A stretch of DNA of 64,000 bases from Chlamydiota bacterium (GTDB lineage Bacteria > Chlamydiota > Chlamydiia > Chlamydiales > Rhabdochlamydiaceae), in the NCBI GenBank assembly GCA_030916885.1, contig JAUPVT010000064.1, positions 6,618 through 70,617 on the forward strand. The letters run 5' to 3'. The position numbers and the translations under genes were made by a program. The number at the start of each line of letters is the position of its first letter. Within the stretch, counting starts at the first letter, position 1. This document shows, in pieces, positions 1-64,000 of the stretch. Below the pieces are notes generated by a model. That model was given only the letters and a program-made list of their open reading frames with translations, did not search any database and was not told the DNA's origin.

Positions 1-325
1 TTTTGTCTAAGATAAGCCTTAAAGATTTCAATTACTCTATCAGGATCATTTTCCTTTACATTCCTAAATAGCTTTAGCAATCAATAAATAAAATAATCTT
101 AGAGCTTCATAAAGCTTTCAAAGAGTTTTTGAAATAGCAGTTCGTATAGAAACATCTCGTATATTTAGTCAAGATAGCAAAATTGTAAAGGTGAAGACGC
201 CTTATCAGTATGAGTTTGATCAAATCAAAGAGACTAAAAAAAATAAAAAGAAGAAATAGCAAATCTTTTTCTACATGAGCTAGATTCCGTACTTTTAATC
301 TTCCTAGTATTGGTAAAAAATCCAT
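1..325 (-). pseudogene. Possible frameshifted gene relic (72-aa hydrophobic ORF plus protein-like continuation off the left edge)
   Basis: ORF 107..325. Downstream frames read KLYEALRLFYLLIAK and RNVKENDPDRVIEIFKAYLRQ, which look protein-like but are broken. Family not recognised. Confidence 0.3.
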
Positions 326-418
326 TAAATAACACTTTATTTTTTCTCTGAAATTAGATTAGAGTTTAAATAAATATGTAATATTTTTTTTTGATTACTT
401 ACAAACACTTGAGGTGCT

Positions 419-1354
419 ATGACTCAGTTAATTACAGTTAAAGAGGCAAATCTACAGCAAATGGATTGTCATCAAAGATATTGTGAAGAACTAGAAAAAG
501 GAAATATCCTTTTTTTTTCAAAGTGCCCTTTTGACTTTCCTCAAGAAGAACTGGATTTTTTACTTTTACAAAAGCAGACAGGTGCAGCTAATCGTAAAAA
601 TATTGCCTATAAACCGCAATCTAATAAAATCACAAATATTACTACTTTATCAGAGGAACAAAGAGTAAAAATGTTAGATATCATGCAAAGCTACTCTCGA
701 AAAACAATGGATTTATTAGCCCATATTTTGGCTCCTTATGCAGATAAATGGAAATTGGATTATGCGAGCTTTCGACCTTTTCAGGAAAAAGGCAGACAAT
801 TAAGAACAAGAGCACGTAATGACCTTTTACATGTCGATTCTTTTCCTTCTCGTCCGGTACATGGAGATCGTATTTTACGATTTTTTACCAATATTAATCC
901 TTTAGAAAAACGACATTGGATTACTTCTGATTCTTTTGAAACTTTAGCAGGGCTTTTTGGGGGAACAAGTAAGTTGCCTTTTCCTCAAGGGGTTCATGAG
1001 ACTTTTTCAGGACGCTTGATTCGAGCTTTTAAGAAAAGTGCTCATAAATTAGGTTTGCCGATTACTTTACGTTCTCCCTATGATTCTTTTATGTTAAATA
1101 TGCATAACTTCTTAAAAGAGAATCAGGAATTTCAAGAAAATTGTCCAAAAGATTATTGGGAATTTCCTCCACATTCTTGTTGGGCAGTATTTACCGATCA
1201 GGTTTCACACGCAGCAATATCTGGACAATATGCATTAGAGCAAACTGTGATTATTCCCAGGTTAGCTCTTAGTATGCCAGAAGCGGCTCCCGTCTCTATT
1301 TTGGAGAAAATTACAAAGAGCTCCATAGTGGATTCTTTATTTTTACCTCATTGA
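419..1354 (+). CDS. kdoO: Kdo hydroxylase family protein (KdoO-like Fe2+/2-oxoglutarate dioxygenase)
   Basis: LLHVDSFPSRP (HxD), RILRFFTNINP and FTDQVSHAAISGQYALEQT motifs typical of the Kdo hydroxylase family. Confidence 0.85.
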   Translation: MTQLITVKEANLQQMDCHQRYCEELEKGNILFFSKCPFDFPQEELDFLLLQKQTGAANRKNIAYKPQSNKITNITTLSEEQRVKMLDIMQSYSRKTMDLLAHILAPYADKWKLDYASFRPFQEKGRQLRTRARNDLLHVDSFPSRPVHGDRILRFFTNINPLEKRHWITSDSFETLAGLFGGTSKLPFPQGVHETFSGRLIRAFKKSAHKLGLPITLRSPYDSFMLNMHNFLKENQEFQENCPKDYWEFPPHSCWAVFTDQVSHAAISGQYALEQTVIIPRLALSMPEAAPVSILEKITKSSIVDSLFLPH

Positions 1355-2712
1355 TCTAGTTTTTCTATTAAAAGGTCTAAAAAAAGCACTATTTCGTTTT
1401 TTATATCACTTAGAGGGCCTTTATAATGGTTACAAAAAATGGAAAATGCATACTGTTTAGGTCCAAGAGTTACGTAACCTGCCAAATTGTAGATATTATC
1501 CATACTTCCTGTTTTTGCTCTTAAATAAGCATCTGGAATTTTTGGGAAAAACCGGAGTGTTCCTGATTGGCTTGACTCGGGTAGAGAGGTATATATACAA
1601 AGATATGCATCAGAGCTTTTAATGTGAGATAAAAGCGTAACCATTCCTTTAGGAGTTAATAGATTGGTTCGAGAAAGTCCTGCTCCATCATGAACTTGAG
1701 AAGGGATATTTAGATTTTTTAAAAAATATTCTATACATTTTGTTCCTTGTTTGCTCTTGCCTTGACCAAGTGTTTTTAGAAGATGTTCTGCGTAAAGATT
1801 GATGCTAAATTGATTCATAGATAGCAGCAGTTCTTTTAAAGAAACAGACTTATAATGAGTAATCACTGTTTGTTGTGGGACGCTTGTATTTTTTTCTCTA
1901 ATAACCTTAATGCCTTTTGTTGGTTTTAGTTGTTTGCTCAAGATTAAACCACAAAGTAAAGCAGGATCAGGAATGGCAGCTTTTATGGTGAAGTTATTTT
2001 GATCTATGGGGATGGTTCCTCGGTAAAATTGGATAGGGGAATATTCAGATCCAAAGACACATACCTGATCACCAGAACCAGCTAGGCCTGTAGTTACTTC
2101 ATTATAGAAAATTAAATCAGGAATAGGAGGATCTATTTTTATGACAGTTGCAGGATCATTTTCTTTTTTACCTGGTTGGAATGTAATATAATAGGTGTTT
2201 TGATTTAGAGTAAGACCCGAAGCGCCAGCTCCATAGTAATTACCCAAGTCTTCAAAACTCCAAGATCTAGAAGCTAATGCTGTTTCAAAACAACTCGTAT
2301 CGATAAAAAGAGTTCCATTGATCTTAGTAATAAGAGGTTTTAGATCTGCTTCCCATTGCAACAGGCTTGTTAAGGAAATAGTAGGATCTCCTCCTCCTCG
2401 AATCCATAAGTTTCCTTCTAAAGTTTTTTTATTATCAATATGGCCTTCATATTCTAGACTAGTTATAAATTGATAGTCTTCTCCTAAAAGAGCAACTGCT
2501 GCTGCGCTAATGGGAATTTTCATTAAAGAGGCAGGTATGAAAAATTGCTCAGCATTTCTTTGATAAATGGGTTTTTGCGTGTTAAGGTCTAATACATAAA
2601 TACCGATGTGTGCTCTTTGGAATTCTACCTTTTGACAGAAGCACTCAGAGAGCTCTTTTGCTAAGAGGTTTTTTGTTAAAAAAATTAGAAATAAAATAAA
2701 ATACTTATACAT
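1348..2712 (-). CDS. dacB: D-Ala-D-Ala carboxypeptidase/endopeptidase (PBP4, peptidase S13)
   Basis: Signal peptide, PASLMK (SxxK), SIN (SxN), KTG, GGGDP and DGAGLSR motifs. Confidence 0.92.
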   Translation of the reverse strand: MYKYFILFLIFLTKNLLAKELSECFCQKVEFQRAHIGIYVLDLNTQKPIYQRNAEQFFIPASLMKIPISAAAVALLGEDYQFITSLEYEGHIDNKKTLEGNLWIRGGGDPTISLTSLLQWEADLKPLITKINGTLFIDTSCFETALASRSWSFEDLGNYYGAGASGLTLNQNTYYITFQPGKKENDPATVIKIDPPIPDLIFYNEVTTGLAGSGDQVCVFGSEYSPIQFYRGTIPIDQNNFTIKAAIPDPALLCGLILSKQLKPTKGIKVIREKNTSVPQQTVITHYKSVSLKELLLSMNQFSINLYAEHLLKTLGQGKSKQGTKCIEYFLKNLNIPSQVHDGAGLSRTNLLTPKGMVTLLSHIKSSDAYLCIYTSLPESSQSGTLRFFPKIPDAYLRAKTGSMDNIYNLAGYVTLGPKQYAFSIFCNHYKGPLSDIKNEIVLFLDLLIEKLDQ

Positions 2713-2814
2713 AGATTTTAAATATTTAAGGTTCTTAAGAGAGCAACTTTTAATCTTTTTTCTGCTATTGTTTTTTTACATATTATTCATGAAAACTATT
2801 AAAAAAGGAGATGC

Positions 2815-4128
2815 ATGGATATAAAAATTTTTATTGAGTATTTTACTTTATTTATAGTTTTTCCAGCTATTGTTTGTTCTGGTATGTATCTCACTCTAAA
2901 ATTACGCTTTATCCAAATCTTTCAACTAAAAAAAAGCTTTCTTTGCGTTACTAAAAAAAGTACAGGGCAGGAAGGTAACATTAGTCATTTTGGCGCTATA
3001 GCTTCTGTTTTAGCAGGGAATTTTGGGACAGGAAATATATCAGGCATGGCTGTGGCCATAGGTACAGGGGGCCCAGGTGCTTTGGTTTGGATGTGGGTAA
3101 TGGCCTTTTTTGGAGCAGCCATTCAATATGTAAGTTGTGTTTTGAGCATTTCTTTTCGCCAAAAAACAGAAAAAAATGAGTATGTAGGAGGTCCTATGTA
3201 TTACCTAAGAGATGGTTTAGGTTATAAAATGATAGCTATCTTGTTTGCTATTTTTACTCTTTTTGGCTCTATTACAGTAGGAAATTTTGCACAAATTAAT
3301 TCTGTTGTTCTCCCCTTAGAAAAAATGGGATTCAATCCTTTATATTGTAGTATAGCTTTTGCGGTAGTAGTGGGCATAGTGATTTTAGGAGGCATCCAAA
3401 GAATTGCAAACTTTGCTTCCTATATAGTTCCTTTTAAAGCACTCATTTATTTAGGCACCGCTTTTATCATTATCGCTTTGCAATACGATAAAATTCTACC
3501 TTCTTTTGGATTGATGTTCCAACATGCTTTTGGTTTTTCTTCTTTTATAGGAGGGGCTTTAGGAATAGGAGTTCTTAAAGCAATGACTACAGGGTTTGAT
3601 AGAGGACTTTTTGCAACGGATGCGGGAACAGGAATAGTGCCTATTTTACAAGCAAGTGCTCATGCTAAAAATCCCATTATTAATGGAATCACCACTTTAA
3701 TTACTCCTGTAATTGTTATGATTGTTTGCACGACTACAGGACTCGTGTTGATTATAACGGGGGCTTGGCAGATTCCCAATTTATATAGCACAAATATGGT
3801 TACCTATGCTTTTTCCCAAGGATTAAATTCTGCAATAGGGGGATATATAGTTATTATAGCACTTGTTTTATTTGCTTATACCACTATTTTAGCCTGGTCT
3901 TACTGTGGAGAAAAAGCTTTAGGCTTTTTAATAGGTAATGAAAAAGCTCATTATTTTAGGTTTTTTTATGTGCTTTTGATCCCAATAGGAAGTGTAATGA
4001 AAGTGGATATGATTTGGAGTTTAGCAGATATAGCTATTGCTCTGATGTTAGTAACTAATTTAATAGGGGTTATGAAACTATCTAAAAGAGTGATTGCTTC
4101 TAGCCGTCAATTCGGGTTGTCTATATGA
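2815..4128 (+). CDS. Alanine/glycine:cation symporter (AgcS family)
   Basis: GNFGTGNISG, GGPGALVWMW, GGPMYYL, RGLFATDAGTG; multi-pass membrane protein. Confidence 0.92.
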   Translation: MDIKIFIEYFTLFIVFPAIVCSGMYLTLKLRFIQIFQLKKSFLCVTKKSTGQEGNISHFGAIASVLAGNFGTGNISGMAVAIGTGGPGALVWMWVMAFFGAAIQYVSCVLSISFRQKTEKNEYVGGPMYYLRDGLGYKMIAILFAIFTLFGSITVGNFAQINSVVLPLEKMGFNPLYCSIAFAVVVGIVILGGIQRIANFASYIVPFKALIYLGTAFIIIALQYDKILPSFGLMFQHAFGFSSFIGGALGIGVLKAMTTGFDRGLFATDAGTGIVPILQASAHAKNPIINGITTLITPVIVMIVCTTTGLVLIITGAWQIPNLYSTNMVTYAFSQGLNSAIGGYIVIIALVLFAYTTILAWSYCGEKALGFLIGNEKAHYFRFFYVLLIPIGSVMKVDMIWSLADIAIALMLVTNLIGVMKLSKRVIASSRQFGLSI

Positions 4129-4435
4129 GTTTACAGCTTTTCATAAGCTACCTTAATGGATGCAACAGTGGGACTAAAAGTTTATGGTTAAGGATATCTG
4201 CATTAGGGAATAAATGAGTGTTCATAGGGTCTTTTATAGAGAGTAAAACAATAGGTTTTTTTCTGCTTATTTTATTTGTCCTAATATTTTATGATTTATA
4301 GTATTCAACTATATTTAGTCTTAAAATAAGAGTGTTTATTATATGTTTATTAGTTTATCAGAATGTTATTAAAATAATAAATTTATTCCTATCACCAGTC
4401 AGGAGATACCGAGATCTACTGACAACATTAAGTGC

Positions 4436-5170
4436 TTAATTTACCAGTTCTTCTTCTAGTAGTATTTTTGTATTAAAAATCTTCTTAAAAGGGTTGAGAA
4501 TCTTCTTTATGCCTTTTTCTGGGATTTTGATTACATCCTTGATCAAGTTTTGTAGATTTTGTTCTAGTAAGACATGCTTGATCATCTCTTGTATAACAAG
4601 AGAGGTGATTTGATTAGCAGGAATACCTTCTTCACTGCTGACATCATTTAACTCAATTCGATCGATGTGGCGAAGGCGTTTGACAGAGTTTCCTTCAGAG
4701 AGATAGACTAGATCTACATCAATATTGGTTAAAATCAATTTACGGATTAAAACAGTGCGGAAATTGCTTGTAGAGGAAGTATTAATTTGGCCTATAATTT
4801 TAGACCAATTTCCATCTGTACTTAGAGGAGATTTAAATTCTAAGCCTAAGTATATGTTGTCAATTTCAATTTGATCAATAACAACGTGTCTTTTTAGATA
4901 GTTGGTAAAAGCGGCTAGGGAAAATAGTCGATCGGAGGAAAAAGCTTTTGGTAAAACAGACCCTGATGGGTTACTGATGGTAATTTTATCTATATCGACT
5001 CTATTCCAATTAAGATGGATATCATCTATCTGTACAGGGACATTTATTTTTTTTGATAAGTTATTAGAAACAATATCAGGTAATCTAGACTTAGCAATAA
5101 ATACAAAAATAATTAAAGCTAGAAGAATAATAACAACGAGCTTTACCAACCCAAAACAAAATGATTTCAA
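4436..5170 (-). CDS. Conserved chlamydial membrane-anchored protein, AsmA-like N-terminus
   Basis: 244-aa ORF with an N-terminal TM helix and beta-rich region; sits downstream of groEL as in other chlamydiae. Confidence 0.65.
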   Translation of the reverse strand: MKSFCFGLVKLVVIILLALIIFVFIAKSRLPDIVSNNLSKKINVPVQIDDIHLNWNRVDIDKITISNPSGSVLPKAFSSDRLFSLAAFTNYLKRHVVIDQIEIDNIYLGLEFKSPLSTDGNWSKIIGQINTSSTSNFRTVLIRKLILTNIDVDLVYLSEGNSVKRLRHIDRIELNDVSSEEGIPANQITSLVIQEMIKHVLLEQNLQNLIKDVIKIPEKGIKKILNPFKKIFNTKILLEEELVN

Positions 5171-5235
5171 GAGAACCTCTTCTTTTCTATCTTAATTTTT
5201 AAGATAAATAAAAAAAATCTTTGATGCAAGAAAAC

Positions 5236-5270
5236 AAAAAAAAGGCGCTTAAAGATTTAAGCGCCTTTTT
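5236..5270 (-). terminator. Rho-independent terminator after groEL
   Basis: AAAAAGGCGCTTAA-AGAT-TTAAGCGCCTTTTT perfect stem; 8-U tract on the minus strand. Confidence 0.85.
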
Positions 5271-5282
5271 GCTATTTACAGA

Positions 5283-6911
5283 TTAATAATCTGCACCTGG
5301 CATGCCAGCTGGGCTTGGCATTTTCTCTTCTTCTGGCTCTTGTGCAATGATCACTTCCATTGTCAAAAGCATTGCAGCAGTAGACGCTGCTGTTTGAATA
5401 GCAAAAATAGATACATTTGCAGGATCGATAATCCCTTTTTCTAACATATCGCAGTAGCTATCATTTAAAGCGTCCCATCCTTCATACGTGGTCATTTTAG
5501 CTACGTTTTGAACGATAACAGAACCTTCACAACCTGCATTCTCAGCAATTTGACGTAAAGGCGAGCTTAGCGCTTTTATGACAATATTCACTCCTGCTTT
5601 TTCATCAGGATTGGTTAAGCTATTGCATAGCTGTTCTAATTCTGGGATGCAGCGAATGAATGAAACCCCACCACCTGGCAAAATACCACCTTCTACAGCA
5701 GCCTGAGTTGCATGAACCGCATCATCTACGCGATCTTTTTTCTCTTTCATTTCCACTTCAGTAGCAGCTCCTACGCGGATAATTGCTACGCCGCTTGCAA
5801 GCTTAGCAAGACGCTCTTGTAGTTTTTCTCGATCATAGTCAGACTCAGAATCTTCGATTTGAGAGCGCAATAATGCTTTCTGTTCTTCGATTTTTGCTTT
5901 ATCTCCAGCTCCTTCTACTAGGGTAAAACTGTCTTTACCTATAACTGCCTTTTTAGCACGGCCTAGCATATCGAGAGTTACTTTTTCTAGTTTAAGACCG
6001 AGCTCTTCTTTGATTAATTGACCACCGGTTAGGATAGCAATATCTTCTAGAATCGCTTTACGTCTATCTCCAAAACCAGGAGCTTTTACAGCACAGATCT
6101 TGAGACCTGTAGTCAAACGGTTGTATACAAGAGTTGTTAAGGCCTCGCCTTCTACATCTTCTGCAATGATTAGGAAAGGACGACCTGTTTCAGCAACGGA
6201 TTGCAAAACAGGGACAAATTCTTTAACGGAAGAAACTTTTTTCTCATAAAGTAGAATATAAAGATCTTCAAAAATACATTCCTGTGTTTCTCTGTTTGTT
6301 GCAAAGTAAGGAGATACATAACCGCGATCAAGGCTCATTCCCTCTACAATATCAAGAGTTGTTTCTAGTCCCTTGCCTTCCTCAACCGTTATAGTTCCAT
6401 CTTTGCCCACTTTTTCCATTGCTTTAGCAATCGTTTGACCAATATCTGCATCTCCATTAGCAGAAATTGTTGCTACTTGCTCAATCTCGAGCTTGTCTTT
6501 AATAGGCTTACTGAGCTTCTTAAGCTTTGCAACAGTTGCTTCTGTAGCTTTATCAATTCCTCTTTTAATCGCTACAGAATTAGCTCCAGCTGTAGTGTGA
6601 CGCAAACCTTCGCTATACATAGCTTCTACTAGAACAGTAGCAGTAGTGGTTCCATCTCCTGCTTTATCTGCTGTTTTACTAGCTGCTGCTTTAATCACTT
6701 GAGCACCGATGTTCTCGTGCTTATCTTTTAGCTCGATTCCTTTAGCAACAGTTACACCGTCTTTTGTTACAATAGGTGTACCAAAAGATTGTTCGATAGC
6801 AACATGTCGTCCTTTAGGACCTAGGGTTACTTTAACTGCAGAAGCGAGTGTGCGCACTCCTTTTAGGATCTTCTGACTAGCTTCTTCTTTAAATTTCATA
6901 TTTTTGGCCAT
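5283..6911 (-). CDS. groEL: Chaperonin GroEL
   Basis: [21 protein letters not shown] and [10 protein letters not shown] motifs; 542 aa. Confidence 0.98.
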
Positions 6912-6932
6912 ATTAGATAACTCCTTTTTAGC

Positions 6933-7244
6933 TTAATTGATAAGTGCAATAATTTCGTTTGCTCGTAAAATAACGAATTCTTCATCTTCAACCGTTACTT
7001 CTTGACCAGCATATTTATCGATTAAAACCTTATCTCCCTCTTTAACTAAAATAGGGATTGGTTTTCCTTCAGGTGTGGTAGAGCCTGTGCCAACAGCAAT
7101 AACTGTAGCGAATTGCCCTTTTTTCTTGGCTGTATCGGGAAGCACAATACCACCTCTTAGTGTTTCTTGTTCTTCCGTATGCTGTACGAGAACGCGATCT
7201 CCTAAAGGTTTAAATTTTTTTTTAATTGCAGTTGTCATTTTCAT
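6933..7244 (-). CDS. groES: Co-chaperonin GroES
   Basis: KPLGDRVLV, GGIVLPDTAKKK, VKEGDKVL; directly upstream of groEL. Confidence 0.97.
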   Translation of the reverse strand: MKMTTAIKKKFKPLGDRVLVQHTEEQETLRGGIVLPDTAKKKGQFATVIAVGTGSTTPEGKPIPILVKEGDKVLIDKYAGQEVTVEDEEFVILRANEIIALIN

Positions 7245-7363
7245 CTCCTTTTAAGTAAAGGGTTTGAAGGAAATAATAAAAAGAGAGGGGATCTCTCTTT
7301 GTAAATTTGTTAAAAAACTTCAGGCTTCATTGTAGAAAAATAAGGGAATTTTGACAACGTAAA

Positions 7364-7390
7364 TTAGCACTTTTGATGTTATAGTGCTAA
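7364..7390. promoter_or_regulatory. CIRCE operator (HrcA binding site)
   Basis: TTAGCACTT-N9-TAGTGCTAA versus consensus TTAGCACTC-N9-GAGTGCTAA; lies upstream of groES-groEL. Confidence 0.9.
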
Positions 7391-7505
7391 AAATTATCAA
7401 TAAAAAATTTTAATAATACAGATCCTGAAGAGATAGAGTTGACTAATCAAAGAGATTTTGAGTAAGATACTATCTTTTATTGAACTTCTTAAAAGGTGCT
7501 ATATC

Positions 7506-9344
7506 ATGACGATGGAACAGATTTATACCCCGTCTTTTAATTCAAGAGAGCAAATGCAAAAAAATGATTGTTGGGATGTGGAACAGTTGTATAGCTCTTG
7601 GAGGGTTTGGGAAAGTCAAATGCAGCTTTTTGCAAGAGAAAAACAAACCCCTCATTGGCCAGAGATTGCGGTTTTTGAATCTAGTTGGCAAAAAAACCCA
7701 GAGCAATTAAAGCGGCTTATTGAGACTTGTTTGGAGATAGAAAGGCAGCTATCAAAGCTTTATACCTATGCTCATTTAAGACATGACGAAGATGTAGCAG
7801 AAGAAGTTGCAAAAATAGCTATGTCTCGTATTAGTACGATTTTATATACCTTTCGCCAAGAAACAGCGTGGATTGAGCCAGCTCTATTACGAGCTCCGGA
7901 GGAAACATTAGATGCTTTGATTAAAGATCCTATTTTAGCTTCTTATCGTTTGTATTTAGAAAAAATCATCCGTCTTAAAAACCACACCTTATCTCAAGAA
8001 CAAGAAGAGCTAATGGCTCTTGTAGGTAAATCTCTAGAAACCTCCAGCCAAGCATTTGGAGCTTTTAATAATGCAGATTTAAAATTTCCAGATATATGTG
8101 ATAGTAAAGAGAATAAGCACGCTTTAACTCATGGTAAGTATTTAACTCTTTTGAAAGAAAAAGATCGCACATTAAGGGAACATGCCTTTAAAACCCTCCA
8201 CCATGGGTTTTTAGCTTATGAAAATACGCTTAGTGAACTATTACAGGGTCAAATACAAAAGCATGTCTTTGAAAGAAGAGCGCGTAAATACCTTTCTTGT
8301 TTAGAGGCTGCTCTTTATGTAAATGAGATCGATTCTCAAGTCTATTTTTCTTTGATTCAGTCAGTGCGTGAGCATCTTCCTTCTCTACATCGCTATATTT
8401 CTTTACGTAAAAAATATTTAAAAGTTCCAAGCCTCCACGCCTATGACCTATTTGTACCTCTAGTAAAAGATATCGAAATGGACGTTGACTACAATACAGC
8501 GGTGGAGTGGATTGTGTCTTCTTTAGCTCCCTTAGGGGCAGATTATCAAGAAGTTGTTAAAAGAGGATTAACGGATGAACGTTGGGTAGATCGTTATGAA
8601 ACGCCACGTAAACGCTCAGGTGCCTATTCAAGCGGATGTTATGACAGCATACCCTATATTTTGATGAATTATCAAGGAACATTTAATGACATGATGACCT
8701 TAACTCATGAAGTAGGTCATAGTATGCATTCCTATTTTAGTCGCTTAAGTCAACCTTATCAATATTCTCAATATGGTATTTTTGTAGCAGAAGTAGCTTC
8801 TACCTTCCATGAAGAGCTGCTCTTTCGCTATTTGTTTAAACAAGCGCAGACAAAAGAACAAAAGGCATTCTTAGTCAATCAAAAGTTAGATGCCATCCGA
8901 TCTACTTTAATTCGGCAAACTATGTTTGCAGAATTTGAATTAACCATACATGACAAGGTAGATTCTTCTGAAGTTCTAACACCAGCTGTCTTAAAGGATC
9001 AATATCAGAAGCTAAATAAAGAATATTTCGGTAAAGATTTTAGCTTAGATACAGAATTAGATGTTGAATGCTTACGTATTCCTCATTTTTATTATAATTT
9101 TTACGTATACCAATATGCAACAGGGATTAGTGCTGCTCATGCTTTAGCAGAAAAAGTTTGTATAGAAGGAGCTTCTGCTCGAGAAAAATATTTACAATTT
9201 TTATCCGCAGGTTCTAGTAAAAATCCTTTAGATCTTCTAAAAGAAGCAGGTGTAGATATGCGTTCTGCAGAAGCTGTTAAGATTGTCATGCGCTCCTTTG
9301 ACCAACTGGTAACCCAACTGGAAGAATTTCTTGAAGGGTCTTGA
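7506..9344 (+). CDS. pepF: Oligoendopeptidase F (M3B)
   Basis: HEVGHSMH zinc motif, KRSGAYSSG, EVASTFHE, RIPHFYYNFYVYQYATG. ATG 7506 preferred over TTG 7458. Confidence 0.95.
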   Translation: MTMEQIYTPSFNSREQMQKNDCWDVEQLYSSWRVWESQMQLFAREKQTPHWPEIAVFESSWQKNPEQLKRLIETCLEIERQLSKLYTYAHLRHDEDVAEEVAKIAMSRISTILYTFRQETAWIEPALLRAPEETLDALIKDPILASYRLYLEKIIRLKNHTLSQEQEELMALVGKSLETSSQAFGAFNNADLKFPDICDSKENKHALTHGKYLTLLKEKDRTLREHAFKTLHHGFLAYENTLSELLQGQIQKHVFERRARKYLSCLEAALYVNEIDSQVYFSLIQSVREHLPSLHRYISLRKKYLKVPSLHAYDLFVPLVKDIEMDVDYNTAVEWIVSSLAPLGADYQEVVKRGLTDERWVDRYETPRKRSGAYSSGCYDSIPYILMNYQGTFNDMMTLTHEVGHSMHSYFSRLSQPYQYSQYGIFVAEVASTFHEELLFRYLFKQAQTKEQKAFLVNQKLDAIRSTLIRQTMFAEFELTIHDKVDSSEVLTPAVLKDQYQKLNKEYFGKDFSLDTELDVECLRIPHFYYNFYVYQYATGISAAHALAEKVCIEGASAREKYLQFLSAGSSKNPLDLLKEAGVDMRSAEAVKIVMRSFDQLVTQLEEFLEGS

Positions 9345-9509
9345 AGAAAATTTTTCTAGTATGATAGTTCAATATAAAGTATAATTTTTTTATAGCGGTA
9401 TGGTTTATTGAATCAAAAAAACACTTTCAAGATAAAATAAATAAAAAACTGCTTTATTATTAAAAATTATATAAACTACTGTTTAAGCTTTTGTTGAAAA
9501 TCAAAGCTT

Positions 9510-9815
9510 ATGTTAATAAGTGTTTTTAATTCTAAAATGAAAAAAAAATACAAAGACTTTTTTGTTGTAGTTAATGAAAAAGGTTTACATACACGTCCTT
9601 CAACAGAATTGCTTAGATGTGCTACAGGCTTTAAAGCAGATGTTACATTAAAATACCAACAAGAGATCGTCAATGCTAAATCTCTTTTGGGCATTTTAAT
9701 CTTAGCTGCTGATAAAGGAGCCAAGATTAATGTAGAAGCTGTTGGAGAGGATGCAGAAGAGGCTGTAAAGGCAATCCTTACGTTAGCTCGTAATAAGTTT
9801 AATATTAAATATTAA
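9510..9815 (+). CDS. ptsH: Phosphocarrier protein HPr
   Basis: GLHTRP (His15) and NAKSLLG (Ser46) motifs. Confidence 0.93.
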   Translation: MLISVFNSKMKKKYKDFFVVVNEKGLHTRPSTELLRCATGFKADVTLKYQQEIVNAKSLLGILILAADKGAKINVEAVGEDAEEAVKAILTLARNKFNIKY

Positions 9816-10269
9816 CTTTACTTTTCTTGACTATTTTTATGATATGTTGTTCACATGTAGTGTGAATTCACTGGATTTTTTTGCTTTAAAAGGTGAAGAA
9901 AACAGATTTAGCCTGTTGTCAGACATAAGCTTTTATTAATCTTTTCTTATTGGCGATAGGTTTTTTTGACTTATCTGCCAAGCTTTTCTTTTTTCTATTT
10001 ATAGATTATTTTTTAATTCATTTTTGAGAAATTAAAGAATTGCTTATTTGAAGAATTAAAAGTTTCCAAAAAAGATAGAATATCTTTTGCATTGTTACTT
10101 ATCAGATGTAATTAGAACCCCTTACAGAACTCAAGAGGATAGAGTCATAATGACAAGAAGAGATGTGTCTAGATTTTTCAAAAACATAGGGTCTTCTCTA
10201 AGTAGTGAATTTCGAAAAAAGATTGTAGAATAAAATCAAAAACAACTTTCTATTCTTTCATTAGAAGCA

Positions 10270-10430
10270 ATGCACGCTTCATCATCAGCTGAGTTTCCTC
10301 GCACTTTTGTTGATCCTCAGATTCACTGGGCTCATATTGATATCTTTCAGCTACGGCATCGAAAGTGGATGCTCCTGAAGAAGGTATAACAGCATTTGGA
10401 GTGCAATTAATCATAGAATATATTCTAAAT
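10270..10430 (+). pseudogene. Relic of an M17 leucyl aminopeptidase C-terminus
   Basis: Reads AEFPRTFVDPQIHWAHIDI, then after a frameshift SATASKVDAPEEGITAFGVQLIIEYI, matching the WAHLDIAGTA...TGFGVRLL end of PepA. Confidence 0.6.
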
Positions 10431-10445
10431 CAAGTTTCTGATAGC

Positions 10446-10859
10446 TTATTCCTCAACAGGGATAGCTTTTTCGAGAACTTCTTTTCTGCAAAAGACGGGA
10501 ATATTGTTTAAAAGAGAAAGGGTGATACAATCGCTAGGTCTAGCATCAATTTCTAAAATCGTTGTTTTTTCGCCGATTTTTTGTTCCAAATATAAACGTG
10601 CAAAGTAGATGGTATCTTCTACGTCATGGATCACAATCTGTGCAGTACGAATATCAAAACCAGAAAAAATAGCATGTATAAGATCGTGGGTAAAAGGACG
10701 TGGTTTTTTTTTCTCTGTTAGATGCATTTGAATATTATTTCCCACTTGCGGATCTGTGTAGATAGCAAAACGCTTTTCTTCCGTGCCAAGGATAATCACG
10801 GTATAAGAGCGTGATTGCATGATTTTATTAAAAGTAATAGGAATTAAATCAGAATCCAT
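10446..10859 (-). CDS. Bifunctional nuclease family (DUF151) protein
   Basis: RPFTHDL and IDARPSDCI motifs; located next to rpiA. Confidence 0.88.
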   Translation of the reverse strand: MDSDLIPITFNKIMQSRSYTVIILGTEEKRFAIYTDPQVGNNIQMHLTEKKKPRPFTHDLIHAIFSGFDIRTAQIVIHDVEDTIYFARLYLEQKIGEKTTILEIDARPSDCITLSLLNNIPVFCRKEVLEKAIPVEE

Positions 10860-10883
10860 ACTTTTCCTCTTTAATTTGACTAT

Positions 10884-11564
10884 TTATTGTTTAATTACAA
10901 TTTGTCCATCGAAAAATCCAATAATTACTCGTTTAACTAAATTAAAAAAGAAACCTGTATCTATAACCCCTGGAATTTGGATCAATTTTTGATGTTCTTG
11001 CTCAGGAGAAGAAATGAATGTAGGAAAATAAATATCAAAAAGATAATTTTGATTATCTGTAATATACAAAGATTGATCAATATTTGTACGTAAAAATCCT
11101 TTATAGCCCGCTTGTTCAATATGGTGAATGGTAGCTTTTGCAGCAAAGGGAAGAATTTCAACGGGGACTTTGGTTTTTCCTAACTCTTTTACCATTTTAC
11201 TCTCATCTATAATTACAAGCATTTCTTGACTCATACTTGCCATAATTTTTTCTCTTACATGCGCTCCACCAGCTCCTTTAATCATACGTTTTTGAGGATC
11301 GATTTGATCTGTTCCATCTACAGTTAAATGAAGAGAAGATATTTTATTGATATCTAAAAGGTTGAGGTCTCCTTGTTTAGCTTGGATAAAAGACTTTTGA
11401 GAGCTAGCAACAACTTCTACTTTTAATCCTTGCTGAGAACGTTGAATCAATCTTTCGATGAAATAAAAAGCAGTAGAACCCGTTCCTAGCCCAACTAGCA
11501 TATTATTTTCAACTAGCTCAGCGGCTTTGTAACCAACCTTTTTTTTTATTTCTTCTCTAGACAT
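10884..11564 (-). CDS. rpiA: Ribose-5-phosphate isomerase A
   Basis: GLGTGST, VDGTDQID, KGAGGAHVREK motifs. Confidence 0.95.
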   Translation of the reverse strand: MSREEIKKKVGYKAAELVENNMLVGLGTGSTAFYFIERLIQRSQQGLKVEVVASSQKSFIQAKQGDLNLLDINKISSLHLTVDGTDQIDPQKRMIKGAGGAHVREKIMASMSQEMLVIIDESKMVKELGKTKVPVEILPFAAKATIHHIEQAGYKGFLRTNIDQSLYITDNQNYLFDIYFPTFISSPEQEHQKLIQIPGVIDTGFFFNLVKRVIIGFFDGQIVIKQ

Positions 11565-11589
11565 AAACTAATCATGTATTTAATTATCA

Positions 11590-12351
11590 TTGCTAATGAT
11601 TACCTTACAAGATTTGTTACAATACCTCAATCAGCTTTTGCAGCCTGAGTTCTTTTCAGATGTGTGCCCAAATGGCCTACAGGTAGAGGGTAAAAAGGTA
11701 ATCTCTCGTGTTGCATTTGCTGTATCATCTAGTCTAGCAACTATTAAACAAGCAATAGCAATAAAAGCAGATGCTCTTATTGTACATCATGGGATTTTTT
11801 GGGATAAAACCTCTTATATTCTTGTGGGTTCTAAAAAACAAAAGTTTCAGCTTTTATTAGAAAATGAAATCTCTTTGTTGGCTTATCATTTGCCATTAGA
11901 TGCCCACCAAACAGTTGGTAATAATTGGAAAGTAGCTCGTGATTTAGATTTGACAAACTTAAAAGCATTTGGATCAATAGGTACAAATAAAATTGGAGTA
12001 AAGGCTCAAATTAAGCCGACTTTAGTAGAGGATTTTCAAACAAAACTAGAAACGTATTATGAGCATGTAGCACATACGGCACTAGGAGGTAAAAAACATA
12101 TAGCTTCTGTTGCCATTGTGTCTGGAGGAGCTCATTGGATGATAGAACAAGCGATTCAAGAAGGGATGGATTGTTTTGTTACAGGTAGTTTTGATGAACC
12201 AATCTGGGATTTAGCGTATGAAAATGAGATTCATTTTTTTGCCTTAGGTCATTTTTCTACAGAAAAAGTGGGTATACAATCCTTAAAACAAATCACAACT
12301 AAACATTTTGATATTCCTACCGATTTTATCAATCTTTTTAATCCATTTTAG
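11590..12351 (+). CDS. Nif3-like dinuclear metal center protein (YbgI family)
   Basis: NGLQVEG, IVHHG, AYHLPLDAH, GHFSTE motifs. Confidence 0.92.
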   Translation: MLMITLQDLLQYLNQLLQPEFFSDVCPNGLQVEGKKVISRVAFAVSSSLATIKQAIAIKADALIVHHGIFWDKTSYILVGSKKQKFQLLLENEISLLAYHLPLDAHQTVGNNWKVARDLDLTNLKAFGSIGTNKIGVKAQIKPTLVEDFQTKLETYYEHVAHTALGGKKHIASVAIVSGGAHWMIEQAIQEGMDCFVTGSFDEPIWDLAYENEIHFFALGHFSTEKVGIQSLKQITTKHFDIPTDFINLFNPF

Positions 12352-12440
12352 ATAGCGTTAAGTAAAAATTTGATTTTATATCTATTTTACTTTATTATGC
12401 GAACATTGGCTTAGTTTAAGATAATAGATAGGAGCTTTGG

Positions 12441-12746
12441 ATGAAACCCGGACACGAAAAAGAAATTGCGGAAGAAAGTTTAAAAACAAAAAAAGTAAGA
12501 GAAAAATTAAAAAAACATCTAGAATCTTTTGACCAAAAAGTCACAGCTCCTGCTCTTAAAAAGAAGTTAATTGAAATTCATAGATGGATTGAAAGACACG
12601 CCTCTCAAAGAGTTGTGTTAAAAGAAAAAAGCATATCTTTATTTGATGAAAATCGCAATGCTGCGGAATTTAGTCAGCGAGTTGGTGTTCTAGTAGAAAA
12701 GTTAAAGCAAGATATGCAAGTTATCTATAATAAAGATCGTTCTTGA
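12441..12746 (+). CDS. Hypothetical protein (charged, helical)
   Basis: 101-aa ORF with AGGAG RBS; no family recognised. Confidence 0.6.
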   Translation: MKPGHEKEIAEESLKTKKVREKLKKHLESFDQKVTAPALKKKLIEIHRWIERHASQRVVLKEKSISLFDENRNAAEFSQRVGVLVEKLKQDMQVIYNKDRS

Positions 12747-12819
12747 AGTAACATTCACAAGTTGATAAAAAATCCCTTTTAATTTAGGATAGAGGCTTTA
12801 TTTTCATTACAAGATCTTC

Positions 12820-14091
12820 ATGATTATAGAGCATTTGCAAAAGCGCGGTTTATTAGAAGCTACCACTAGTTATAAACTGATAAATCTTCTTCAAAAACCT
12901 ACTAAAGTCTACTTAGGATTTGATCCAACAGCCGATAGTTTACATATTGGTAATTTAGTTGGTATTATCGTCTTACGTTGGTTTCAAAAATTTGGCCATA
13001 TTCCCGTTGTTGTTTTAGGAGGCGCTACTGCGAGGATAGGAGATCCTTCAGGTAAAAGTACAGAACGTCCCTTACTCGATGCTCAGACAATTGCCACTAA
13101 TATGAACTCTATCATCAAGAATTTTGAACAGGTGTTGGATTTTTCAAATTCTTCTACGCGTCCTCTTATTTTTAATAATGATCAATGGTTCAAAGAATAT
13201 GCATCCATTAACTTTTTACGAGATGTAGGAAAGTATTTTCGCTTGGGCCCTATGTTAGCTAAAGACAGTATAAAAACCCGTCTTGTTTCTAAAGAAGGAA
13301 TAAGTTTTACGGAATTTAGTTATCAATTATTGCAAGCTTATGATTTCTATCGTTTGTACACGGATCATAACGTACAGGTACAGTTAGGTGGCAGTGATCA
13401 ATGGGGTAATATTACAGCTGGGATCGACTTTATACGCAAAAAAATAAGCGCACAGGTATTTGGATACACTTTTCCTCTGCTTACTCGCAATGATGGCAGA
13501 AAGTTTGGTAAAACAGAACAGGGGACTATTTGGCTTTCTAAAGATAAATGTTCTGCTTATCAATTTTATCAGTACTTCTATCGAATTCAAGATACGGAAG
13601 TTATTCATTTAATGCGCATGCTTACTTTTATGGAGTTAGAAGAGATTGCACAATACGAGCAAGTTATAAAAAGTTCAGAGTATGTTCCCAATACGGCGCA
13701 AAAGCGTTTAGCAGAAGAGATGACGCGTTTGGTTCATGGGAATTCAGGGTTGCAAATTGCTCAAAAGGTTACTCAGTGCTTAGCTCCTGGGGGTAAAGCA
13801 ATTTTAGAATTTGATGTGTTAAAAGAAATTTCAGCTAATGATATGCCCATTGAATATGTAAAACAATCTGAGTTAATTGGTCAAAAATATATAGATGTTT
13901 CTGTGAAAGTAGGTCTTGTTTCTAGTAAAAGTGAAGCAATAAGACTTATTAGTAATAATGGCGCATATCTCAATAATCAAAAAATTCATGATATAAATTT
14001 TTTAATTGAACCAGGAATGGCAATTGAAGATCGGTTTTTAGTCTTCGGTTCCGGTAAAAGAAAAAAAATATTAGTTTCTATTAAAAAATAG
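12820..14091 (+). CDS. tyrS: Tyrosine-tRNA ligase
   Basis: GFDPTADSLHIGN, QLGGSDQWGNI, KFGKT and a C-terminal S4-like domain. Confidence 0.97.
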   Translation: MIIEHLQKRGLLEATTSYKLINLLQKPTKVYLGFDPTADSLHIGNLVGIIVLRWFQKFGHIPVVVLGGATARIGDPSGKSTERPLLDAQTIATNMNSIIKNFEQVLDFSNSSTRPLIFNNDQWFKEYASINFLRDVGKYFRLGPMLAKDSIKTRLVSKEGISFTEFSYQLLQAYDFYRLYTDHNVQVQLGGSDQWGNITAGIDFIRKKISAQVFGYTFPLLTRNDGRKFGKTEQGTIWLSKDKCSAYQFYQYFYRIQDTEVIHLMRMLTFMELEEIAQYEQVIKSSEYVPNTAQKRLAEEMTRLVHGNSGLQIAQKVTQCLAPGGKAILEFDVLKEISANDMPIEYVKQSELIGQKYIDVSVKVGLVSSKSEAIRLISNNGAYLNNQKIHDINFLIEPGMAIEDRFLVFGSGKRKKILVSIKK

Positions 14092-14114
14092 TTTAAAGAC
14101 AAACCACGTTTTCC

Positions 14115-14149
14115 ACATCTCTTTGTTAAGAGATGTCGATTTTTTTTTA
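14115..14149 (+). terminator. Rho-independent terminator after tyrS
   Basis: ACATCTCTT-TGTT-AAGAGATGT followed by a T-tract. Confidence 0.65.
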
Positions 14150-14291
14150 TAAAAACAACTTGATTGAAAATCAGGACGATACAACAATGAGCCTAGTGAA
14201 TGTAAATAGATAAATACCCCTTTTCTTTTGAGATAAGAAAAGCTAAGTATTTTGAAAATGCTTATATTTAGAAACAAGGAGAGCAAGGTTT

Positions 14292-14639
14292 ATGGCAACA
14301 ATTACTAAAAAAAAGTTGATTCAGATGATTTCTAGGCATCGAGGACTGCATCCTAATGATGTACGTAATGTGATTCAATCATTTTTAGATAAAACAACAG
14401 ATTATCTCTCTGAAGGAAATCGTCTGGAATTACGCGATTTTGGGGTTTTTGAAGTAGTGGAACGAAAGCAGAAAATTGGTCGTAATCCTAAAAATGCAGA
14501 GGTTCCTATTATCATTCCTGCTAGATTGGCAGTAAAATTCACTCCAGGCAAGAAGATGCGTAAGCTAATGGAAAAGAAAAAAAAACCAATCACAGCTGCA
14601 GAACATCAATCTGTATATAAAAATATGCCAATTAGTTAA
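14292..14639 (+). CDS. ihfA: Integration host factor / HU family DNA-binding protein
   Basis: LELRDFGVFEVVERKQKIGRNPK, VKFTPGK. Confidence 0.9.
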   Translation: MATITKKKLIQMISRHRGLHPNDVRNVIQSFLDKTTDYLSEGNRLELRDFGVFEVVERKQKIGRNPKNAEVPIIIPARLAVKFTPGKKMRKLMEKKKKPITAAEHQSVYKNMPIS

Positions 14640-14647
14640 CTCAAATC

Positions 14648-14690
14648 AAGTTGCATTTCTTGTTGTTAAATAGTTGAAATGCAACTTTTT
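14648..14690 (+). terminator. Inverted repeat / terminator after ihf
   Basis: AAGTTGCATTTC-N16-GAAATGCAACTT followed by Ts. Confidence 0.6.
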
Positions 14691-14858
14691 ATCTCTATAT
14701 AACGGAGTATTCTCTATTCATTATTTTATTCTAATTTAATCTGAAATAGTTTAGAATCTTTACTATCTTAATTAGGATTAATCGACATTTCGTTAAAATT
14801 AAATATATTATGAACTTAACTCTTATCATCTAATCCTTAAAATAAGGAGAGGCTACAT

Positions 14859-15839
14859 TTGGCTATAGGAAGAATTCTACTGATTGGTTCAACTGTTTTG
14901 TTTTCTATGATAGGAATTACAGCTGTGATCAAAAAAAGTAGAGCTCATGATGAAAAAATAACCAGACAAATAGAGATAAAACCGACTCTTCCTGTGATCA
15001 TGCAACAAAAAATAGAAGTGAAAAGTACCAAGCCGCTTTCACTAAATGGAGATTTGCCTTGTATAGACCGGATTTACCAGCTCTTTTCTAAAAATCCAGC
15101 TTCTCAGTTTCCGATTGTCGAGACAATTTCTTATAGCAGCTCTGTTTCTTGGTTAGCAGGTAGGCCTGCTTGGTTAAATGATTACGCTGACTACTATCAA
15201 ACCCCTTCTTCTTTTATCTTATGTAGCCTAGATGCAAAAGGGGAATATTCTTCACAAAGAAGGATAGTAGAAGGAAACCGTTTTAACGTATTTCGCAGAG
15301 ATAAAACGATTGAGTTTTATCTACTGGTAGATGTTTCTCGTTGCAAAATGGGTTTTTATTATTTTGATTCAGGAACTAACGAAAGGGTATTGTTAAAAAC
15401 ATATTCCATTGGTTTAGGTAAATTGGATGCAAGCAAACCCTCGGGCAGTTTAACACCTCTTGGCAAATATCTTTTGGGAAAGCGGGTTGCTACTTATCAA
15501 TTGGAAAGCAAAGGGATTTACCAAAATAAAACAGTAGAAATGATTACAGTATTTGGTACTCATTGGATTCCTTTTGAGCAAGAAATAGAAAAAGCTTCGG
15601 AACCTGCTAAGGGTTATGGAGTACAAGGCTCTCCATGGATCGCTGATTCTAGCGGGCAGCTTGCAGAGGACTTGACGTGTATTGGAGGCTATAACAGTAA
15701 TGGATGCATCCGATTAGCCTCAAAAGATATAGAGGAGCTTTTTTTAATTGTGACTACCAAGCCAACATTTATTGAAATTGTTAAAGATTTTAAAGAAGCT
15801 ACCCTGCCCGGTATAGAAGTAGCAGCACCTTCACGTTAA
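14859..15839 (+). CDS. YkuD-like L,D-transpeptidase family protein, membrane anchored, with substituted His residues
   Basis: TPLGKY, FGTHWIPF, YGVQG...SNGCIRL; TTG start with AGGAG RBS; conserved position between ihf and accA. Confidence 0.75.
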   Translation: MAIGRILLIGSTVLFSMIGITAVIKKSRAHDEKITRQIEIKPTLPVIMQQKIEVKSTKPLSLNGDLPCIDRIYQLFSKNPASQFPIVETISYSSSVSWLAGRPAWLNDYADYYQTPSSFILCSLDAKGEYSSQRRIVEGNRFNVFRRDKTIEFYLLVDVSRCKMGFYYFDSGTNERVLLKTYSIGLGKLDASKPSGSLTPLGKYLLGKRVATYQLESKGIYQNKTVEMITVFGTHWIPFEQEIEKASEPAKGYGVQGSPWIADSSGQLAEDLTCIGGYNSNGCIRLASKDIEELFLIVTTKPTFIEIVKDFKEATLPGIEVAAPSR

Positions 15840-15865
15840 AAACGTGTTAGAAAAAGGAAAACATT

Positions 15866-16837
15866 ATGTTAGCTCATGAAAAACAGATTATAGAATACGA
15901 AAAGACAATCTCTCAATTAAAAGAGCAGAATAAAAAAGATAGTGCTTTATGGACAAAAGATGAAATAGAATATTTAGAAGAAAAATTAGAAAAATTAAAA
16001 AAAAATATATATTCTCAGTTAACCCCTTGGGAAAGAGTTGTGATTAGTCGCCATCCTAAAAGGCCTAAAGCAAATGACTATATTTGCAACATAACGGAAG
16101 AATTTATCGAATTGCATGGAGATAGGGTGTATGGAGATGATCCTGCAATCATATGTGGGTTGGCAAAAATAGATGATATAAATTTTATGGTGGTTGCTCA
16201 AGAAAAAGGCCATGATACAGAAAGTCGTTTACATCGCAATTTTGGAATGCCTCACCCAGAAGGATATCGCAAAGCTTTAAGATGTATGCGTCTTGCTGCT
16301 AAATTTCATCTGCCTATCTTATGTTTGATCGATACCCCAGGAGCTTACCCAGGTTTTGCTGCAGAAGAAAGAGGGCAAGGATGGGCGATTGCGCAGAATC
16401 TTTTTGAAATGAGTCGTCTTTCTACTCCAATTATTGCTGTTTTAATAGGAGAAGGATGTTCTGGTGGAGCTCTTGGGATCGGAGTAGCAGATGTAACAGG
16501 GATGTTAGAGCATTCTTATTATTCCGTAATTTCTCCAGAAGCAGGTTCTTCTATTCTTTGGAAAGATACCAACCAAAATGAAACTGCAGCTAAAGCTTTC
16601 AAAATACATGTAGAAAATCAGTTAGAGTTCAAGATTGTAGATGCAAAAATTGAAGAGCCTTTAGGTGGTGCTCATCATGATCCATTTTTTATGTATGCCC
16701 AAGTAAAAGCATTTGCTCTTGAGCAATATAATAGATTAATACATCTAGATCTAGATGTTCTTGTTGAACAACGCTATCAAAAATATCGTCAAATTGGTAA
16801 ATTCTTGGTTGAAGATTTAGGGTTACCTCAAGAGTAA
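15866..16837 (+). CDS. accA: Acetyl-CoA carboxylase carboxyltransferase alpha subunit
   Basis: GMPHPEGYRKALR, IDTPGAYPG, GEGCSGGALG. Confidence 0.97.
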   Translation: MLAHEKQIIEYEKTISQLKEQNKKDSALWTKDEIEYLEEKLEKLKKNIYSQLTPWERVVISRHPKRPKANDYICNITEEFIELHGDRVYGDDPAIICGLAKIDDINFMVVAQEKGHDTESRLHRNFGMPHPEGYRKALRCMRLAAKFHLPILCLIDTPGAYPGFAAEERGQGWAIAQNLFEMSRLSTPIIAVLIGEGCSGGALGIGVADVTGMLEHSYYSVISPEAGSSILWKDTNQNETAAKAFKIHVENQLEFKIVDAKIEEPLGGAHHDPFFMYAQVKAFALEQYNRLIHLDLDVLVEQRYQKYRQIGKFLVEDLGLPQE

Positions 16838-16859
16838 TCCTTAGGTTCAAGGAATTACC

Positions 16860-18779
16860 ATGAAATTACTTTTAGATGCTGCTTTAAGAAGCCGTCGTCA
16901 TTTATATTTATTTATCATCACTTTCTTTACACTGCTTTGTCTAACAATTTCTAGCCAAATGGAGATGTTTGCTTTAGGTGTATTATCAAATAATGGAGCA
17001 GACTTTTTTACTTTATTTTCTAAAGAAAATAGCCGAGATGTAGTCTCTTTAGAACAAGTGCAAGAGAAATGGGATCTGATCGATAAAGATCACACAGGGC
17101 ATATCACAAAACAACAAGCAACTTCTTTTATTGTAAAAAAAAATGAAGGTAATCCATTAAGTTGGATGCTTGCTAAAGTGAAACAAAAACTGCGTCTTTC
17201 TCATAATATTAAAGCTTTGATTCTAGTCTTAGTTGCTGTTGCGATCTTTAAAGCAATTTGGCTTTTTGCAAGCCGTTATACGACGCAATTACTTGCCATT
17301 CGCATTAGCAGGGATTTACGGCAGCAGTACTTTGAATATATTCAGTCTTTGCCAATGAGTTTTTATCAGCAGCATAATATTGGCAGTCTTTCTGCTCGCG
17401 TCGTTGGTGATGCAGGGCAGATAGCTACTTCTATTAATTCTTGGCTAACGAATTACTTGCAAACGCCTTTTACCATTGTTACTTGTTTGTCCATGTGCTT
17501 TTATCTCTCCTGGCGCTTATCTCTTGTCATTTTTTTTGGAGTGCCTTTAATTATTATTCCTATTGTGTTTTTAGCTCGTAGGGTTAAGAGGGTTTCTCGC
17601 CAGCTACAAAAAAATCAGGAGAGTTTTGCCAATATATTGATCGAATTTTTAGCTGGTATACAGACGGTTAAGATTTTTTCTATGGAAGGCTTTTCTTTAA
17701 AAAAATATAAGGAGCAAAATGATCGTATGGCTGTTTTAGAAAGTAAAACAGCTAAATATGGTCTTTTGACCCGTCCTATCTTACATGCAATTACTACCTT
17801 GTGTTTAGCTTGTGTTGTTTTATTTGGTCTTTATACAATTGGAATGAGTTTGTCTCAGTTGATCGTATTTTGTGGCATGCTCCAGCTTGTATATGAACCT
17901 GTTAAAAAGTTTGCTGATGAAAATGGAAATATCCAACGCGGTATTGTAGCTGCTGAGCGGATGTTTGAAGTGCTAGACATTAAGCCTGATATTCAAGATC
18001 ATCCAGATGCAACTGAACTTACTGGATTTTTTGATTCGATAGAATTCGATAAAGTGTGGTTTCGCTATCAAGGAGATTGGATTTTAAAAGATCTCTCTTT
18101 TACTGTCCGCAAGGGAGAGACAGTAGCTATTATTGGTCCGACAGGAGCTGGTAAATCAACGATTGTACAACTAATGCCTCGTCTTTACGATATTCAGCAA
18201 GGAGAGGTCCGTATCGATGGAAGGCCTTTAAAAACCTATACTCAAAAATCCTTACGTGAACACATTGCTTTTGTTTCTCAAAAACCCTTTTTGTTTTGTG
18301 ATACAATTAGTGCTAATATTGCTTTTGGGCACCCTTTTACGAGTCAAGAAATTGAAGAAGCAGCCAAAAAAGCGTATGCTGAAGAGTTTATAGAGCGCTT
18401 GCCTAATCAATATCAGACAATGCTTGCAGAATCAGGACAAAATCTCTCTGGAGGGCAACAACAGCGCTTAGCTATTGCAAGAGCTCTTGTGAAAAAAGCA
18501 CCTATTCTTATTTTAGATGAAGCAACATCTTCTCTTGATTCCATTAGCGAAATGCACATTAAAGATGCGATTATCAGCTTAAAAGGGGAGATTACGCAGA
18601 TTATCATTGCACATCGCCTTTCTACCATTGAATATGCAGATAAGATTATTTATCTTTGCCAAGGAGCTAAAATTGCTGAAGGAACCAAAGAGCAGTTATT
18701 AGAAAGCTGTCCTGAATTCCGAAAGATGTGGGAGGTTCATTATAGTTTAGAAAAAACTCCGGAAGAATCGCTATCCTAG
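16860..18779 (+). CDS. msbA: MsbA-type lipid A-core flippase, ABC transporter permease/ATPase
   Basis: TM domain, Walker A GPTGAGKS, LSGGQQQR, ILDEATSSLD; accA-msbA synteny. Confidence 0.85.
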   Translation: MKLLLDAALRSRRHLYLFIITFFTLLCLTISSQMEMFALGVLSNNGADFFTLFSKENSRDVVSLEQVQEKWDLIDKDHTGHITKQQATSFIVKKNEGNPLSWMLAKVKQKLRLSHNIKALILVLVAVAIFKAIWLFASRYTTQLLAIRISRDLRQQYFEYIQSLPMSFYQQHNIGSLSARVVGDAGQIATSINSWLTNYLQTPFTIVTCLSMCFYLSWRLSLVIFFGVPLIIIPIVFLARRVKRVSRQLQKNQESFANILIEFLAGIQTVKIFSMEGFSLKKYKEQNDRMAVLESKTAKYGLLTRPILHAITTLCLACVVLFGLYTIGMSLSQLIVFCGMLQLVYEPVKKFADENGNIQRGIVAAERMFEVLDIKPDIQDHPDATELTGFFDSIEFDKVWFRYQGDWILKDLSFTVRKGETVAIIGPTGAGKSTIVQLMPRLYDIQQGEVRIDGRPLKTYTQKSLREHIAFVSQKPFLFCDTISANIAFGHPFTSQEIEEAAKKAYAEEFIERLPNQYQTMLAESGQNLSGGQQQRLAIARALVKKAPILILDEATSSLDSISEMHIKDAIISLKGEITQIIIAHRLSTIEYADKIIYLCQGAKIAEGTKEQLLESCPEFRKMWEVHYSLEKTPEESLS

Positions 18780-18950
18780 TTTGTTTTCAAATAAATTAAA
18801 CCTTTCCCTTGTAAAAAAAAAATTTATTTTGAGTAAACTCCAGTAAAGATTATAATCTTGGGATAAAAATTTTTCTATTGTAGAAACTAAAAACGCCCTA
18901 TGAAAAGAGAATATTTATGAACAGAAGTTTTTAATGGAGTTAAAAAAAAT

Positions 18951-19208
18951 ATGACAATTAACGTTAGAATTAGCGGTGATTTTCATCGAGAATTATGTCC
19001 TTTTAAAGAAGACAATCCAAGATATCAAGACTGTAGCAATAAAGAACTGAGATTAGATTACCGTTGCTCAAAATGTGTTGCTAGATGCCTCAAATGCGAG
19101 GTGCCTCGATTAAAGGCAAATTCCCCCTATATAAGAGGCTGTCAAGAAGCGCGCCTAGCTGCAATAAGAACTTTTTCCTGTGTTTGTGTACAATATTGTG
19201 AAGTGTAA
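18951..19208 (+). CDS. Small Cys-rich hypothetical protein
   Basis: 85 aa with 10 Cys, GGAG upstream, terminator downstream; may be a relic. Confidence 0.35.
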   Translation: MTINVRISGDFHRELCPFKEDNPRYQDCSNKELRLDYRCSKCVARCLKCEVPRLKANSPYIRGCQEARLAAIRTFSCVCVQYCEV

Positions 19209-19218
19209 TAAAGAACAA

Positions 19219-19238
19219 AGCAGGCTTAAAAGCCTGCT
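19219..19238. terminator. Hairpin between convergent genes
   Basis: AGCAGGCTT-AA-AAGCCTGCT. Confidence 0.6.
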
Positions 19239-19264
19239 GTTAAACGAAAAATTTTAGAAAATTC

Positions 19265-19888
19265 TTACTTTTCAGAGTGTGCTGCTTTAAATACAAGAGC
19301 AGCGCATGTTCCACCGATTAGGTTAGCGAATAAAAACACCCAAAAATTTGCGCAGAAACTCATATCTAGCATGGTGATCCCTAAGGCAACAGCTGGATTA
19401 AATGCACCGCCTGAGATCGGTCCAACAGCATAAGCCCCTGCAAGAACTGTAAAGCCAATAGCAAAGCCATAATAGGAGTTGCCTTTTGTGGCTTTTGAGT
19501 AAGCGGTATTTAAGACAACGTAGCAAAGTGCAAAGGTGAAAATAAATTCTGCTAAAAAAGCCTTCCATACATCAAAGTGTATAGGAAATGCTTGAGAAGT
19601 GCCTTTTAAATACATAACAATCCATGCAGCTATGATAGCTCCAATGATTTGCACCAACCAATAGGCACCCAAATCTTTTACTGATAGTTTTCCTCTTATA
19701 TATACAGATAAAGAGATAGCTGGGTTATAGTGACCACCTGATACATGAGCACCAGCAAAGACCATAACAGCAAGAACAGAACCAATAGCTAAGGGAGCTA
19801 AAAGACCAGCGCTATCTGGGTTAAGCACTGTCAAACCAACAGTAAGAACTAAGAAAAAAGTTCCTATTAACTCATAAATATACTTCAT
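19265..19888 (-). CDS. Aquaporin (MIP family channel)
   Basis: Two NPA motifs (SGGHYNPAIS, SGGAFNPAVA), six TMs; ATG 19888 with GAGGA RBS. Confidence 0.93.
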   Translation of the reverse strand: MKYIYELIGTFFLVLTVGLTVLNPDSAGLLAPLAIGSVLAVMVFAGAHVSGGHYNPAISLSVYIRGKLSVKDLGAYWLVQIIGAIIAAWIVMYLKGTSQAFPIHFDVWKAFLAEFIFTFALCYVVLNTAYSKATKGNSYYGFAIGFTVLAGAYAVGPISGGAFNPAVALGITMLDMSFCANFWVFLFANLIGGTCAALVFKAAHSEK

Positions 19889-19982
19889 TTTTCCTCTCAA
19901 AATTTACTTTAAAATCTATAGTTTGTTTTTTACATTTTTTATAGATTCTTTTAAAGAAAGTTTTACTTAAGAGGAAAATAAA

Positions 19983-20699
19983 TTAAGTGTTTGTAAGAAG
20001 TGGAGTTAAAATTCCTAGTTTTTCAAAACTTTGTTTTAACGCTTTATTTTCCGTCTTATCAAAAGCACCACTAGATGCCAGCCATGTAACGTAATTACGA
20101 GGGACCTCTTCTAAAGGTTTTCCTTGATGTTTACCAAAGGGCATGCGAGATACAACTTGAGGTTTAGAAAGAAGTTGTAATACCGTTTGAATCGGTAAAT
20201 CATCAATCATAACGCTAAAGACTTGATGGAGTATAGTCACATCATCAAGAGCTCTATGTGCTTGATTAGCAGAAAAACCATAGGTTTCTCTTAAAAATTG
20301 CAGAGAGTGTCTGGGGAGGTCATTACGATATTTGCGCGCCCATTTAAGGGTATCAATGTATTGAAAAAAAGGAAGAGGAACTTCTGCTCGTTTAAATTCT
20401 GCTTCTAAAAACAATTGGTCAAAGGCGTCGTTATTATGAGCAATTAATACGGTATTGTCTGGACAAAATTGCGTAAATTTTTCTGCAATGATTTTAAAGG
20501 TGGGAGCATCTTTTACCATTTCATCAGTAATATGATGAATAATACTGGCTTCTTTTGGAATAGGGCATTCTGGGTTGATTAATTCTACAAAGGAGCGGTT
20601 TTCTAACGGGTCATAAGCTGCAATTTCAATGATTCGATCTTTAGCAGATTTTACGCCAGTTGTTTCTGTATCATAGTAAATAGGTCGTAATTTTTTCAT
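19983..20699 (-). CDS. dnaQ: DnaQ-like DEDDh 3'-5' exonuclease with a C-terminal MPFGKH (DUF3820-like) domain
   Basis: YDTETTG, AHNNDAFD, HRALDD, MPFGKHQG. Confidence 0.85.
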   Translation of the reverse strand: MKKLRPIYYDTETTGVKSAKDRIIEIAAYDPLENRSFVELINPECPIPKEASIIHHITDEMVKDAPTFKIIAEKFTQFCPDNTVLIAHNNDAFDQLFLEAEFKRAEVPLPFFQYIDTLKWARKYRNDLPRHSLQFLRETYGFSANQAHRALDDVTILHQVFSVMIDDLPIQTVLQLLSKPQVVSRMPFGKHQGKPLEEVPRNYVTWLASSGAFDKTENKALKQSFEKLGILTPLLTNT

Positions 20700-20844
20700 A
20701 AACCCCCGGTTTTTAATGGATTATAGATTACAAAATTAAATTGATCTATCATTTTATCCTCAAAATACGAGTGGCTAGATTCTTAGCTTTTCAATTTTTC
20801 TCATATATAGTATCCTGATTGTCAATAAATTAGGAGTTATAACC

Positions 20845-20994
20845 ATGCGTTTATTAAGTGTAATTTTTGGGATTCTTTGCCTTTCTGGTTGTTATCAAAT
20901 GCGTGGCGATGAGGATTTGCGTACAGTGCCAGTAACAAACAATCCCACTATTGTACCAAATAAAGGCGGATTCCCTCCTTTTCCTTCAATGTGA
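20845..20994 (+). CDS. Small lipoprotein (49 aa), not in the ORF track
   Basis: AGGAG RBS, MRLLSVIFGILCLSG|C lipobox, mature part CYQMRGDEDLRTVPVTNNPTIVPNKGGFPPFPSM. Confidence 0.7.
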   Translation: MRLLSVIFGILCLSGCYQMRGDEDLRTVPVTNNPTIVPNKGGFPPFPSM

Positions 20995-21032
20995 TTGATT
21001 TATTTATTTTAATTACGCTAGTTTAAGTTTTA

Positions 21033-22103
21033 ATGAAAAAAATGGCTATGAAAAATCAAACTGTAGTTACATATAATTTTTTTCCAAATAATTTAGAAAA
21101 AGAGCTTTCCTTGCTTGGTAAGGATAAGCTTCTTTTTGTGCTTGAGCAAATGCTATTGATACGGAATTTTGAAACACGAGCTGAAGGAGCCTACCTGCAG
21201 GGTAAAATTGGAGGTTTCTTTCATTCTTACATTGGTCAAGAAGCAGTTCAAACAGCTGCTGTTTTTGCTATAGGGCAAGATCAGTGGTGGGCCACTTCTT
21301 ACCGTTGCCATGCCTTGGCCCTATTATTAGGAGCTACGCCCAACGAACTAATGGCAGAGTTATTAGGTCGTAGTAATGGTAATGCAAAGGGACGTGGTGG
21401 TTCGATGCATTTTTTTACAGAGCAGCTTTTAGGAGGATTTGGAGTTGTAGGAGGACAAATACCTATTTCAACAGGCGCTGCTTTTAGCATTAAATATAAA
21501 CGAAAAAATGCTTTAAAAGAGTCCAAGCAAGTTTCTGTATGTTTTTTGGGAGAAGGGGCAGTAGCACAAGGTTCTTTTCACGAATCGTTGAACTTAGCCT
21601 CTTTGTGGGATCTTCCTTGTATATATGTCATTGAAAATAATCACTGGGGCATGGGGACTCATGTAGCACGGGCTCTTTGTTTAGAACCTATTGCAGAGAC
21701 AAAGGCGCCGAGTTTTAACATGAAAGGATATACTTTAGATGGCATGGATTTTTTTAATTGCTATGCAGGTTTTTCTGCAGCATTTGAAGAGGTCAAAAAA
21801 ACATCTCGTCCTGTTTTAATTGAGGTGATTACGGAAAGATTTAAAGGGCATTCCATTTCAGATCCTGCTTTGTATCGCGGTAAAGATGAATTAAAAAATA
21901 ACATGCAAAAAGACCCGATCTTATTGCTAATGCAAGCTATGCAAAAAGCAAACATGATTATAGAGAGTGAATATCGAGCTCTTAATCAAAAACAGAAAGA
22001 AATAGCAATAGATGCTTTAAAATATGCAGATCAAAGTCCTTGGCCCGATCCAGAAACATTAGAGCAAGGTGTATTTGCTCCATCAGAAGAGAGTAATAGA
22101 TGA
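21033..22103 (+). CDS. pdhA: Pyruvate dehydrogenase E1 alpha
   Basis: GFFHSYIGQEA, GRGGSMH, GEGAVAQG (TPP motif), RFKGHSISDP. Confidence 0.96.
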   Translation: MKKMAMKNQTVVTYNFFPNNLEKELSLLGKDKLLFVLEQMLLIRNFETRAEGAYLQGKIGGFFHSYIGQEAVQTAAVFAIGQDQWWATSYRCHALALLLGATPNELMAELLGRSNGNAKGRGGSMHFFTEQLLGGFGVVGGQIPISTGAAFSIKYKRKNALKESKQVSVCFLGEGAVAQGSFHESLNLASLWDLPCIYVIENNHWGMGTHVARALCLEPIAETKAPSFNMKGYTLDGMDFFNCYAGFSAAFEEVKKTSRPVLIEVITERFKGHSISDPALYRGKDELKNNMQKDPILLLMQAMQKANMIIESEYRALNQKQKEIAIDALKYADQSPWPDPETLEQGVFAPSEESNR

Positions 22104-23080
22104 GCACCCAATTAACGGAGATGAGAGAAGCTCTGCGACAAGCCCTTGATGAGGAAATGCAGAAAGACCCTCGTGTTTTTATCGTGGGTGAGGAGGTAGC
22201 AGAATATAATGGGGCTTACAAAGTGACTAAAGGGATGTTAGAAAAATGGGGCCCTGATCGAGTAATAGATACCCCTATTGCAGAACTTGGTTTCTCAGGA
22301 CTTGCTATTGGAGCTGCTATGACAGGATTAAAACCTGTAGTTGAGTTTATGAGCTTTAATTTTTCTTTTGTGGCTTTTGATCAAATTATATCTAATGCCA
22401 TCAAAATGTATTATATGTCAGGCAGTAGGTTTTCTGTGCCCATTGTTTTCCGTGGCCCTAATGGAGCAGCAGCACAGGTTTCTTCACAACATTCGCATTG
22501 TGTAGAAGCTCTCTATGCTAATTTTCCCGGATTGATTGTCATTGCTCCCAGTAATCCTTATGATGCAAAAGGTCTTTTAAAATCAGCTATTCGGCAGAAC
22601 AATCCCGTACTCTTCTTAGAAAATGAGCTTTCCTATGGGGATAAAATGGAAATTCCAACGGAGGAGTATCTAGTGCCGATTGGAAAAGCACACATTGCTA
22701 GAGAAGGGGATCATGTCACATTAATATCGCATAGCCGGATGGTTTTGCTTTGTGAGGAAGCTGCAAAAGAACTGCAAGACCAAGGAATTCAAGTGGAACT
22801 CATCGATTTGAGAACCATTAAGCCCCTTGATATCGATACCATTGCAAATTCTGTACGTAAAACCCATTTCTGTGTTCTTGTAGAAGAAGGGCATATATTT
22901 GGAGGAATTTCAGCAGAAGTGGGCTTTCAGATTATAGAGCATTGTTTTGATGATCTCGATGCTCCCCTTGTAAGGGTTGCTCAAAAAGAAACCCCTATGC
23001 CTTATTCTAAGGTATTGGAAAAGCAAACTATGCCCACTAAAGAGCAAATCATTGAAGCGGTGCAAAAAGTTTTAGCTTAA
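22100..23080 (+). CDS. pdhB: Pyruvate dehydrogenase E1 beta
   Basis: GEEVAEYNGAYKVT, DTPIAELGF, FRGPNGAA, QHS. Confidence 0.96.
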   Translation: MSTQLTEMREALRQALDEEMQKDPRVFIVGEEVAEYNGAYKVTKGMLEKWGPDRVIDTPIAELGFSGLAIGAAMTGLKPVVEFMSFNFSFVAFDQIISNAIKMYYMSGSRFSVPIVFRGPNGAAAQVSSQHSHCVEALYANFPGLIVIAPSNPYDAKGLLKSAIRQNNPVLFLENELSYGDKMEIPTEEYLVPIGKAHIAREGDHVTLISHSRMVLLCEEAAKELQDQGIQVELIDLRTIKPLDIDTIANSVRKTHFCVLVEEGHIFGGISAEVGFQIIEHCFDDLDAPLVRVAQKETPMPYSKVLEKQTMPTKEQIIEAVQKVLA

Positions 23081-23090
23081 AGGAGTATCT

Positions 23091-24296
23091 ATGCCATTTA
23101 CTGTAACCATGCCAAAATTATCTCCTACAATGGAAGAGGGAAATATTGAAAAGTGGCTTAAGAAAGAAGGCACATATATCAAAGCAGGCGATGTCTTTAT
23201 TGAAATAACAACAGATAAATCTACAGTAGAGCATGCTGCTTTAGATGAAGGATGGTTGCGTAAGATTTTGGTTCAAGAAGGTCAGTCGGCACAGGTAAAT
23301 CAATCAATCGCTATTTTTACTGAACAAGAAAATGAAAGCATAGAAGGATATCAGCCGGAAGGAATTTCTCTTGTCGAAGAAGCGACTTTTCAAGAACCCA
23401 AAAAACAACCAGCTTCAAATATAAAAAATTCTTTAGATCTTGCAACTAGAATAAAAGCATCTCCTTTAGCTCGCAAGGTTGCAAAAAAACAAGGATTGAA
23501 TTTAAGCCTTGTCAAAGGCTCAGGTCCAAAAGGTAGAATTATGAGTCGAGATCTTGCTTTTGCATCATCAAGTGACACTATAAAGCAACAAGAACTTCCT
23601 AAAAGAGCTTCTAGAGAGTTTGAAGAAGAGGCTTTATCTCCTATGCGTAAAGTGATTGCTCAACGTCTTCAAGACGCAAAAAGCTTCATTCCTCACTTTT
23701 ATTGTGCACAAGAAGTGCAAATGGATAAGATCGTCTCTCTAAGAGAAGAGTTAATTTCTTTAGGTATTAAGCTATCTTTTAACGATTTCATCCTGCGCTC
23801 TACCGCTTTAGCTTTAAGAGAGCATCCTCAGGTAAATTCTGGATTTAATCCCGAATCTCGTACAATTATGCGCTTTAAGACTATTGATATAGCGATAGCC
23901 GTAAGTATATCTGATGGGTTAATTACACCAATTGTTCGTTTAGCTGATTATAAAAATCTGCAAGAGCTTTCTAAAGAGGTAAAATCACTGGCTATAAAAG
24001 CGCATGCAAATAAACTAAAGAAAGAAGAATATGAAGGTGGTTCATTTACCATTTCTAATTTAGGGATGTATGGTATTTCAGAATTTGTAGCTATTATTAA
24101 CCCACCTCAAGCAGCTATCTTAGCAGTGGGAGCAATTGAGAAAAAGCCTATTGTAGTAGATCAGAAAATAGCAATAGGCAAGACTCTAAAACTTCAATTA
24201 TCTGCTGATCATCGAGTGTTAGATGGGGTAGATGCGGCTAAGTTCTTAAAAACGCTACAGAAGTATTTAGAAGCGCCGTCTATGCTTCTTCTATAA
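23091..24296 (+). CDS. pdhC: Dihydrolipoamide acetyltransferase E2
   Basis: Lipoyl domain (TDKST), E3-binding ASPLARK, catalytic DHRVLDG. Confidence 0.96.
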   Translation: MPFTVTMPKLSPTMEEGNIEKWLKKEGTYIKAGDVFIEITTDKSTVEHAALDEGWLRKILVQEGQSAQVNQSIAIFTEQENESIEGYQPEGISLVEEATFQEPKKQPASNIKNSLDLATRIKASPLARKVAKKQGLNLSLVKGSGPKGRIMSRDLAFASSSDTIKQQELPKRASREFEEEALSPMRKVIAQRLQDAKSFIPHFYCAQEVQMDKIVSLREELISLGIKLSFNDFILRSTALALREHPQVNSGFNPESRTIMRFKTIDIAIAVSISDGLITPIVRLADYKNLQELSKEVKSLAIKAHANKLKKEEYEGGSFTISNLGMYGISEFVAIINPPQAAILAVGAIEKKPIVVDQKIAIGKTLKLQLSADHRVLDGVDAAKFLKTLQKYLEAPSMLLL

Positions 24297-25217
24297 CCAC
24301 ATTTTACGCTTAAAAAACCATAGAAAAAGCAAACTAAACCCAAAAATTAAAGATAAAATAATGGCAAAAGCATATATATTATCTGCAAAAGGCAGGGTTA
24401 TGTTCATCCCGTAAACGCTGCTTACAATAGTGGGAATGTTAAAGATAATAGTTAATGCTGTTAGCAATTTAATTGTTTTGTTTAAATTATTTGTAAAAAT
24501 AATCTGATAGGAATCTCTTAAACTTCTAATGCTTTTTAAAGCAATCTCACAAATGGTTTCTGATTGTTTTAAAGAATGGAATACATCTTCTAAAAGAGCT
24601 TGATCTTTATCTTGCAGAGGAATGTATTTTTCTGATGGAAGCTCTTTCAATACCAATTCCATCGGTTCTAGACTAGAGAGGTATTGATTCAATATTTCTT
24701 CCTGACGGGTTAATATAGTGATATCATCGCTATCTACACTGATGATTTCCTTTTCCTGCATTAAAACATAATAACGGACTTTTCTGATCTGAATAGTAAA
24801 TTCTTGAATCACTCGCATACACAAATGAATAACTAATTTAGAGCGTTGTGTTGTAGCAAATGTGTTTGGTTTATTCAAGAAACCTCGCAATATACCATTT
24901 TTTTGAGGACTAATGGTAATAAAATAGCAAGGGGTTGCAATCATGGTTAGCGTTTCCGTATATAAACCCACCGCATTGTCTAGTTCAATAGGGCAACGAG
25001 AAAAAATCAGTACATTATTTTTAATATGATCAATACGAGGAATTTCATAACGATCAAGACTATCTTGAAGATCACTATATTCCAATCCAATCAATAGACC
25101 TACTTGATCCAAATCAGCAGCTAATGCTTGTTCCAAATGGATCCAGCAGCCATCTTTAACAGAGGGAATCGGAATAAAAGATTCGTCTTTTGTGGTTTTA
25201 AAGAAGTATTCGATCAT
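24291..25217 (-). CDS. corA: CorA family magnesium transporter
   Basis: C-terminal YGMN motif with two TM helices; LDRYEIPRI. Confidence 0.88.
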   Translation of the reverse strand: MIEYFFKTTKDESFIPIPSVKDGCWIHLEQALAADLDQVGLLIGLEYSDLQDSLDRYEIPRIDHIKNNVLIFSRCPIELDNAVGLYTETLTMIATPCYFITISPQKNGILRGFLNKPNTFATTQRSKLVIHLCMRVIQEFTIQIRKVRYYVLMQEKEIISVDSDDITILTRQEEILNQYLSSLEPMELVLKELPSEKYIPLQDKDQALLEDVFHSLKQSETICEIALKSIRSLRDSYQIIFTNNLNKTIKLLTALTIIFNIPTIVSSVYGMNITLPFADNIYAFAIILSLIFGFSLLFLWFFKRKMWL

Positions 25218-25289
25218 TTTGCCTTAGTTTTATCTATTTAGTTTAAGCTATGGCAAAATACAGAATTTAAGTGCAATACTAAAAAAGAC

Positions 25290-25748
25290 TTAATGAGTAT
25301 TGATAAGCATTTTTAATATTATATCACCACGATATATTGTATAATTGGAAGCTGTTAAAAGTATTCTTCTAGCTATTTCTCCAGGAGGATTCGCTTCTTT
25401 AAAAGCATCTCGTGCTACTTCTGGAATAAGAACAGCGCATACACTATAGAGTAAACTGTTTCCTTGTGTTTTGAATATTTCACGCCTTTTTTCTATTTCT
25501 GGCTTATTCTCCATATATGCGTAAGCTAAAATAGAGAGTGCTACAATAATAGCTTTTACTGCACTTTCAACGGCAGAGGCAAGTGCCCATACTCTAGATG
25601 AGAGCTGACCTAGTTGCTTGGTAGCAGTTTCAGGTTGGTAGTGATAATACCAGCGTTCAAAAGCTACTTCACCTCTTAGGGATGATTTTTGAGAAGTATT
25701 AACTACATAATTAATTGTTGTATTTAAAGCATTTTGCATAAACTTCAT
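25290..25748 (-). CDS. Hypothetical protein with a hydrophobic segment (lineage-specific)
   Basis: ATG 25748 with GGAGGG RBS; about 150 aa; no family recognised. Confidence 0.6.
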   Translation of the reverse strand: MKFMQNALNTTINYVVNTSQKSSLRGEVAFERWYYHYQPETATKQLGQLSSRVWALASAVESAVKAIIVALSILAYAYMENKPEIEKRREIFKTQGNSLLYSVCAVLIPEVARDAFKEANPPGEIARRILLTASNYTIYRGDIILKMLINTH

Positions 25749-25834
25749 AAGTTTCCCTCCTTTTAAAAAACTTAAAAAAAGTATTTTATATAAATTTACC
25801 ATAAAAAATACTTTTATATTAACTATTTATATTT

Positions 25835-26292
25835 AAAAATTCAAGTAGTTTGGAATAAAATAAAGGAGGTTTAGACTGATTAACAATAAATAATGAGTGT
25901 TAATTATATTGGATAAAGCTAATATGCCTTCATATGCAGTGTCTCGGGGCTCTGATAAACGAGTTTGTATGTATTCATGGGTATACCTTTCAAAGGAGCT
26001 TTTAGCGCCTTTTGGAGATAAAAAAATCTAGTAAGTTAAAAACAGCACTTCTTCCTTGAATTGGTGCTGCATGTATTAACTTTTCATATTTTTGGAGATA
26101 ATAAAAGTTATGACTAGAATGGTTACGAGAAATACGGTAATTGTAATAATAAAGAGAAAGTTTTGTTATGAGATATTTTAGTGTGGTTTCAATGGTGTAG
26201 GTAAGAGCGTATATTCTAGATAAGAGATGATTTAACTCTTTAGTAGGATGCAGATTCATAATGAAAACATCAGAGTTCAAAAGGTACTTCAC
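25835..26292 (-). pseudogene. Possible frameshifted hypothetical gene
   Basis: 96-aa ORF 26002..26292 appears to continue in another frame (SSFERYTHEYIQTRLSEPRDTAYEGILALSNII). Confidence 0.3.
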
Positions 26293-26316
26293 TGCGTAAT
26301 AGGTTTTTTGTAACTG

Positions 26317-27402
26317 TCATATTTTTGTCTTAGTGTTATTTATAATTAACGCTGCTTTCTCTAGTTCTTCAATTCTTTTTGTTAGTTCTTCAATTTGCGC
26401 TAAGTATTTGGGGATATTTCTAACTCGTGCTTGTTCTCTGTTGTGCTTGGGAAGAGGTATGACAGGGCTTCCTCCGTATTTACCGGGTTTATCAATGGAT
26501 TTGCTAACTCCACCGCGGGTAGCAATCATGACATTACTGGCAATTTCCACATGGCCTACAACACCTACTTGTCCACCAAACATAACACTCTTGCCTGTTT
26601 TTACAGAGCCTGCAATCCCTGTTTGAGATACAACAATATTATCAGGTCCAAGGCTTACATTGTGGGCGATCTGTACCAAATTATCGATTTTTGTTCCTTT
26701 ACCGATTCTGGTTACTTTAAAACGAGCTCGATCAATTGTGGTGTTTGCGCCTATTTCTACATCATCTTCAATGATAACAGAACCGAGCTGCTCTAATTTA
26801 TAATGTTGGCCATTTTGATCTGTTGTATACCCAAAACCACAGGAGCCAATGACAACCCCTGGTTGTAAAATGACGCGATTACCAAGGATAGTTTTCTCTC
26901 GAATGGTTACGTGAGAATAGATAACGCAATCTTCTCCAAGGCAGCTATTAGGACCAATAAAAGTGAAGGGATAAATGATGCAACCGTTACCAATTTTTGT
27001 ATTTTTATCAATTACAACAGAGGGGCCTATTTGTACATTTTGACCAATTTCTGCACTCTCGTGAATAATTACACTGGGATGAATTCCTTTAAAACCAGAA
27101 TTGATTTGGGGGAGTAAGAGAATTTTTACAATCTTTTGAAAGGTAATAGAGGGATTATCAGATAGAAGAAAATTTTTCCCTTCTTCTACAGGAAAAGTGC
27201 TTTCTATACAGATTACTCCTGCTTTAGACTGACTCACTGATGTGCGATAACGAGGGTTAGCTAAAAAGGAGGCGTCTTCAGAACCTGCATTTTCTAGTGA
27301 GTCAACATCATTGATGAGATGATTTGGATTGCCTACTAAAGTTGATTCTGTAAGTTCAGCAATTTCTTGTAGAGTAAATTTTTTCATATGATTTATAGGC
27401 AT
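26317..27402 (-). CDS. lpxD: UDP-3-O-acylglucosamine N-acyltransferase
   Basis: Hexapeptide repeats, GSCGFGY, GANTTIDRA, IDNLVQIAHNV. Confidence 0.96.
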   Translation of the reverse strand: MPINHMKKFTLQEIAELTESTLVGNPNHLINDVDSLENAGSEDASFLANPRYRTSVSQSKAGVICIESTFPVEEGKNFLLSDNPSITFQKIVKILLLPQINSGFKGIHPSVIIHESAEIGQNVQIGPSVVIDKNTKIGNGCIIYPFTFIGPNSCLGEDCVIYSHVTIREKTILGNRVILQPGVVIGSCGFGYTTDQNGQHYKLEQLGSVIIEDDVEIGANTTIDRARFKVTRIGKGTKIDNLVQIAHNVSLGPDNIVVSQTGIAGSVKTGKSVMFGGQVGVVGHVEIASNVMIATRGGVSKSIDKPGKYGGSPVIPLPKHNREQARVRNIPKYLAQIEELTKRIEELEKAALIINNTKTKI

Positions 27403-27461
27403 TTATCTAGATGGACAAATGCCCAACTCCTTCTGTTTTTAATTCTTTATACACAAATGAA

Positions 27462-28025
27462 CTATTTTACTACTTCGTGCTTTGTCTCATTAGGAGTTTT
27501 TTTTTGTGCCTGTGTTATTTGATCGAATTTTTCATCTAATTTTTTAACCACCATATTGGTTATATCTAATTCTTTAGGATAATAGTGACACGCATCGCTT
27601 TTTAAAATAATACAACCATCTTCTTTATTCATTTCCTCTAGAGCTTTATCAATATTGCTTTGTAGCTTTTGGCCAATCTGCATCTCTTTTTGATAGAGAA
27701 TTTGCTGGCATTCTTCGTACATGCCCTTTAACTCTTGACTCAATTTGGCATAATCATCTTTTGTACGCTGTTCTGCTTCCGGGCTCATACTGTCTAAAAT
27801 AGTTGGATCGCTTAATTTTTTAACAACTTCTTCGAGTTCTTTGCTTTTTTCTTCCATTAAAGCAGCCTTTTGATTTTTAAGACTTTCGAAGGATTCTTGC
27901 TCTTGTTTGCCCAATTTAGAGTTCATAAAACAGTTTCTAGTGTTTACTACTTTGTATTCAGTAGCTATTAAAGACGTGCTAAGAGCTGTAAAAAACAATA
28001 CGGTCGAAATAAATGGATTCTTCAT
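27462..28025 (-). CDS. skp: OmpH/Skp periplasmic chaperone
   Basis: Signal peptide and coiled coil; position between bamA and lpxD. Confidence 0.85.
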   Translation of the reverse strand: MKNPFISTVLFFTALSTSLIATEYKVVNTRNCFMNSKLGKQEQESFESLKNQKAALMEEKSKELEEVVKKLSDPTILDSMSPEAEQRTKDDYAKLSQELKGMYEECQQILYQKEMQIGQKLQSNIDKALEEMNKEDGCIILKSDACHYYPKELDITNMVVKKLDEKFDQITQAQKKTPNETKHEVVK

Positions 28026-28040
28026 AAGATATACTCCTTG

Positions 28041-30410
28041 TTAAAATTGTCCACCCATAGAAAAGAAAAATCTACGCACTTCACTGCGTCCTGAGGGATT
28101 AATTGGGAAACCCATTCCTAAAGTAATAGGAACTTTGTTTGCTATTTCAATACGTGCTCCAAAACCGGCACTAAATTTTAAGTCTTTAATATACCAACGT
28201 TTTAATCCAATACTTCCTCCATCTACAAAAATAAATCCATCTACGAAGGGAAGAAGCCGATGTAAATATTCAAGAGATAACACAGTAGAAGAAATACCAC
28301 CAGTTGGGTCTCCATTAGAAAAATGATCTCCTAAATCAAAGTCTCGATAACCACGCACAGAGTTAATTCCTCCAATAAAGAAACGTTCTCCTAAAGGAAT
28401 TTGTGTAGGTTGACTTGTTCTGCCAACAGGTTCAATAAAATTAAAATCAAAACGAGATTTAAAAGTTCCGCATTTCCAAAGAGGTATATAATAGCTGTTT
28501 AAGTAAGCAAAACGCCAAAAATAAAAGGCCCCTCCTAAACCGGAAAACTCTGTTTCTAAGCGTGAACGAAACCCTTTATGTGGTTTAAAAGGGTTATCTG
28601 TAGAATCGAAAGTAAGAGATGGTCCAAACGCTGATACAATTCCTTCTTGATGGGCTTGCTCTCTTTCTAGAGGAGTAGCGCTTTGTGTTATATGCGTTCT
28701 GGAATTATTGAAACGGTATTTCATTCCAAAGGTCCAGAAATTATTAAGGGGATAAGAAGCATGTAAATCAAAACCTAGTTTTTGAATATCATACTTTTTA
28801 GAGGTTAATTCGCTATAAGTATTAAATACGTCAAAACCTACTCTCCATAAACTATCGAAAAAATAAGGATTTAACCAAGAGAGGGTATAGGATTGTTGTT
28901 TTTTTCCAAAGCTTAGACGAAGATGGGCGTATTCACCTCCTCCTCTTAGGGCTGCAGGGCCTTCTGAGAAAAGCTTCGCAAAGCCCTTAATATTAAAGTT
29001 TGCTTCAGAAAAATCTAATCCGCCAAAAATGCTTTCTGCGCTACTAAATCCTACAAATAAGCTAGCATGGCCGGTTTTAGTTTCCTTAACTTCAATGTAA
29101 ATATCTCGGTAGTTTTCAGAAAATTGCTCTTCATCTTCTGCGCGAACTGCGTATACATTTACGCTTTCAAAATAGCCCACATTTTGTAGCCTATCTTCTG
29201 TAGCTTGTAGCTTTGCTGTATCAAAAGTTTCGCCTGGTATGAGAAGTGATTCGCGCAAGATGACATGGGTTTGTGTAGCTACATTCCCATATATCCGAAT
29301 CATACCGATGCGATATTGCTTTCCCTCATCAATATGAAAAGAGAGATTAAAAGCTGTATCAGCTACACATGGCTGAGCTTCAGCTTGAACATTTGCTTCT
29401 AAATATCCTTTACGCCCATATAGATCTTTGACGGCTTGCAAGGTTTTTCGTAATTTTTCAGGTGAGTATACATCTCCTTCACGGATGAGAAAGAGTTTTT
29501 CAATTTCTTCGTTAGCAAATAATTTATTACCTTCAAATTGAATAGTATTAAAATGAAAAACAGGTCCTTTTTCTGTAGAAATAATTAGAAGAATCTTTCC
29601 TTCTGTTTCAGCTTCATCAATTTGTATATTAACCTTTGCATCTGCATATCCTAAGTTTTGAAGATAATTGACGATGGTTAGACGGTCTTGTTCTAACCCT
29701 TCCTCATGATAGGTTCCTTTACCTGTTAGCCAGCTGAGGAGATTGTATTTTTTTGTATAGATCATCCCCAACAATTCACTTGTTTCTTCTTTTGTGAACC
29801 CTTGGAAGATTATATCTTCAATTCGACCTGAACGCCCCTCAAAAACTTCAATATTAATGGATACTTCATTTGTTTTTGGATGCGGTACAATTATGTATTG
29901 CAGTTGTGATTCAAAATAACCTTTCTTAACGTAGTACTCTTTAACTTTATTAAAAGATTTATTAAAGGACTGTCGATTGAAAACAGGATTAGACTTAAGT
30001 CCTAATTCTTTTTGTAGAGCTGTGGTTTTAATTTTTTTATTTCCATTCCACGTAATAGAGCGAACTTTAGGTCTTGGCCACATTTTTAATGTGACATAAA
30101 CCTGTTGGTCTTGAACTTGTATGGAAGGTTCTACGCGATCATACTCTGTAGCAAGTGTTTTTAAGTCTGCATCAAAATCTGCTTGAGAAAAAATATTCCC
30201 CACTTTGCTTTTGAGCTTAGAAAGCACAATTTGAGGATTAAAAGAGGTGTTTGTGCTTAAGTCCTCTACTTGTAAATCGATCTCAGCAATACGACATTCT
30301 TCAAACATCACTGTTGAAGAAGAGGTAAAAGCTGATGACAAAGATGAGAGACTAGTGAATGCGATTAAAGAAAGATATGTAGCAAGCTGTTTGATCATTT
30401 GATATTTCAT
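28041..30410 (-). CDS. bamA: Outer membrane protein assembly factor BamA (Omp85)
   Basis: POTRA repeats, GGINSVRGY motif, terminal Phe. Confidence 0.96.
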   Translation of the reverse strand: MKYQMIKQLATYLSLIAFTSLSSLSSAFTSSSTVMFEECRIAEIDLQVEDLSTNTSFNPQIVLSKLKSKVGNIFSQADFDADLKTLATEYDRVEPSIQVQDQQVYVTLKMWPRPKVRSITWNGNKKIKTTALQKELGLKSNPVFNRQSFNKSFNKVKEYYVKKGYFESQLQYIIVPHPKTNEVSINIEVFEGRSGRIEDIIFQGFTKEETSELLGMIYTKKYNLLSWLTGKGTYHEEGLEQDRLTIVNYLQNLGYADAKVNIQIDEAETEGKILLIISTEKGPVFHFNTIQFEGNKLFANEEIEKLFLIREGDVYSPEKLRKTLQAVKDLYGRKGYLEANVQAEAQPCVADTAFNLSFHIDEGKQYRIGMIRIYGNVATQTHVILRESLLIPGETFDTAKLQATEDRLQNVGYFESVNVYAVRAEDEEQFSENYRDIYIEVKETKTGHASLFVGFSSAESIFGGLDFSEANFNIKGFAKLFSEGPAALRGGGEYAHLRLSFGKKQQSYTLSWLNPYFFDSLWRVGFDVFNTYSELTSKKYDIQKLGFDLHASYPLNNFWTFGMKYRFNNSRTHITQSATPLEREQAHQEGIVSAFGPSLTFDSTDNPFKPHKGFRSRLETEFSGLGGAFYFWRFAYLNSYYIPLWKCGTFKSRFDFNFIEPVGRTSQPTQIPLGERFFIGGINSVRGYRDFDLGDHFSNGDPTGGISSTVLSLEYLHRLLPFVDGFIFVDGGSIGLKRWYIKDLKFSAGFGARIEIANKVPITLGMGFPINPSGRSEVRRFFFSMGGQF

Positions 30411-30505
30411 CCGATAGCGTGTTTTATTCTAAGAGCGATACAAATGGATTGATTATAAGAAAATTGATGAAATTTTTGCAAACTACTAACTTTTATTGAT
30501 TTTTT

Positions 30506-31102
30506 TTAAAAAGAGTGTCTTCCTGTAAAAGATCTTGCGAGAGTGCCTCCATCAACAAAATCTAAACAGCTTCCTATAGGCAATCCAAAAGCTAAACGAG
30601 AAATGTGCACATTGCTTGCTAGCTGTTCTTTTATGTATAAAGCAGTAGCTTCTCCTTCTAAGGTGGAATCTAGAGCTATAATTATTTCTTTTACTGAGTG
30701 ATTTTTCACTCTTTGTTTAATCTTTTCGATGGGTAAGCAATCTACATTTTTCCCTTCAATGGGGGAGAGTAATGACCCTAATACATGATATAGCCCTTGA
30801 TAAATCCCCATTTCTTCTAGAGCATAAGCATCTTTTACAGTGGCAATTAAACAAAGTTGAGAAGTGTTGCGATTAGGCAAATGGCAAAAGTGACAGTAGT
30901 CTTCTTCTGCTAAGCAAGAGCATTCGGGACAAAAAGTGACTTTTTGGTTTAATTCAGAAAGAGTGTCAGAAAAATATAACACATCTTCTAAAGGCCAATT
31001 AAATACTTGAAAAGCAAAACGTTCAGCAGTTCTGTTGCCTACACCTGGAAATTTTTTAAATAAATGAATTAGCTGCTGAAGGCGCTTAGGATATTTAAGC
31101 AT
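30506..31102 (-). CDS. recR: Recombination protein RecR
   Basis: PGVGNRTAERFA, C4 zinc finger, TLEGEATA Toprim, SRLAFGLPIG. Confidence 0.96.
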   Translation of the reverse strand: MLKYPKRLQQLIHLFKKFPGVGNRTAERFAFQVFNWPLEDVLYFSDTLSELNQKVTFCPECSCLAEEDYCHFCHLPNRNTSQLCLIATVKDAYALEEMGIYQGLYHVLGSLLSPIEGKNVDCLPIEKIKQRVKNHSVKEIIIALDSTLEGEATALYIKEQLASNVHISRLAFGLPIGSCLDFVDGGTLARSFTGRHSF

Positions 31103-31176
31103 TTTTTAGTTTTTTTTGGTTAATTTACAATAAGATAATAGAATTTGTATAGACGTGCAATGGAAATTTTAAATGA

Positions 31177-31890
31177 TATACTCAAGAACATAAAAAAAAA
31201 GATGTTATAGATAATCAATTCATTGAATTTTTTCATAAATTCTGTCATTGAGTCCCACTCATATGGAACCTACACCAAGCTTTTTAACACAAAATGAAAA
31301 AGATATCCTAAAGGCTCACCGTCGAAATGCCGTTAGGATGCAATAAAGCGCAAGCACAAGTACTAACTAGAAGGAGGAAAAAAGACCTTAGCCCAGCCTA
31401 AATTAATCAGGAAAAGCCGGTAAGTTTAGTTAAGAATAGCTAGGCCGGATCAAGACTTGCGAAAGCAAATTCTGAAGGTCAGGCACTTTTTTGAAAGAAC
31501 TCAAAACCTTAGAAATAGATCTTTGCGAATCAAATGCGCAGTCTACCATTAGTTTATTTCACAAATTAGAATAGCAATATTCCTATGCAAAACGCATTGT
31601 AGTGATATGTAATAAGGCAAGTTATTATAGATCAAGACTAGTTTTTGAGTATCTCAATAGTAGAAATCAATTTCTTATCGACTTATTCTCCAAACCTTAA
31701 GCTGGTTGAATGACTTTGACAATGCATGAATTGCTAAATTTAAAATAATTAATATCAATAAAAATTCGTAAAACCTAATAAGATAACTCTCGTTTTTTAA
31801 AAATATTTATAACTACCCAGAGGGTTAAAGAGTCTTCTCTCTAAAAAAATTGTGTATTGTAAATCCTTAATTCTAAATTCATCGAGTATA
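31177..31890 (+). mobile_element. IS630-family relic with both terminal inverted repeats
   Basis: Ends TATACTC (31177) and GAGTATA (31890). Transposase fragments MEPTPSFLTQNEKDILKAHR (31263) and NAQSTISLFHKLE*QYSYAKRIVVICNKASYYRSRL...YSPNL. Homologous to the copy at 55301-56022. Confidence 0.8.
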
Positions 31891-31984
31891 AAAGGTTTAA
31901 GAAAGGTAAAAAAACAAAACACTTTCATTTTTTAACAGACTGAGATAAACTTTTTGGATAGAGTGTTAAATTTTATTTTGGTTT

Positions 31985-32983
31985 ATGATTCAAAAAGCGC
32001 ATATTATTTCTACTGGTTCCTATCTTCCTGAAAAAGTATTATCGAATAGCGATTTAGAGAAAATGGTTGATACTTCAGACGAATGGATCTTCTCTCGTAC
32101 AGGAATGAAGGAGAGAAGGTTAGCAGCAGCAGATGAACCCACTTCTGAAATGGGATTTCAGGCAGCTAAAAAAGCCATTGAGAAAGCAGGGATTGATGTA
32201 GAAGAAATCGAACTTATTTTATTTGCTACTCTAACACCAGATTACCCCTTCCCTAGCACAGCGTGCTTAATACAAGCTCGTCTAGGTGCTTTTAATGCAG
32301 CAGCAGTAGACTTGCAAGCTGCTTGCACCGGGTATATTTACGCTTTATCTCAAGCTAAGGCTTACATTGAGTCAGGGATGTATAGATCTATTTTAATTGT
32401 GGCTTCTGAAAAACTCTCTTCGATTGTTAATTATCAAGATCGAGCTACTTGTGTTCTTTTTGGAGATGGTGCAGCAGCCTGTATTGTTGCAGCGGAAGGA
32501 AAAGGATTATTCATTTCAGATATTTGTTTAGGAGCTGATGGAAGATTGGCTGAGCTATTAATCATACCAGCTGGGGGGTCAAAGAAACCAGCCTCTATAG
32601 AGACCGTGCAAGCGAATCAGCATTATCTGAAAATGGAAGGAAAGGAATTGTTTAAACATGCGGTGCGTAGAATGGAAATGGCGGCTAGTCGCTGCTTGGA
32701 AAGAGCATCTTTAAAAAAAGAGCAGATTAAATGGTTGATTCCTCATCAAGCAAATATGCGTATTATTGAAGCCATTGCAAAACGCTTTGATATGCCAATG
32801 GAACGTGTTTTTTTGACATTGCATAAATATGGAAATACATCTGCTTCTTCTATAGGAATTGCTTTAGATGAGCTCTTAAAAGAAAAATGTTTAGAAGAAG
32901 GAGATAACATTTTGCTAGTAGCATTTGGTGCAGGGCTTACTTGGGGATCTATTATTTTAACCTGTGGAGGGGAAAATGCATAA
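31985..32983 (+). CDS. fabH: 3-oxoacyl-ACP synthase III
   Basis: AACTGY (catalytic Cys), PHQAN, GNTSASS. Confidence 0.97.
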   Translation: MIQKAHIISTGSYLPEKVLSNSDLEKMVDTSDEWIFSRTGMKERRLAAADEPTSEMGFQAAKKAIEKAGIDVEEIELILFATLTPDYPFPSTACLIQARLGAFNAAAVDLQAACTGYIYALSQAKAYIESGMYRSILIVASEKLSSIVNYQDRATCVLFGDGAAACIVAAEGKGLFISDICLGADGRLAELLIIPAGGSKKPASIETVQANQHYLKMEGKELFKHAVRRMEMAASRCLERASLKKEQIKWLIPHQANMRIIEAIAKRFDMPMERVFLTLHKYGNTSASSIGIALDELLKEKCLEEGDNILLVAFGAGLTWGSIILTCGGENA

Positions 32984-33932
32984 ATGGGCATTTATCTTTC
33001 CAGGTCAAGGAACGCAATATACAGGAATGGGAAAGGACTTTCACGATGCTTTTCCTGTAGCTAAAGCAGTTTTTCAAGAAGCAGATGAAATTTTACAGCA
33101 AAATTTTTCTTCTGTCATTTTTGAAGGCTCATCAGAGGTTTTAACCCTTACTAAAAACAGCCAAATTGCTATTTATATCGTAAGTATGGCTATTCTGCGT
33201 ACTTTGCAGACACAAGTTCCTCTTTTTAACCCAGCCATTTGCGGGGGGTTGAGTTTAGGGGAGTATACAGCTTTGGCTGCTTCTGAAAAAATCAGCTTTA
33301 GCCATTGTTTAAAGTTGGTGCAAGTGCGCGCTGAGGCTATGCATCAAGCTTGTAGAGAAACTAAAGGCACTATGCAAGTTGTACTAGGACTTGATGAGAG
33401 CTCGGTTGCTGAAGCTCTGCAAGAAATAAGCCCTAAAAGTGGCCCTGTTTGGATTGCTAATATTAACTGTCCAGGTCAAATTGTTATTGCGGGTAGTATT
33501 AAAAATATCGAGATAGCAGGCGAATACCTTAAGAAAAAAGGAGCTAAACGCATCATTGACCTAGAAGTGGCTGGGGCCTTTCATAGTGGCCTGATGCAAT
33601 CTGCTAAGGAAAAGCTTTTTAATAAGATTGAAAATGCTGCTATTTATGAAAGTAAAATTTGTTTTACTATGAATGTTCCTGGCAGAATAGTTGATTCTGT
33701 TGCTATGATTAAGCAGTATTTATTAGAACAAGTGACAAGTCCTGTTCTTTGGCAGCAATCTATTTTAGCTATGCAAGATTTTGGAGTGGAAGCTTATCTC
33801 GAAATAGGGCCTGGTAAAACTTTAAGTGGAATGAATAAAAGAATTGGGGCAAATGCTCCTACTCTACATATAGAAAAAGTAGCCGATTTAGATGGATTAG
33901 TGCGTCAATGGGAGTCTTTATGTCGCTCTTAG
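32976..33932 (+). CDS. fabD: Malonyl-CoA:ACP transacylase
   Basis: FPGQGTQ, GLSLGEY, AFHS. Confidence 0.96.
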   Translation: MHKWAFIFPGQGTQYTGMGKDFHDAFPVAKAVFQEADEILQQNFSSVIFEGSSEVLTLTKNSQIAIYIVSMAILRTLQTQVPLFNPAICGGLSLGEYTALAASEKISFSHCLKLVQVRAEAMHQACRETKGTMQVVLGLDESSVAEALQEISPKSGPVWIANINCPGQIVIAGSIKNIEIAGEYLKKKGAKRIIDLEVAGAFHSGLMQSAKEKLFNKIENAAIYESKICFTMNVPGRIVDSVAMIKQYLLEQVTSPVLWQQSILAMQDFGVEAYLEIGPGKTLSGMNKRIGANAPTLHIEKVADLDGLVRQWESLCRS

Positions 33933-34675
33933 CAAATAAAAATGCTTTGATTACAGGAGGTACTGCTGGTATTGGTAAAGCTATTGCTTTAGCATTTCTG
34001 CAGCAGGGAGCAAATGTAGCTATTTTAGGAACAAATAAAGACCATGCAGTCCGTGTTGTAGAAGAGTTGCAATCAGCTAAGATTAATCAACAGCAAAGAA
34101 TAGAATCCTTTCTTGTAGATGTTTCTAATAAATTGGAAGTTGACAATATAGTTAAAGATTTGATTCTATCTTGGATATCGATCGATATTTTGGTCAATAA
34201 TGCAGGTATTACTCGAGATGGCTTATTGATTAGGATGAGTGAAGAGGACTTTGACCGAGTCATTGAAGTAAATCTCAAGGCGCTTTTTAATTTGTGTCGC
34301 TCAGTTGTTCCTCATATGGTAAAAGCTCGTAGTGGAAATATCATTAATATTTCCTCCATTGTAGCTTCAACAGGCAATCCAGGTCAGTTTAATTATGCGG
34401 CATCTAAAGCAGGTGTTGAAGGTGCCTCAAAAGTGCTAGCAAAAGAAGTTGCTTCTCGCAATATTCGCATCAATTGTATAGCGCCTGGGTTTATTCAGAC
34501 GCGTATGACAGATAAATTAACAGAAGCGCAAAAAGAGCATATCTTAAGTCAAATCCCTCTGAAAGCTATGGGTAAGCCTGAAGATATTGCAAATGCAGCT
34601 GTTTTTCTGGCAAGTCATCTTTCTAGCTACATTACAGGCCAAATATTGACTGTAGATGGTGGAATGGTGATGTGA
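33920..34675 (+). CDS. fabG: 3-oxoacyl-ACP reductase
   Basis: TGGTAGIG, NNAGITRD, YAASK. Confidence 0.96.
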   Translation: MSLLANKNALITGGTAGIGKAIALAFLQQGANVAILGTNKDHAVRVVEELQSAKINQQQRIESFLVDVSNKLEVDNIVKDLILSWISIDILVNNAGITRDGLLIRMSEEDFDRVIEVNLKALFNLCRSVVPHMVKARSGNIINISSIVASTGNPGQFNYAASKAGVEGASKVLAKEVASRNIRINCIAPGFIQTRMTDKLTEAQKEHILSQIPLKAMGKPEDIANAAVFLASHLSSYITGQILTVDGGMVM

Positions 34676-34711
34676 TGATTTTGATAAATATAACTTAACT
34701 AAAGGATATCT

Positions 34712-34999
34712 ATGTCAACCCCTGAGAAATCTGTTGAACAAGAAGCTCTTGAAAGAGAAGTTCTTGATATTGTTATTGAGCAACTGCAACTTGATCCTTC
34801 TGAAGCTTCCTTAGAAAAATCTTTTTCAGAAGATTTTGGTACGGACTCTTTAGATCTAACAGAATTAATTATGGCATTTGAAGCACGTTTTGGATTTGAA
34901 ATTCCACAAAAAGAAGCAGAAAAACTACATATTATTAAAGATGTAGTGGATTACGTTCAAAAAAACCGTAGTGATAATAAAAGTCCCCCTTCTGCTTAA
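34712..34999 (+). CDS. acpP: Acyl carrier protein
   Basis: GTDSLDLTEL phosphopantetheine site. Confidence 0.95.
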   Translation: MSTPEKSVEQEALEREVLDIVIEQLQLDPSEASLEKSFSEDFGTDSLDLTELIMAFEARFGFEIPQKEAEKLHIIKDVVDYVQKNRSDNKSPPSA

Positions 35000-35003
35000 G
35001 TTT

Positions 35004-35027
35004 TAGGGCTGCTTATCAGTAGCCCTA
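35004..35027 (+). terminator. Hairpin/terminator after acpP
   Basis: TAGGGCTGCT-TATC-AGTAGCCCTA; T-run shortly after. Confidence 0.6.
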
Positions 35028-35140
35028 GACTCAATTTTTTTTAAGTTTTTTCGAATCAATCAAATTTAGCTTTTTAGAAAAACTATACTATAATATCTAA
35101 AGTTTCTTATTTAAAAATAAAAAATTAAGGTTGTGTTCAT

Positions 35141-35258
35141 ATGGATTCCGATATTGTTGTTGTAGGGGAAACTCTATAGGACTTTGGACAGCTATTCAAA
35201 CATTTTTTTAATAACAAGACCTATTCTTGTTATTGAAAAATACACAGAATATAAACGC
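35141..35258 (+). pseudogene. N-terminal relic of an FAD-dependent oxidoreductase
   Basis: MDSDIVVVG / (frameshift) SIGLWTAIQT / (frameshift) RPILVIEKYTEYKR, i.e. a Rossmann beta-alpha-beta fold ending in an acidic residue. Confidence 0.55.
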
Positions 35259-35299
35259 TTCTTCGTTTAGTGCAATTCCTGGTTTTTGTACCATAATCC

Positions 35300-35920
35300 C
35301 TAGCTTGTGTTTGGAAAGCCTACAATGGCTTTGTAGCATAATAGAAGGTGCAGAACACCATTCATAGCTCGGTGTGGATTCTGTTCGCCTCTAAGAGAAT
35401 ATGCCTTTGCAATCGCATCTTTCGAGCACCCTGTTTCCCAAGGAAACGACCCTAGACCCATTTTTGCTTTGCGTATAGCTTCTGCCCAATACATGGAGGC
35501 CAAATCTAACCAATGATAGGGAAAGAGAAGAAACTCTTGTAATTCAGGGGAAATAAGATAAGAGAAAAAAACACGGTCAAAAGAAGGGTTTTGGCAAATA
35601 AAAACAGCTTTACCTCGGGTGATTTGATTTTTAACAAAGCAGTCTTGTATTTGTTCAGCTACCAATTGAGAAGACAGTCCTTGACATGTTATCTGCCAAT
35701 TGAAACCGTTAATTTCTAGGCTTTTAGGATCACTTTTTTGCCAATCTTGCGGGTTAAGGGCAATTATTGACTCAAAAGAATCCTGGCAAGTACCTGTTGT
35801 AAGATCAATGATTTGAAAGGCAATTTCTATAATTTTATGTTTTTGCGGGTTTAAGCCGTTGGTTTCTGTATCTAAAAAAATCCCTAGCAAAGCTATCCTT
35901 TTATGAAAAATTAAGAACAA
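35300..35920 (-). CDS. DEDD-family 3'-5' exonuclease-like protein
   Basis: FLDTETNG, CQNPSFD, HRAMNG; true start probably ~30 nt downstream of the ORF start. Confidence 0.8.
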   Translation of the reverse strand: MFLIFHKRIALLGIFLDTETNGLNPQKHKIIEIAFQIIDLTTGTCQDSFESIIALNPQDWQKSDPKSLEINGFNWQITCQGLSSQLVAEQIQDCFVKNQITRGKAVFICQNPSFDRVFFSYLISPELQEFLLFPYHWLDLASMYWAEAIRKAKMGLGSFPWETGCSKDAIAKAYSLRGEQNPHRAMNGVLHLLLCYKAIVGFPNTS

Positions 35921-36123
35921 TCGAGGTTAGCAAAAAAAGTAGACAGATTCAATAAGTATTTTTCTTGTTAACATAATATTTTATTTGATATATTTCATTA
36001 TCTTTAAGTGAACCCAATTGAGATGCTGAATCTTATGTATTTTTTTTGATTTTAAAGAATGGTAACAAACTAAGTAATCTGTTACTATGGACGATCTATA
36101 TTTTACTTCAAGGTCGATCATCA

Positions 36124-36534
36124 ATGAGTTTCCCGCGTAAGTTTCGAGAGGTTGTATTTCAACTTCTTTATAGTGCTGATTTTAGTCAATGCCCACTAGA
36201 AGATATAATGGCTATGATTATGGAAAAGGTTGCTGTTACAAAAAAAGTGGTTCGTGAAGCATATGCCATGCAGCAGCTAATTACCGCTCGAGAAGAGGAG
36301 ATCACTGCAGTGATAAAGAAGCACGCAAAGAATTATCAGATAAACCGTATAGCTAAGGTTGAATATAATGTTTTGCGTTTAGGTGTTTACGAGCTGCTTT
36401 ATTGCCCAGATCTACCTTTTAAAATAACCATTTCCGAAGCCATTCGCTTATCTCGTAAATTTGCCACAAAAGAGTCAGCTAATTTTATCAACGCTGTTTT
36501 AGACAGCGTTTATCGATCTATAACACCATGTTAA
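36124..36534 (+). CDS. nusB: Transcription antitermination factor NusB
   Basis: REVVFQLLY, LRLGVYEL, ISEAIRLSRKF, FINAVLD. Confidence 0.93.
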   Translation: MSFPRKFREVVFQLLYSADFSQCPLEDIMAMIMEKVAVTKKVVREAYAMQQLITAREEEITAVIKKHAKNYQINRIAKVEYNVLRLGVYELLYCPDLPFKITISEAIRLSRKFATKESANFINAVLDSVYRSITPC

Positions 36535-37400
36535 TATTTCAATCTGGGAAGTTATTAAAAGATTATACAACAATCCAAATAGGCGGCCCAGCATATGAGT
36601 TTATTTCAATAGATTCTATAGAAGGGATGCAAGAGGTTTTACGTTATTGCTTTACATGCAACCGAGATTTTTTTATTTTAGGAAAAGGCTCAAATTGCCT
36701 TTTTCACGATGATGGATTTAAAGGACTTGTTATTTTAAATAAAATTAGTTTTTGTTTAATTGAAGAAGAGATTATATCTGTTGGAGCAGGCTATAGTTTT
36801 TCTTATTTAGGAACGCAAACAGCAAAAAAGGGTTTATCTGGTTTAGAATTTGCTTCAGGAATTCCAGGTTCCGTTGGAGGAGCAATCTACATGAATTCAG
36901 GTGTCTCTTCTTTTGAAACAGCAGATTGCCTTCAAGAGGTTATATTTGTTGGACAAAGCGGTGAGGTAGAGATTCTATCTCGCGATCAGATAGACTTCTC
37001 CTACAGATTTTCTTCTTTTCAAAATCGAAAAGGTGCAATTGTAGCAGCGAAATTTAAGCTAACCAAAACAAAAGATGCAAAGAAAAAACAACTAGACCTT
37101 ATAGGTTATCGAATCAAAACACAGCCCTATAAAGATTTATCTGCAGGATGTATATTTCGAAATCCCGGTAAATTATCAGCAGGGGCTCTCATTGAAAAAT
37201 GCGGTCTTAAAGGTACTTGTATAGGGGATGCAGAGGTTTCTTTAATACATGCAAACTTTATTATTAATAAAAAAAAGGCAACTGCTAGTCAAGTCTGCGC
37301 GTTAATATGCCTCATTCACCAGACAGTCAAAGAAAAAGAGGGGGTTGATTTAAAGATGGAAATTCTTTATGTCCCATATTGTTTAGATGTTTCGCGCTGA
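36528..37400 (+). CDS. murB: UDP-N-acetylenolpyruvoylglucosamine reductase
   Basis: GKGSNCL, GIPGSVGGAIYMN, SAGCIFRNP, HANFIIN. Confidence 0.96.
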   Translation: MLIFQSGKLLKDYTTIQIGGPAYEFISIDSIEGMQEVLRYCFTCNRDFFILGKGSNCLFHDDGFKGLVILNKISFCLIEEEIISVGAGYSFSYLGTQTAKKGLSGLEFASGIPGSVGGAIYMNSGVSSFETADCLQEVIFVGQSGEVEILSRDQIDFSYRFSSFQNRKGAIVAAKFKLTKTKDAKKKQLDLIGYRIKTQPYKDLSAGCIFRNPGKLSAGALIEKCGLKGTCIGDAEVSLIHANFIINKKKATASQVCALICLIHQTVKEKEGVDLKMEILYVPYCLDVSR

Positions 37401-38196
37401 TTTACATTGCCATACAAAATGTAGCGATGGTACAAGTAGTTCTGAAGAGTTGCTATATCAAGCAAAGAGTAATGGTCTGCAAGGACTATCAATTACAGAT
37501 CATGATACAATATCTGCTTATAAAGCGGCCATTCCTATTGCTAAAGAGCTTGGGATTCTTTTAGGTACCGGGGTAGAATTTTCCTGCAGCTTCGAAGGTC
37601 AAAGCGTTCATATATTAGCTTATGATTTTATTTTATCGAATCCCAATATTGAAAATCTTTGTAAAAAGCAACAGTTTAATCGAACTCAACGTAATCGAGT
37701 GATTTTAGGAAAATTACAGGCTAAAGGAATTTTTATAAGTCAAGAAGAGCTAGATGACTTAAGCACAGTTCTTGGACGCCCTCATATAGCACAATTAATG
37801 ATAAAAAAAGGTTATGTGAATTCTATAGAAGAGGCCTTTACTCTTTATTTAGGAGATAATAAATCTTGCTTTTATCGAGGAGAGCTCCTTCAGATAGAAG
37901 AAACAATGGATCTAATTCATCAAGCTCATGCTAAAGTTTTTCTAGCTCACCCTCATCTCTTATCGCGATCTATTTCTATAAAAAATCTATTCAAATTGCC
38001 CTTTGATGGAATAGAATGCTACTATGCAAAAATTTCTCCTGCTCGAGAAAAAACATGGATAAAATTAGCTAAATCCAAAGGTTTATTAATAAGTGGAGGA
38101 TCCGATTATCATGGAAGTATAAAAAATTATTTACCTTTAGGTTGTTCATGGGTAGATAGAGATACTTTCTTTTCGATTTTTCAAAATATATTATGA
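37387..38196 (+). CDS. PHP domain phosphoesterase (YciV/TrpH-like)
   Basis: DLHCHTKCSDG, ITDHDT, GRPHIA, AHP, GGSDYHG. Confidence 0.9.
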   Translation: MFRADLHCHTKCSDGTSSSEELLYQAKSNGLQGLSITDHDTISAYKAAIPIAKELGILLGTGVEFSCSFEGQSVHILAYDFILSNPNIENLCKKQQFNRTQRNRVILGKLQAKGIFISQEELDDLSTVLGRPHIAQLMIKKGYVNSIEEAFTLYLGDNKSCFYRGELLQIEETMDLIHQAHAKVFLAHPHLLSRSISIKNLFKLPFDGIECYYAKISPAREKTWIKLAKSKGLLISGGSDYHGSIKNYLPLGCSWVDRDTFFSIFQNIL

Positions 38197-38202
38197 AAAA
38201 AT

Positions 38203-39423
38203 ATGTCCAATTATAAAAGAATACTCAAACAGCTTTTAGCAATACCCCCAGCAAAAGAAAAAAGCTGCACTCTAGAAAATGTGCAATCTTTACATAAAAT
38301 ACTTTCTTGTCCTACAAGCACATACCCTACTATTCATGTTGCAGGAACCAACGGAAAAGGCTCTGTATCTATGAAAATCGCTAAAGCATTAGAATGTTCT
38401 GGATATCGTGTTGGATTAGTCACTTCACCTCATATTATCTCGCCACGTGAAAGAATTTGCATTAACTCAGAATTAATTTCTGAAGAAGAAATGGTCAGTG
38501 GTGTAGAAAAACTTTTTCAAGTATGTCGAAATCTGGAATTAAAGCTCTCTTTTTTTGAATTGATGACCTTCTTGGCTTTTGATTTTTTTTGCGAAAAGCG
38601 TGTAGATATAGCAGTCGTTGAAACAGGGTTAGGAGGTAGACTAGATGCTACCAATATATTATGTCCTGTTCTTACGGTTATTACCTCCATCAGTAAAGAA
38701 CATGTGCAATTCTTAGGTGAAAATTTAGAGAAGATAGCTTTTGAAAAAGCAGGTATTTTAAAACTCAGAGTTCCAGTTATTTTGGGGCCTAGAGCTCGTT
38801 TTCAATCTATTTATAAGCATGCTTGCGCTTTAAAGTGCCCTGTTTTTTGTGTGAATAAAGTTTTTCACTTTTTCGACGAAGAAAACAGTGAAATAGCTAA
38901 GAGAGCCTTAGAACAGCTTAAAACCGATTTTATGTTAACTCAAAAATCTATAGATCAGGCACTTATTTTTCGGCCTAGTTGTCGTTTTGAGATATGTGGA
39001 GATGTAATTTTTGATGTAGCTCATAATCCAGAAGCTATATTTTATCTTTTGCAAGCACTGCATTACTTCTTTCCTCAAAGGCGCCTGCGCTTTGTAGTAG
39101 GATTCTCAAAAGATAAAGATTATGAAAGTTGTTTAGAATTAATAGCTCCTGTTGCAGTACATATTCATTTAGTGCAAGGAAATGATAAATTAATGTCTAT
39201 AGAAGAGCTCTCTTTCGTATTGAAAGATGCGCCTTCCTTCTTTTATACTTGCCATCAGAGTATAGAAGAAGGAGTTAAGGCAGCTTTTAGCTTTGCTTTT
39301 CAAGCAAATGAGTTAACAGTTGTCTGCGGCAGTTTTTATATCATGCAAGAGGCTAAAAGCGTTACTTATCCAACAAAAGCTTTTGACTTAAACATGCAAG
39401 GGGTTCCTATCGCTTTTTCTTGA
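38203..39423 (+). CDS. folC: Folylpolyglutamate synthase/dihydrofolate synthase
   Basis: HVAGTNGKGS, ETGLGGRLDATN, DVAHNP, CGSFY. Confidence 0.93.
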   Translation: MSNYKRILKQLLAIPPAKEKSCTLENVQSLHKILSCPTSTYPTIHVAGTNGKGSVSMKIAKALECSGYRVGLVTSPHIISPRERICINSELISEEEMVSGVEKLFQVCRNLELKLSFFELMTFLAFDFFCEKRVDIAVVETGLGGRLDATNILCPVLTVITSISKEHVQFLGENLEKIAFEKAGILKLRVPVILGPRARFQSIYKHACALKCPVFCVNKVFHFFDEENSEIAKRALEQLKTDFMLTQKSIDQALIFRPSCRFEICGDVIFDVAHNPEAIFYLLQALHYFFPQRRLRFVVGFSKDKDYESCLELIAPVAVHIHLVQGNDKLMSIEELSFVLKDAPSFFYTCHQSIEEGVKAAFSFAFQANELTVVCGSFYIMQEAKSVTYPTKAFDLNMQGVPIAFS

Positions 39424-40175
39424 TCTAAGATTTCAAACAATTCAAGAAATATCTCATCAACTTCTTCTTTAGTGGGAAATCCTTCATGTGTGCCAACCAA
39501 CTCACGAGCTGTGCCTATTAAGCATTGGATAGTCTCAAAAGTTTTCTCAAAAATTTTTGTGTTTAAGAATTCCATATTTCTGTAGACGCGTTTTTTGTAT
39601 TCCTCAGGTAAAAGGTTAAAACGGTGCTTTGCCTGAATACTTTGGTCATTATATAGCAGAGCAGCAATTTCAAATAATTCTTCTGTATATTCGATATAAA
39701 ATCCTAAGTAGAGCAAGGTCTGTCTTTTGGAAAACCAATTCAAATGAGAAGGTGTTGTATTTTTTTTAAGATTTTTTTCAGCTTGTTTAAGGATCACTTT
39801 AGCTTCTGCAACTACTTGTCTATCAGCAACAGCAGGGCGGTGATGATATTCAAAATCATGAATCTGTTGTTTTAAAATACGAATTGCTTTACGAGTAACC
39901 TGTTCTTTTAGTTCTTCAGATCTGTGCCTAATTAAATTAATTTCTTGTTCTACTAAACGGTCCTCAAGTTGTCTGTATAAACTGATAAGAATTTCTTTAG
40001 AATGCTTAGCAAACGAAAGATCTATTTGATATAAATTTTGAATTTCCTTTTCTATAGCAGCTAGTTGCTTAGAAAAGTATTCGTATGCTTTAGGGGAAAT
40101 AAAGCAACGCTTCATCTCTTCAGAAAGAGATTTTAGCTTAAAATGTAAGCTTAAATAAGTAATTTTTTGTGTCAT
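39366..40175 (-). CDS. Hypothetical protein (helical)
   Basis: 269-aa ORF; its 3' end overlaps the folC 3' end by 58 nt. Confidence 0.7.
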   Translation of the reverse strand: MTQKITYLSLHFKLKSLSEEMKRCFISPKAYEYFSKQLAAIEKEIQNLYQIDLSFAKHSKEILISLYRQLEDRLVEQEINLIRHRSEELKEQVTRKAIRILKQQIHDFEYHHRPAVADRQVVAEAKVILKQAEKNLKKNTTPSHLNWFSKRQTLLYLGFYIEYTEELFEIAALLYNDQSIQAKHRFNLLPEEYKKRVYRNMEFLNTKIFEKTFETIQCLIGTARELVGTHEGFPTKEEVDEIFLELFEILDQEKAIGTPCMFKSKAFVG

Positions 40176-40441
40176 ATTAATTAATTGTTTTATTTATTAA
40201 TCTTAATTAAGTATAATTAACCGCACACTTAATTCTATTTCTAGTTTATTTAGAAATCAATACTAATAAATATCTTTATTGTTTGATGTTAATTATTTTT
40301 TATTTTGTGGTTTTTTCTTTTTTCTCTATAAATCTCTTCAATAAAATAGATATATTTTTACTTTTAAAGTGTAAACTTTTTTTTATCATTTCTTGCTTTT
40401 TATTTTAGGTAAAGATAGACAAGAGAGATGTAAGAAATGAT

Positions 40442-41023
40442 TTAATAACTATTTTTTTTTTGAATCAATAACAAAGAAGCCGATGCGTGTTTATTTGGCC
40501 AGGTATGATGGCAAATAGCATATTCGGCGGAGGATAATTCTTGTACTTTCTGTACTAAGAAGGATTGCTCTTTAGCTCCTTCTGCATGACCTGGGTAGCA
40601 GCAAATAGTAATTAAGCCGCTTGGCATAATTAGCTCAAGAGCAGCATTAAGACTTTTTAGTGTATCTTCTGTAACGGTAGTAATTTTTTTGTTACTACCT
40701 GGAAGGTATCCTAAATTGTATATAACTAAGCGAATAGGGTAGTTATAGGCAAGGGAAGGGAAATGAATATGCGATGTGCAAAATAAATGAATTTTTTTAT
40801 ACTGATCTTCTTGCAAGGATTTTTTTAATAAAAAAGAGGTATTCTCAATAGCGATTTGTTGTTTATCTAAACCAATAATCCCTCCTAAAGAAAAATTTAC
40901 CAATTGTAAAGTATCTTTGCCGTTTCCACAAGTCGCATCAATAGCCCAATCTCCTCGTTGCAAGACCATTTTCCAATAAAAACGTGCTAGCTCTAGATGA
41001 GAATATAGGGGTAAAAAATCCAT
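40442..41023 (-). CDS. Class I SAM-dependent methyltransferase (YtqB/MnmM-like)
   Basis: IDATCGNGKDT, YNLGYLPG, CYPGHAEG. Confidence 0.85.
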   Translation of the reverse strand: MDFLPLYSHLELARFYWKMVLQRGDWAIDATCGNGKDTLQLVNFSLGGIIGLDKQQIAIENTSFLLKKSLQEDQYKKIHLFCTSHIHFPSLAYNYPIRLVIYNLGYLPGSNKKITTVTEDTLKSLNAALELIMPSGLITICCYPGHAEGAKEQSFLVQKVQELSSAEYAICHHTWPNKHASASLLLIQKKNSY

Positions 41024-41177
41024 GAAAATCTTTTGGGATAAGTAGATGCTTTTGAGTGTAAATTTAAAAGGAGATTCAAGCAACTGCCTTTTCTTAGATG
41101 AAATAAGTTGCTTTAAAGAAGTTGATTAGAATTAAATCATTTCGATATCATGTTTAGGAATCTAAAACCATAATAAT

Positions 41178-41251
41178 GGGGTATTAGCTCAGTTGGTTAG
41201 AGCGCCACGTTGACATCGTGGAGGTCGGCTGTTCAAATCAGCTATATCCCA
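41178..41251 (+). tRNA. tRNA-Val (GAC)
   Basis: GGGGTATTAGCTCAGTTGGTTAGAGC, anticodon arm CCACG-TTGACAT-CGTGG, GTTCAAATC T-loop; CCA not encoded. Confidence 0.95.
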
Positions 41252-41259
41252 AATTTTCT

Positions 41260-49861: not shown

Positions 49862-50531
49862 AAGAGTCTCTTGGGGTTTGGGGAATCAGCCATTTTACGC
49901 AAGTCGTCAGAGGGGCTAATAAAGCAATGATGACAATTTTTACAAAATAACTGACTAAAATAATATCGGTTAAACAGGTAACAAGAGAAAAGAGACCTAA
50001 AAAAGAAAATAAAAGGGTATCAAGCAGTTGCGTAATTGTTATACAAATAGCATTACGCCACCAAAAAGGAACAGAAAGGTTCTTTTTAAAAAAACCAAAT
50101 AATTTTATATCTAATTGCTGAACAACCATGAAAGTAGCTAGTGAAGCGATTAGAAGCCTGGGTGTTGGTGTTAAGATCTGAAGGAAGGAAGAGTGTGTGT
50201 TATCAAATGTAGAAGGCAGATAAAATAAGTGTATTTGAGACATTACAGTAAAAAAAATCATAGTAAAGAAAGATACCCAAATAGCTTTTTTTGCTATTTC
50301 TAAACCAAAATACTCTCTTAATAAATTTAAAGAAAAAATGCTACCAATAGAAAATACATCGCTGCATGTGATTTCAAAGCCAAACCAGGAAATTTGTTTA
50401 ATGACAAATAGGTTAGCAAGAATTGCTTGGATAGCAACCGATGCAATCACAGCTTCTTTACCTAATTTTAAAAAAATTAGGACAAATAGCGTTACAATAA
50501 AAAGATGTGAGAAAAAAAGGATTTCGTTCAT
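49845..50531 (-). CDS. yhhQ: Queuosine precursor transporter (YhhQ/VUT family)
   Basis: ANLFVIKQI, REYFG, RLLIASL, SQ/TQLLDT-like motif; overlaps the tgt start. Confidence 0.88.
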   Translation of the reverse strand: MNEILFFSHLFIVTLFVLIFLKLGKEAVIASVAIQAILANLFVIKQISWFGFEITCSDVFSIGSIFSLNLLREYFGLEIAKKAIWVSFFTMIFFTVMSQIHLFYLPSTFDNTHSSFLQILTPTPRLLIASLATFMVVQQLDIKLFGFFKKNLSVPFWWRNAICITITQLLDTLLFSFLGLFSLVTCLTDIILVSYFVKIVIIALLAPLTTCVKWLIPQTPRDSYDISL

Positions 50532-50680
50532 TAAAAACTAAAAAATTTAAAGAAAATAGAATAACATATTTTGCCAAATAAATAAAAGCCCTTGCTATAT
50601 TAAAAATAGAAGTACGGATATTTATTGCTAAATTTAGGTTTTTTAGGTATATCTGATCCACTTTTTATTATCGGAGAACT

Positions 50681-51307
50681 ATGAATTTCACACAAATTAT
50701 TAACTATTTTATTTCTTTACTTGTTGTCTGCAGTCCTTTTGCAGCTCTTCCTGCTCTTCTGAATTTGACTCAAGGAATGACATTGAAGGAGAAAAAAAGT
50801 ACAGGTCTAGTTGCTGGTGTAGCAGTGGGAGTAATCCTTATTTCAATGACTTGGATTGGAAGCTCTTTTTTAAGTTTTTTAGGAATTACTATACCCGCTT
50901 TTCAAATAACGGGCGGAATAGTAATATTTTTATTGGCTTTTTCTATGCTAAACGCACAAGTTAGCCGTATAAAGCAAACTATAGAAGATCAAAAAGAAGC
51001 GAAAAAAAAAGACTCAGTAGCTATTGTTCCCTTAGCCATCCCCATTACAGCAGGCCCCGGAGCGATTAGCACGGTAATTATAGCTAATGCTGCTTATCCA
51101 GGACTAACAAGCCAGGTATATATGACGATTTGTGCAGCTTTAGTAGCCTTAGTCATAGGGGTTACTTTATATTTTGCTGGGAATATCGAGAGATTTTTAG
51201 GACAAACAGGAATCAATATTTTTAACCGAATTGCTGGATTAATTTTAGCGGCAATGGCAATACAAATGCTAGCGAAAGGAGCTTTGGGCCTTTTAACAAT
51301 CCTTTGA
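50681..51307 (+). CDS. MarC family membrane protein
   Basis: AFQITGGIVIF, AIVPLAIPITAGPGAIS, RIAGLIL. Confidence 0.92.
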   Translation: MNFTQIINYFISLLVVCSPFAALPALLNLTQGMTLKEKKSTGLVAGVAVGVILISMTWIGSSFLSFLGITIPAFQITGGIVIFLLAFSMLNAQVSRIKQTIEDQKEAKKKDSVAIVPLAIPITAGPGAISTVIIANAAYPGLTSQVYMTICAALVALVIGVTLYFAGNIERFLGQTGINIFNRIAGLILAAMAIQMLAKGALGLLTIL

Positions 51308-52183
51308 TAAACGCCGATTTAGATAAGCTGCAAGAGAAGGATGATGTAAATTTAACCACTCTTGTAAGGGAGTGATGATTTTTTTGATTTCTTGATGTAA
51401 AATTTTAGGGTTTTTTTGATTTGAATCACGGCAAAGCCTTCCTAAATCGATCTGCATGGCTTGAGAACCTACTAATCCAAGGTTTTTATTGATTTTAGGA
51501 TCTAAATCAAGAATGCCTTTTTTGCCTCTTTGTATAAAAAACTCAATTAAATTATCAATGGCCACCTGAGCCCCTTTTTCTCCTTCTGTTTGAATAATCT
51601 GAGAAAGGCCTGGGTAAATAAGAGAGGCTTTTTTTTGTACAATGCATACAACTTGATCTAGAAAGACTTGGCGAGTCATCCCTATTTTATCGACTACTGT
51701 GACATAGCGGTTTAGGGGATAATTTTTTTGCAACCTAGCAAAGATTAATCCGCTTTCCTTAGAGAGATCCTCACAAGCGATTTCATAGCTTTTACATTCT
51801 TTCTCAATCCGTTTTCTTAATCGTAATAATTTTTTAAGATATTGGTTTTGGAAACAGGGAAACGCAGAAAGTAGCTTTAGAGAAAAAGAGGGATTAATTT
51901 TCCTAAATTTCAAAAACTTAATGACACACTTTTTATCCTTTGACATAAAAGCGTATGCTTGACCTCCTTTTTCTAAGAAGTAAAAAGGCTGATCCAAGCA
52001 AGAGAGATCTGCATTTTGAAATAAGCTATCAATCTTCCACTCTTCTGTATCTGGAATAGAGCCTTGGATTTTTTCTATACGAAAACCAGAAGTTTGACCA
52101 TTACAAAATACTTTAACTAGAAAGAAACAAAAAATAATAAGGGCTATGTTTAATAGTACTTCGCTTAATTTTAGTAATTTCAT
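51293..52183 (-). CDS. Membrane-anchored protein kinase-like fold hypothetical protein
   Basis: N-terminal TM; LEKGGQAYAF...CVIKF (G-loop/VAIK-like); GILDLDP...N...IDLG (catalytic loop/DFG-like). Confidence 0.6.
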   Translation of the reverse strand: MKLLKLSEVLLNIALIIFCFFLVKVFCNGQTSGFRIEKIQGSIPDTEEWKIDSLFQNADLSCLDQPFYFLEKGGQAYAFMSKDKKCVIKFLKFRKINPSFSLKLLSAFPCFQNQYLKKLLRLRKRIEKECKSYEIACEDLSKESGLIFARLQKNYPLNRYVTVVDKIGMTRQVFLDQVVCIVQKKASLIYPGLSQIIQTEGEKGAQVAIDNLIEFFIQRGKKGILDLDPKINKNLGLVGSQAMQIDLGRLCRDSNQKNPKILHQEIKKIITPLQEWLNLHHPSLAAYLNRRLSKDC

Positions 52184-52187
52184 CCAT

Positions 52188-53012
52188 TTATTGAATGCTA
52201 AATCTGCGCTCAACATTATTAAATATTCCAGGGACTAATTGGTTATTAGAATCTAAAAGCTGTAATCGAATACGGTGAGTGCCTCTCTTAAGACCATATA
52301 TGTAATAAGGCTGCCATGAGGTAAGGATCTCTTTTGTAGCATGATCAATTTCTACATTTACTTTGTAACCATCTCGGGATAATTGGCAGTTGGTAATATA
52401 GAAATCCAGTAAAATGGGCTGTGGATTACAGCCTCTTTGGTCACAACCTTGCTGAAAATACTCTCCTTGAGGTTCATTATAAGTTAAGTAGGGCTTACAT
52501 AAATCTACAGAAAAGCGATGATCGTGGTTTTGATGGTAAAAAGTTCTTACTGCAAAGCAACCCTTGTCTTTGAGGCTTTCTTTAAACGAGCGAGCGGGAA
52601 AAACGCGCATGACATGCATACCTGGGCGAAGGGCAAAAGGTATGTCAAATAAAGCAAGCTCATTACTGTTTTCATCAATTCCTCTTCCCGCGTCCATATC
52701 TGATTCAGTAATGGTAAAATAGGGTTGATTATCAACGATTATGTGGAGGGTTTGTCCTTTTGGATCATTGAAAATTTCTTTTTTGCGTGGAAATTCGCTA
52801 TCTACTCCCAAAGCAAGCCCTGTAATGCGAATTTGCCCTCTACTATCAGAACGGCACAACTCCTTTTCTGAAGGATAAATAACTTTTACGTTTACATGAT
52901 CGGGTTCAGGTGTAGCAGATACAGGCACAATCCGAATAGACGATTCAGAGCAAAGATCTAAAGAGGAACAAAGGGCTAAAACAAACGCGGCAGATGTAAA
53001 TAATCTCCTCAT
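52188..53012 (-). CDS. Secreted hypothetical protein, beta-rich
   Basis: 274 aa with a signal peptide and two Ig-like-looking halves. Confidence 0.75.
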   Translation of the reverse strand: MRRLFTSAAFVLALCSSLDLCSESSIRIVPVSATPEPDHVNVKVIYPSEKELCRSDSRGQIRITGLALGVDSEFPRKKEIFNDPKGQTLHIIVDNQPYFTITESDMDAGRGIDENSNELALFDIPFALRPGMHVMRVFPARSFKESLKDKGCFAVRTFYHQNHDHRFSVDLCKPYLTYNEPQGEYFQQGCDQRGCNPQPILLDFYITNCQLSRDGYKVNVEIDHATKEILTSWQPYYIYGLKRGTHRIRLQLLDSNNQLVPGIFNNVERRFSIQ

Positions 53013-53114
53013 ATATCCCTCTTAATTATAGGTTGTAATATATTTTTTTTGTATATAAATGTCTAGATTATAACAAGGTCAAAATTGTTATATATTTAAA
53101 GAATTTGGATTGAT

Positions 53115-54098
53115 ATGGATTTTGCTCTTGTTATTTGTATTGTAGTTTTAGGACTTGCTTTTGATTATACCAATGGCTTTCACGATGCAGCAAATGTGGT
53201 ATCTACTGTCATAGCGACACGTGTATTAACACCGCTTGTAGCCATTTGTATGGCCTCTATATTGAATGTGATAGGAGCGACACAAATTAGTGGTGTTGCT
53301 CAGACGATTGCATCTGGATTAGTAGATCCAAATTACACCTCTTCTATCACAATCATTGCTGCTTTATTAGGAGCCATCATTTGGAATGTTTTCACTTGGT
53401 CTTTAGGGATCCCTAGCAGTTCTTCTTATGCTTTGATCGGAGGGTTAATCGGTTCTGTCTGGGCACAAAACGGGTTACAAGCAATTTACTGGTATCCCTT
53501 AATGAAGAAGGTAGTTATTCCGATGGTTCTCTCACCCCTAATGGGTTGTTTATTTAGTTTTTCTTTTCTAAAAATATTACAATTTTTCATAAAGCGTTTT
53601 GATAAATTTACTCGTTTATTCGCCTGTTTGCAAATTGTCTCTTCTGCTCTTGTCGCTTTAGCTCATGGTTTAAATGATGCACAAAAAAGCATGGGAATCA
53701 TTACTCTTGGGCTTTTTAGCGCAGGTATTATTTCTACAGATAGCATTCCTCTTTGGGTGATTTTATCTTGTGCTTTAGTGATTGGGGTTGGAACCGCTTC
53801 TGGAGGTTTTAGGGTTATTCGTACAGTAGGGTTTCGAATTACACACCTTAAATCTTATCAAGGATTTGCAGCAGAAAGCAGCTCTTCTTTAGTTATTTTA
53901 CTAGCTAGCTTTCTAGGAATGCCAATTAGTTCAACCCAAATGATTGTAGGCAGTATAACAGGAGTTGGTTTAGCCAAAGAAAAACCCAATGTACAATGGA
54001 AAACAGCCCGTAGGCTTGTTTTGACATGGATTCTAACCCTACCGCTTGTAGCTAGTTTTTCTTGCCTGATTTTTATGTTATTTAAAGTTTTTATTTAA
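53115..54098 (+). CDS. Inorganic phosphate transporter (PiT family)
   Basis: NGFHDAAN and AHGLNDAQK signature motifs, PISSTQ. Confidence 0.93.
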   Translation: MDFALVICIVVLGLAFDYTNGFHDAANVVSTVIATRVLTPLVAICMASILNVIGATQISGVAQTIASGLVDPNYTSSITIIAALLGAIIWNVFTWSLGIPSSSSYALIGGLIGSVWAQNGLQAIYWYPLMKKVVIPMVLSPLMGCLFSFSFLKILQFFIKRFDKFTRLFACLQIVSSALVALAHGLNDAQKSMGIITLGLFSAGIISTDSIPLWVILSCALVIGVGTASGGFRVIRTVGFRITHLKSYQGFAAESSSSLVILLASFLGMPISSTQMIVGSITGVGLAKEKPNVQWKTARRLVLTWILTLPLVASFSCLIFMLFKVFI

Positions 54099-54428
54099 AA
54101 GGTAACAGGAATCAAGGATTTTGCCTTTTCTAGTCGATTCTTTTAATTGTGTGTTAAAAAATTCGCTTTGGGCTGCATATGAGCAAGATTTATACTTAAT
54201 CAATGAGAAAAATTCAATGTGTTTGTTTTTTTAACAATCTTTTTTCTAATGCAATTCAGTATACAGATCTTTGTTTGCGTAAGGTGAGTCAATAAGATCA
54301 ACCACAATGTCTTTAAAAGTCCGTTTTTTTAGATTTTCCGAAAAAAAAATTGCTTTTACTTAAAAAAAATGATATGAATTTAAATTCATTATGTAAATCA
54401 AAGAAAAAACATTCCAAAGGTTAAAGCT

Positions 54429-54695
54429 ATGAACTTAATTAGCTCTTTGTCAAATAGACAACTTGTTATAAATGATATCATGCCAAAATTGAATGCTGCT
54501 AAAATCCTTAAAGCAAGTGCTGTTGTAGCACCTATATTTCTGACTTTACAAATGTTAGGTAGCATACCAGCTGCTGAAGCAGGTTTTATTTGTTATACTT
54601 TGTGCATGTCAACTTGTACAGCAGCAACAGGTGGTGCATTTATTCCTGCATGCGTAGCAGCTTGCGTTGCGGCTTGTTCTACAAATCCTGTTTAG
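54429..54695 (+). CDS. Secreted six-cysteine peptide precursor (CX3CX3C x2)
   Basis: 88 aa; hydrophobic leader ending AEA|G; core GFICYTLCMSTCTAATGGAFIPACVAACVAACSTNPV. Confidence 0.75.
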   Translation: MNLISSLSNRQLVINDIMPKLNAAKILKASAVVAPIFLTLQMLGSIPAAEAGFICYTLCMSTCTAATGGAFIPACVAACVAACSTNPV

Positions 54696-54722
54696 AATAA
54701 AAAATATTAAAGGATTATCATT

Positions 54723-55172
54723 TTGAATAATAAATTTACTGAGAATGAGTTAAAGGTTAAAAAATGGTGGTTAATGGTCTTTTTTGTTTCCTTTGCGTTT
54801 ACACTTGCCAACTCTTTCATGCATCCAGATTTTACGAAGTCTTCAAAAAACGTAATGTTTTTTGGAATTGGATGCACATGCTTATATAAACTCATGTTTT
54901 ATTATTTTGGATATATTAGAAGAGGAACCAAATTTTTAGCATTTGCCCTTTTCTTGTTTGCTTTTGGATTTGGAATGCAATTATTTTTTTTCTTATTTCC
55001 AGTTAACATCTCATTTATTCAATTATTTAATTCAAATTTAAAAAAAATGAACCCTATACTTTTAATTATTGATTATTTAATTTCTTTTTCTTTTTTTTAT
55101 ATCACTTTAAAATTTAGAAAAATTAATAAGTTGAATAAATTACAGAAAACTAACCATACTTCAATAAATTAG
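54723..55172 (+). CDS. Small ~4-TM membrane protein (immunity-like)
   Basis: 149 aa, Phe-rich, TTG start 27 nt after the peptide gene, AAAGGA upstream. Confidence 0.7.
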   Translation: MNNKFTENELKVKKWWLMVFFVSFAFTLANSFMHPDFTKSSKNVMFFGIGCTCLYKLMFYYFGYIRRGTKFLAFALFLFAFGFGMQLFFFLFPVNISFIQLFNSNLKKMNPILLIIDYLISFSFFYITLKFRKINKLNKLQKTNHTSIN

Positions 55173-55221
55173 ATGTAAGGTGGACTATTTCATCTTGATT
55201 CTCTACTTATAATAATAGATT

Positions 55222-55301
55222 TTACGCACTTTTTTTACGCTTCATCCGTTCTTCAAGAATCGCATCTTCGAGTTCGTTCATTCTAGCATCAAGGCGTTCT
55301 T
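55222..55301 (-). pseudogene. C-terminal relic of a coiled-coil protein truncated at the IS630 junction
   Basis: EERLDARMNELEDAILEERMKRKKSA* ends exactly where IS630 homology starts. Confidence 0.45.
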
Positions 55302-56022
55302 CTCATGGAATTTTTATCATAGATTCTGCTAAGATTCCGACTCATACGAAACCTACTACGTTGCTTCTAGATGATGATACGATAAGACATTAATATAAAA
55401 CATATCTAGAAGGAGGGAAAGAGGTCTTACTCAATCTAAATTACATAGGAAAAGCTTGTAGACTTAATCAAGAACACCTAGATCATTTCAAGGCTTATGT
55501 AAATCAAGAAGAGTCTAGTTCAGCCAAAAAAATCAGTAACTTTATCAAAGAGCATAATGCTAGAAGAACAACTTTCAGAAATAGATCAACTAGTTTACAT
55601 AGATGGACTTCATCCTAACACAATTCCAAGCCTTCTTATGGATGGTTTGAAAAAGGAGTCAAAGCTCTAAGCCAATAGAGGCCGTCAAAGAATAAATATT
55701 AATGGAGCGTTAAACGCTAATAATCTAGAAGTAACAACTGTTACTGCAGACTCCATAAATGCACAATCTACCATTGATTTATTTCAGAAATTAGAAAAGC
55801 AATATCCCCATGTAAAACGCATTATAGCGATATGTGATAATGCAAGTTACTACAGATCAAAACTGGTTACTGAGTATCTCAAAAAATCTAGAGTAAAAAT
55901 CAAATTCTTACCCAGATGCTCTCCAAATCTTAATCTGATCAAACGACTAAGGAAGAGCTAAAGAGTCTTCTTGTTAAAAATTTCTATATTATAAATCTGT
56001 AATTTAAAACCTATCGAGTATA
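55301..56022 (+). mobile_element. IS630-family relic (left end lost)
   Basis: Fragments RGRQRININGALNANNLEVTTVTADSINAQSTIDLFQKLEKQYPHVKRIIAICDNASYYRSKLVTEYL...SPNLNLIKRL; right end ATCGAGTATA like the 31890 copy. Confidence 0.88.
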
Positions 56023-56231
56023 ACAAAAACCATTCCTTAGCTTGAAACCAGAATTCCTCAACCTTGAACAGTTATCTCTAAAACAGCTATTCTTAAGCAT
56101 TTATTTATAATAAGTAGCATTTTATGAAATTAAATTTATATTAAGATGATATTTTTTATACTAATTGAATTAAAATTGGGTTCTTATTAATAATAAGGCT
56201 ATATTTAATGATACTATAAATAGGTGTTTAC

Positions 56232-58283
56232 ATGGCTTCTAAAGCTGTTTCTGAATCTGAATTTATTGAAGCGGTGAATTATTTATCGCATCTTATTGAA
56301 CTAAAGCCTTTTGAAAAAGAAGCGATCATTAAACATGGTTTTAATGAACAAGATGATTTACTAAAAAGAGAAAAGGTCCAGCAGATTTTTCGTACAATTC
56401 TAAACTATTTACGAAAGGTATACGAATCAGACCGTGAGTACTTTCATCCACAGCAAATGGAAAAATCGGTTTATGCCGTTATGGCTCTAGCAGATGAAGC
56501 TGTTAAAAAGTGGGATAGGTATACACTTCTCTTTAAGAAAACGCAAGATAGAGAAAGTGTACAGCTTTTAAAAGAGTATCGAGATCTAAAGCAGTTTTTT
56601 AAATCAAAGGTCGTTCATTTTAATAAAAAAGATCTAGAAGTAGGGGTAGAGGAACAGCGCATTACAGATAGTGGTTTCTTAATCAAAGATTTAGAAACCA
56701 TACGTTCAGATGCTGATTATGAACTATTATTGCTACGTAAAGAAGAAGGAGGCTATTTTGCTCCTTCTGCCTTACTAAGGCACGTTCTATTAGTGGGGCA
56801 AAGTGATGAACTCCTATTACATTCTGATTATCAAGAACTTATTTCTCATTTAAAAGCTACAAAAGATCTACAGGCCCATATAATAGCCCAAGCGATGCTA
56901 AAACAGAGCCTTCCCTTTATAGATAATTTTTTTAAGCAAGTAAAAGATCTGAAATTAGAAGAAAGTGTGACTTGCATGAGTAAGGCATTAATTGCTTTAA
57001 TGCTAGCTTCAAATCCTTATAATCTCATGAGAAATGATGCAGATAAAGTCTGTGAGCAATACTTGGTTGATTTTTGTGTGTTTTTACGTCAGGCTATCTC
57101 TCAACCAAGACCTAGCCCTTTAACGGCTTTAATCGATCCTTTATATCATAAGCTTTCTTATCTGCTATTCACGCAAGCTTGTAATTATGAAAAAGCTCTT
57201 GAGTTAATTGGGCAGTTGATTTCTATGGGGCATAGTAAAAATGAGCTGCTTTCAGCAAAAAAAATTCAATTAGATAGTGTTATTCTTTATCAAGATGTAG
57301 CCATTCGTAATGCTCTTAAGGCATATCCAAGTGGTCCTTTGATGCAGGCTTTAACTTTGGTAAGAGAACAGCGTTTAGGACAGGGTTTAGATCTATTTAG
57401 TCAAAAAAATTGGCCTATACAAATTTATACAATTTTAACGGATAAATTGAAGATTAGCTGTATGAAGATTGCCTCTATGACTATGCAAACAACTCTAGAG
57501 GATGTAGAGCTTGTTCCTGAATTTTTAGGTTTTATTCAGGTTTTAGGAAGAGAGCAAGATCAGAAATATTTAGTGATTAACTTACAAAATAGATCCTCTT
57601 GGCAAGAAAAAGCGCGCTGTAACTGCTTGGAGAAATCTCAATACAAGCAAGAGTTCTCAGATCATTTCGTTGTCATTACTTTTGATAGAGATAGTGACTT
57701 TTACCATCAAAGAGACGGTGGTCCAAAAGCTAGTGTTTTCTTATCAAAATGTGCACAAGGGGTCTTAAATGGGCAGGAATATGGGTTCTACTTTCCTCCA
57801 ACGATAAATAGCAGTCGATTAACCTTTTTTGTAAATAAAGCTGTTTTATTAGTTCATGAGCTCTTTTTTGATGGGAAAGAGGAATTTTCTCATCAAGATA
57901 GATTAGATTATATTGAGATTTTTCATTTCTTTTTGTTTTTGCATATAATAGATCAAACAACACCAGATATTTTAAGCTTTACTTGCAAAGATGGGGTAGA
58001 TACAAGTTCTATATTTAGTGCAGAAGTATTTGCTTGGCTGCATGTGATGAATCACCCAGAGGGTCTGCTTAAATCAAAAAGAGATTTTCTGCTTTACTTA
58101 TTATATGCCCCTGCAATGACGTTAAGAGGGCGTGGTATAGATAAAGACAGGATCCAAAGAATGGCTGGTGCGATGCATGTTTTTATTGAAAAGCTCAATC
58201 ATAATGGATTTGTTATACAAGAAGCGTTTTCTCAGCTATATCAAATGAGCTTTTTTAATAAAGCAGGCGTACAAGAGGGTTAG
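56232..58283 (+). CDS. Large hypothetical protein with a degenerate CX5R-like motif (SFTCKDGVDT)
   Basis: 683-aa intact ORF; motif resembles the CKSGKDR motif of phosphoinositide phosphatases. Confidence 0.8.
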   Translation: MASKAVSESEFIEAVNYLSHLIELKPFEKEAIIKHGFNEQDDLLKREKVQQIFRTILNYLRKVYESDREYFHPQQMEKSVYAVMALADEAVKKWDRYTLLFKKTQDRESVQLLKEYRDLKQFFKSKVVHFNKKDLEVGVEEQRITDSGFLIKDLETIRSDADYELLLLRKEEGGYFAPSALLRHVLLVGQSDELLLHSDYQELISHLKATKDLQAHIIAQAMLKQSLPFIDNFFKQVKDLKLEESVTCMSKALIALMLASNPYNLMRNDADKVCEQYLVDFCVFLRQAISQPRPSPLTALIDPLYHKLSYLLFTQACNYEKALELIGQLISMGHSKNELLSAKKIQLDSVILYQDVAIRNALKAYPSGPLMQALTLVREQRLGQGLDLFSQKNWPIQIYTILTDKLKISCMKIASMTMQTTLEDVELVPEFLGFIQVLGREQDQKYLVINLQNRSSWQEKARCNCLEKSQYKQEFSDHFVVITFDRDSDFYHQRDGGPKASVFLSKCAQGVLNGQEYGFYFPPTINSSRLTFFVNKAVLLVHELFFDGKEEFSHQDRLDYIEIFHFFLFLHIIDQTTPDILSFTCKDGVDTSSIFSAEVFAWLHVMNHPEGLLKSKRDFLLYLLYAPAMTLRGRGIDKDRIQRMAGAMHVFIEKLNHNGFVIQEAFSQLYQMSFFNKAGVQEG

Positions 58284-58852
58284 TTTAGACTTAAATCTTC
58301 TGGAATCATAGATAGGGTGGCATACTTGCCGCCCATCTTTCTTAAGATGGTTTGCCAGATCTTTTCTTCTGGTGTATTAAAAATAAACAAAGAAGAAGCG
58401 GGATAAATCAACCAATTTCCTCTAATGCATTCTCTTTCTAATTGCCCTGGTCCCCAGCCACAATATCCAAAACATAGGCGGATAGCAGGTCCTTGAGAAT
58501 TTGCAGAGGCTTCTTGTAAAAATTGTAAATCTCCTCCTAGGTAAACACCTTCGCAAAGATTTAGTGTTTGTTCAGGTAGTTCTTGAAATGCGTGAAGCAG
58601 CATCATTTGATTGGGTTGAATGGGTCCTCCTACACAAATATGCACATTTTGATTACGTAGATCGTTTTGGTTTAGGATTTCCTCTGGTAAATCTATTTCC
58701 AAACGCTTATTCAAAATAAGCCCAAAAGAACCAATCGAGCTGTGTTCGCAGAGAATAATGACACTACGGAAGTAAATGCCAGCATCTATGTTTGGGCTTG
58801 CAATGAGAAAGAATCCCTTGTTTAAATGCGTATAAGAAAGAGGATCTGCCAT
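58280..58852 (-). CDS. YqgE/AlgH family protein (DUF179)
   Basis: FFLIASP, SVIILCEHS, VGGPI, GYCGWGPGQLERE. Confidence 0.92.
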   Translation of the reverse strand: MADPLSYTHLNKGFFLIASPNIDAGIYFRSVIILCEHSSIGSFGLILNKRLEIDLPEEILNQNDLRNQNVHICVGGPIQPNQMMLLHAFQELPEQTLNLCEGVYLGGDLQFLQEASANSQGPAIRLCFGYCGWGPGQLERECIRGNWLIYPASSLFIFNTPEEKIWQTILRKMGGKYATLSMIPEDLSLN

Positions 58853-58861
58853 AGAGCTCCT

Positions 58862-60058
58862 TTATTGTGCTTGTATAAGTTCTTCGTTATAAAGGCGCAA
58901 GTCATTTGTTAGATCTTCTACCTGACGCATTAGCTCCATAAATTCTTCCTGAAATTGAGAATGATCTAAGATATCCTGCTTCTGGGGATTGTATTTGACC
59001 TTATCGATTAACATAGAAATTCTTGCCATTGCGGTATTCACCAGATCAATTTCAGTAGAAAAATACTCTTTAAAACCCAGAGGTGTATCTAAAGAATTCA
59101 TCAGACAAATACGTTGAGCTCTTTGTCTTTGCCAGCGTTTATTAGAATTAAATAGAAGACCATAGTGATTAATATCATTCATCATCGTATCGGCTTTGCC
59201 CAAGATAGTTGTTAATCGCCAATATACATCATCTTGTTTAATTAATTTTCCTAATGTTCCTGTTCCATACTCAAGATCGTTGCTTAAGTGATCTAGAGAC
59301 TCTGCTGTATTTCTAACATGAGCAATAGCTATTCCTGCATTATCAAAGGAGTTATTCGCATTTAACTGATCAATGGCATCAGAAATTAGACTTGCTACGC
59401 AGGAGAAATTGTTAAGAGCTGTTTTTGTCACATCTATGATTTCTTTATCTTGAAATTCCTGTAGAGTGGATTTAGCCTGCGTCATAGTATCTGCAAAAGA
59501 GTCAGCTGCATTGATAAAAGATTGTTGATTAGAAAAAAACCAGTTGCTAAAGACATCTGCTTTTTTTTGTAGATCCGCAAAAGCATCTTTTAATTCTATA
59601 AAAGCGCTTTCAATCGGATCTACCGAATCTGCATAAATCGGCTGACCGGAAATCAGTTTAGGGATTGTGCCTTTAGGGGGAGCTTTGGGGATAATTGCAA
59701 TAGATCTTTCTCCTAATAGCCCTGCTGTTTGTATCATAATTTCATCTGTATCATATACTTTGACCTTGGAATCGATCTTAAGCACAAGCTGATAGTAGTA
59801 TAAACGCTGCAGAAGATCAGATAGAGGCTTTTGTCTAGCATTTTGAATTTCTTCAATGGAAGTCACTTCTCCAACGGGCTTACCTGCAAAGAGTACCCGA
59901 GTACCCACATTAATGCGATCAATGTTAGAAAACCGTACGTATAGGGTTTGTTTACCATCCCCCACGCTAGGTTTTAGGAAGGCCACCATCCAAATAAGAA
60001 GAGCACATGCAACAATAAAAAAAACACCGATTAACACACTTTTTGTTTGCTCACCCAT
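58862..60058 (-). CDS. mlaD: MlaD/MCE family protein with a long helical extension
   Basis: N-terminal TM, VLFAGKPVGEV, TAGLLGERSI. Confidence 0.85.
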   Translation of the reverse strand: MGEQTKSVLIGVFFIVACALLIWMVAFLKPSVGDGKQTLYVRFSNIDRINVGTRVLFAGKPVGEVTSIEEIQNARQKPLSDLLQRLYYYQLVLKIDSKVKVYDTDEIMIQTAGLLGERSIAIIPKAPPKGTIPKLISGQPIYADSVDPIESAFIELKDAFADLQKKADVFSNWFFSNQQSFINAADSFADTMTQAKSTLQEFQDKEIIDVTKTALNNFSCVASLISDAIDQLNANNSFDNAGIAIAHVRNTAESLDHLSNDLEYGTGTLGKLIKQDDVYWRLTTILGKADTMMNDINHYGLLFNSNKRWQRQRAQRICLMNSLDTPLGFKEYFSTEIDLVNTAMARISMLIDKVKYNPQKQDILDHSQFQEEFMELMRQVEDLTNDLRLYNEELIQAQ

Positions 60059-60833
60059 GGTTTACTTTCTCCCTTAGCTTTCTCGGATCTTGCGAAATAC
60101 TGTTGTATAAAGATTTAATTAGAGGGTCATCAATTTCTAAGAATTGATCTCGAGGTGCTATATGTGCGATTTTACCATCCCGAATCAACGCTAGGTGATC
60201 TCCAACATATAGAGCTGAAAACATGTCATGGGTAACAACAATACTTGTAGCTTTTAGCTCCTGTTGTGTTTTTACAATGAGTTTATTAATTTCCATAGCA
60301 ATAATAGGGTCTAACCCAGTGGTTGGTTCATCGTATAAAATAATTCCAGGTCTATAGACAATTAATCGAGCCAATGCTGCTCGTTTACGCATGCCTCCGG
60401 ATAATTCAGATGGCATTTTTTTCTGTGTGCCTTTTAATCCTACAAGCTCTAGAGCCTGATCTACTTTAGCTAGAATTTCCTCAGATATATATTTTTTTTT
60501 AGTTAAGGGATTTATATGTTGACTTAAGTAAAATCCTACATTTTTTTCCACGCTCATGGAATCAAATAAGGCAGCTCCTTGAAATAACATGCCCATATTT
60601 GCCACAGTTTTAGATAGCTCTTCTTCTTTTAAATCGGTGATACATATCCCGTTAATATCTACTGTGCCCCTATCTGGCTTTATTAAACCAATTAGGTGTT
60701 TGAGCAAAACGCTTTTTCCAATTCCCGAAGGTCCTAGAATGACAAGGGTTTCTCCTTGGTTTACGTCTAGGTTTAAATCAGAAAAAACCACAAGGTCCTT
60801 AAAGCTTTTAGATAAATTACGAACAGAAATCAT
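60051..60833 (-). CDS. mlaF: MlaF ABC ATPase
   Basis: GPSGIGKS, PSELSGGMRKRAALAR, DEPTTGLDP. Confidence 0.9.
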   Translation of the reverse strand: MISVRNLSKSFKDLVVFSDLNLDVNQGETLVILGPSGIGKSVLLKHLIGLIKPDRGTVDINGICITDLKEEELSKTVANMGMLFQGAALFDSMSVEKNVGFYLSQHINPLTKKKYISEEILAKVDQALELVGLKGTQKKMPSELSGGMRKRAALARLIVYRPGIILYDEPTTGLDPIIAMEINKLIVKTQQELKATSIVVTHDMFSALYVGDHLALIRDGKIAHIAPRDQFLEIDDPLIKSLYNSISQDPRKLREKVNHG

Positions 60834-61717
60834 AGAGAGGTCTCAAACAGTTCTAAGTGGATTAAATTTAAAATAATAGTCAGAAGAAAATTAACCAGTA
60901 AAATAGCACAATAAGTAATAACTACGCTATTTGTTGTATTTTCTCCTACTCCTGCTGCACCACCAGATGTACGCATTCCCTTAAAACAAGAGATCGTCAT
61001 AATCAGAAAGCCAAAAACAAAAGCTTTAGTAATTCCAACTATTAAATCAAAATAGGTCACATGAATAGGAATAGGATCTAAGTAAGTCATAGGGGGCATA
61101 TGAAAATAGTAAATAGAAAGCAAGTAGCCTCCAAAGATCCCCATGAAAATACTAAAAATAGTTAAAAGCGGCATCATGGAAATCCCTGCTATCCAACGAG
61201 GAGCTATTAGATAACGGTTAGGGTTAACAGCCATGCTTTTTAAAGCATCCACTTGTTCTGTAACGCACATGGTTCCCAATTCTGCACACATAGCAGCTCC
61301 CACTCGTCCTGTAATCATAAAAGAGGTGAGAATAGGCCCTAGCTCTGTTAACATGGCTTTTGATACCATCAAGCCTGTAACAGAAGCTAGTCCCTTATCC
61401 GATAATTGATAAAAGGATTGAGCTGCTAGCACAAGCCCTGTAGAAAATCCAGTAATGGCAACTACAGGTAAAGAAGCTGCTCCAATATCGTATAGCTGTT
61501 TTAAAATTAGCGAAAGATTTGGAGGTCTCTTGAGAGTTGCCTTAGTTACCGCAAAAATCAAAAGGACATAGTCGCCAACAGAGGAAAATACCGTTAATTT
61601 AGGTAAAAGATTTTGCCATTTAGCATTCATAAAAAGTCTATTCTTAAAGTTCATGAGGTCGATTTTTTCAAGTTTACCCATGAACTGGACTATAAGTAAA
61701 AGCGGATTTGGGGTCAA
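60830..61717 (-). CDS. mlaE: MlaE permease
   Basis: ELGPILT, GRVGAAMCAELGTM, EQVDALKSM, GVGENTT; start uncertain. Confidence 0.9.
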   Translation of the reverse strand: MTPNPLLLIVQFMGKLEKIDLMNFKNRLFMNAKWQNLLPKLTVFSSVGDYVLLIFAVTKATLKRPPNLSLILKQLYDIGAASLPVVAITGFSTGLVLAAQSFYQLSDKGLASVTGLMVSKAMLTELGPILTSFMITGRVGAAMCAELGTMCVTEQVDALKSMAVNPNRYLIAPRWIAGISMMPLLTIFSIFMGIFGGYLLSIYYFHMPPMTYLDPIPIHVTYFDLIVGITKAFVFGFLIMTISCFKGMRTSGGAAGVGENTTNSVVITYCAILLVNFLLTIILNLIHLELFETSL

Positions 61718-61778
61718 ATAAAGATAAGATTAAAAGCTGCAAGCAAGAATAGATTGCAGCTTAAGAGGATAGAAAGAA

Positions 61779-62369
61779 TTAACCAGCTGCTGCTTTAGCT
61801 TGTTGTTGGCGTCTTTTCATCTCTTTTACATCATTTAATAGAGATTGAGTAGATGAGCTAGACAGTTCTTGATGTATCTGTTGTAAACGCATCTCTTTTT
61901 TTTTGTATTGATGGTCTAACTGATTAGTGGATACTCTTGAAAAAGAAGAATAGCAGTCTGATCCTTTTTGTGCTGCTATATTAAGACCATTAGAAAAATT
62001 TTTACATGTATTTAATGTTTTCTGAACCTTTTCAAGGCTTTCTATAGTGTATTTTAGATTAATTTTTTGCTCAGGGCTAAGATTATTTAGATGTACACTA
62101 GATAACTTACTCAAATCAGACTTAATAGATTCCATTTTCCACTCAATGGCTACTCCAATTGCAGCTAATGCAACCAGACTTACGGCACATGCAACCATAA
62201 CCCAGGCTTCTGTTCGATACGCAGTACTTCTTTGTTCTATTATTTTATCCGCCTCTGCTGTACAAGCTTCAATTTTTTGTTGGTTATCCGTTTTTGATCG
62301 AGATACACCTTTATGTAGATTGTATTCTAAAGAATTAATTAATCCCGATGGGTTAAAAGCAACTGTCAT
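61779..62369 (-). CDS. Putative T3SS translocator-like protein (CopD-like position)
   Basis: 196 aa, one strong hydrophobic segment plus coiled coil; last gene of the SycD operon. Confidence 0.55.
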   Translation of the reverse strand: MTVAFNPSGLINSLEYNLHKGVSRSKTDNQQKIEACTAEADKIIEQRSTAYRTEAWVMVACAVSLVALAAIGVAIEWKMESIKSDLSKLSSVHLNNLSPEQKINLKYTIESLEKVQKTLNTCKNFSNGLNIAAQKGSDCYSSFSRVSTNQLDHQYKKKEMRLQQIHQELSSSSTQSLLNDVKEMKRRQQQAKAAAG

Positions 62370-62399
62370 AAAACCTCTCTTTGATATTTTTAGTAATGA

Positions 62400-63077
62400 T
62401 TAAAAGTTAATAACTTGCTTTTCTAAAGCCATTGCAAGCAAATGAATCTGTTCTTCTATTTCGCTAAAGACATTATTTCCGCTATTTTGGGTCAAGCGTG
62501 ATTGCTCATGTTTTCCTTTCATAAGTTCATGGTTTAGACGAGTTAATTTTGCTTTTATGTTCAGTAAATATGCATTATTTACTAGCTGTTGAGCAGTAAA
62601 GTTTGCTTGAAGAGTTGCTAAAACAGTAGGGATCATGGTAAGCGGAGAAGGAAGGGTAAAAAAAGAAGCTATCATTATGCCACTACCCACAATCATATTA
62701 ACAGTTTTCCATTTATTAGCATTTATTTCCCTTTCCCTTGAGTGATTTGTTTCTTCAAGAAGTTTGGAAAAAATCACTTTTGTTTTTTCAGAAACTTTTT
62801 CTATTTGATCTGTATCAAATTTAAGTAGTGTTCCTTGCAATACATCTAAGTTTTTTGCATGTTCAACCAATAAGATTTGATAAGATTTATGAGGAGAAAA
62901 AGAAGAGGGTAATTGGGGTTTAGAGGGTTTTTCTGTCTCTACTTTTATAGAGGGAGCTAAACTGCTTTTTTCAAAATACGTTTGGGGTATTTTAGAAGAA
63001 GCATTTATTTCTACTTTTGAAGAAGCTAAGCTGCTTTTTTCAAAAAGCACTTGATTAGGAAAGGAAACTTCGGCCAT
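62400..63077 (-). CDS. Putative T3SS translocator-like protein (CopB-like position)
   Basis: 225 aa, S/P-rich N-terminus, hydrophobic hairpin, coiled coil; ATG abuts the chaperone stop codon. Confidence 0.55.
   Translation of the reverse strand: MAEVSFPNQVLFEKSSLASSKVEINASSKIPQTYFEKSSLAPSIKVETEKPSKPQLPSSFSPHKSYQILLVEHAKNLDVLQGTLLKFDTDQIEKVSEKTKVIFSKLLEETNHSREREINANKWKTVNMIVGSGIMIASFFTLPSPLTMIPTVLATLQANFTAQQLVNNAYLLNIKAKLTRLNHELMKGKHEQSRLTQNSGNNVFSEIEEQIHLLAMALEKQVINF
62955..63045. repeat. 22-bp direct repeat encoding FEKSSLA twice
   Basis: AGCTAAACTGCTTTTTTCAAAA (62955) and AGCTAAGCTGCTTTTTTCAAAA (63024). Confidence 0.7.
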
Positions 63078-63521
63078 TTAATTACCATGGGTTGACTTAA
63101 GTATCTGAATTCTATTTTGTAATAAGAGGTCTTCACTAGATAATTTTTCTGCTTTATCAAGCTTTTGTAGGGCTTCTTTTTTTTGTTGGATAGAAAGATA
63201 GCATTCCGCTGCATGAAAATAACCAAGTGGATCTTGTGGTTGTAATTTACAAACCACATTCCATGCCTCAATTGCAGCTGAGTATTCTTCTAAAACCTGT
63301 TTACAGCTTGCAAGGCCATGCCAAGAGCAACCGATCAAAGGATCTGATAACACTAGATAGGAAAACAAATAAGAGGCTTTCCTATACTCTCCTGAAGAAT
63401 AAAGAGCATATCCTGTTCTATACAGTTCTTCCTTTTCATCTACAGTCAGTTTTTTAATCTCTTGGAGATTTTTTTTATGGGGTTGTAATAAATCAGCTAT
63501 CTTAGCAGGGCTTATATGCAT
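63078..63521 (-). CDS. SycD/LcrH family type III secretion translocator chaperone (TPR)
   Basis: ELYRTGYALYSSGEY...FSYLVLSDP...WHGLASCKQ...DPLGYFHAAECYL. Confidence 0.88.
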   Translation of the reverse strand: MHISPAKIADLLQPHKKNLQEIKKLTVDEKEELYRTGYALYSSGEYRKASYLFSYLVLSDPLIGCSWHGLASCKQVLEEYSAAIEAWNVVCKLQPQDPLGYFHAAECYLSIQQKKEALQKLDKAEKLSSEDLLLQNRIQILKSTHGN

Positions 63522-63522
63522 T

Positions 63523-64000
63523 TTATCCGCGTTGATTTCTAGTTATGCATTGTGCAAGGCGATCCTGTTTTTTAAGAGCTTCATTAGTCATTCTAGAAAA
63601 ATCGGTCATATTATCAGCCTTGTGACTCACTTCTGAGGTCTTTTGAGAGATTTTATTCGGAATAAGTTCTTTTTCATTATTTAGGATATCAGCAATACGA
63701 GGAAAGTCTTTAGTATCAAAAAGATATAAAACTGAAGGAATAGCATCTAGATTTCCTTCTTTAAGAGCATTTGCAATAGCTTTGCATTGTTGTTCATTAT
63801 ATCCCGCATTTGGGTGTAGTAGGCCAATCAAACTGGGATTATAGATAAATAGTTGATTAAAATAGCTTCGTATTTTTTCATCTTCCAAGAAATCTACTTG
63901 TTTTTGAGAAGAGGGATTACTAAACAAAGAGATCAGTTTCATACAGCTTTTAAGCACCTTTTCTAAAGTTTCTGCTTCTGTAATTTTTTCTTTAGTTTTT
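63523..64000 (-). CDS. Hypothetical protein upstream of the chaperone (5' end outside the window)
   Basis: Reading frame stays open to the window edge beyond the GTG at 63957; its stop is 1 nt from the chaperone ATG. Confidence 0.65.
   Translation of the reverse strand, partial: KTKEKITEAETLEKVLKSCMKLISLFSNPSSQKQVDFLEDEKIRSYFNQLFIYNPSLIGLLHPNAGYNEQQCKAIANALKEGNLDAIPSVLYLFDTKDFPRIADILNNEKELIPNKISQKTSEVSHKADNMTDFSRMTNEALKKQDRLAQCITRNQRG

Follow-up and report, generated by a model that had tools for sequence, protein, structure and literature searches.

What does a gene for a six-cysteine exported peptide, set directly before a gene for a small membrane protein, do in an obligately intracellular bacterium? 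The pair lies in the window, that is, the whole stretch of 64,000 nucleotides analyzed here, which belongs to a Candidatus Rhabdochlamydia MAG. The preliminary description took the two genes for a bacteriocin-immunity cassette, and its account of the layout holds throughout: an 88-residue ORF with an A-E-A|G site and a mirror-image CX3CX3C core occupies positions 54429-54695, a 149-residue protein with four predicted transmembrane helices (hereafter 4-TM) is encoded 27 nt downstream, and Pfam matches show the two to be flanked by a PiT gene on one side and an IS630 (DDE_3) relic on the other. The features are the following.

53115-54098, forward strand: PiT/PHO4 phosphate transporter gene, left border of the insertion site (PF01384, E 3.8e-89).
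54416-54420, forward strand: Shine-Dalgarno-like AAAGG, read from the sequence, 8 nt ahead of the ATG of the peptide gene.
54429-54695, forward strand: gene of the six-cysteine predicted hairpin peptide precursor (ORF, 88 residues plus stop).
54429-54581, forward strand: putative precursor leader, residues 1-51, anchored on the family motif.
54582-54692, forward strand: predicted mature peptide, residues 52-88 (37 residues, ~3.6 kDa).
54710-54714, forward strand: Shine-Dalgarno AAGGA, read from the sequence, 8 nt ahead of the TTG of the membrane-protein gene.
54723-55172, forward strand: gene of the 149-residue, Phe-rich, predicted four-helix membrane protein (ORF, TTG start).
55394-55961, forward strand: frameshifted IS630-type (DDE_3) transposase relic, right border (stop-to-stop frames).

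The precursor starts at an ATG codon, and its stop codon ends at position 54695. The leader comprises a Ser/Asn-rich N-region of ~28 residues, an h-region of ~20 residues and the c-region P-A-A-E-A; residues 29-51 are hydrophobic, end with this c-region and are followed by G52. The sequence thus contains the putative export signal and signal-peptidase-type site claimed earlier: the c-region obeys the signal-peptidase I rule, and the precursor would be cleaved before G52. The 28-residue N-region is far longer than those of ordinary Sec signals, and such a long Ser-rich segment resembles the N-termini of chlamydial type III secretion and Inc proteins. The 37-residue core carries cysteines 55, 59, 63, 75, 79 and 83, arranged as CX3CX3C-X11-CX3CX3C around a T-G-G turn, has zero charged residues and displays a GRAVY of +1.30. 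Lipoprotein and OmcA readings of the peptide were rejected, as no L-x-[GAS]-C lipobox precedes any cysteine of the precursor and the source genome (G000) returns no match with PF03503 or PF03504. AF2 modeling of the whole precursor is of moderate confidence (mean pLDDT 61.6) and places helices at residues 49-67 and 72-84 (pLDDT 74-81), while Foldseek analysis against the PDB reports no fold match for the peptide model. On a helical wheel, each helix carries its cysteines on a single face, within arcs spanning 80 degrees, and the proposed helical hairpin with its cysteines on one helix face is thereby borne out as a prediction. Three orthologues (L007, L008, L010) have jointly lost the outer two cysteines, Cys55 and Cys83; this joint loss and the symmetry of the arrays suggest that the disulfides are probably C55-C83, C59-C79 and C63-C75. 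As to the oxidation machinery, DsbB is present in the source genome, and DsbA was not found there with the Pfam models PF01323 and PF13462.

The start codon of the downstream gene is TTG rather than ATG, in the window as in a sister strain. Its product is predicted to have an N-in, C-in topology, with Lys and Arg residues concentrated in both terminal tails and in the 66-72 loop, and its family is characterized by the motif Y-K-x-M-F-Y-Y-F-G-Y-[LI]-[KR]-[KR]-G-T-K-F-L. The AF2 model, calculated from 15 sequences (pLDDT 81.5, pTM 0.72), exhibits helices at residues 2-33, 42-65, 69-91, 97-107 and 111-148, for which Foldseek returns only PDB matches with E>7. The 27-nt spacer between the two genes contains no terminator-like site, which suggests co-transcription; promoter and terminator scans around the pair were uninformative. 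A 251-nt contig from a probable RNA library, a single contig of low depth from a run that was found by searching with the peptide gene and whose RNA nature is a guess, matches positions 54416-54666 exactly and starts at the AAAGG box, whereas nothing else from the source organism in this library matches over 3.5 kb.

Within the relic at the right border, segment 55671-55958 matches DDE_3 (PF13358, E 2.7e-17), and a sister strain displays the identical order PiT, peptide, 4-TM. At the ancestral mfd locus of the source genome, which carries typical Inc-like genes, the peptide copy is a frameshifted pseudogene, and the pair has been relocated to the side of the IS630 relic. Synteny is stable within the genus. 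The GC content of the pair (24-33%) is not clearly unlike that of its surroundings. A close core occurs on just one phage-like metagenome contig (L059); regarding a phage origin, tblastn analysis of 50,697 phage records and scans of IMG/VR viral contigs returned no match.

The window peptide belongs to a large family. A search with profile A3, which the window copy matches at E 2.1e-31, reports 352 clusters at 50% identity. Members occur in 43 out of 400 genomes, with one to six copies each, often in tandem; the family is confined to one chlamydial order and is so far without a name. Homologues are present in all eight genomes of the genus, and the window precursor shares 93%, 65% and 63% identity with metagenome proteins. 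The common plan, ~82-120 residues long, comprises a polar Ser-rich N-region (median 31 residues, Ser 14.5%, rich in Ser/Thr/Asn/Gln), an h-region, a signal-peptidase-I-type site and a twin-CX3C core, in which a CX3C motif stands on each side of a Gly/Pro-containing turn and a short Pro-containing tail closes the protein a few residues past the last cysteine. The window precursor exhibits this plan in its length, regions and site motif as well as in its twin CX3C and Pro-containing tail. The site (A-x-A|G-P) is found in 125 of the 144 cluster representatives, with A/V at position -3 (122/144), A/G/S at -1 (135/144) and G at +1 (127/144); the family motif reads A-L-S-[SN]-[IL]-P-[GT]-A-[ED]-A|G-P, the corresponding segment of the window protein being I-P-A-A-E-A|G-F. 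Two or more CX3C motifs occur in 138 out of 144 representatives, and alignment A3 shows no variation at C59, C63 and C79. The 3-3-11-3-3 cysteine spacing of the window recurs in 10 clusters, its tail S-T-N-P-V is common to P0002, P0003, P0064, P0105 and P0136, and 40 of the 144 representatives possess five cysteines, often with a terminal P-W-C-P. The predicted mature peptides bear a neutral or negative net charge rather than a positive one, which speaks against a matched toxin-immunity pair, and hypervariable, even polar, cores occur behind the same leader. The six-cysteine pattern is far above chance, the cysteines being kept in homologues and the core being under purifying selection.

No resource searched gives either protein a name. 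Pfam, NCBIfam and PHROGs return no significant match for the peptide or the 4-TM protein, the sole Pfam match of the peptide at E up to 1 being 'Defensin_like' (11.8 bits), which we judged to be due to chance. ESM Atlas analysis reports sub-threshold look-alikes only, namely holin-like, circular bacteriocin and PagM proteins in the case of the peptide and clusters without a name in that of the 4-TM protein, and a metagenome scan with the six-cysteine alignment found nothing. Literature searches on CX3C motifs in chlamydiae, Rhabdochlamydia cysteine-rich proteins, DUF2059 and Rhabdochlamydia RNA-seq yielded no description of the family.

How closely is the membrane protein tied to the peptide? 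The 4-TM gene adjoins such peptides at more than ten loci in at least three lineages, the pair recurring in the window and at L050, L051, L053, L005/L036, L009, L010, L061, L062, L055 and L056; repeated co-occurrence, on which the cassette proposal depended, is therefore found. However, the partner can be lost or broken. The genomes G001 and G006 retain an intact peptide after deletion of the 4-TM gene (G006, 97% complete in 2 contigs, returns no 4-TM match), and G008 combines an intact peptide with a frameshifted 4-TM gene. Homologues of the 4-TM protein exist in genomes with no detectable peptide, one MAG possesses a second 4-TM copy with no adjacent peptide, and most members of the peptide family are devoid of a 4-TM neighbour. 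Over nine paired loci (36 locus pairs), 4-TM identity follows leader identity (rho 0.57) and not core identity (rho -0.04), at odds with the co-varying membrane gene that had been expected. The expectation of a conserved leader and a variable core is even reversed in the window clade: the dN/dS values of the peptide are 0.06-0.29 for the core, 0.40-0.79 for the leader and 0.23-0.93 gene-wide, and the window and L056 cores are 81% identical with leaders only 33% identical. With 0.27-0.35 for the 4-TM gene, both genes of the pair are under purifying selection. A core as strongly conserved as that of the window clade would also fit a structural role in the envelope. The 4-TM protein thus often accompanies the peptide but lacks the behaviour of a matched immunity protein, and support for the strict bacteriocin-immunity reading is only partial: the putative export signal and the recurrent 4-TM partner stand, the fixed association and the co-variation with the core do not.

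Other members of the family pair with DUF2059-like proteins or with a DUF2059-thioredoxin fusion. At L056 both occur, in the order thioredoxin-DUF2059, peptide, DUF2059-like, 4-TM, and the fusion protein bears a clear signal peptide. The source genome likewise encodes a DUF2059 and thioredoxin (CGPC) protein, which begins with a short hydrophobic segment. The fusion is probably exported. The stand-alone DUF2059-like partners (13-14 kDa, mostly mildly acidic) have no signal peptide. For these other members, the DUF2059-like proteins are probably chaperones and the fusion is probably the disulfide catalyst.

The reading that we tentatively favour as a whole, and for which we infer cleavage, disulfide pairing, membrane action and partner roles, is that of an exported, cleaved, disulfide-stapled hydrophobic hairpin with a non-specific 4-TM accessory partner. 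The 88-residue precursor would cross the inner membrane, and signal peptidase I would cut after A-E-A, freeing an uncharged, very hydrophobic peptide of 37 residues that starts with Gly52. In the oxidizing periplasm, this peptide would fold as two short antiparallel helices, probably locked by three disulfides, and the Pro-containing ends of such peptides, with G-P or G-F as the first residues and N-P-V or P-T-P as the last, would shield them from exopeptidases. The window peptide would then represent one subtype of a multi-copy, patchy and diversifying family of exported twin-CX3C mini-proteins, the hydrophobic subtype most likely acting by partitioning into membranes. The 149-residue protein, probably co-transcribed, would be an inner-membrane accessory that probably handles or buffers the greasy peptide in its producer, by generic protection, docking or assembly rather than as a co-evolving, peptide-specific immunity protein. 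The final target could be the producer's own envelope, other bacteria, the inclusion membrane or a host membrane.

A broader view, possible though doubtful, is that the order shares a whole dedicated system that produces and handles disulfide-stapled membrane-active peptides, in which diversifying exported CX3C hairpins with a special long leader would be the toxins, DUF2059 proteins the chaperones, the DUF2059-thioredoxin fusion the oxidase and the 4-TM protein the protector. If this is true, peptide toxins aimed at co-infecting microbes or at host and inclusion membranes would be mobile via IS elements and phages, and they would be, within the sources searched, the first bacteriocin-like or cytolytic peptide arsenal found in obligate intracellular chlamydiae.

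Alternatively, the cleaved hairpin may remain in the periplasm or on a membrane face, join the disulfide-linked chlamydial envelope and partly replace OmcA and OmcB, the odd-cysteine variants cross-linking to other proteins. Neither OmcA nor OmcB is matched (PF03503, PF03504) in the source genome or in 11 genomes of Rhabdochlamydiaceae, R. helvetica has been reported to be devoid of both (PMC6490308), and the OmcB match is missing in 13 out of 14 peptide-positive genomes of one sample. The five-cysteine representatives with their terminal P-W-C-P, the strong conservation of the core in the window clade and the stable synteny within the genus also suit an envelope component. However, only 11 of the 89 sampled Rhabdochlamydiaceae genomes carry the peptide, although OmcB was found in none of the 11 tested, so the peptide is not a general OmcB substitute. 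The anticorrelation with OmcB was dropped as an argument, since it rests on ~7 lineages and is not significant (estimated P ~0.16) and since 78 of these 89 genomes are without the peptide. Tandem arrays, hypervariable or polar cores, pseudogenization, relocation and a phage-like copy would be unusual for structural parts, and we consider this role unlikely.

In the strict bacteriocin-immunity case, a peptide resembling Sec-dependent class II bacteriocins would kill competitors within the same host, and the 4-TM protein would provide dedicated self-immunity. Sec-dependent class II bacteriocins of the enterocin P type have a downstream immunity gene, and a signal-peptide bacteriocin followed by a small membrane protein is a known layout, here recurrent in several lineages. 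The patchy, multi-copy distribution, the ties to an IS and to a phage-like contig, and the thioredoxin gene beside the module at L056 would also fit. Moreover, poorly charged, disulfide-stapled helical-hairpin bacteriocins exist: the gallocin A peptides GllA1 and GllA2 (described together with GIP) are helical hairpins with few charges, and their activity needs a disulfide, with a contribution from a thioredoxin-like surface protein (PMC10100652). Such a role nevertheless appears quite improbable for the pair. It would leave the intact peptides of G006 and G008, the core-independent divergence of the 4-TM protein, the 4-TM homologues of peptide-free genomes and the solitary second copy, the many peptides with no 4-TM neighbour and the conserved core behind a variable leader unaccounted for. 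Besides, no exit route through the outer membrane was identified, and obligate intracellular bacteria meet few competitors.

The precursor could also be a type-III-secreted, Inc-like protein, with the Ser-rich N-region as the secretion signal, the h-region and tail as a bilobed inclusion-membrane domain, and cytoplasmic DUF2059-like neighbours as chaperones. This would agree with the long Ser/Thr/Asn/Gln-rich N-region, with the ~55-60 hydrophobic residues separated by a short polar loop, with the Inc-like genes of the ancestral locus and with the size, acidity and lack of signal peptide of the stand-alone DUF2059-like partners. In contrast, in 125 of 144 representatives the 'loop' fits the -3/-1 rule of signal peptidase and has Pro at -5 together with Gly at +1, and the arms, 10-16 residues long and interrupted by Gly/Pro turns, would be too short to span a bilayer. 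The invariant CX3C pairs suit an oxidizing compartment, and DUF2059 is also fused to thioredoxin behind a signal peptide (L056) or a short hydrophobic N-terminus (source genome). We consider type III export very unlikely.

Finally, a radical-SAM-modified RiPP with thioether bridges (SCIFF/ranthipeptide or sactipeptide-like) is hardly credible, despite a sub-threshold match with TIGR04117, 'Cys-Xaa-Xaa-Xaa repeat radical SAM target' (E 0.013, 15.6 bits for a cut-off of 50), and a CX3CX3C first arm with a Gly-rich turn that we take to be reminiscent of thuricin-type sactipeptides, because a domain search finds no SPASM domain in the 94%-complete source genome, while all seven of its radical-SAM genes are on contigs other than that of the window (C59), the leader is Sec-like rather than RiPP-like and the second arm bears matching cysteines; with DsbB present as well, disulfides are likelier than thioethers, as had been proposed.

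If the exported, stapled hairpin that we favour is correct, chlamydiae gain a class of exported, cysteine-stapled, hydrophobic mini-proteins, a large family for which no Pfam, NCBIfam or PHROG model, matching fold or paper was found, together with candidate partners (DUF2059-like proteins, the thioredoxin fusion and the 4-TM family) that are likewise without a known role. As membrane-active effectors, the peptides would revise views of competition and of host-membrane manipulation by obligate intracellular symbionts of arthropods and protists; as envelope parts, they would bear on the disulfide-linked envelope of lineages devoid of OmcA and OmcB. Either way, they would provide a first functional context for DUF2059. 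The mature peptides are short enough (37 residues, ~3.6 kDa) for direct synthesis.

Several known systems resemble the module in part. OmcA and OmcB are likewise small or cysteine-rich exported chlamydial proteins thought to be oxidized in the periplasm, but the peptide has no homology with OmcA (Chlam_OMP3) or OmcB (Chlam_OMP6) and no lipobox, is a predicted helical hairpin, and is patchy and multi-copy. Inc proteins similarly begin with a long polar region, after which ~55-60 largely hydrophobic residues are broken by a short polar segment, and both they and the peptide family are chlamydia-specific and fast-evolving; in the peptide, however, a conserved site of signal-peptidase type forms this break, a cytosolic C-terminal domain is missing, and the second lobe would be a cysteine-stapled hairpin, predicted in the ~57-residue hydrophobic stretch of the window precursor as two helices split by the T-G-G turn. 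Sec-dependent class II bacteriocins share the small exported peptide gene directly before a small membrane-protein gene. Gallocin differs by its double-glycine leader, its ABC exporter, its two-peptide organization and its Gram-positive producer. Compared with all these bacteriocin systems, the chlamydial 4-TM protein can be dispensed with, varies independently of the core and belongs to a wider family of its own, and the producer is obligately intracellular. The closest geometry is that of the plant alpha-hairpinins (4C, 6C) and the mitochondrial small Tim proteins, in which CX3C motifs also lie on two antiparallel helices with their cysteines facing each other, the helix-loop-helix being pinned by two or three disulfides into a stapled domain of similar size. 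Only this geometry is shared, with no sequence relationship and no Pfam match (zf-Tim10_DDP for the small Tim proteins): the alpha-hairpinins and small Tim proteins are soluble and charged, whereas the chlamydial mature peptide is uncharged and hydrophobic (GRAVY ~+1.0 to +1.4), is bacterial, carries a Sec-type leader and is accompanied by other partner genes.

The 88-residue peptide encoded at the locus is probably made as an exported precursor that signal peptidase would cleave and disulfides would staple into a hydrophobic hairpin, a reading that its anatomy supports. The locus comprises the following features:

Left neighbour of the pair: PHO4/PiT gene (Pfam, E 3.8e-89)
54429-54695, + strand: peptide ORF, 88 aa, read from the sequence
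54723-55172, + strand: 149-aa membrane-protein (4-TM) ORF, TTG start at 54723 after a 27-nt spacer, AAGGA box 8 nt upstream of the start
Right neighbour of the pair: frameshifted DDE_3/IS630-type relic (E 2.7e-17)

The precursor starts with a polar N-region of ~28 residues, followed by a hydrophobic stretch of ~20 residues, the I-P-A-A-E-A segment, and Gly52. The ensuing 37-residue tail is devoid of charged residues (GRAVY +1.30) and contains six cysteines (55, 59, 63, 75, 79, and 83) in the pattern CX3CX3C-X11-CX3CX3C, with a T-G-G turn between the arms. The preliminary description was thus correct on the 88-aa ORF, the AEA site, the 37-aa six-Cys core, the 149-aa gene 27 nt downstream, and the placement between PiT gene and IS630 relic. 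Pfam, NCBIfam, and PHROGs return no match for either protein, and the sole library hint, TIGR04117, reaches 15.6 bits where the cut-off is 50. The TTG start is common to the genome of the window (G000) and its sister strain (L050), and is ATG in more distant orthologues. The membrane gene has 24% G+C (54800-55199) as compared with ~33-38% in its surroundings, which follows from its Phe/Lys/Asn/Ile-rich composition and is not a clear sign of foreign origin. Three sizeable ORFs nearby (56232-58283, 52188-53012, and 51293-52216; 683, 274, and 307 aa) are without a match in Pfam or NCBIfam; the 274-aa product has a short signal peptide of the ordinary kind, and the dN/dS of its gene against the sister strain is 0.04. 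Fragments from two sequencing runs hint weakly at transcription: a 251-nt contig identical to 54416-54666, the only exact piece of the organism across a 3.5-kb stretch in that run, and a 139-nt adapter-flanked fragment at 54701-54839, the RNA label of both runs being a guess and both having been retrieved with this gene as query.

AF2 modelling with the family alignment predicts peptide helices at residues 23-45, 49-67, and 72-84 (core pLDDT 74-81, mean only 61.6), and a Foldseek search of this model against the PDB returned no match. In a helical-wheel projection, the cysteine triplet of either arm falls within an 80-degree arc, in agreement with their proposed placement on one helix face. 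Cys55 and Cys83 are lost jointly in three homologous loci (L007, L008, and L010), which fits a putative nested pairing 55-83, 59-79, 63-75. G000 encodes DsbB as well as a CGPC-containing DUF2059+thioredoxin protein that begins with a short hydrophobic segment. No match to two DsbA models of Pfam and no SPASM domain were found in this 94% complete genome, and none of its seven radical-SAM genes lies on the contig of the window. Disulfides are therefore the likely bridges, as had been suggested over thioethers.

A 24-member profile searched against 1.84 billion cluster representatives defines a family of 352 clusters at E<=1e-3, of which 85 also pass E<=1e-10; almost all of the members are 82-120 aa long. 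Among the 144 best short hits, 138 possess at least two CX3C motifs; the commonest Cys spacing is 3-11-3 (28/144), the 3-3-11-3-3 pattern of the window peptide occurs in 10, and 40 have five cysteines, often with a terminal P-W-C-P. Full agreement with the signal-peptidase I rule is reached by 125 of the 144, with A/V at -3 in 122, A/G/S at -1 in 135, G at +1 in 127, and P at +2 in 109. Aligned on the conserved Cys, the pre-core consensus reads A-L-S-[SN]-[IL]-P-[GT]-A-[ED]-A|G-P, and the mature part mostly carries a net charge of -1 or 0. The family occurs in 43 of 400 sampled genomes of the phylum, all from a single order, and its presence is patchy: 8/8 in the genus, 11/89 in the family of that genus, and 0/29 in a Chlamydia-like family with OmcA. 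Positive genomes hold 1-6 copies, often in tandem.

G000, a 1.37-Mb MAG with the window on its contig C59, holds several relatives of the peptide:

C51: twin-CX3C copy followed by a DUF2059-like gene
C52 (L048 1474-1746, L092 967-1788): copy with the h-region degraded to ~9 hydrophobic residues, DUF2059-like gene ~1 kb away
C59, 2886-3209 and 3753-4136 (L095 1087-1410 and 1954-2337): tandem copies of 107 and 127 aa
C37 (L003 about 1413-1653): frameshifted peptide pseudogene at the ancestral mfd/PNP_UDP-family locus, with no 4-TM gene

C52 also carries, ~4 kb from its peptide copy, the gene of the 273-aa DUF2059+thioredoxin protein, which is 52% identical to the thioredoxin protein beside the peptide module of the homologous locus L056. 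The tandem pair, ~2.5-3.7 kb before the first base of the window, combines the family leader (N-L-S-K-N-x-N-x-I-A-x-P-x-I) with polar, acidic twin-CX3C cores, so that one leader type carries very different cores. The other seven genus genomes searched keep the order mfd - peptide - PNP_UDP-family gene, with peptides of 112-135 aa and six or five cysteines. A typical Inc-like gene (bilobed hydrophobic domain, then Gln/Asn-rich coiled coil) adjoins this locus genus-wide (L005/L036 4495-5715, L003 2690-3073). In G000 the intact pair sits at a new site, by the IS630 relic. The sister strain shares the order of PiT gene and pair, and the pair is also kept in two more diverged relatives (peptides 65% and 63% identical). 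Given the C37 pseudogene, the window pair is a copy that arose by relocation or duplication and has outlasted the original. DNA near-identical to the window is present in numerous metagenomes from fresh water, sediment, and wastewater; exact fragments of the locus also occur in four runs labelled with host organisms coded A-D (X25, X26, X12, and X29), from whose records the natural host might be identifiable.

A core close to that of the window is encoded on the metagenome contig L059 (with P0136), the whole proteins being 40% identical and the leaders unrelated. Its neighbours are phage-type, namely an RNA ligase of phrog_968 (E 2.7e-39), phrog_11227 (E 2.4e-49), and phrog_11827; the phage collection and IMG/VR gave no match, and L059 is the only phage-like contig to show the association. 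Between the window and L056, the cores are 81% identical, as against only 33% for the leaders and 32% for the 4-TM proteins. Against three relatives of the window, dN/dS is 0.06-0.29 for the core, 0.40-0.79 for the leader, and 0.27-0.35 for the 4-TM gene; for whole peptide genes at the mfd locus, it is 0.29-0.79. At the mfd locus the core diverges more than the leader (L009 versus L010: 79% leader, 58% core); in the window clade it is the core that is conserved and the leader that varies, contrary to the conserved leader and variable core first expected. The cores group into a few discrete, strongly conserved types uncoupled from their flanks. An envelope-resident cross-linking peptide is unlikely, since patchy, multi-copy, and mobile occurrence, core hypervariability, and the phage-like contig copy better suit an accessory family.

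The 4-TM gene accompanies the peptide repeatedly and is a genuine partner, yet a dispensable one. At the mfd locus it follows the peptide in G002, G005, and G007 and on two metagenome contigs. A frameshifted remnant of it is left in G008, and G001 and G006 lack it there, the latter (97% complete, 2 contigs) having no 4-TM match anywhere. Its AF2 model (pLDDT 81.5) shows four long helices and a short one at 97-107, without any fold match; Lys/Arg residues cluster in both tails and the 66-72 loop, predicting an N-in, C-in topology. Weak homologues with a motif around Y-K-K-x-G-T-x-[FW]-L are found order-wide, in genomes that lack a detectable peptide, and no Cys peptide adjoins them; a second copy in one Rhabdochlamydia MAG likewise stands without a neighbouring peptide. 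In four chlamydial families, twin-CX3C genes are followed by genes for DUF2059-like proteins (110-126 aa, without signal peptide). L056 (family f5) has a divergent signal-peptide DUF2059-thioredoxin gene upstream of the peptide, DUF2059-like, and 4-TM genes, tying all partner types to one module; at most family loci, neither partner lies within 1.5 kb. Over 36 pairs from nine loci with both genes, which are non-independent and make the coefficients descriptive only, the identity of the 4-TM proteins tracks that of the leaders (rho 0.57) but not that of the cores (rho -0.04), contrary to the co-variation first expected. The proposed cognate immunity pair therefore stands as to recurrence and fails on dispensability and co-variation. 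A strict bacteriocin-immunity pair is accordingly rather improbable. A known parallel for that reading, checked in the source paper (PMC10100652), is the bacteriocin gallocin A, a disulfide-stapled helical hairpin. The 4-TM protein, being also more widespread than the peptide, is read here as handling or protecting against the peptide at the membrane in a generic way rather than as a matched immunity protein.

A type-III-secreted Inc-like protein is the least probable of the three rival readings, kept alive by the long, Ser-rich N-region (family median 31 aa, 14.5% Ser), the main unexplained feature. With one leader type ahead of hypervariable cores, polar ones included, a patchy, multi-copy, tandem, and mobile distribution, and a phage-like contig that bears a similar core, the twin-CX3C proteins have the look of an accessory family, resembling effectors or toxins rather than a core part of the envelope.
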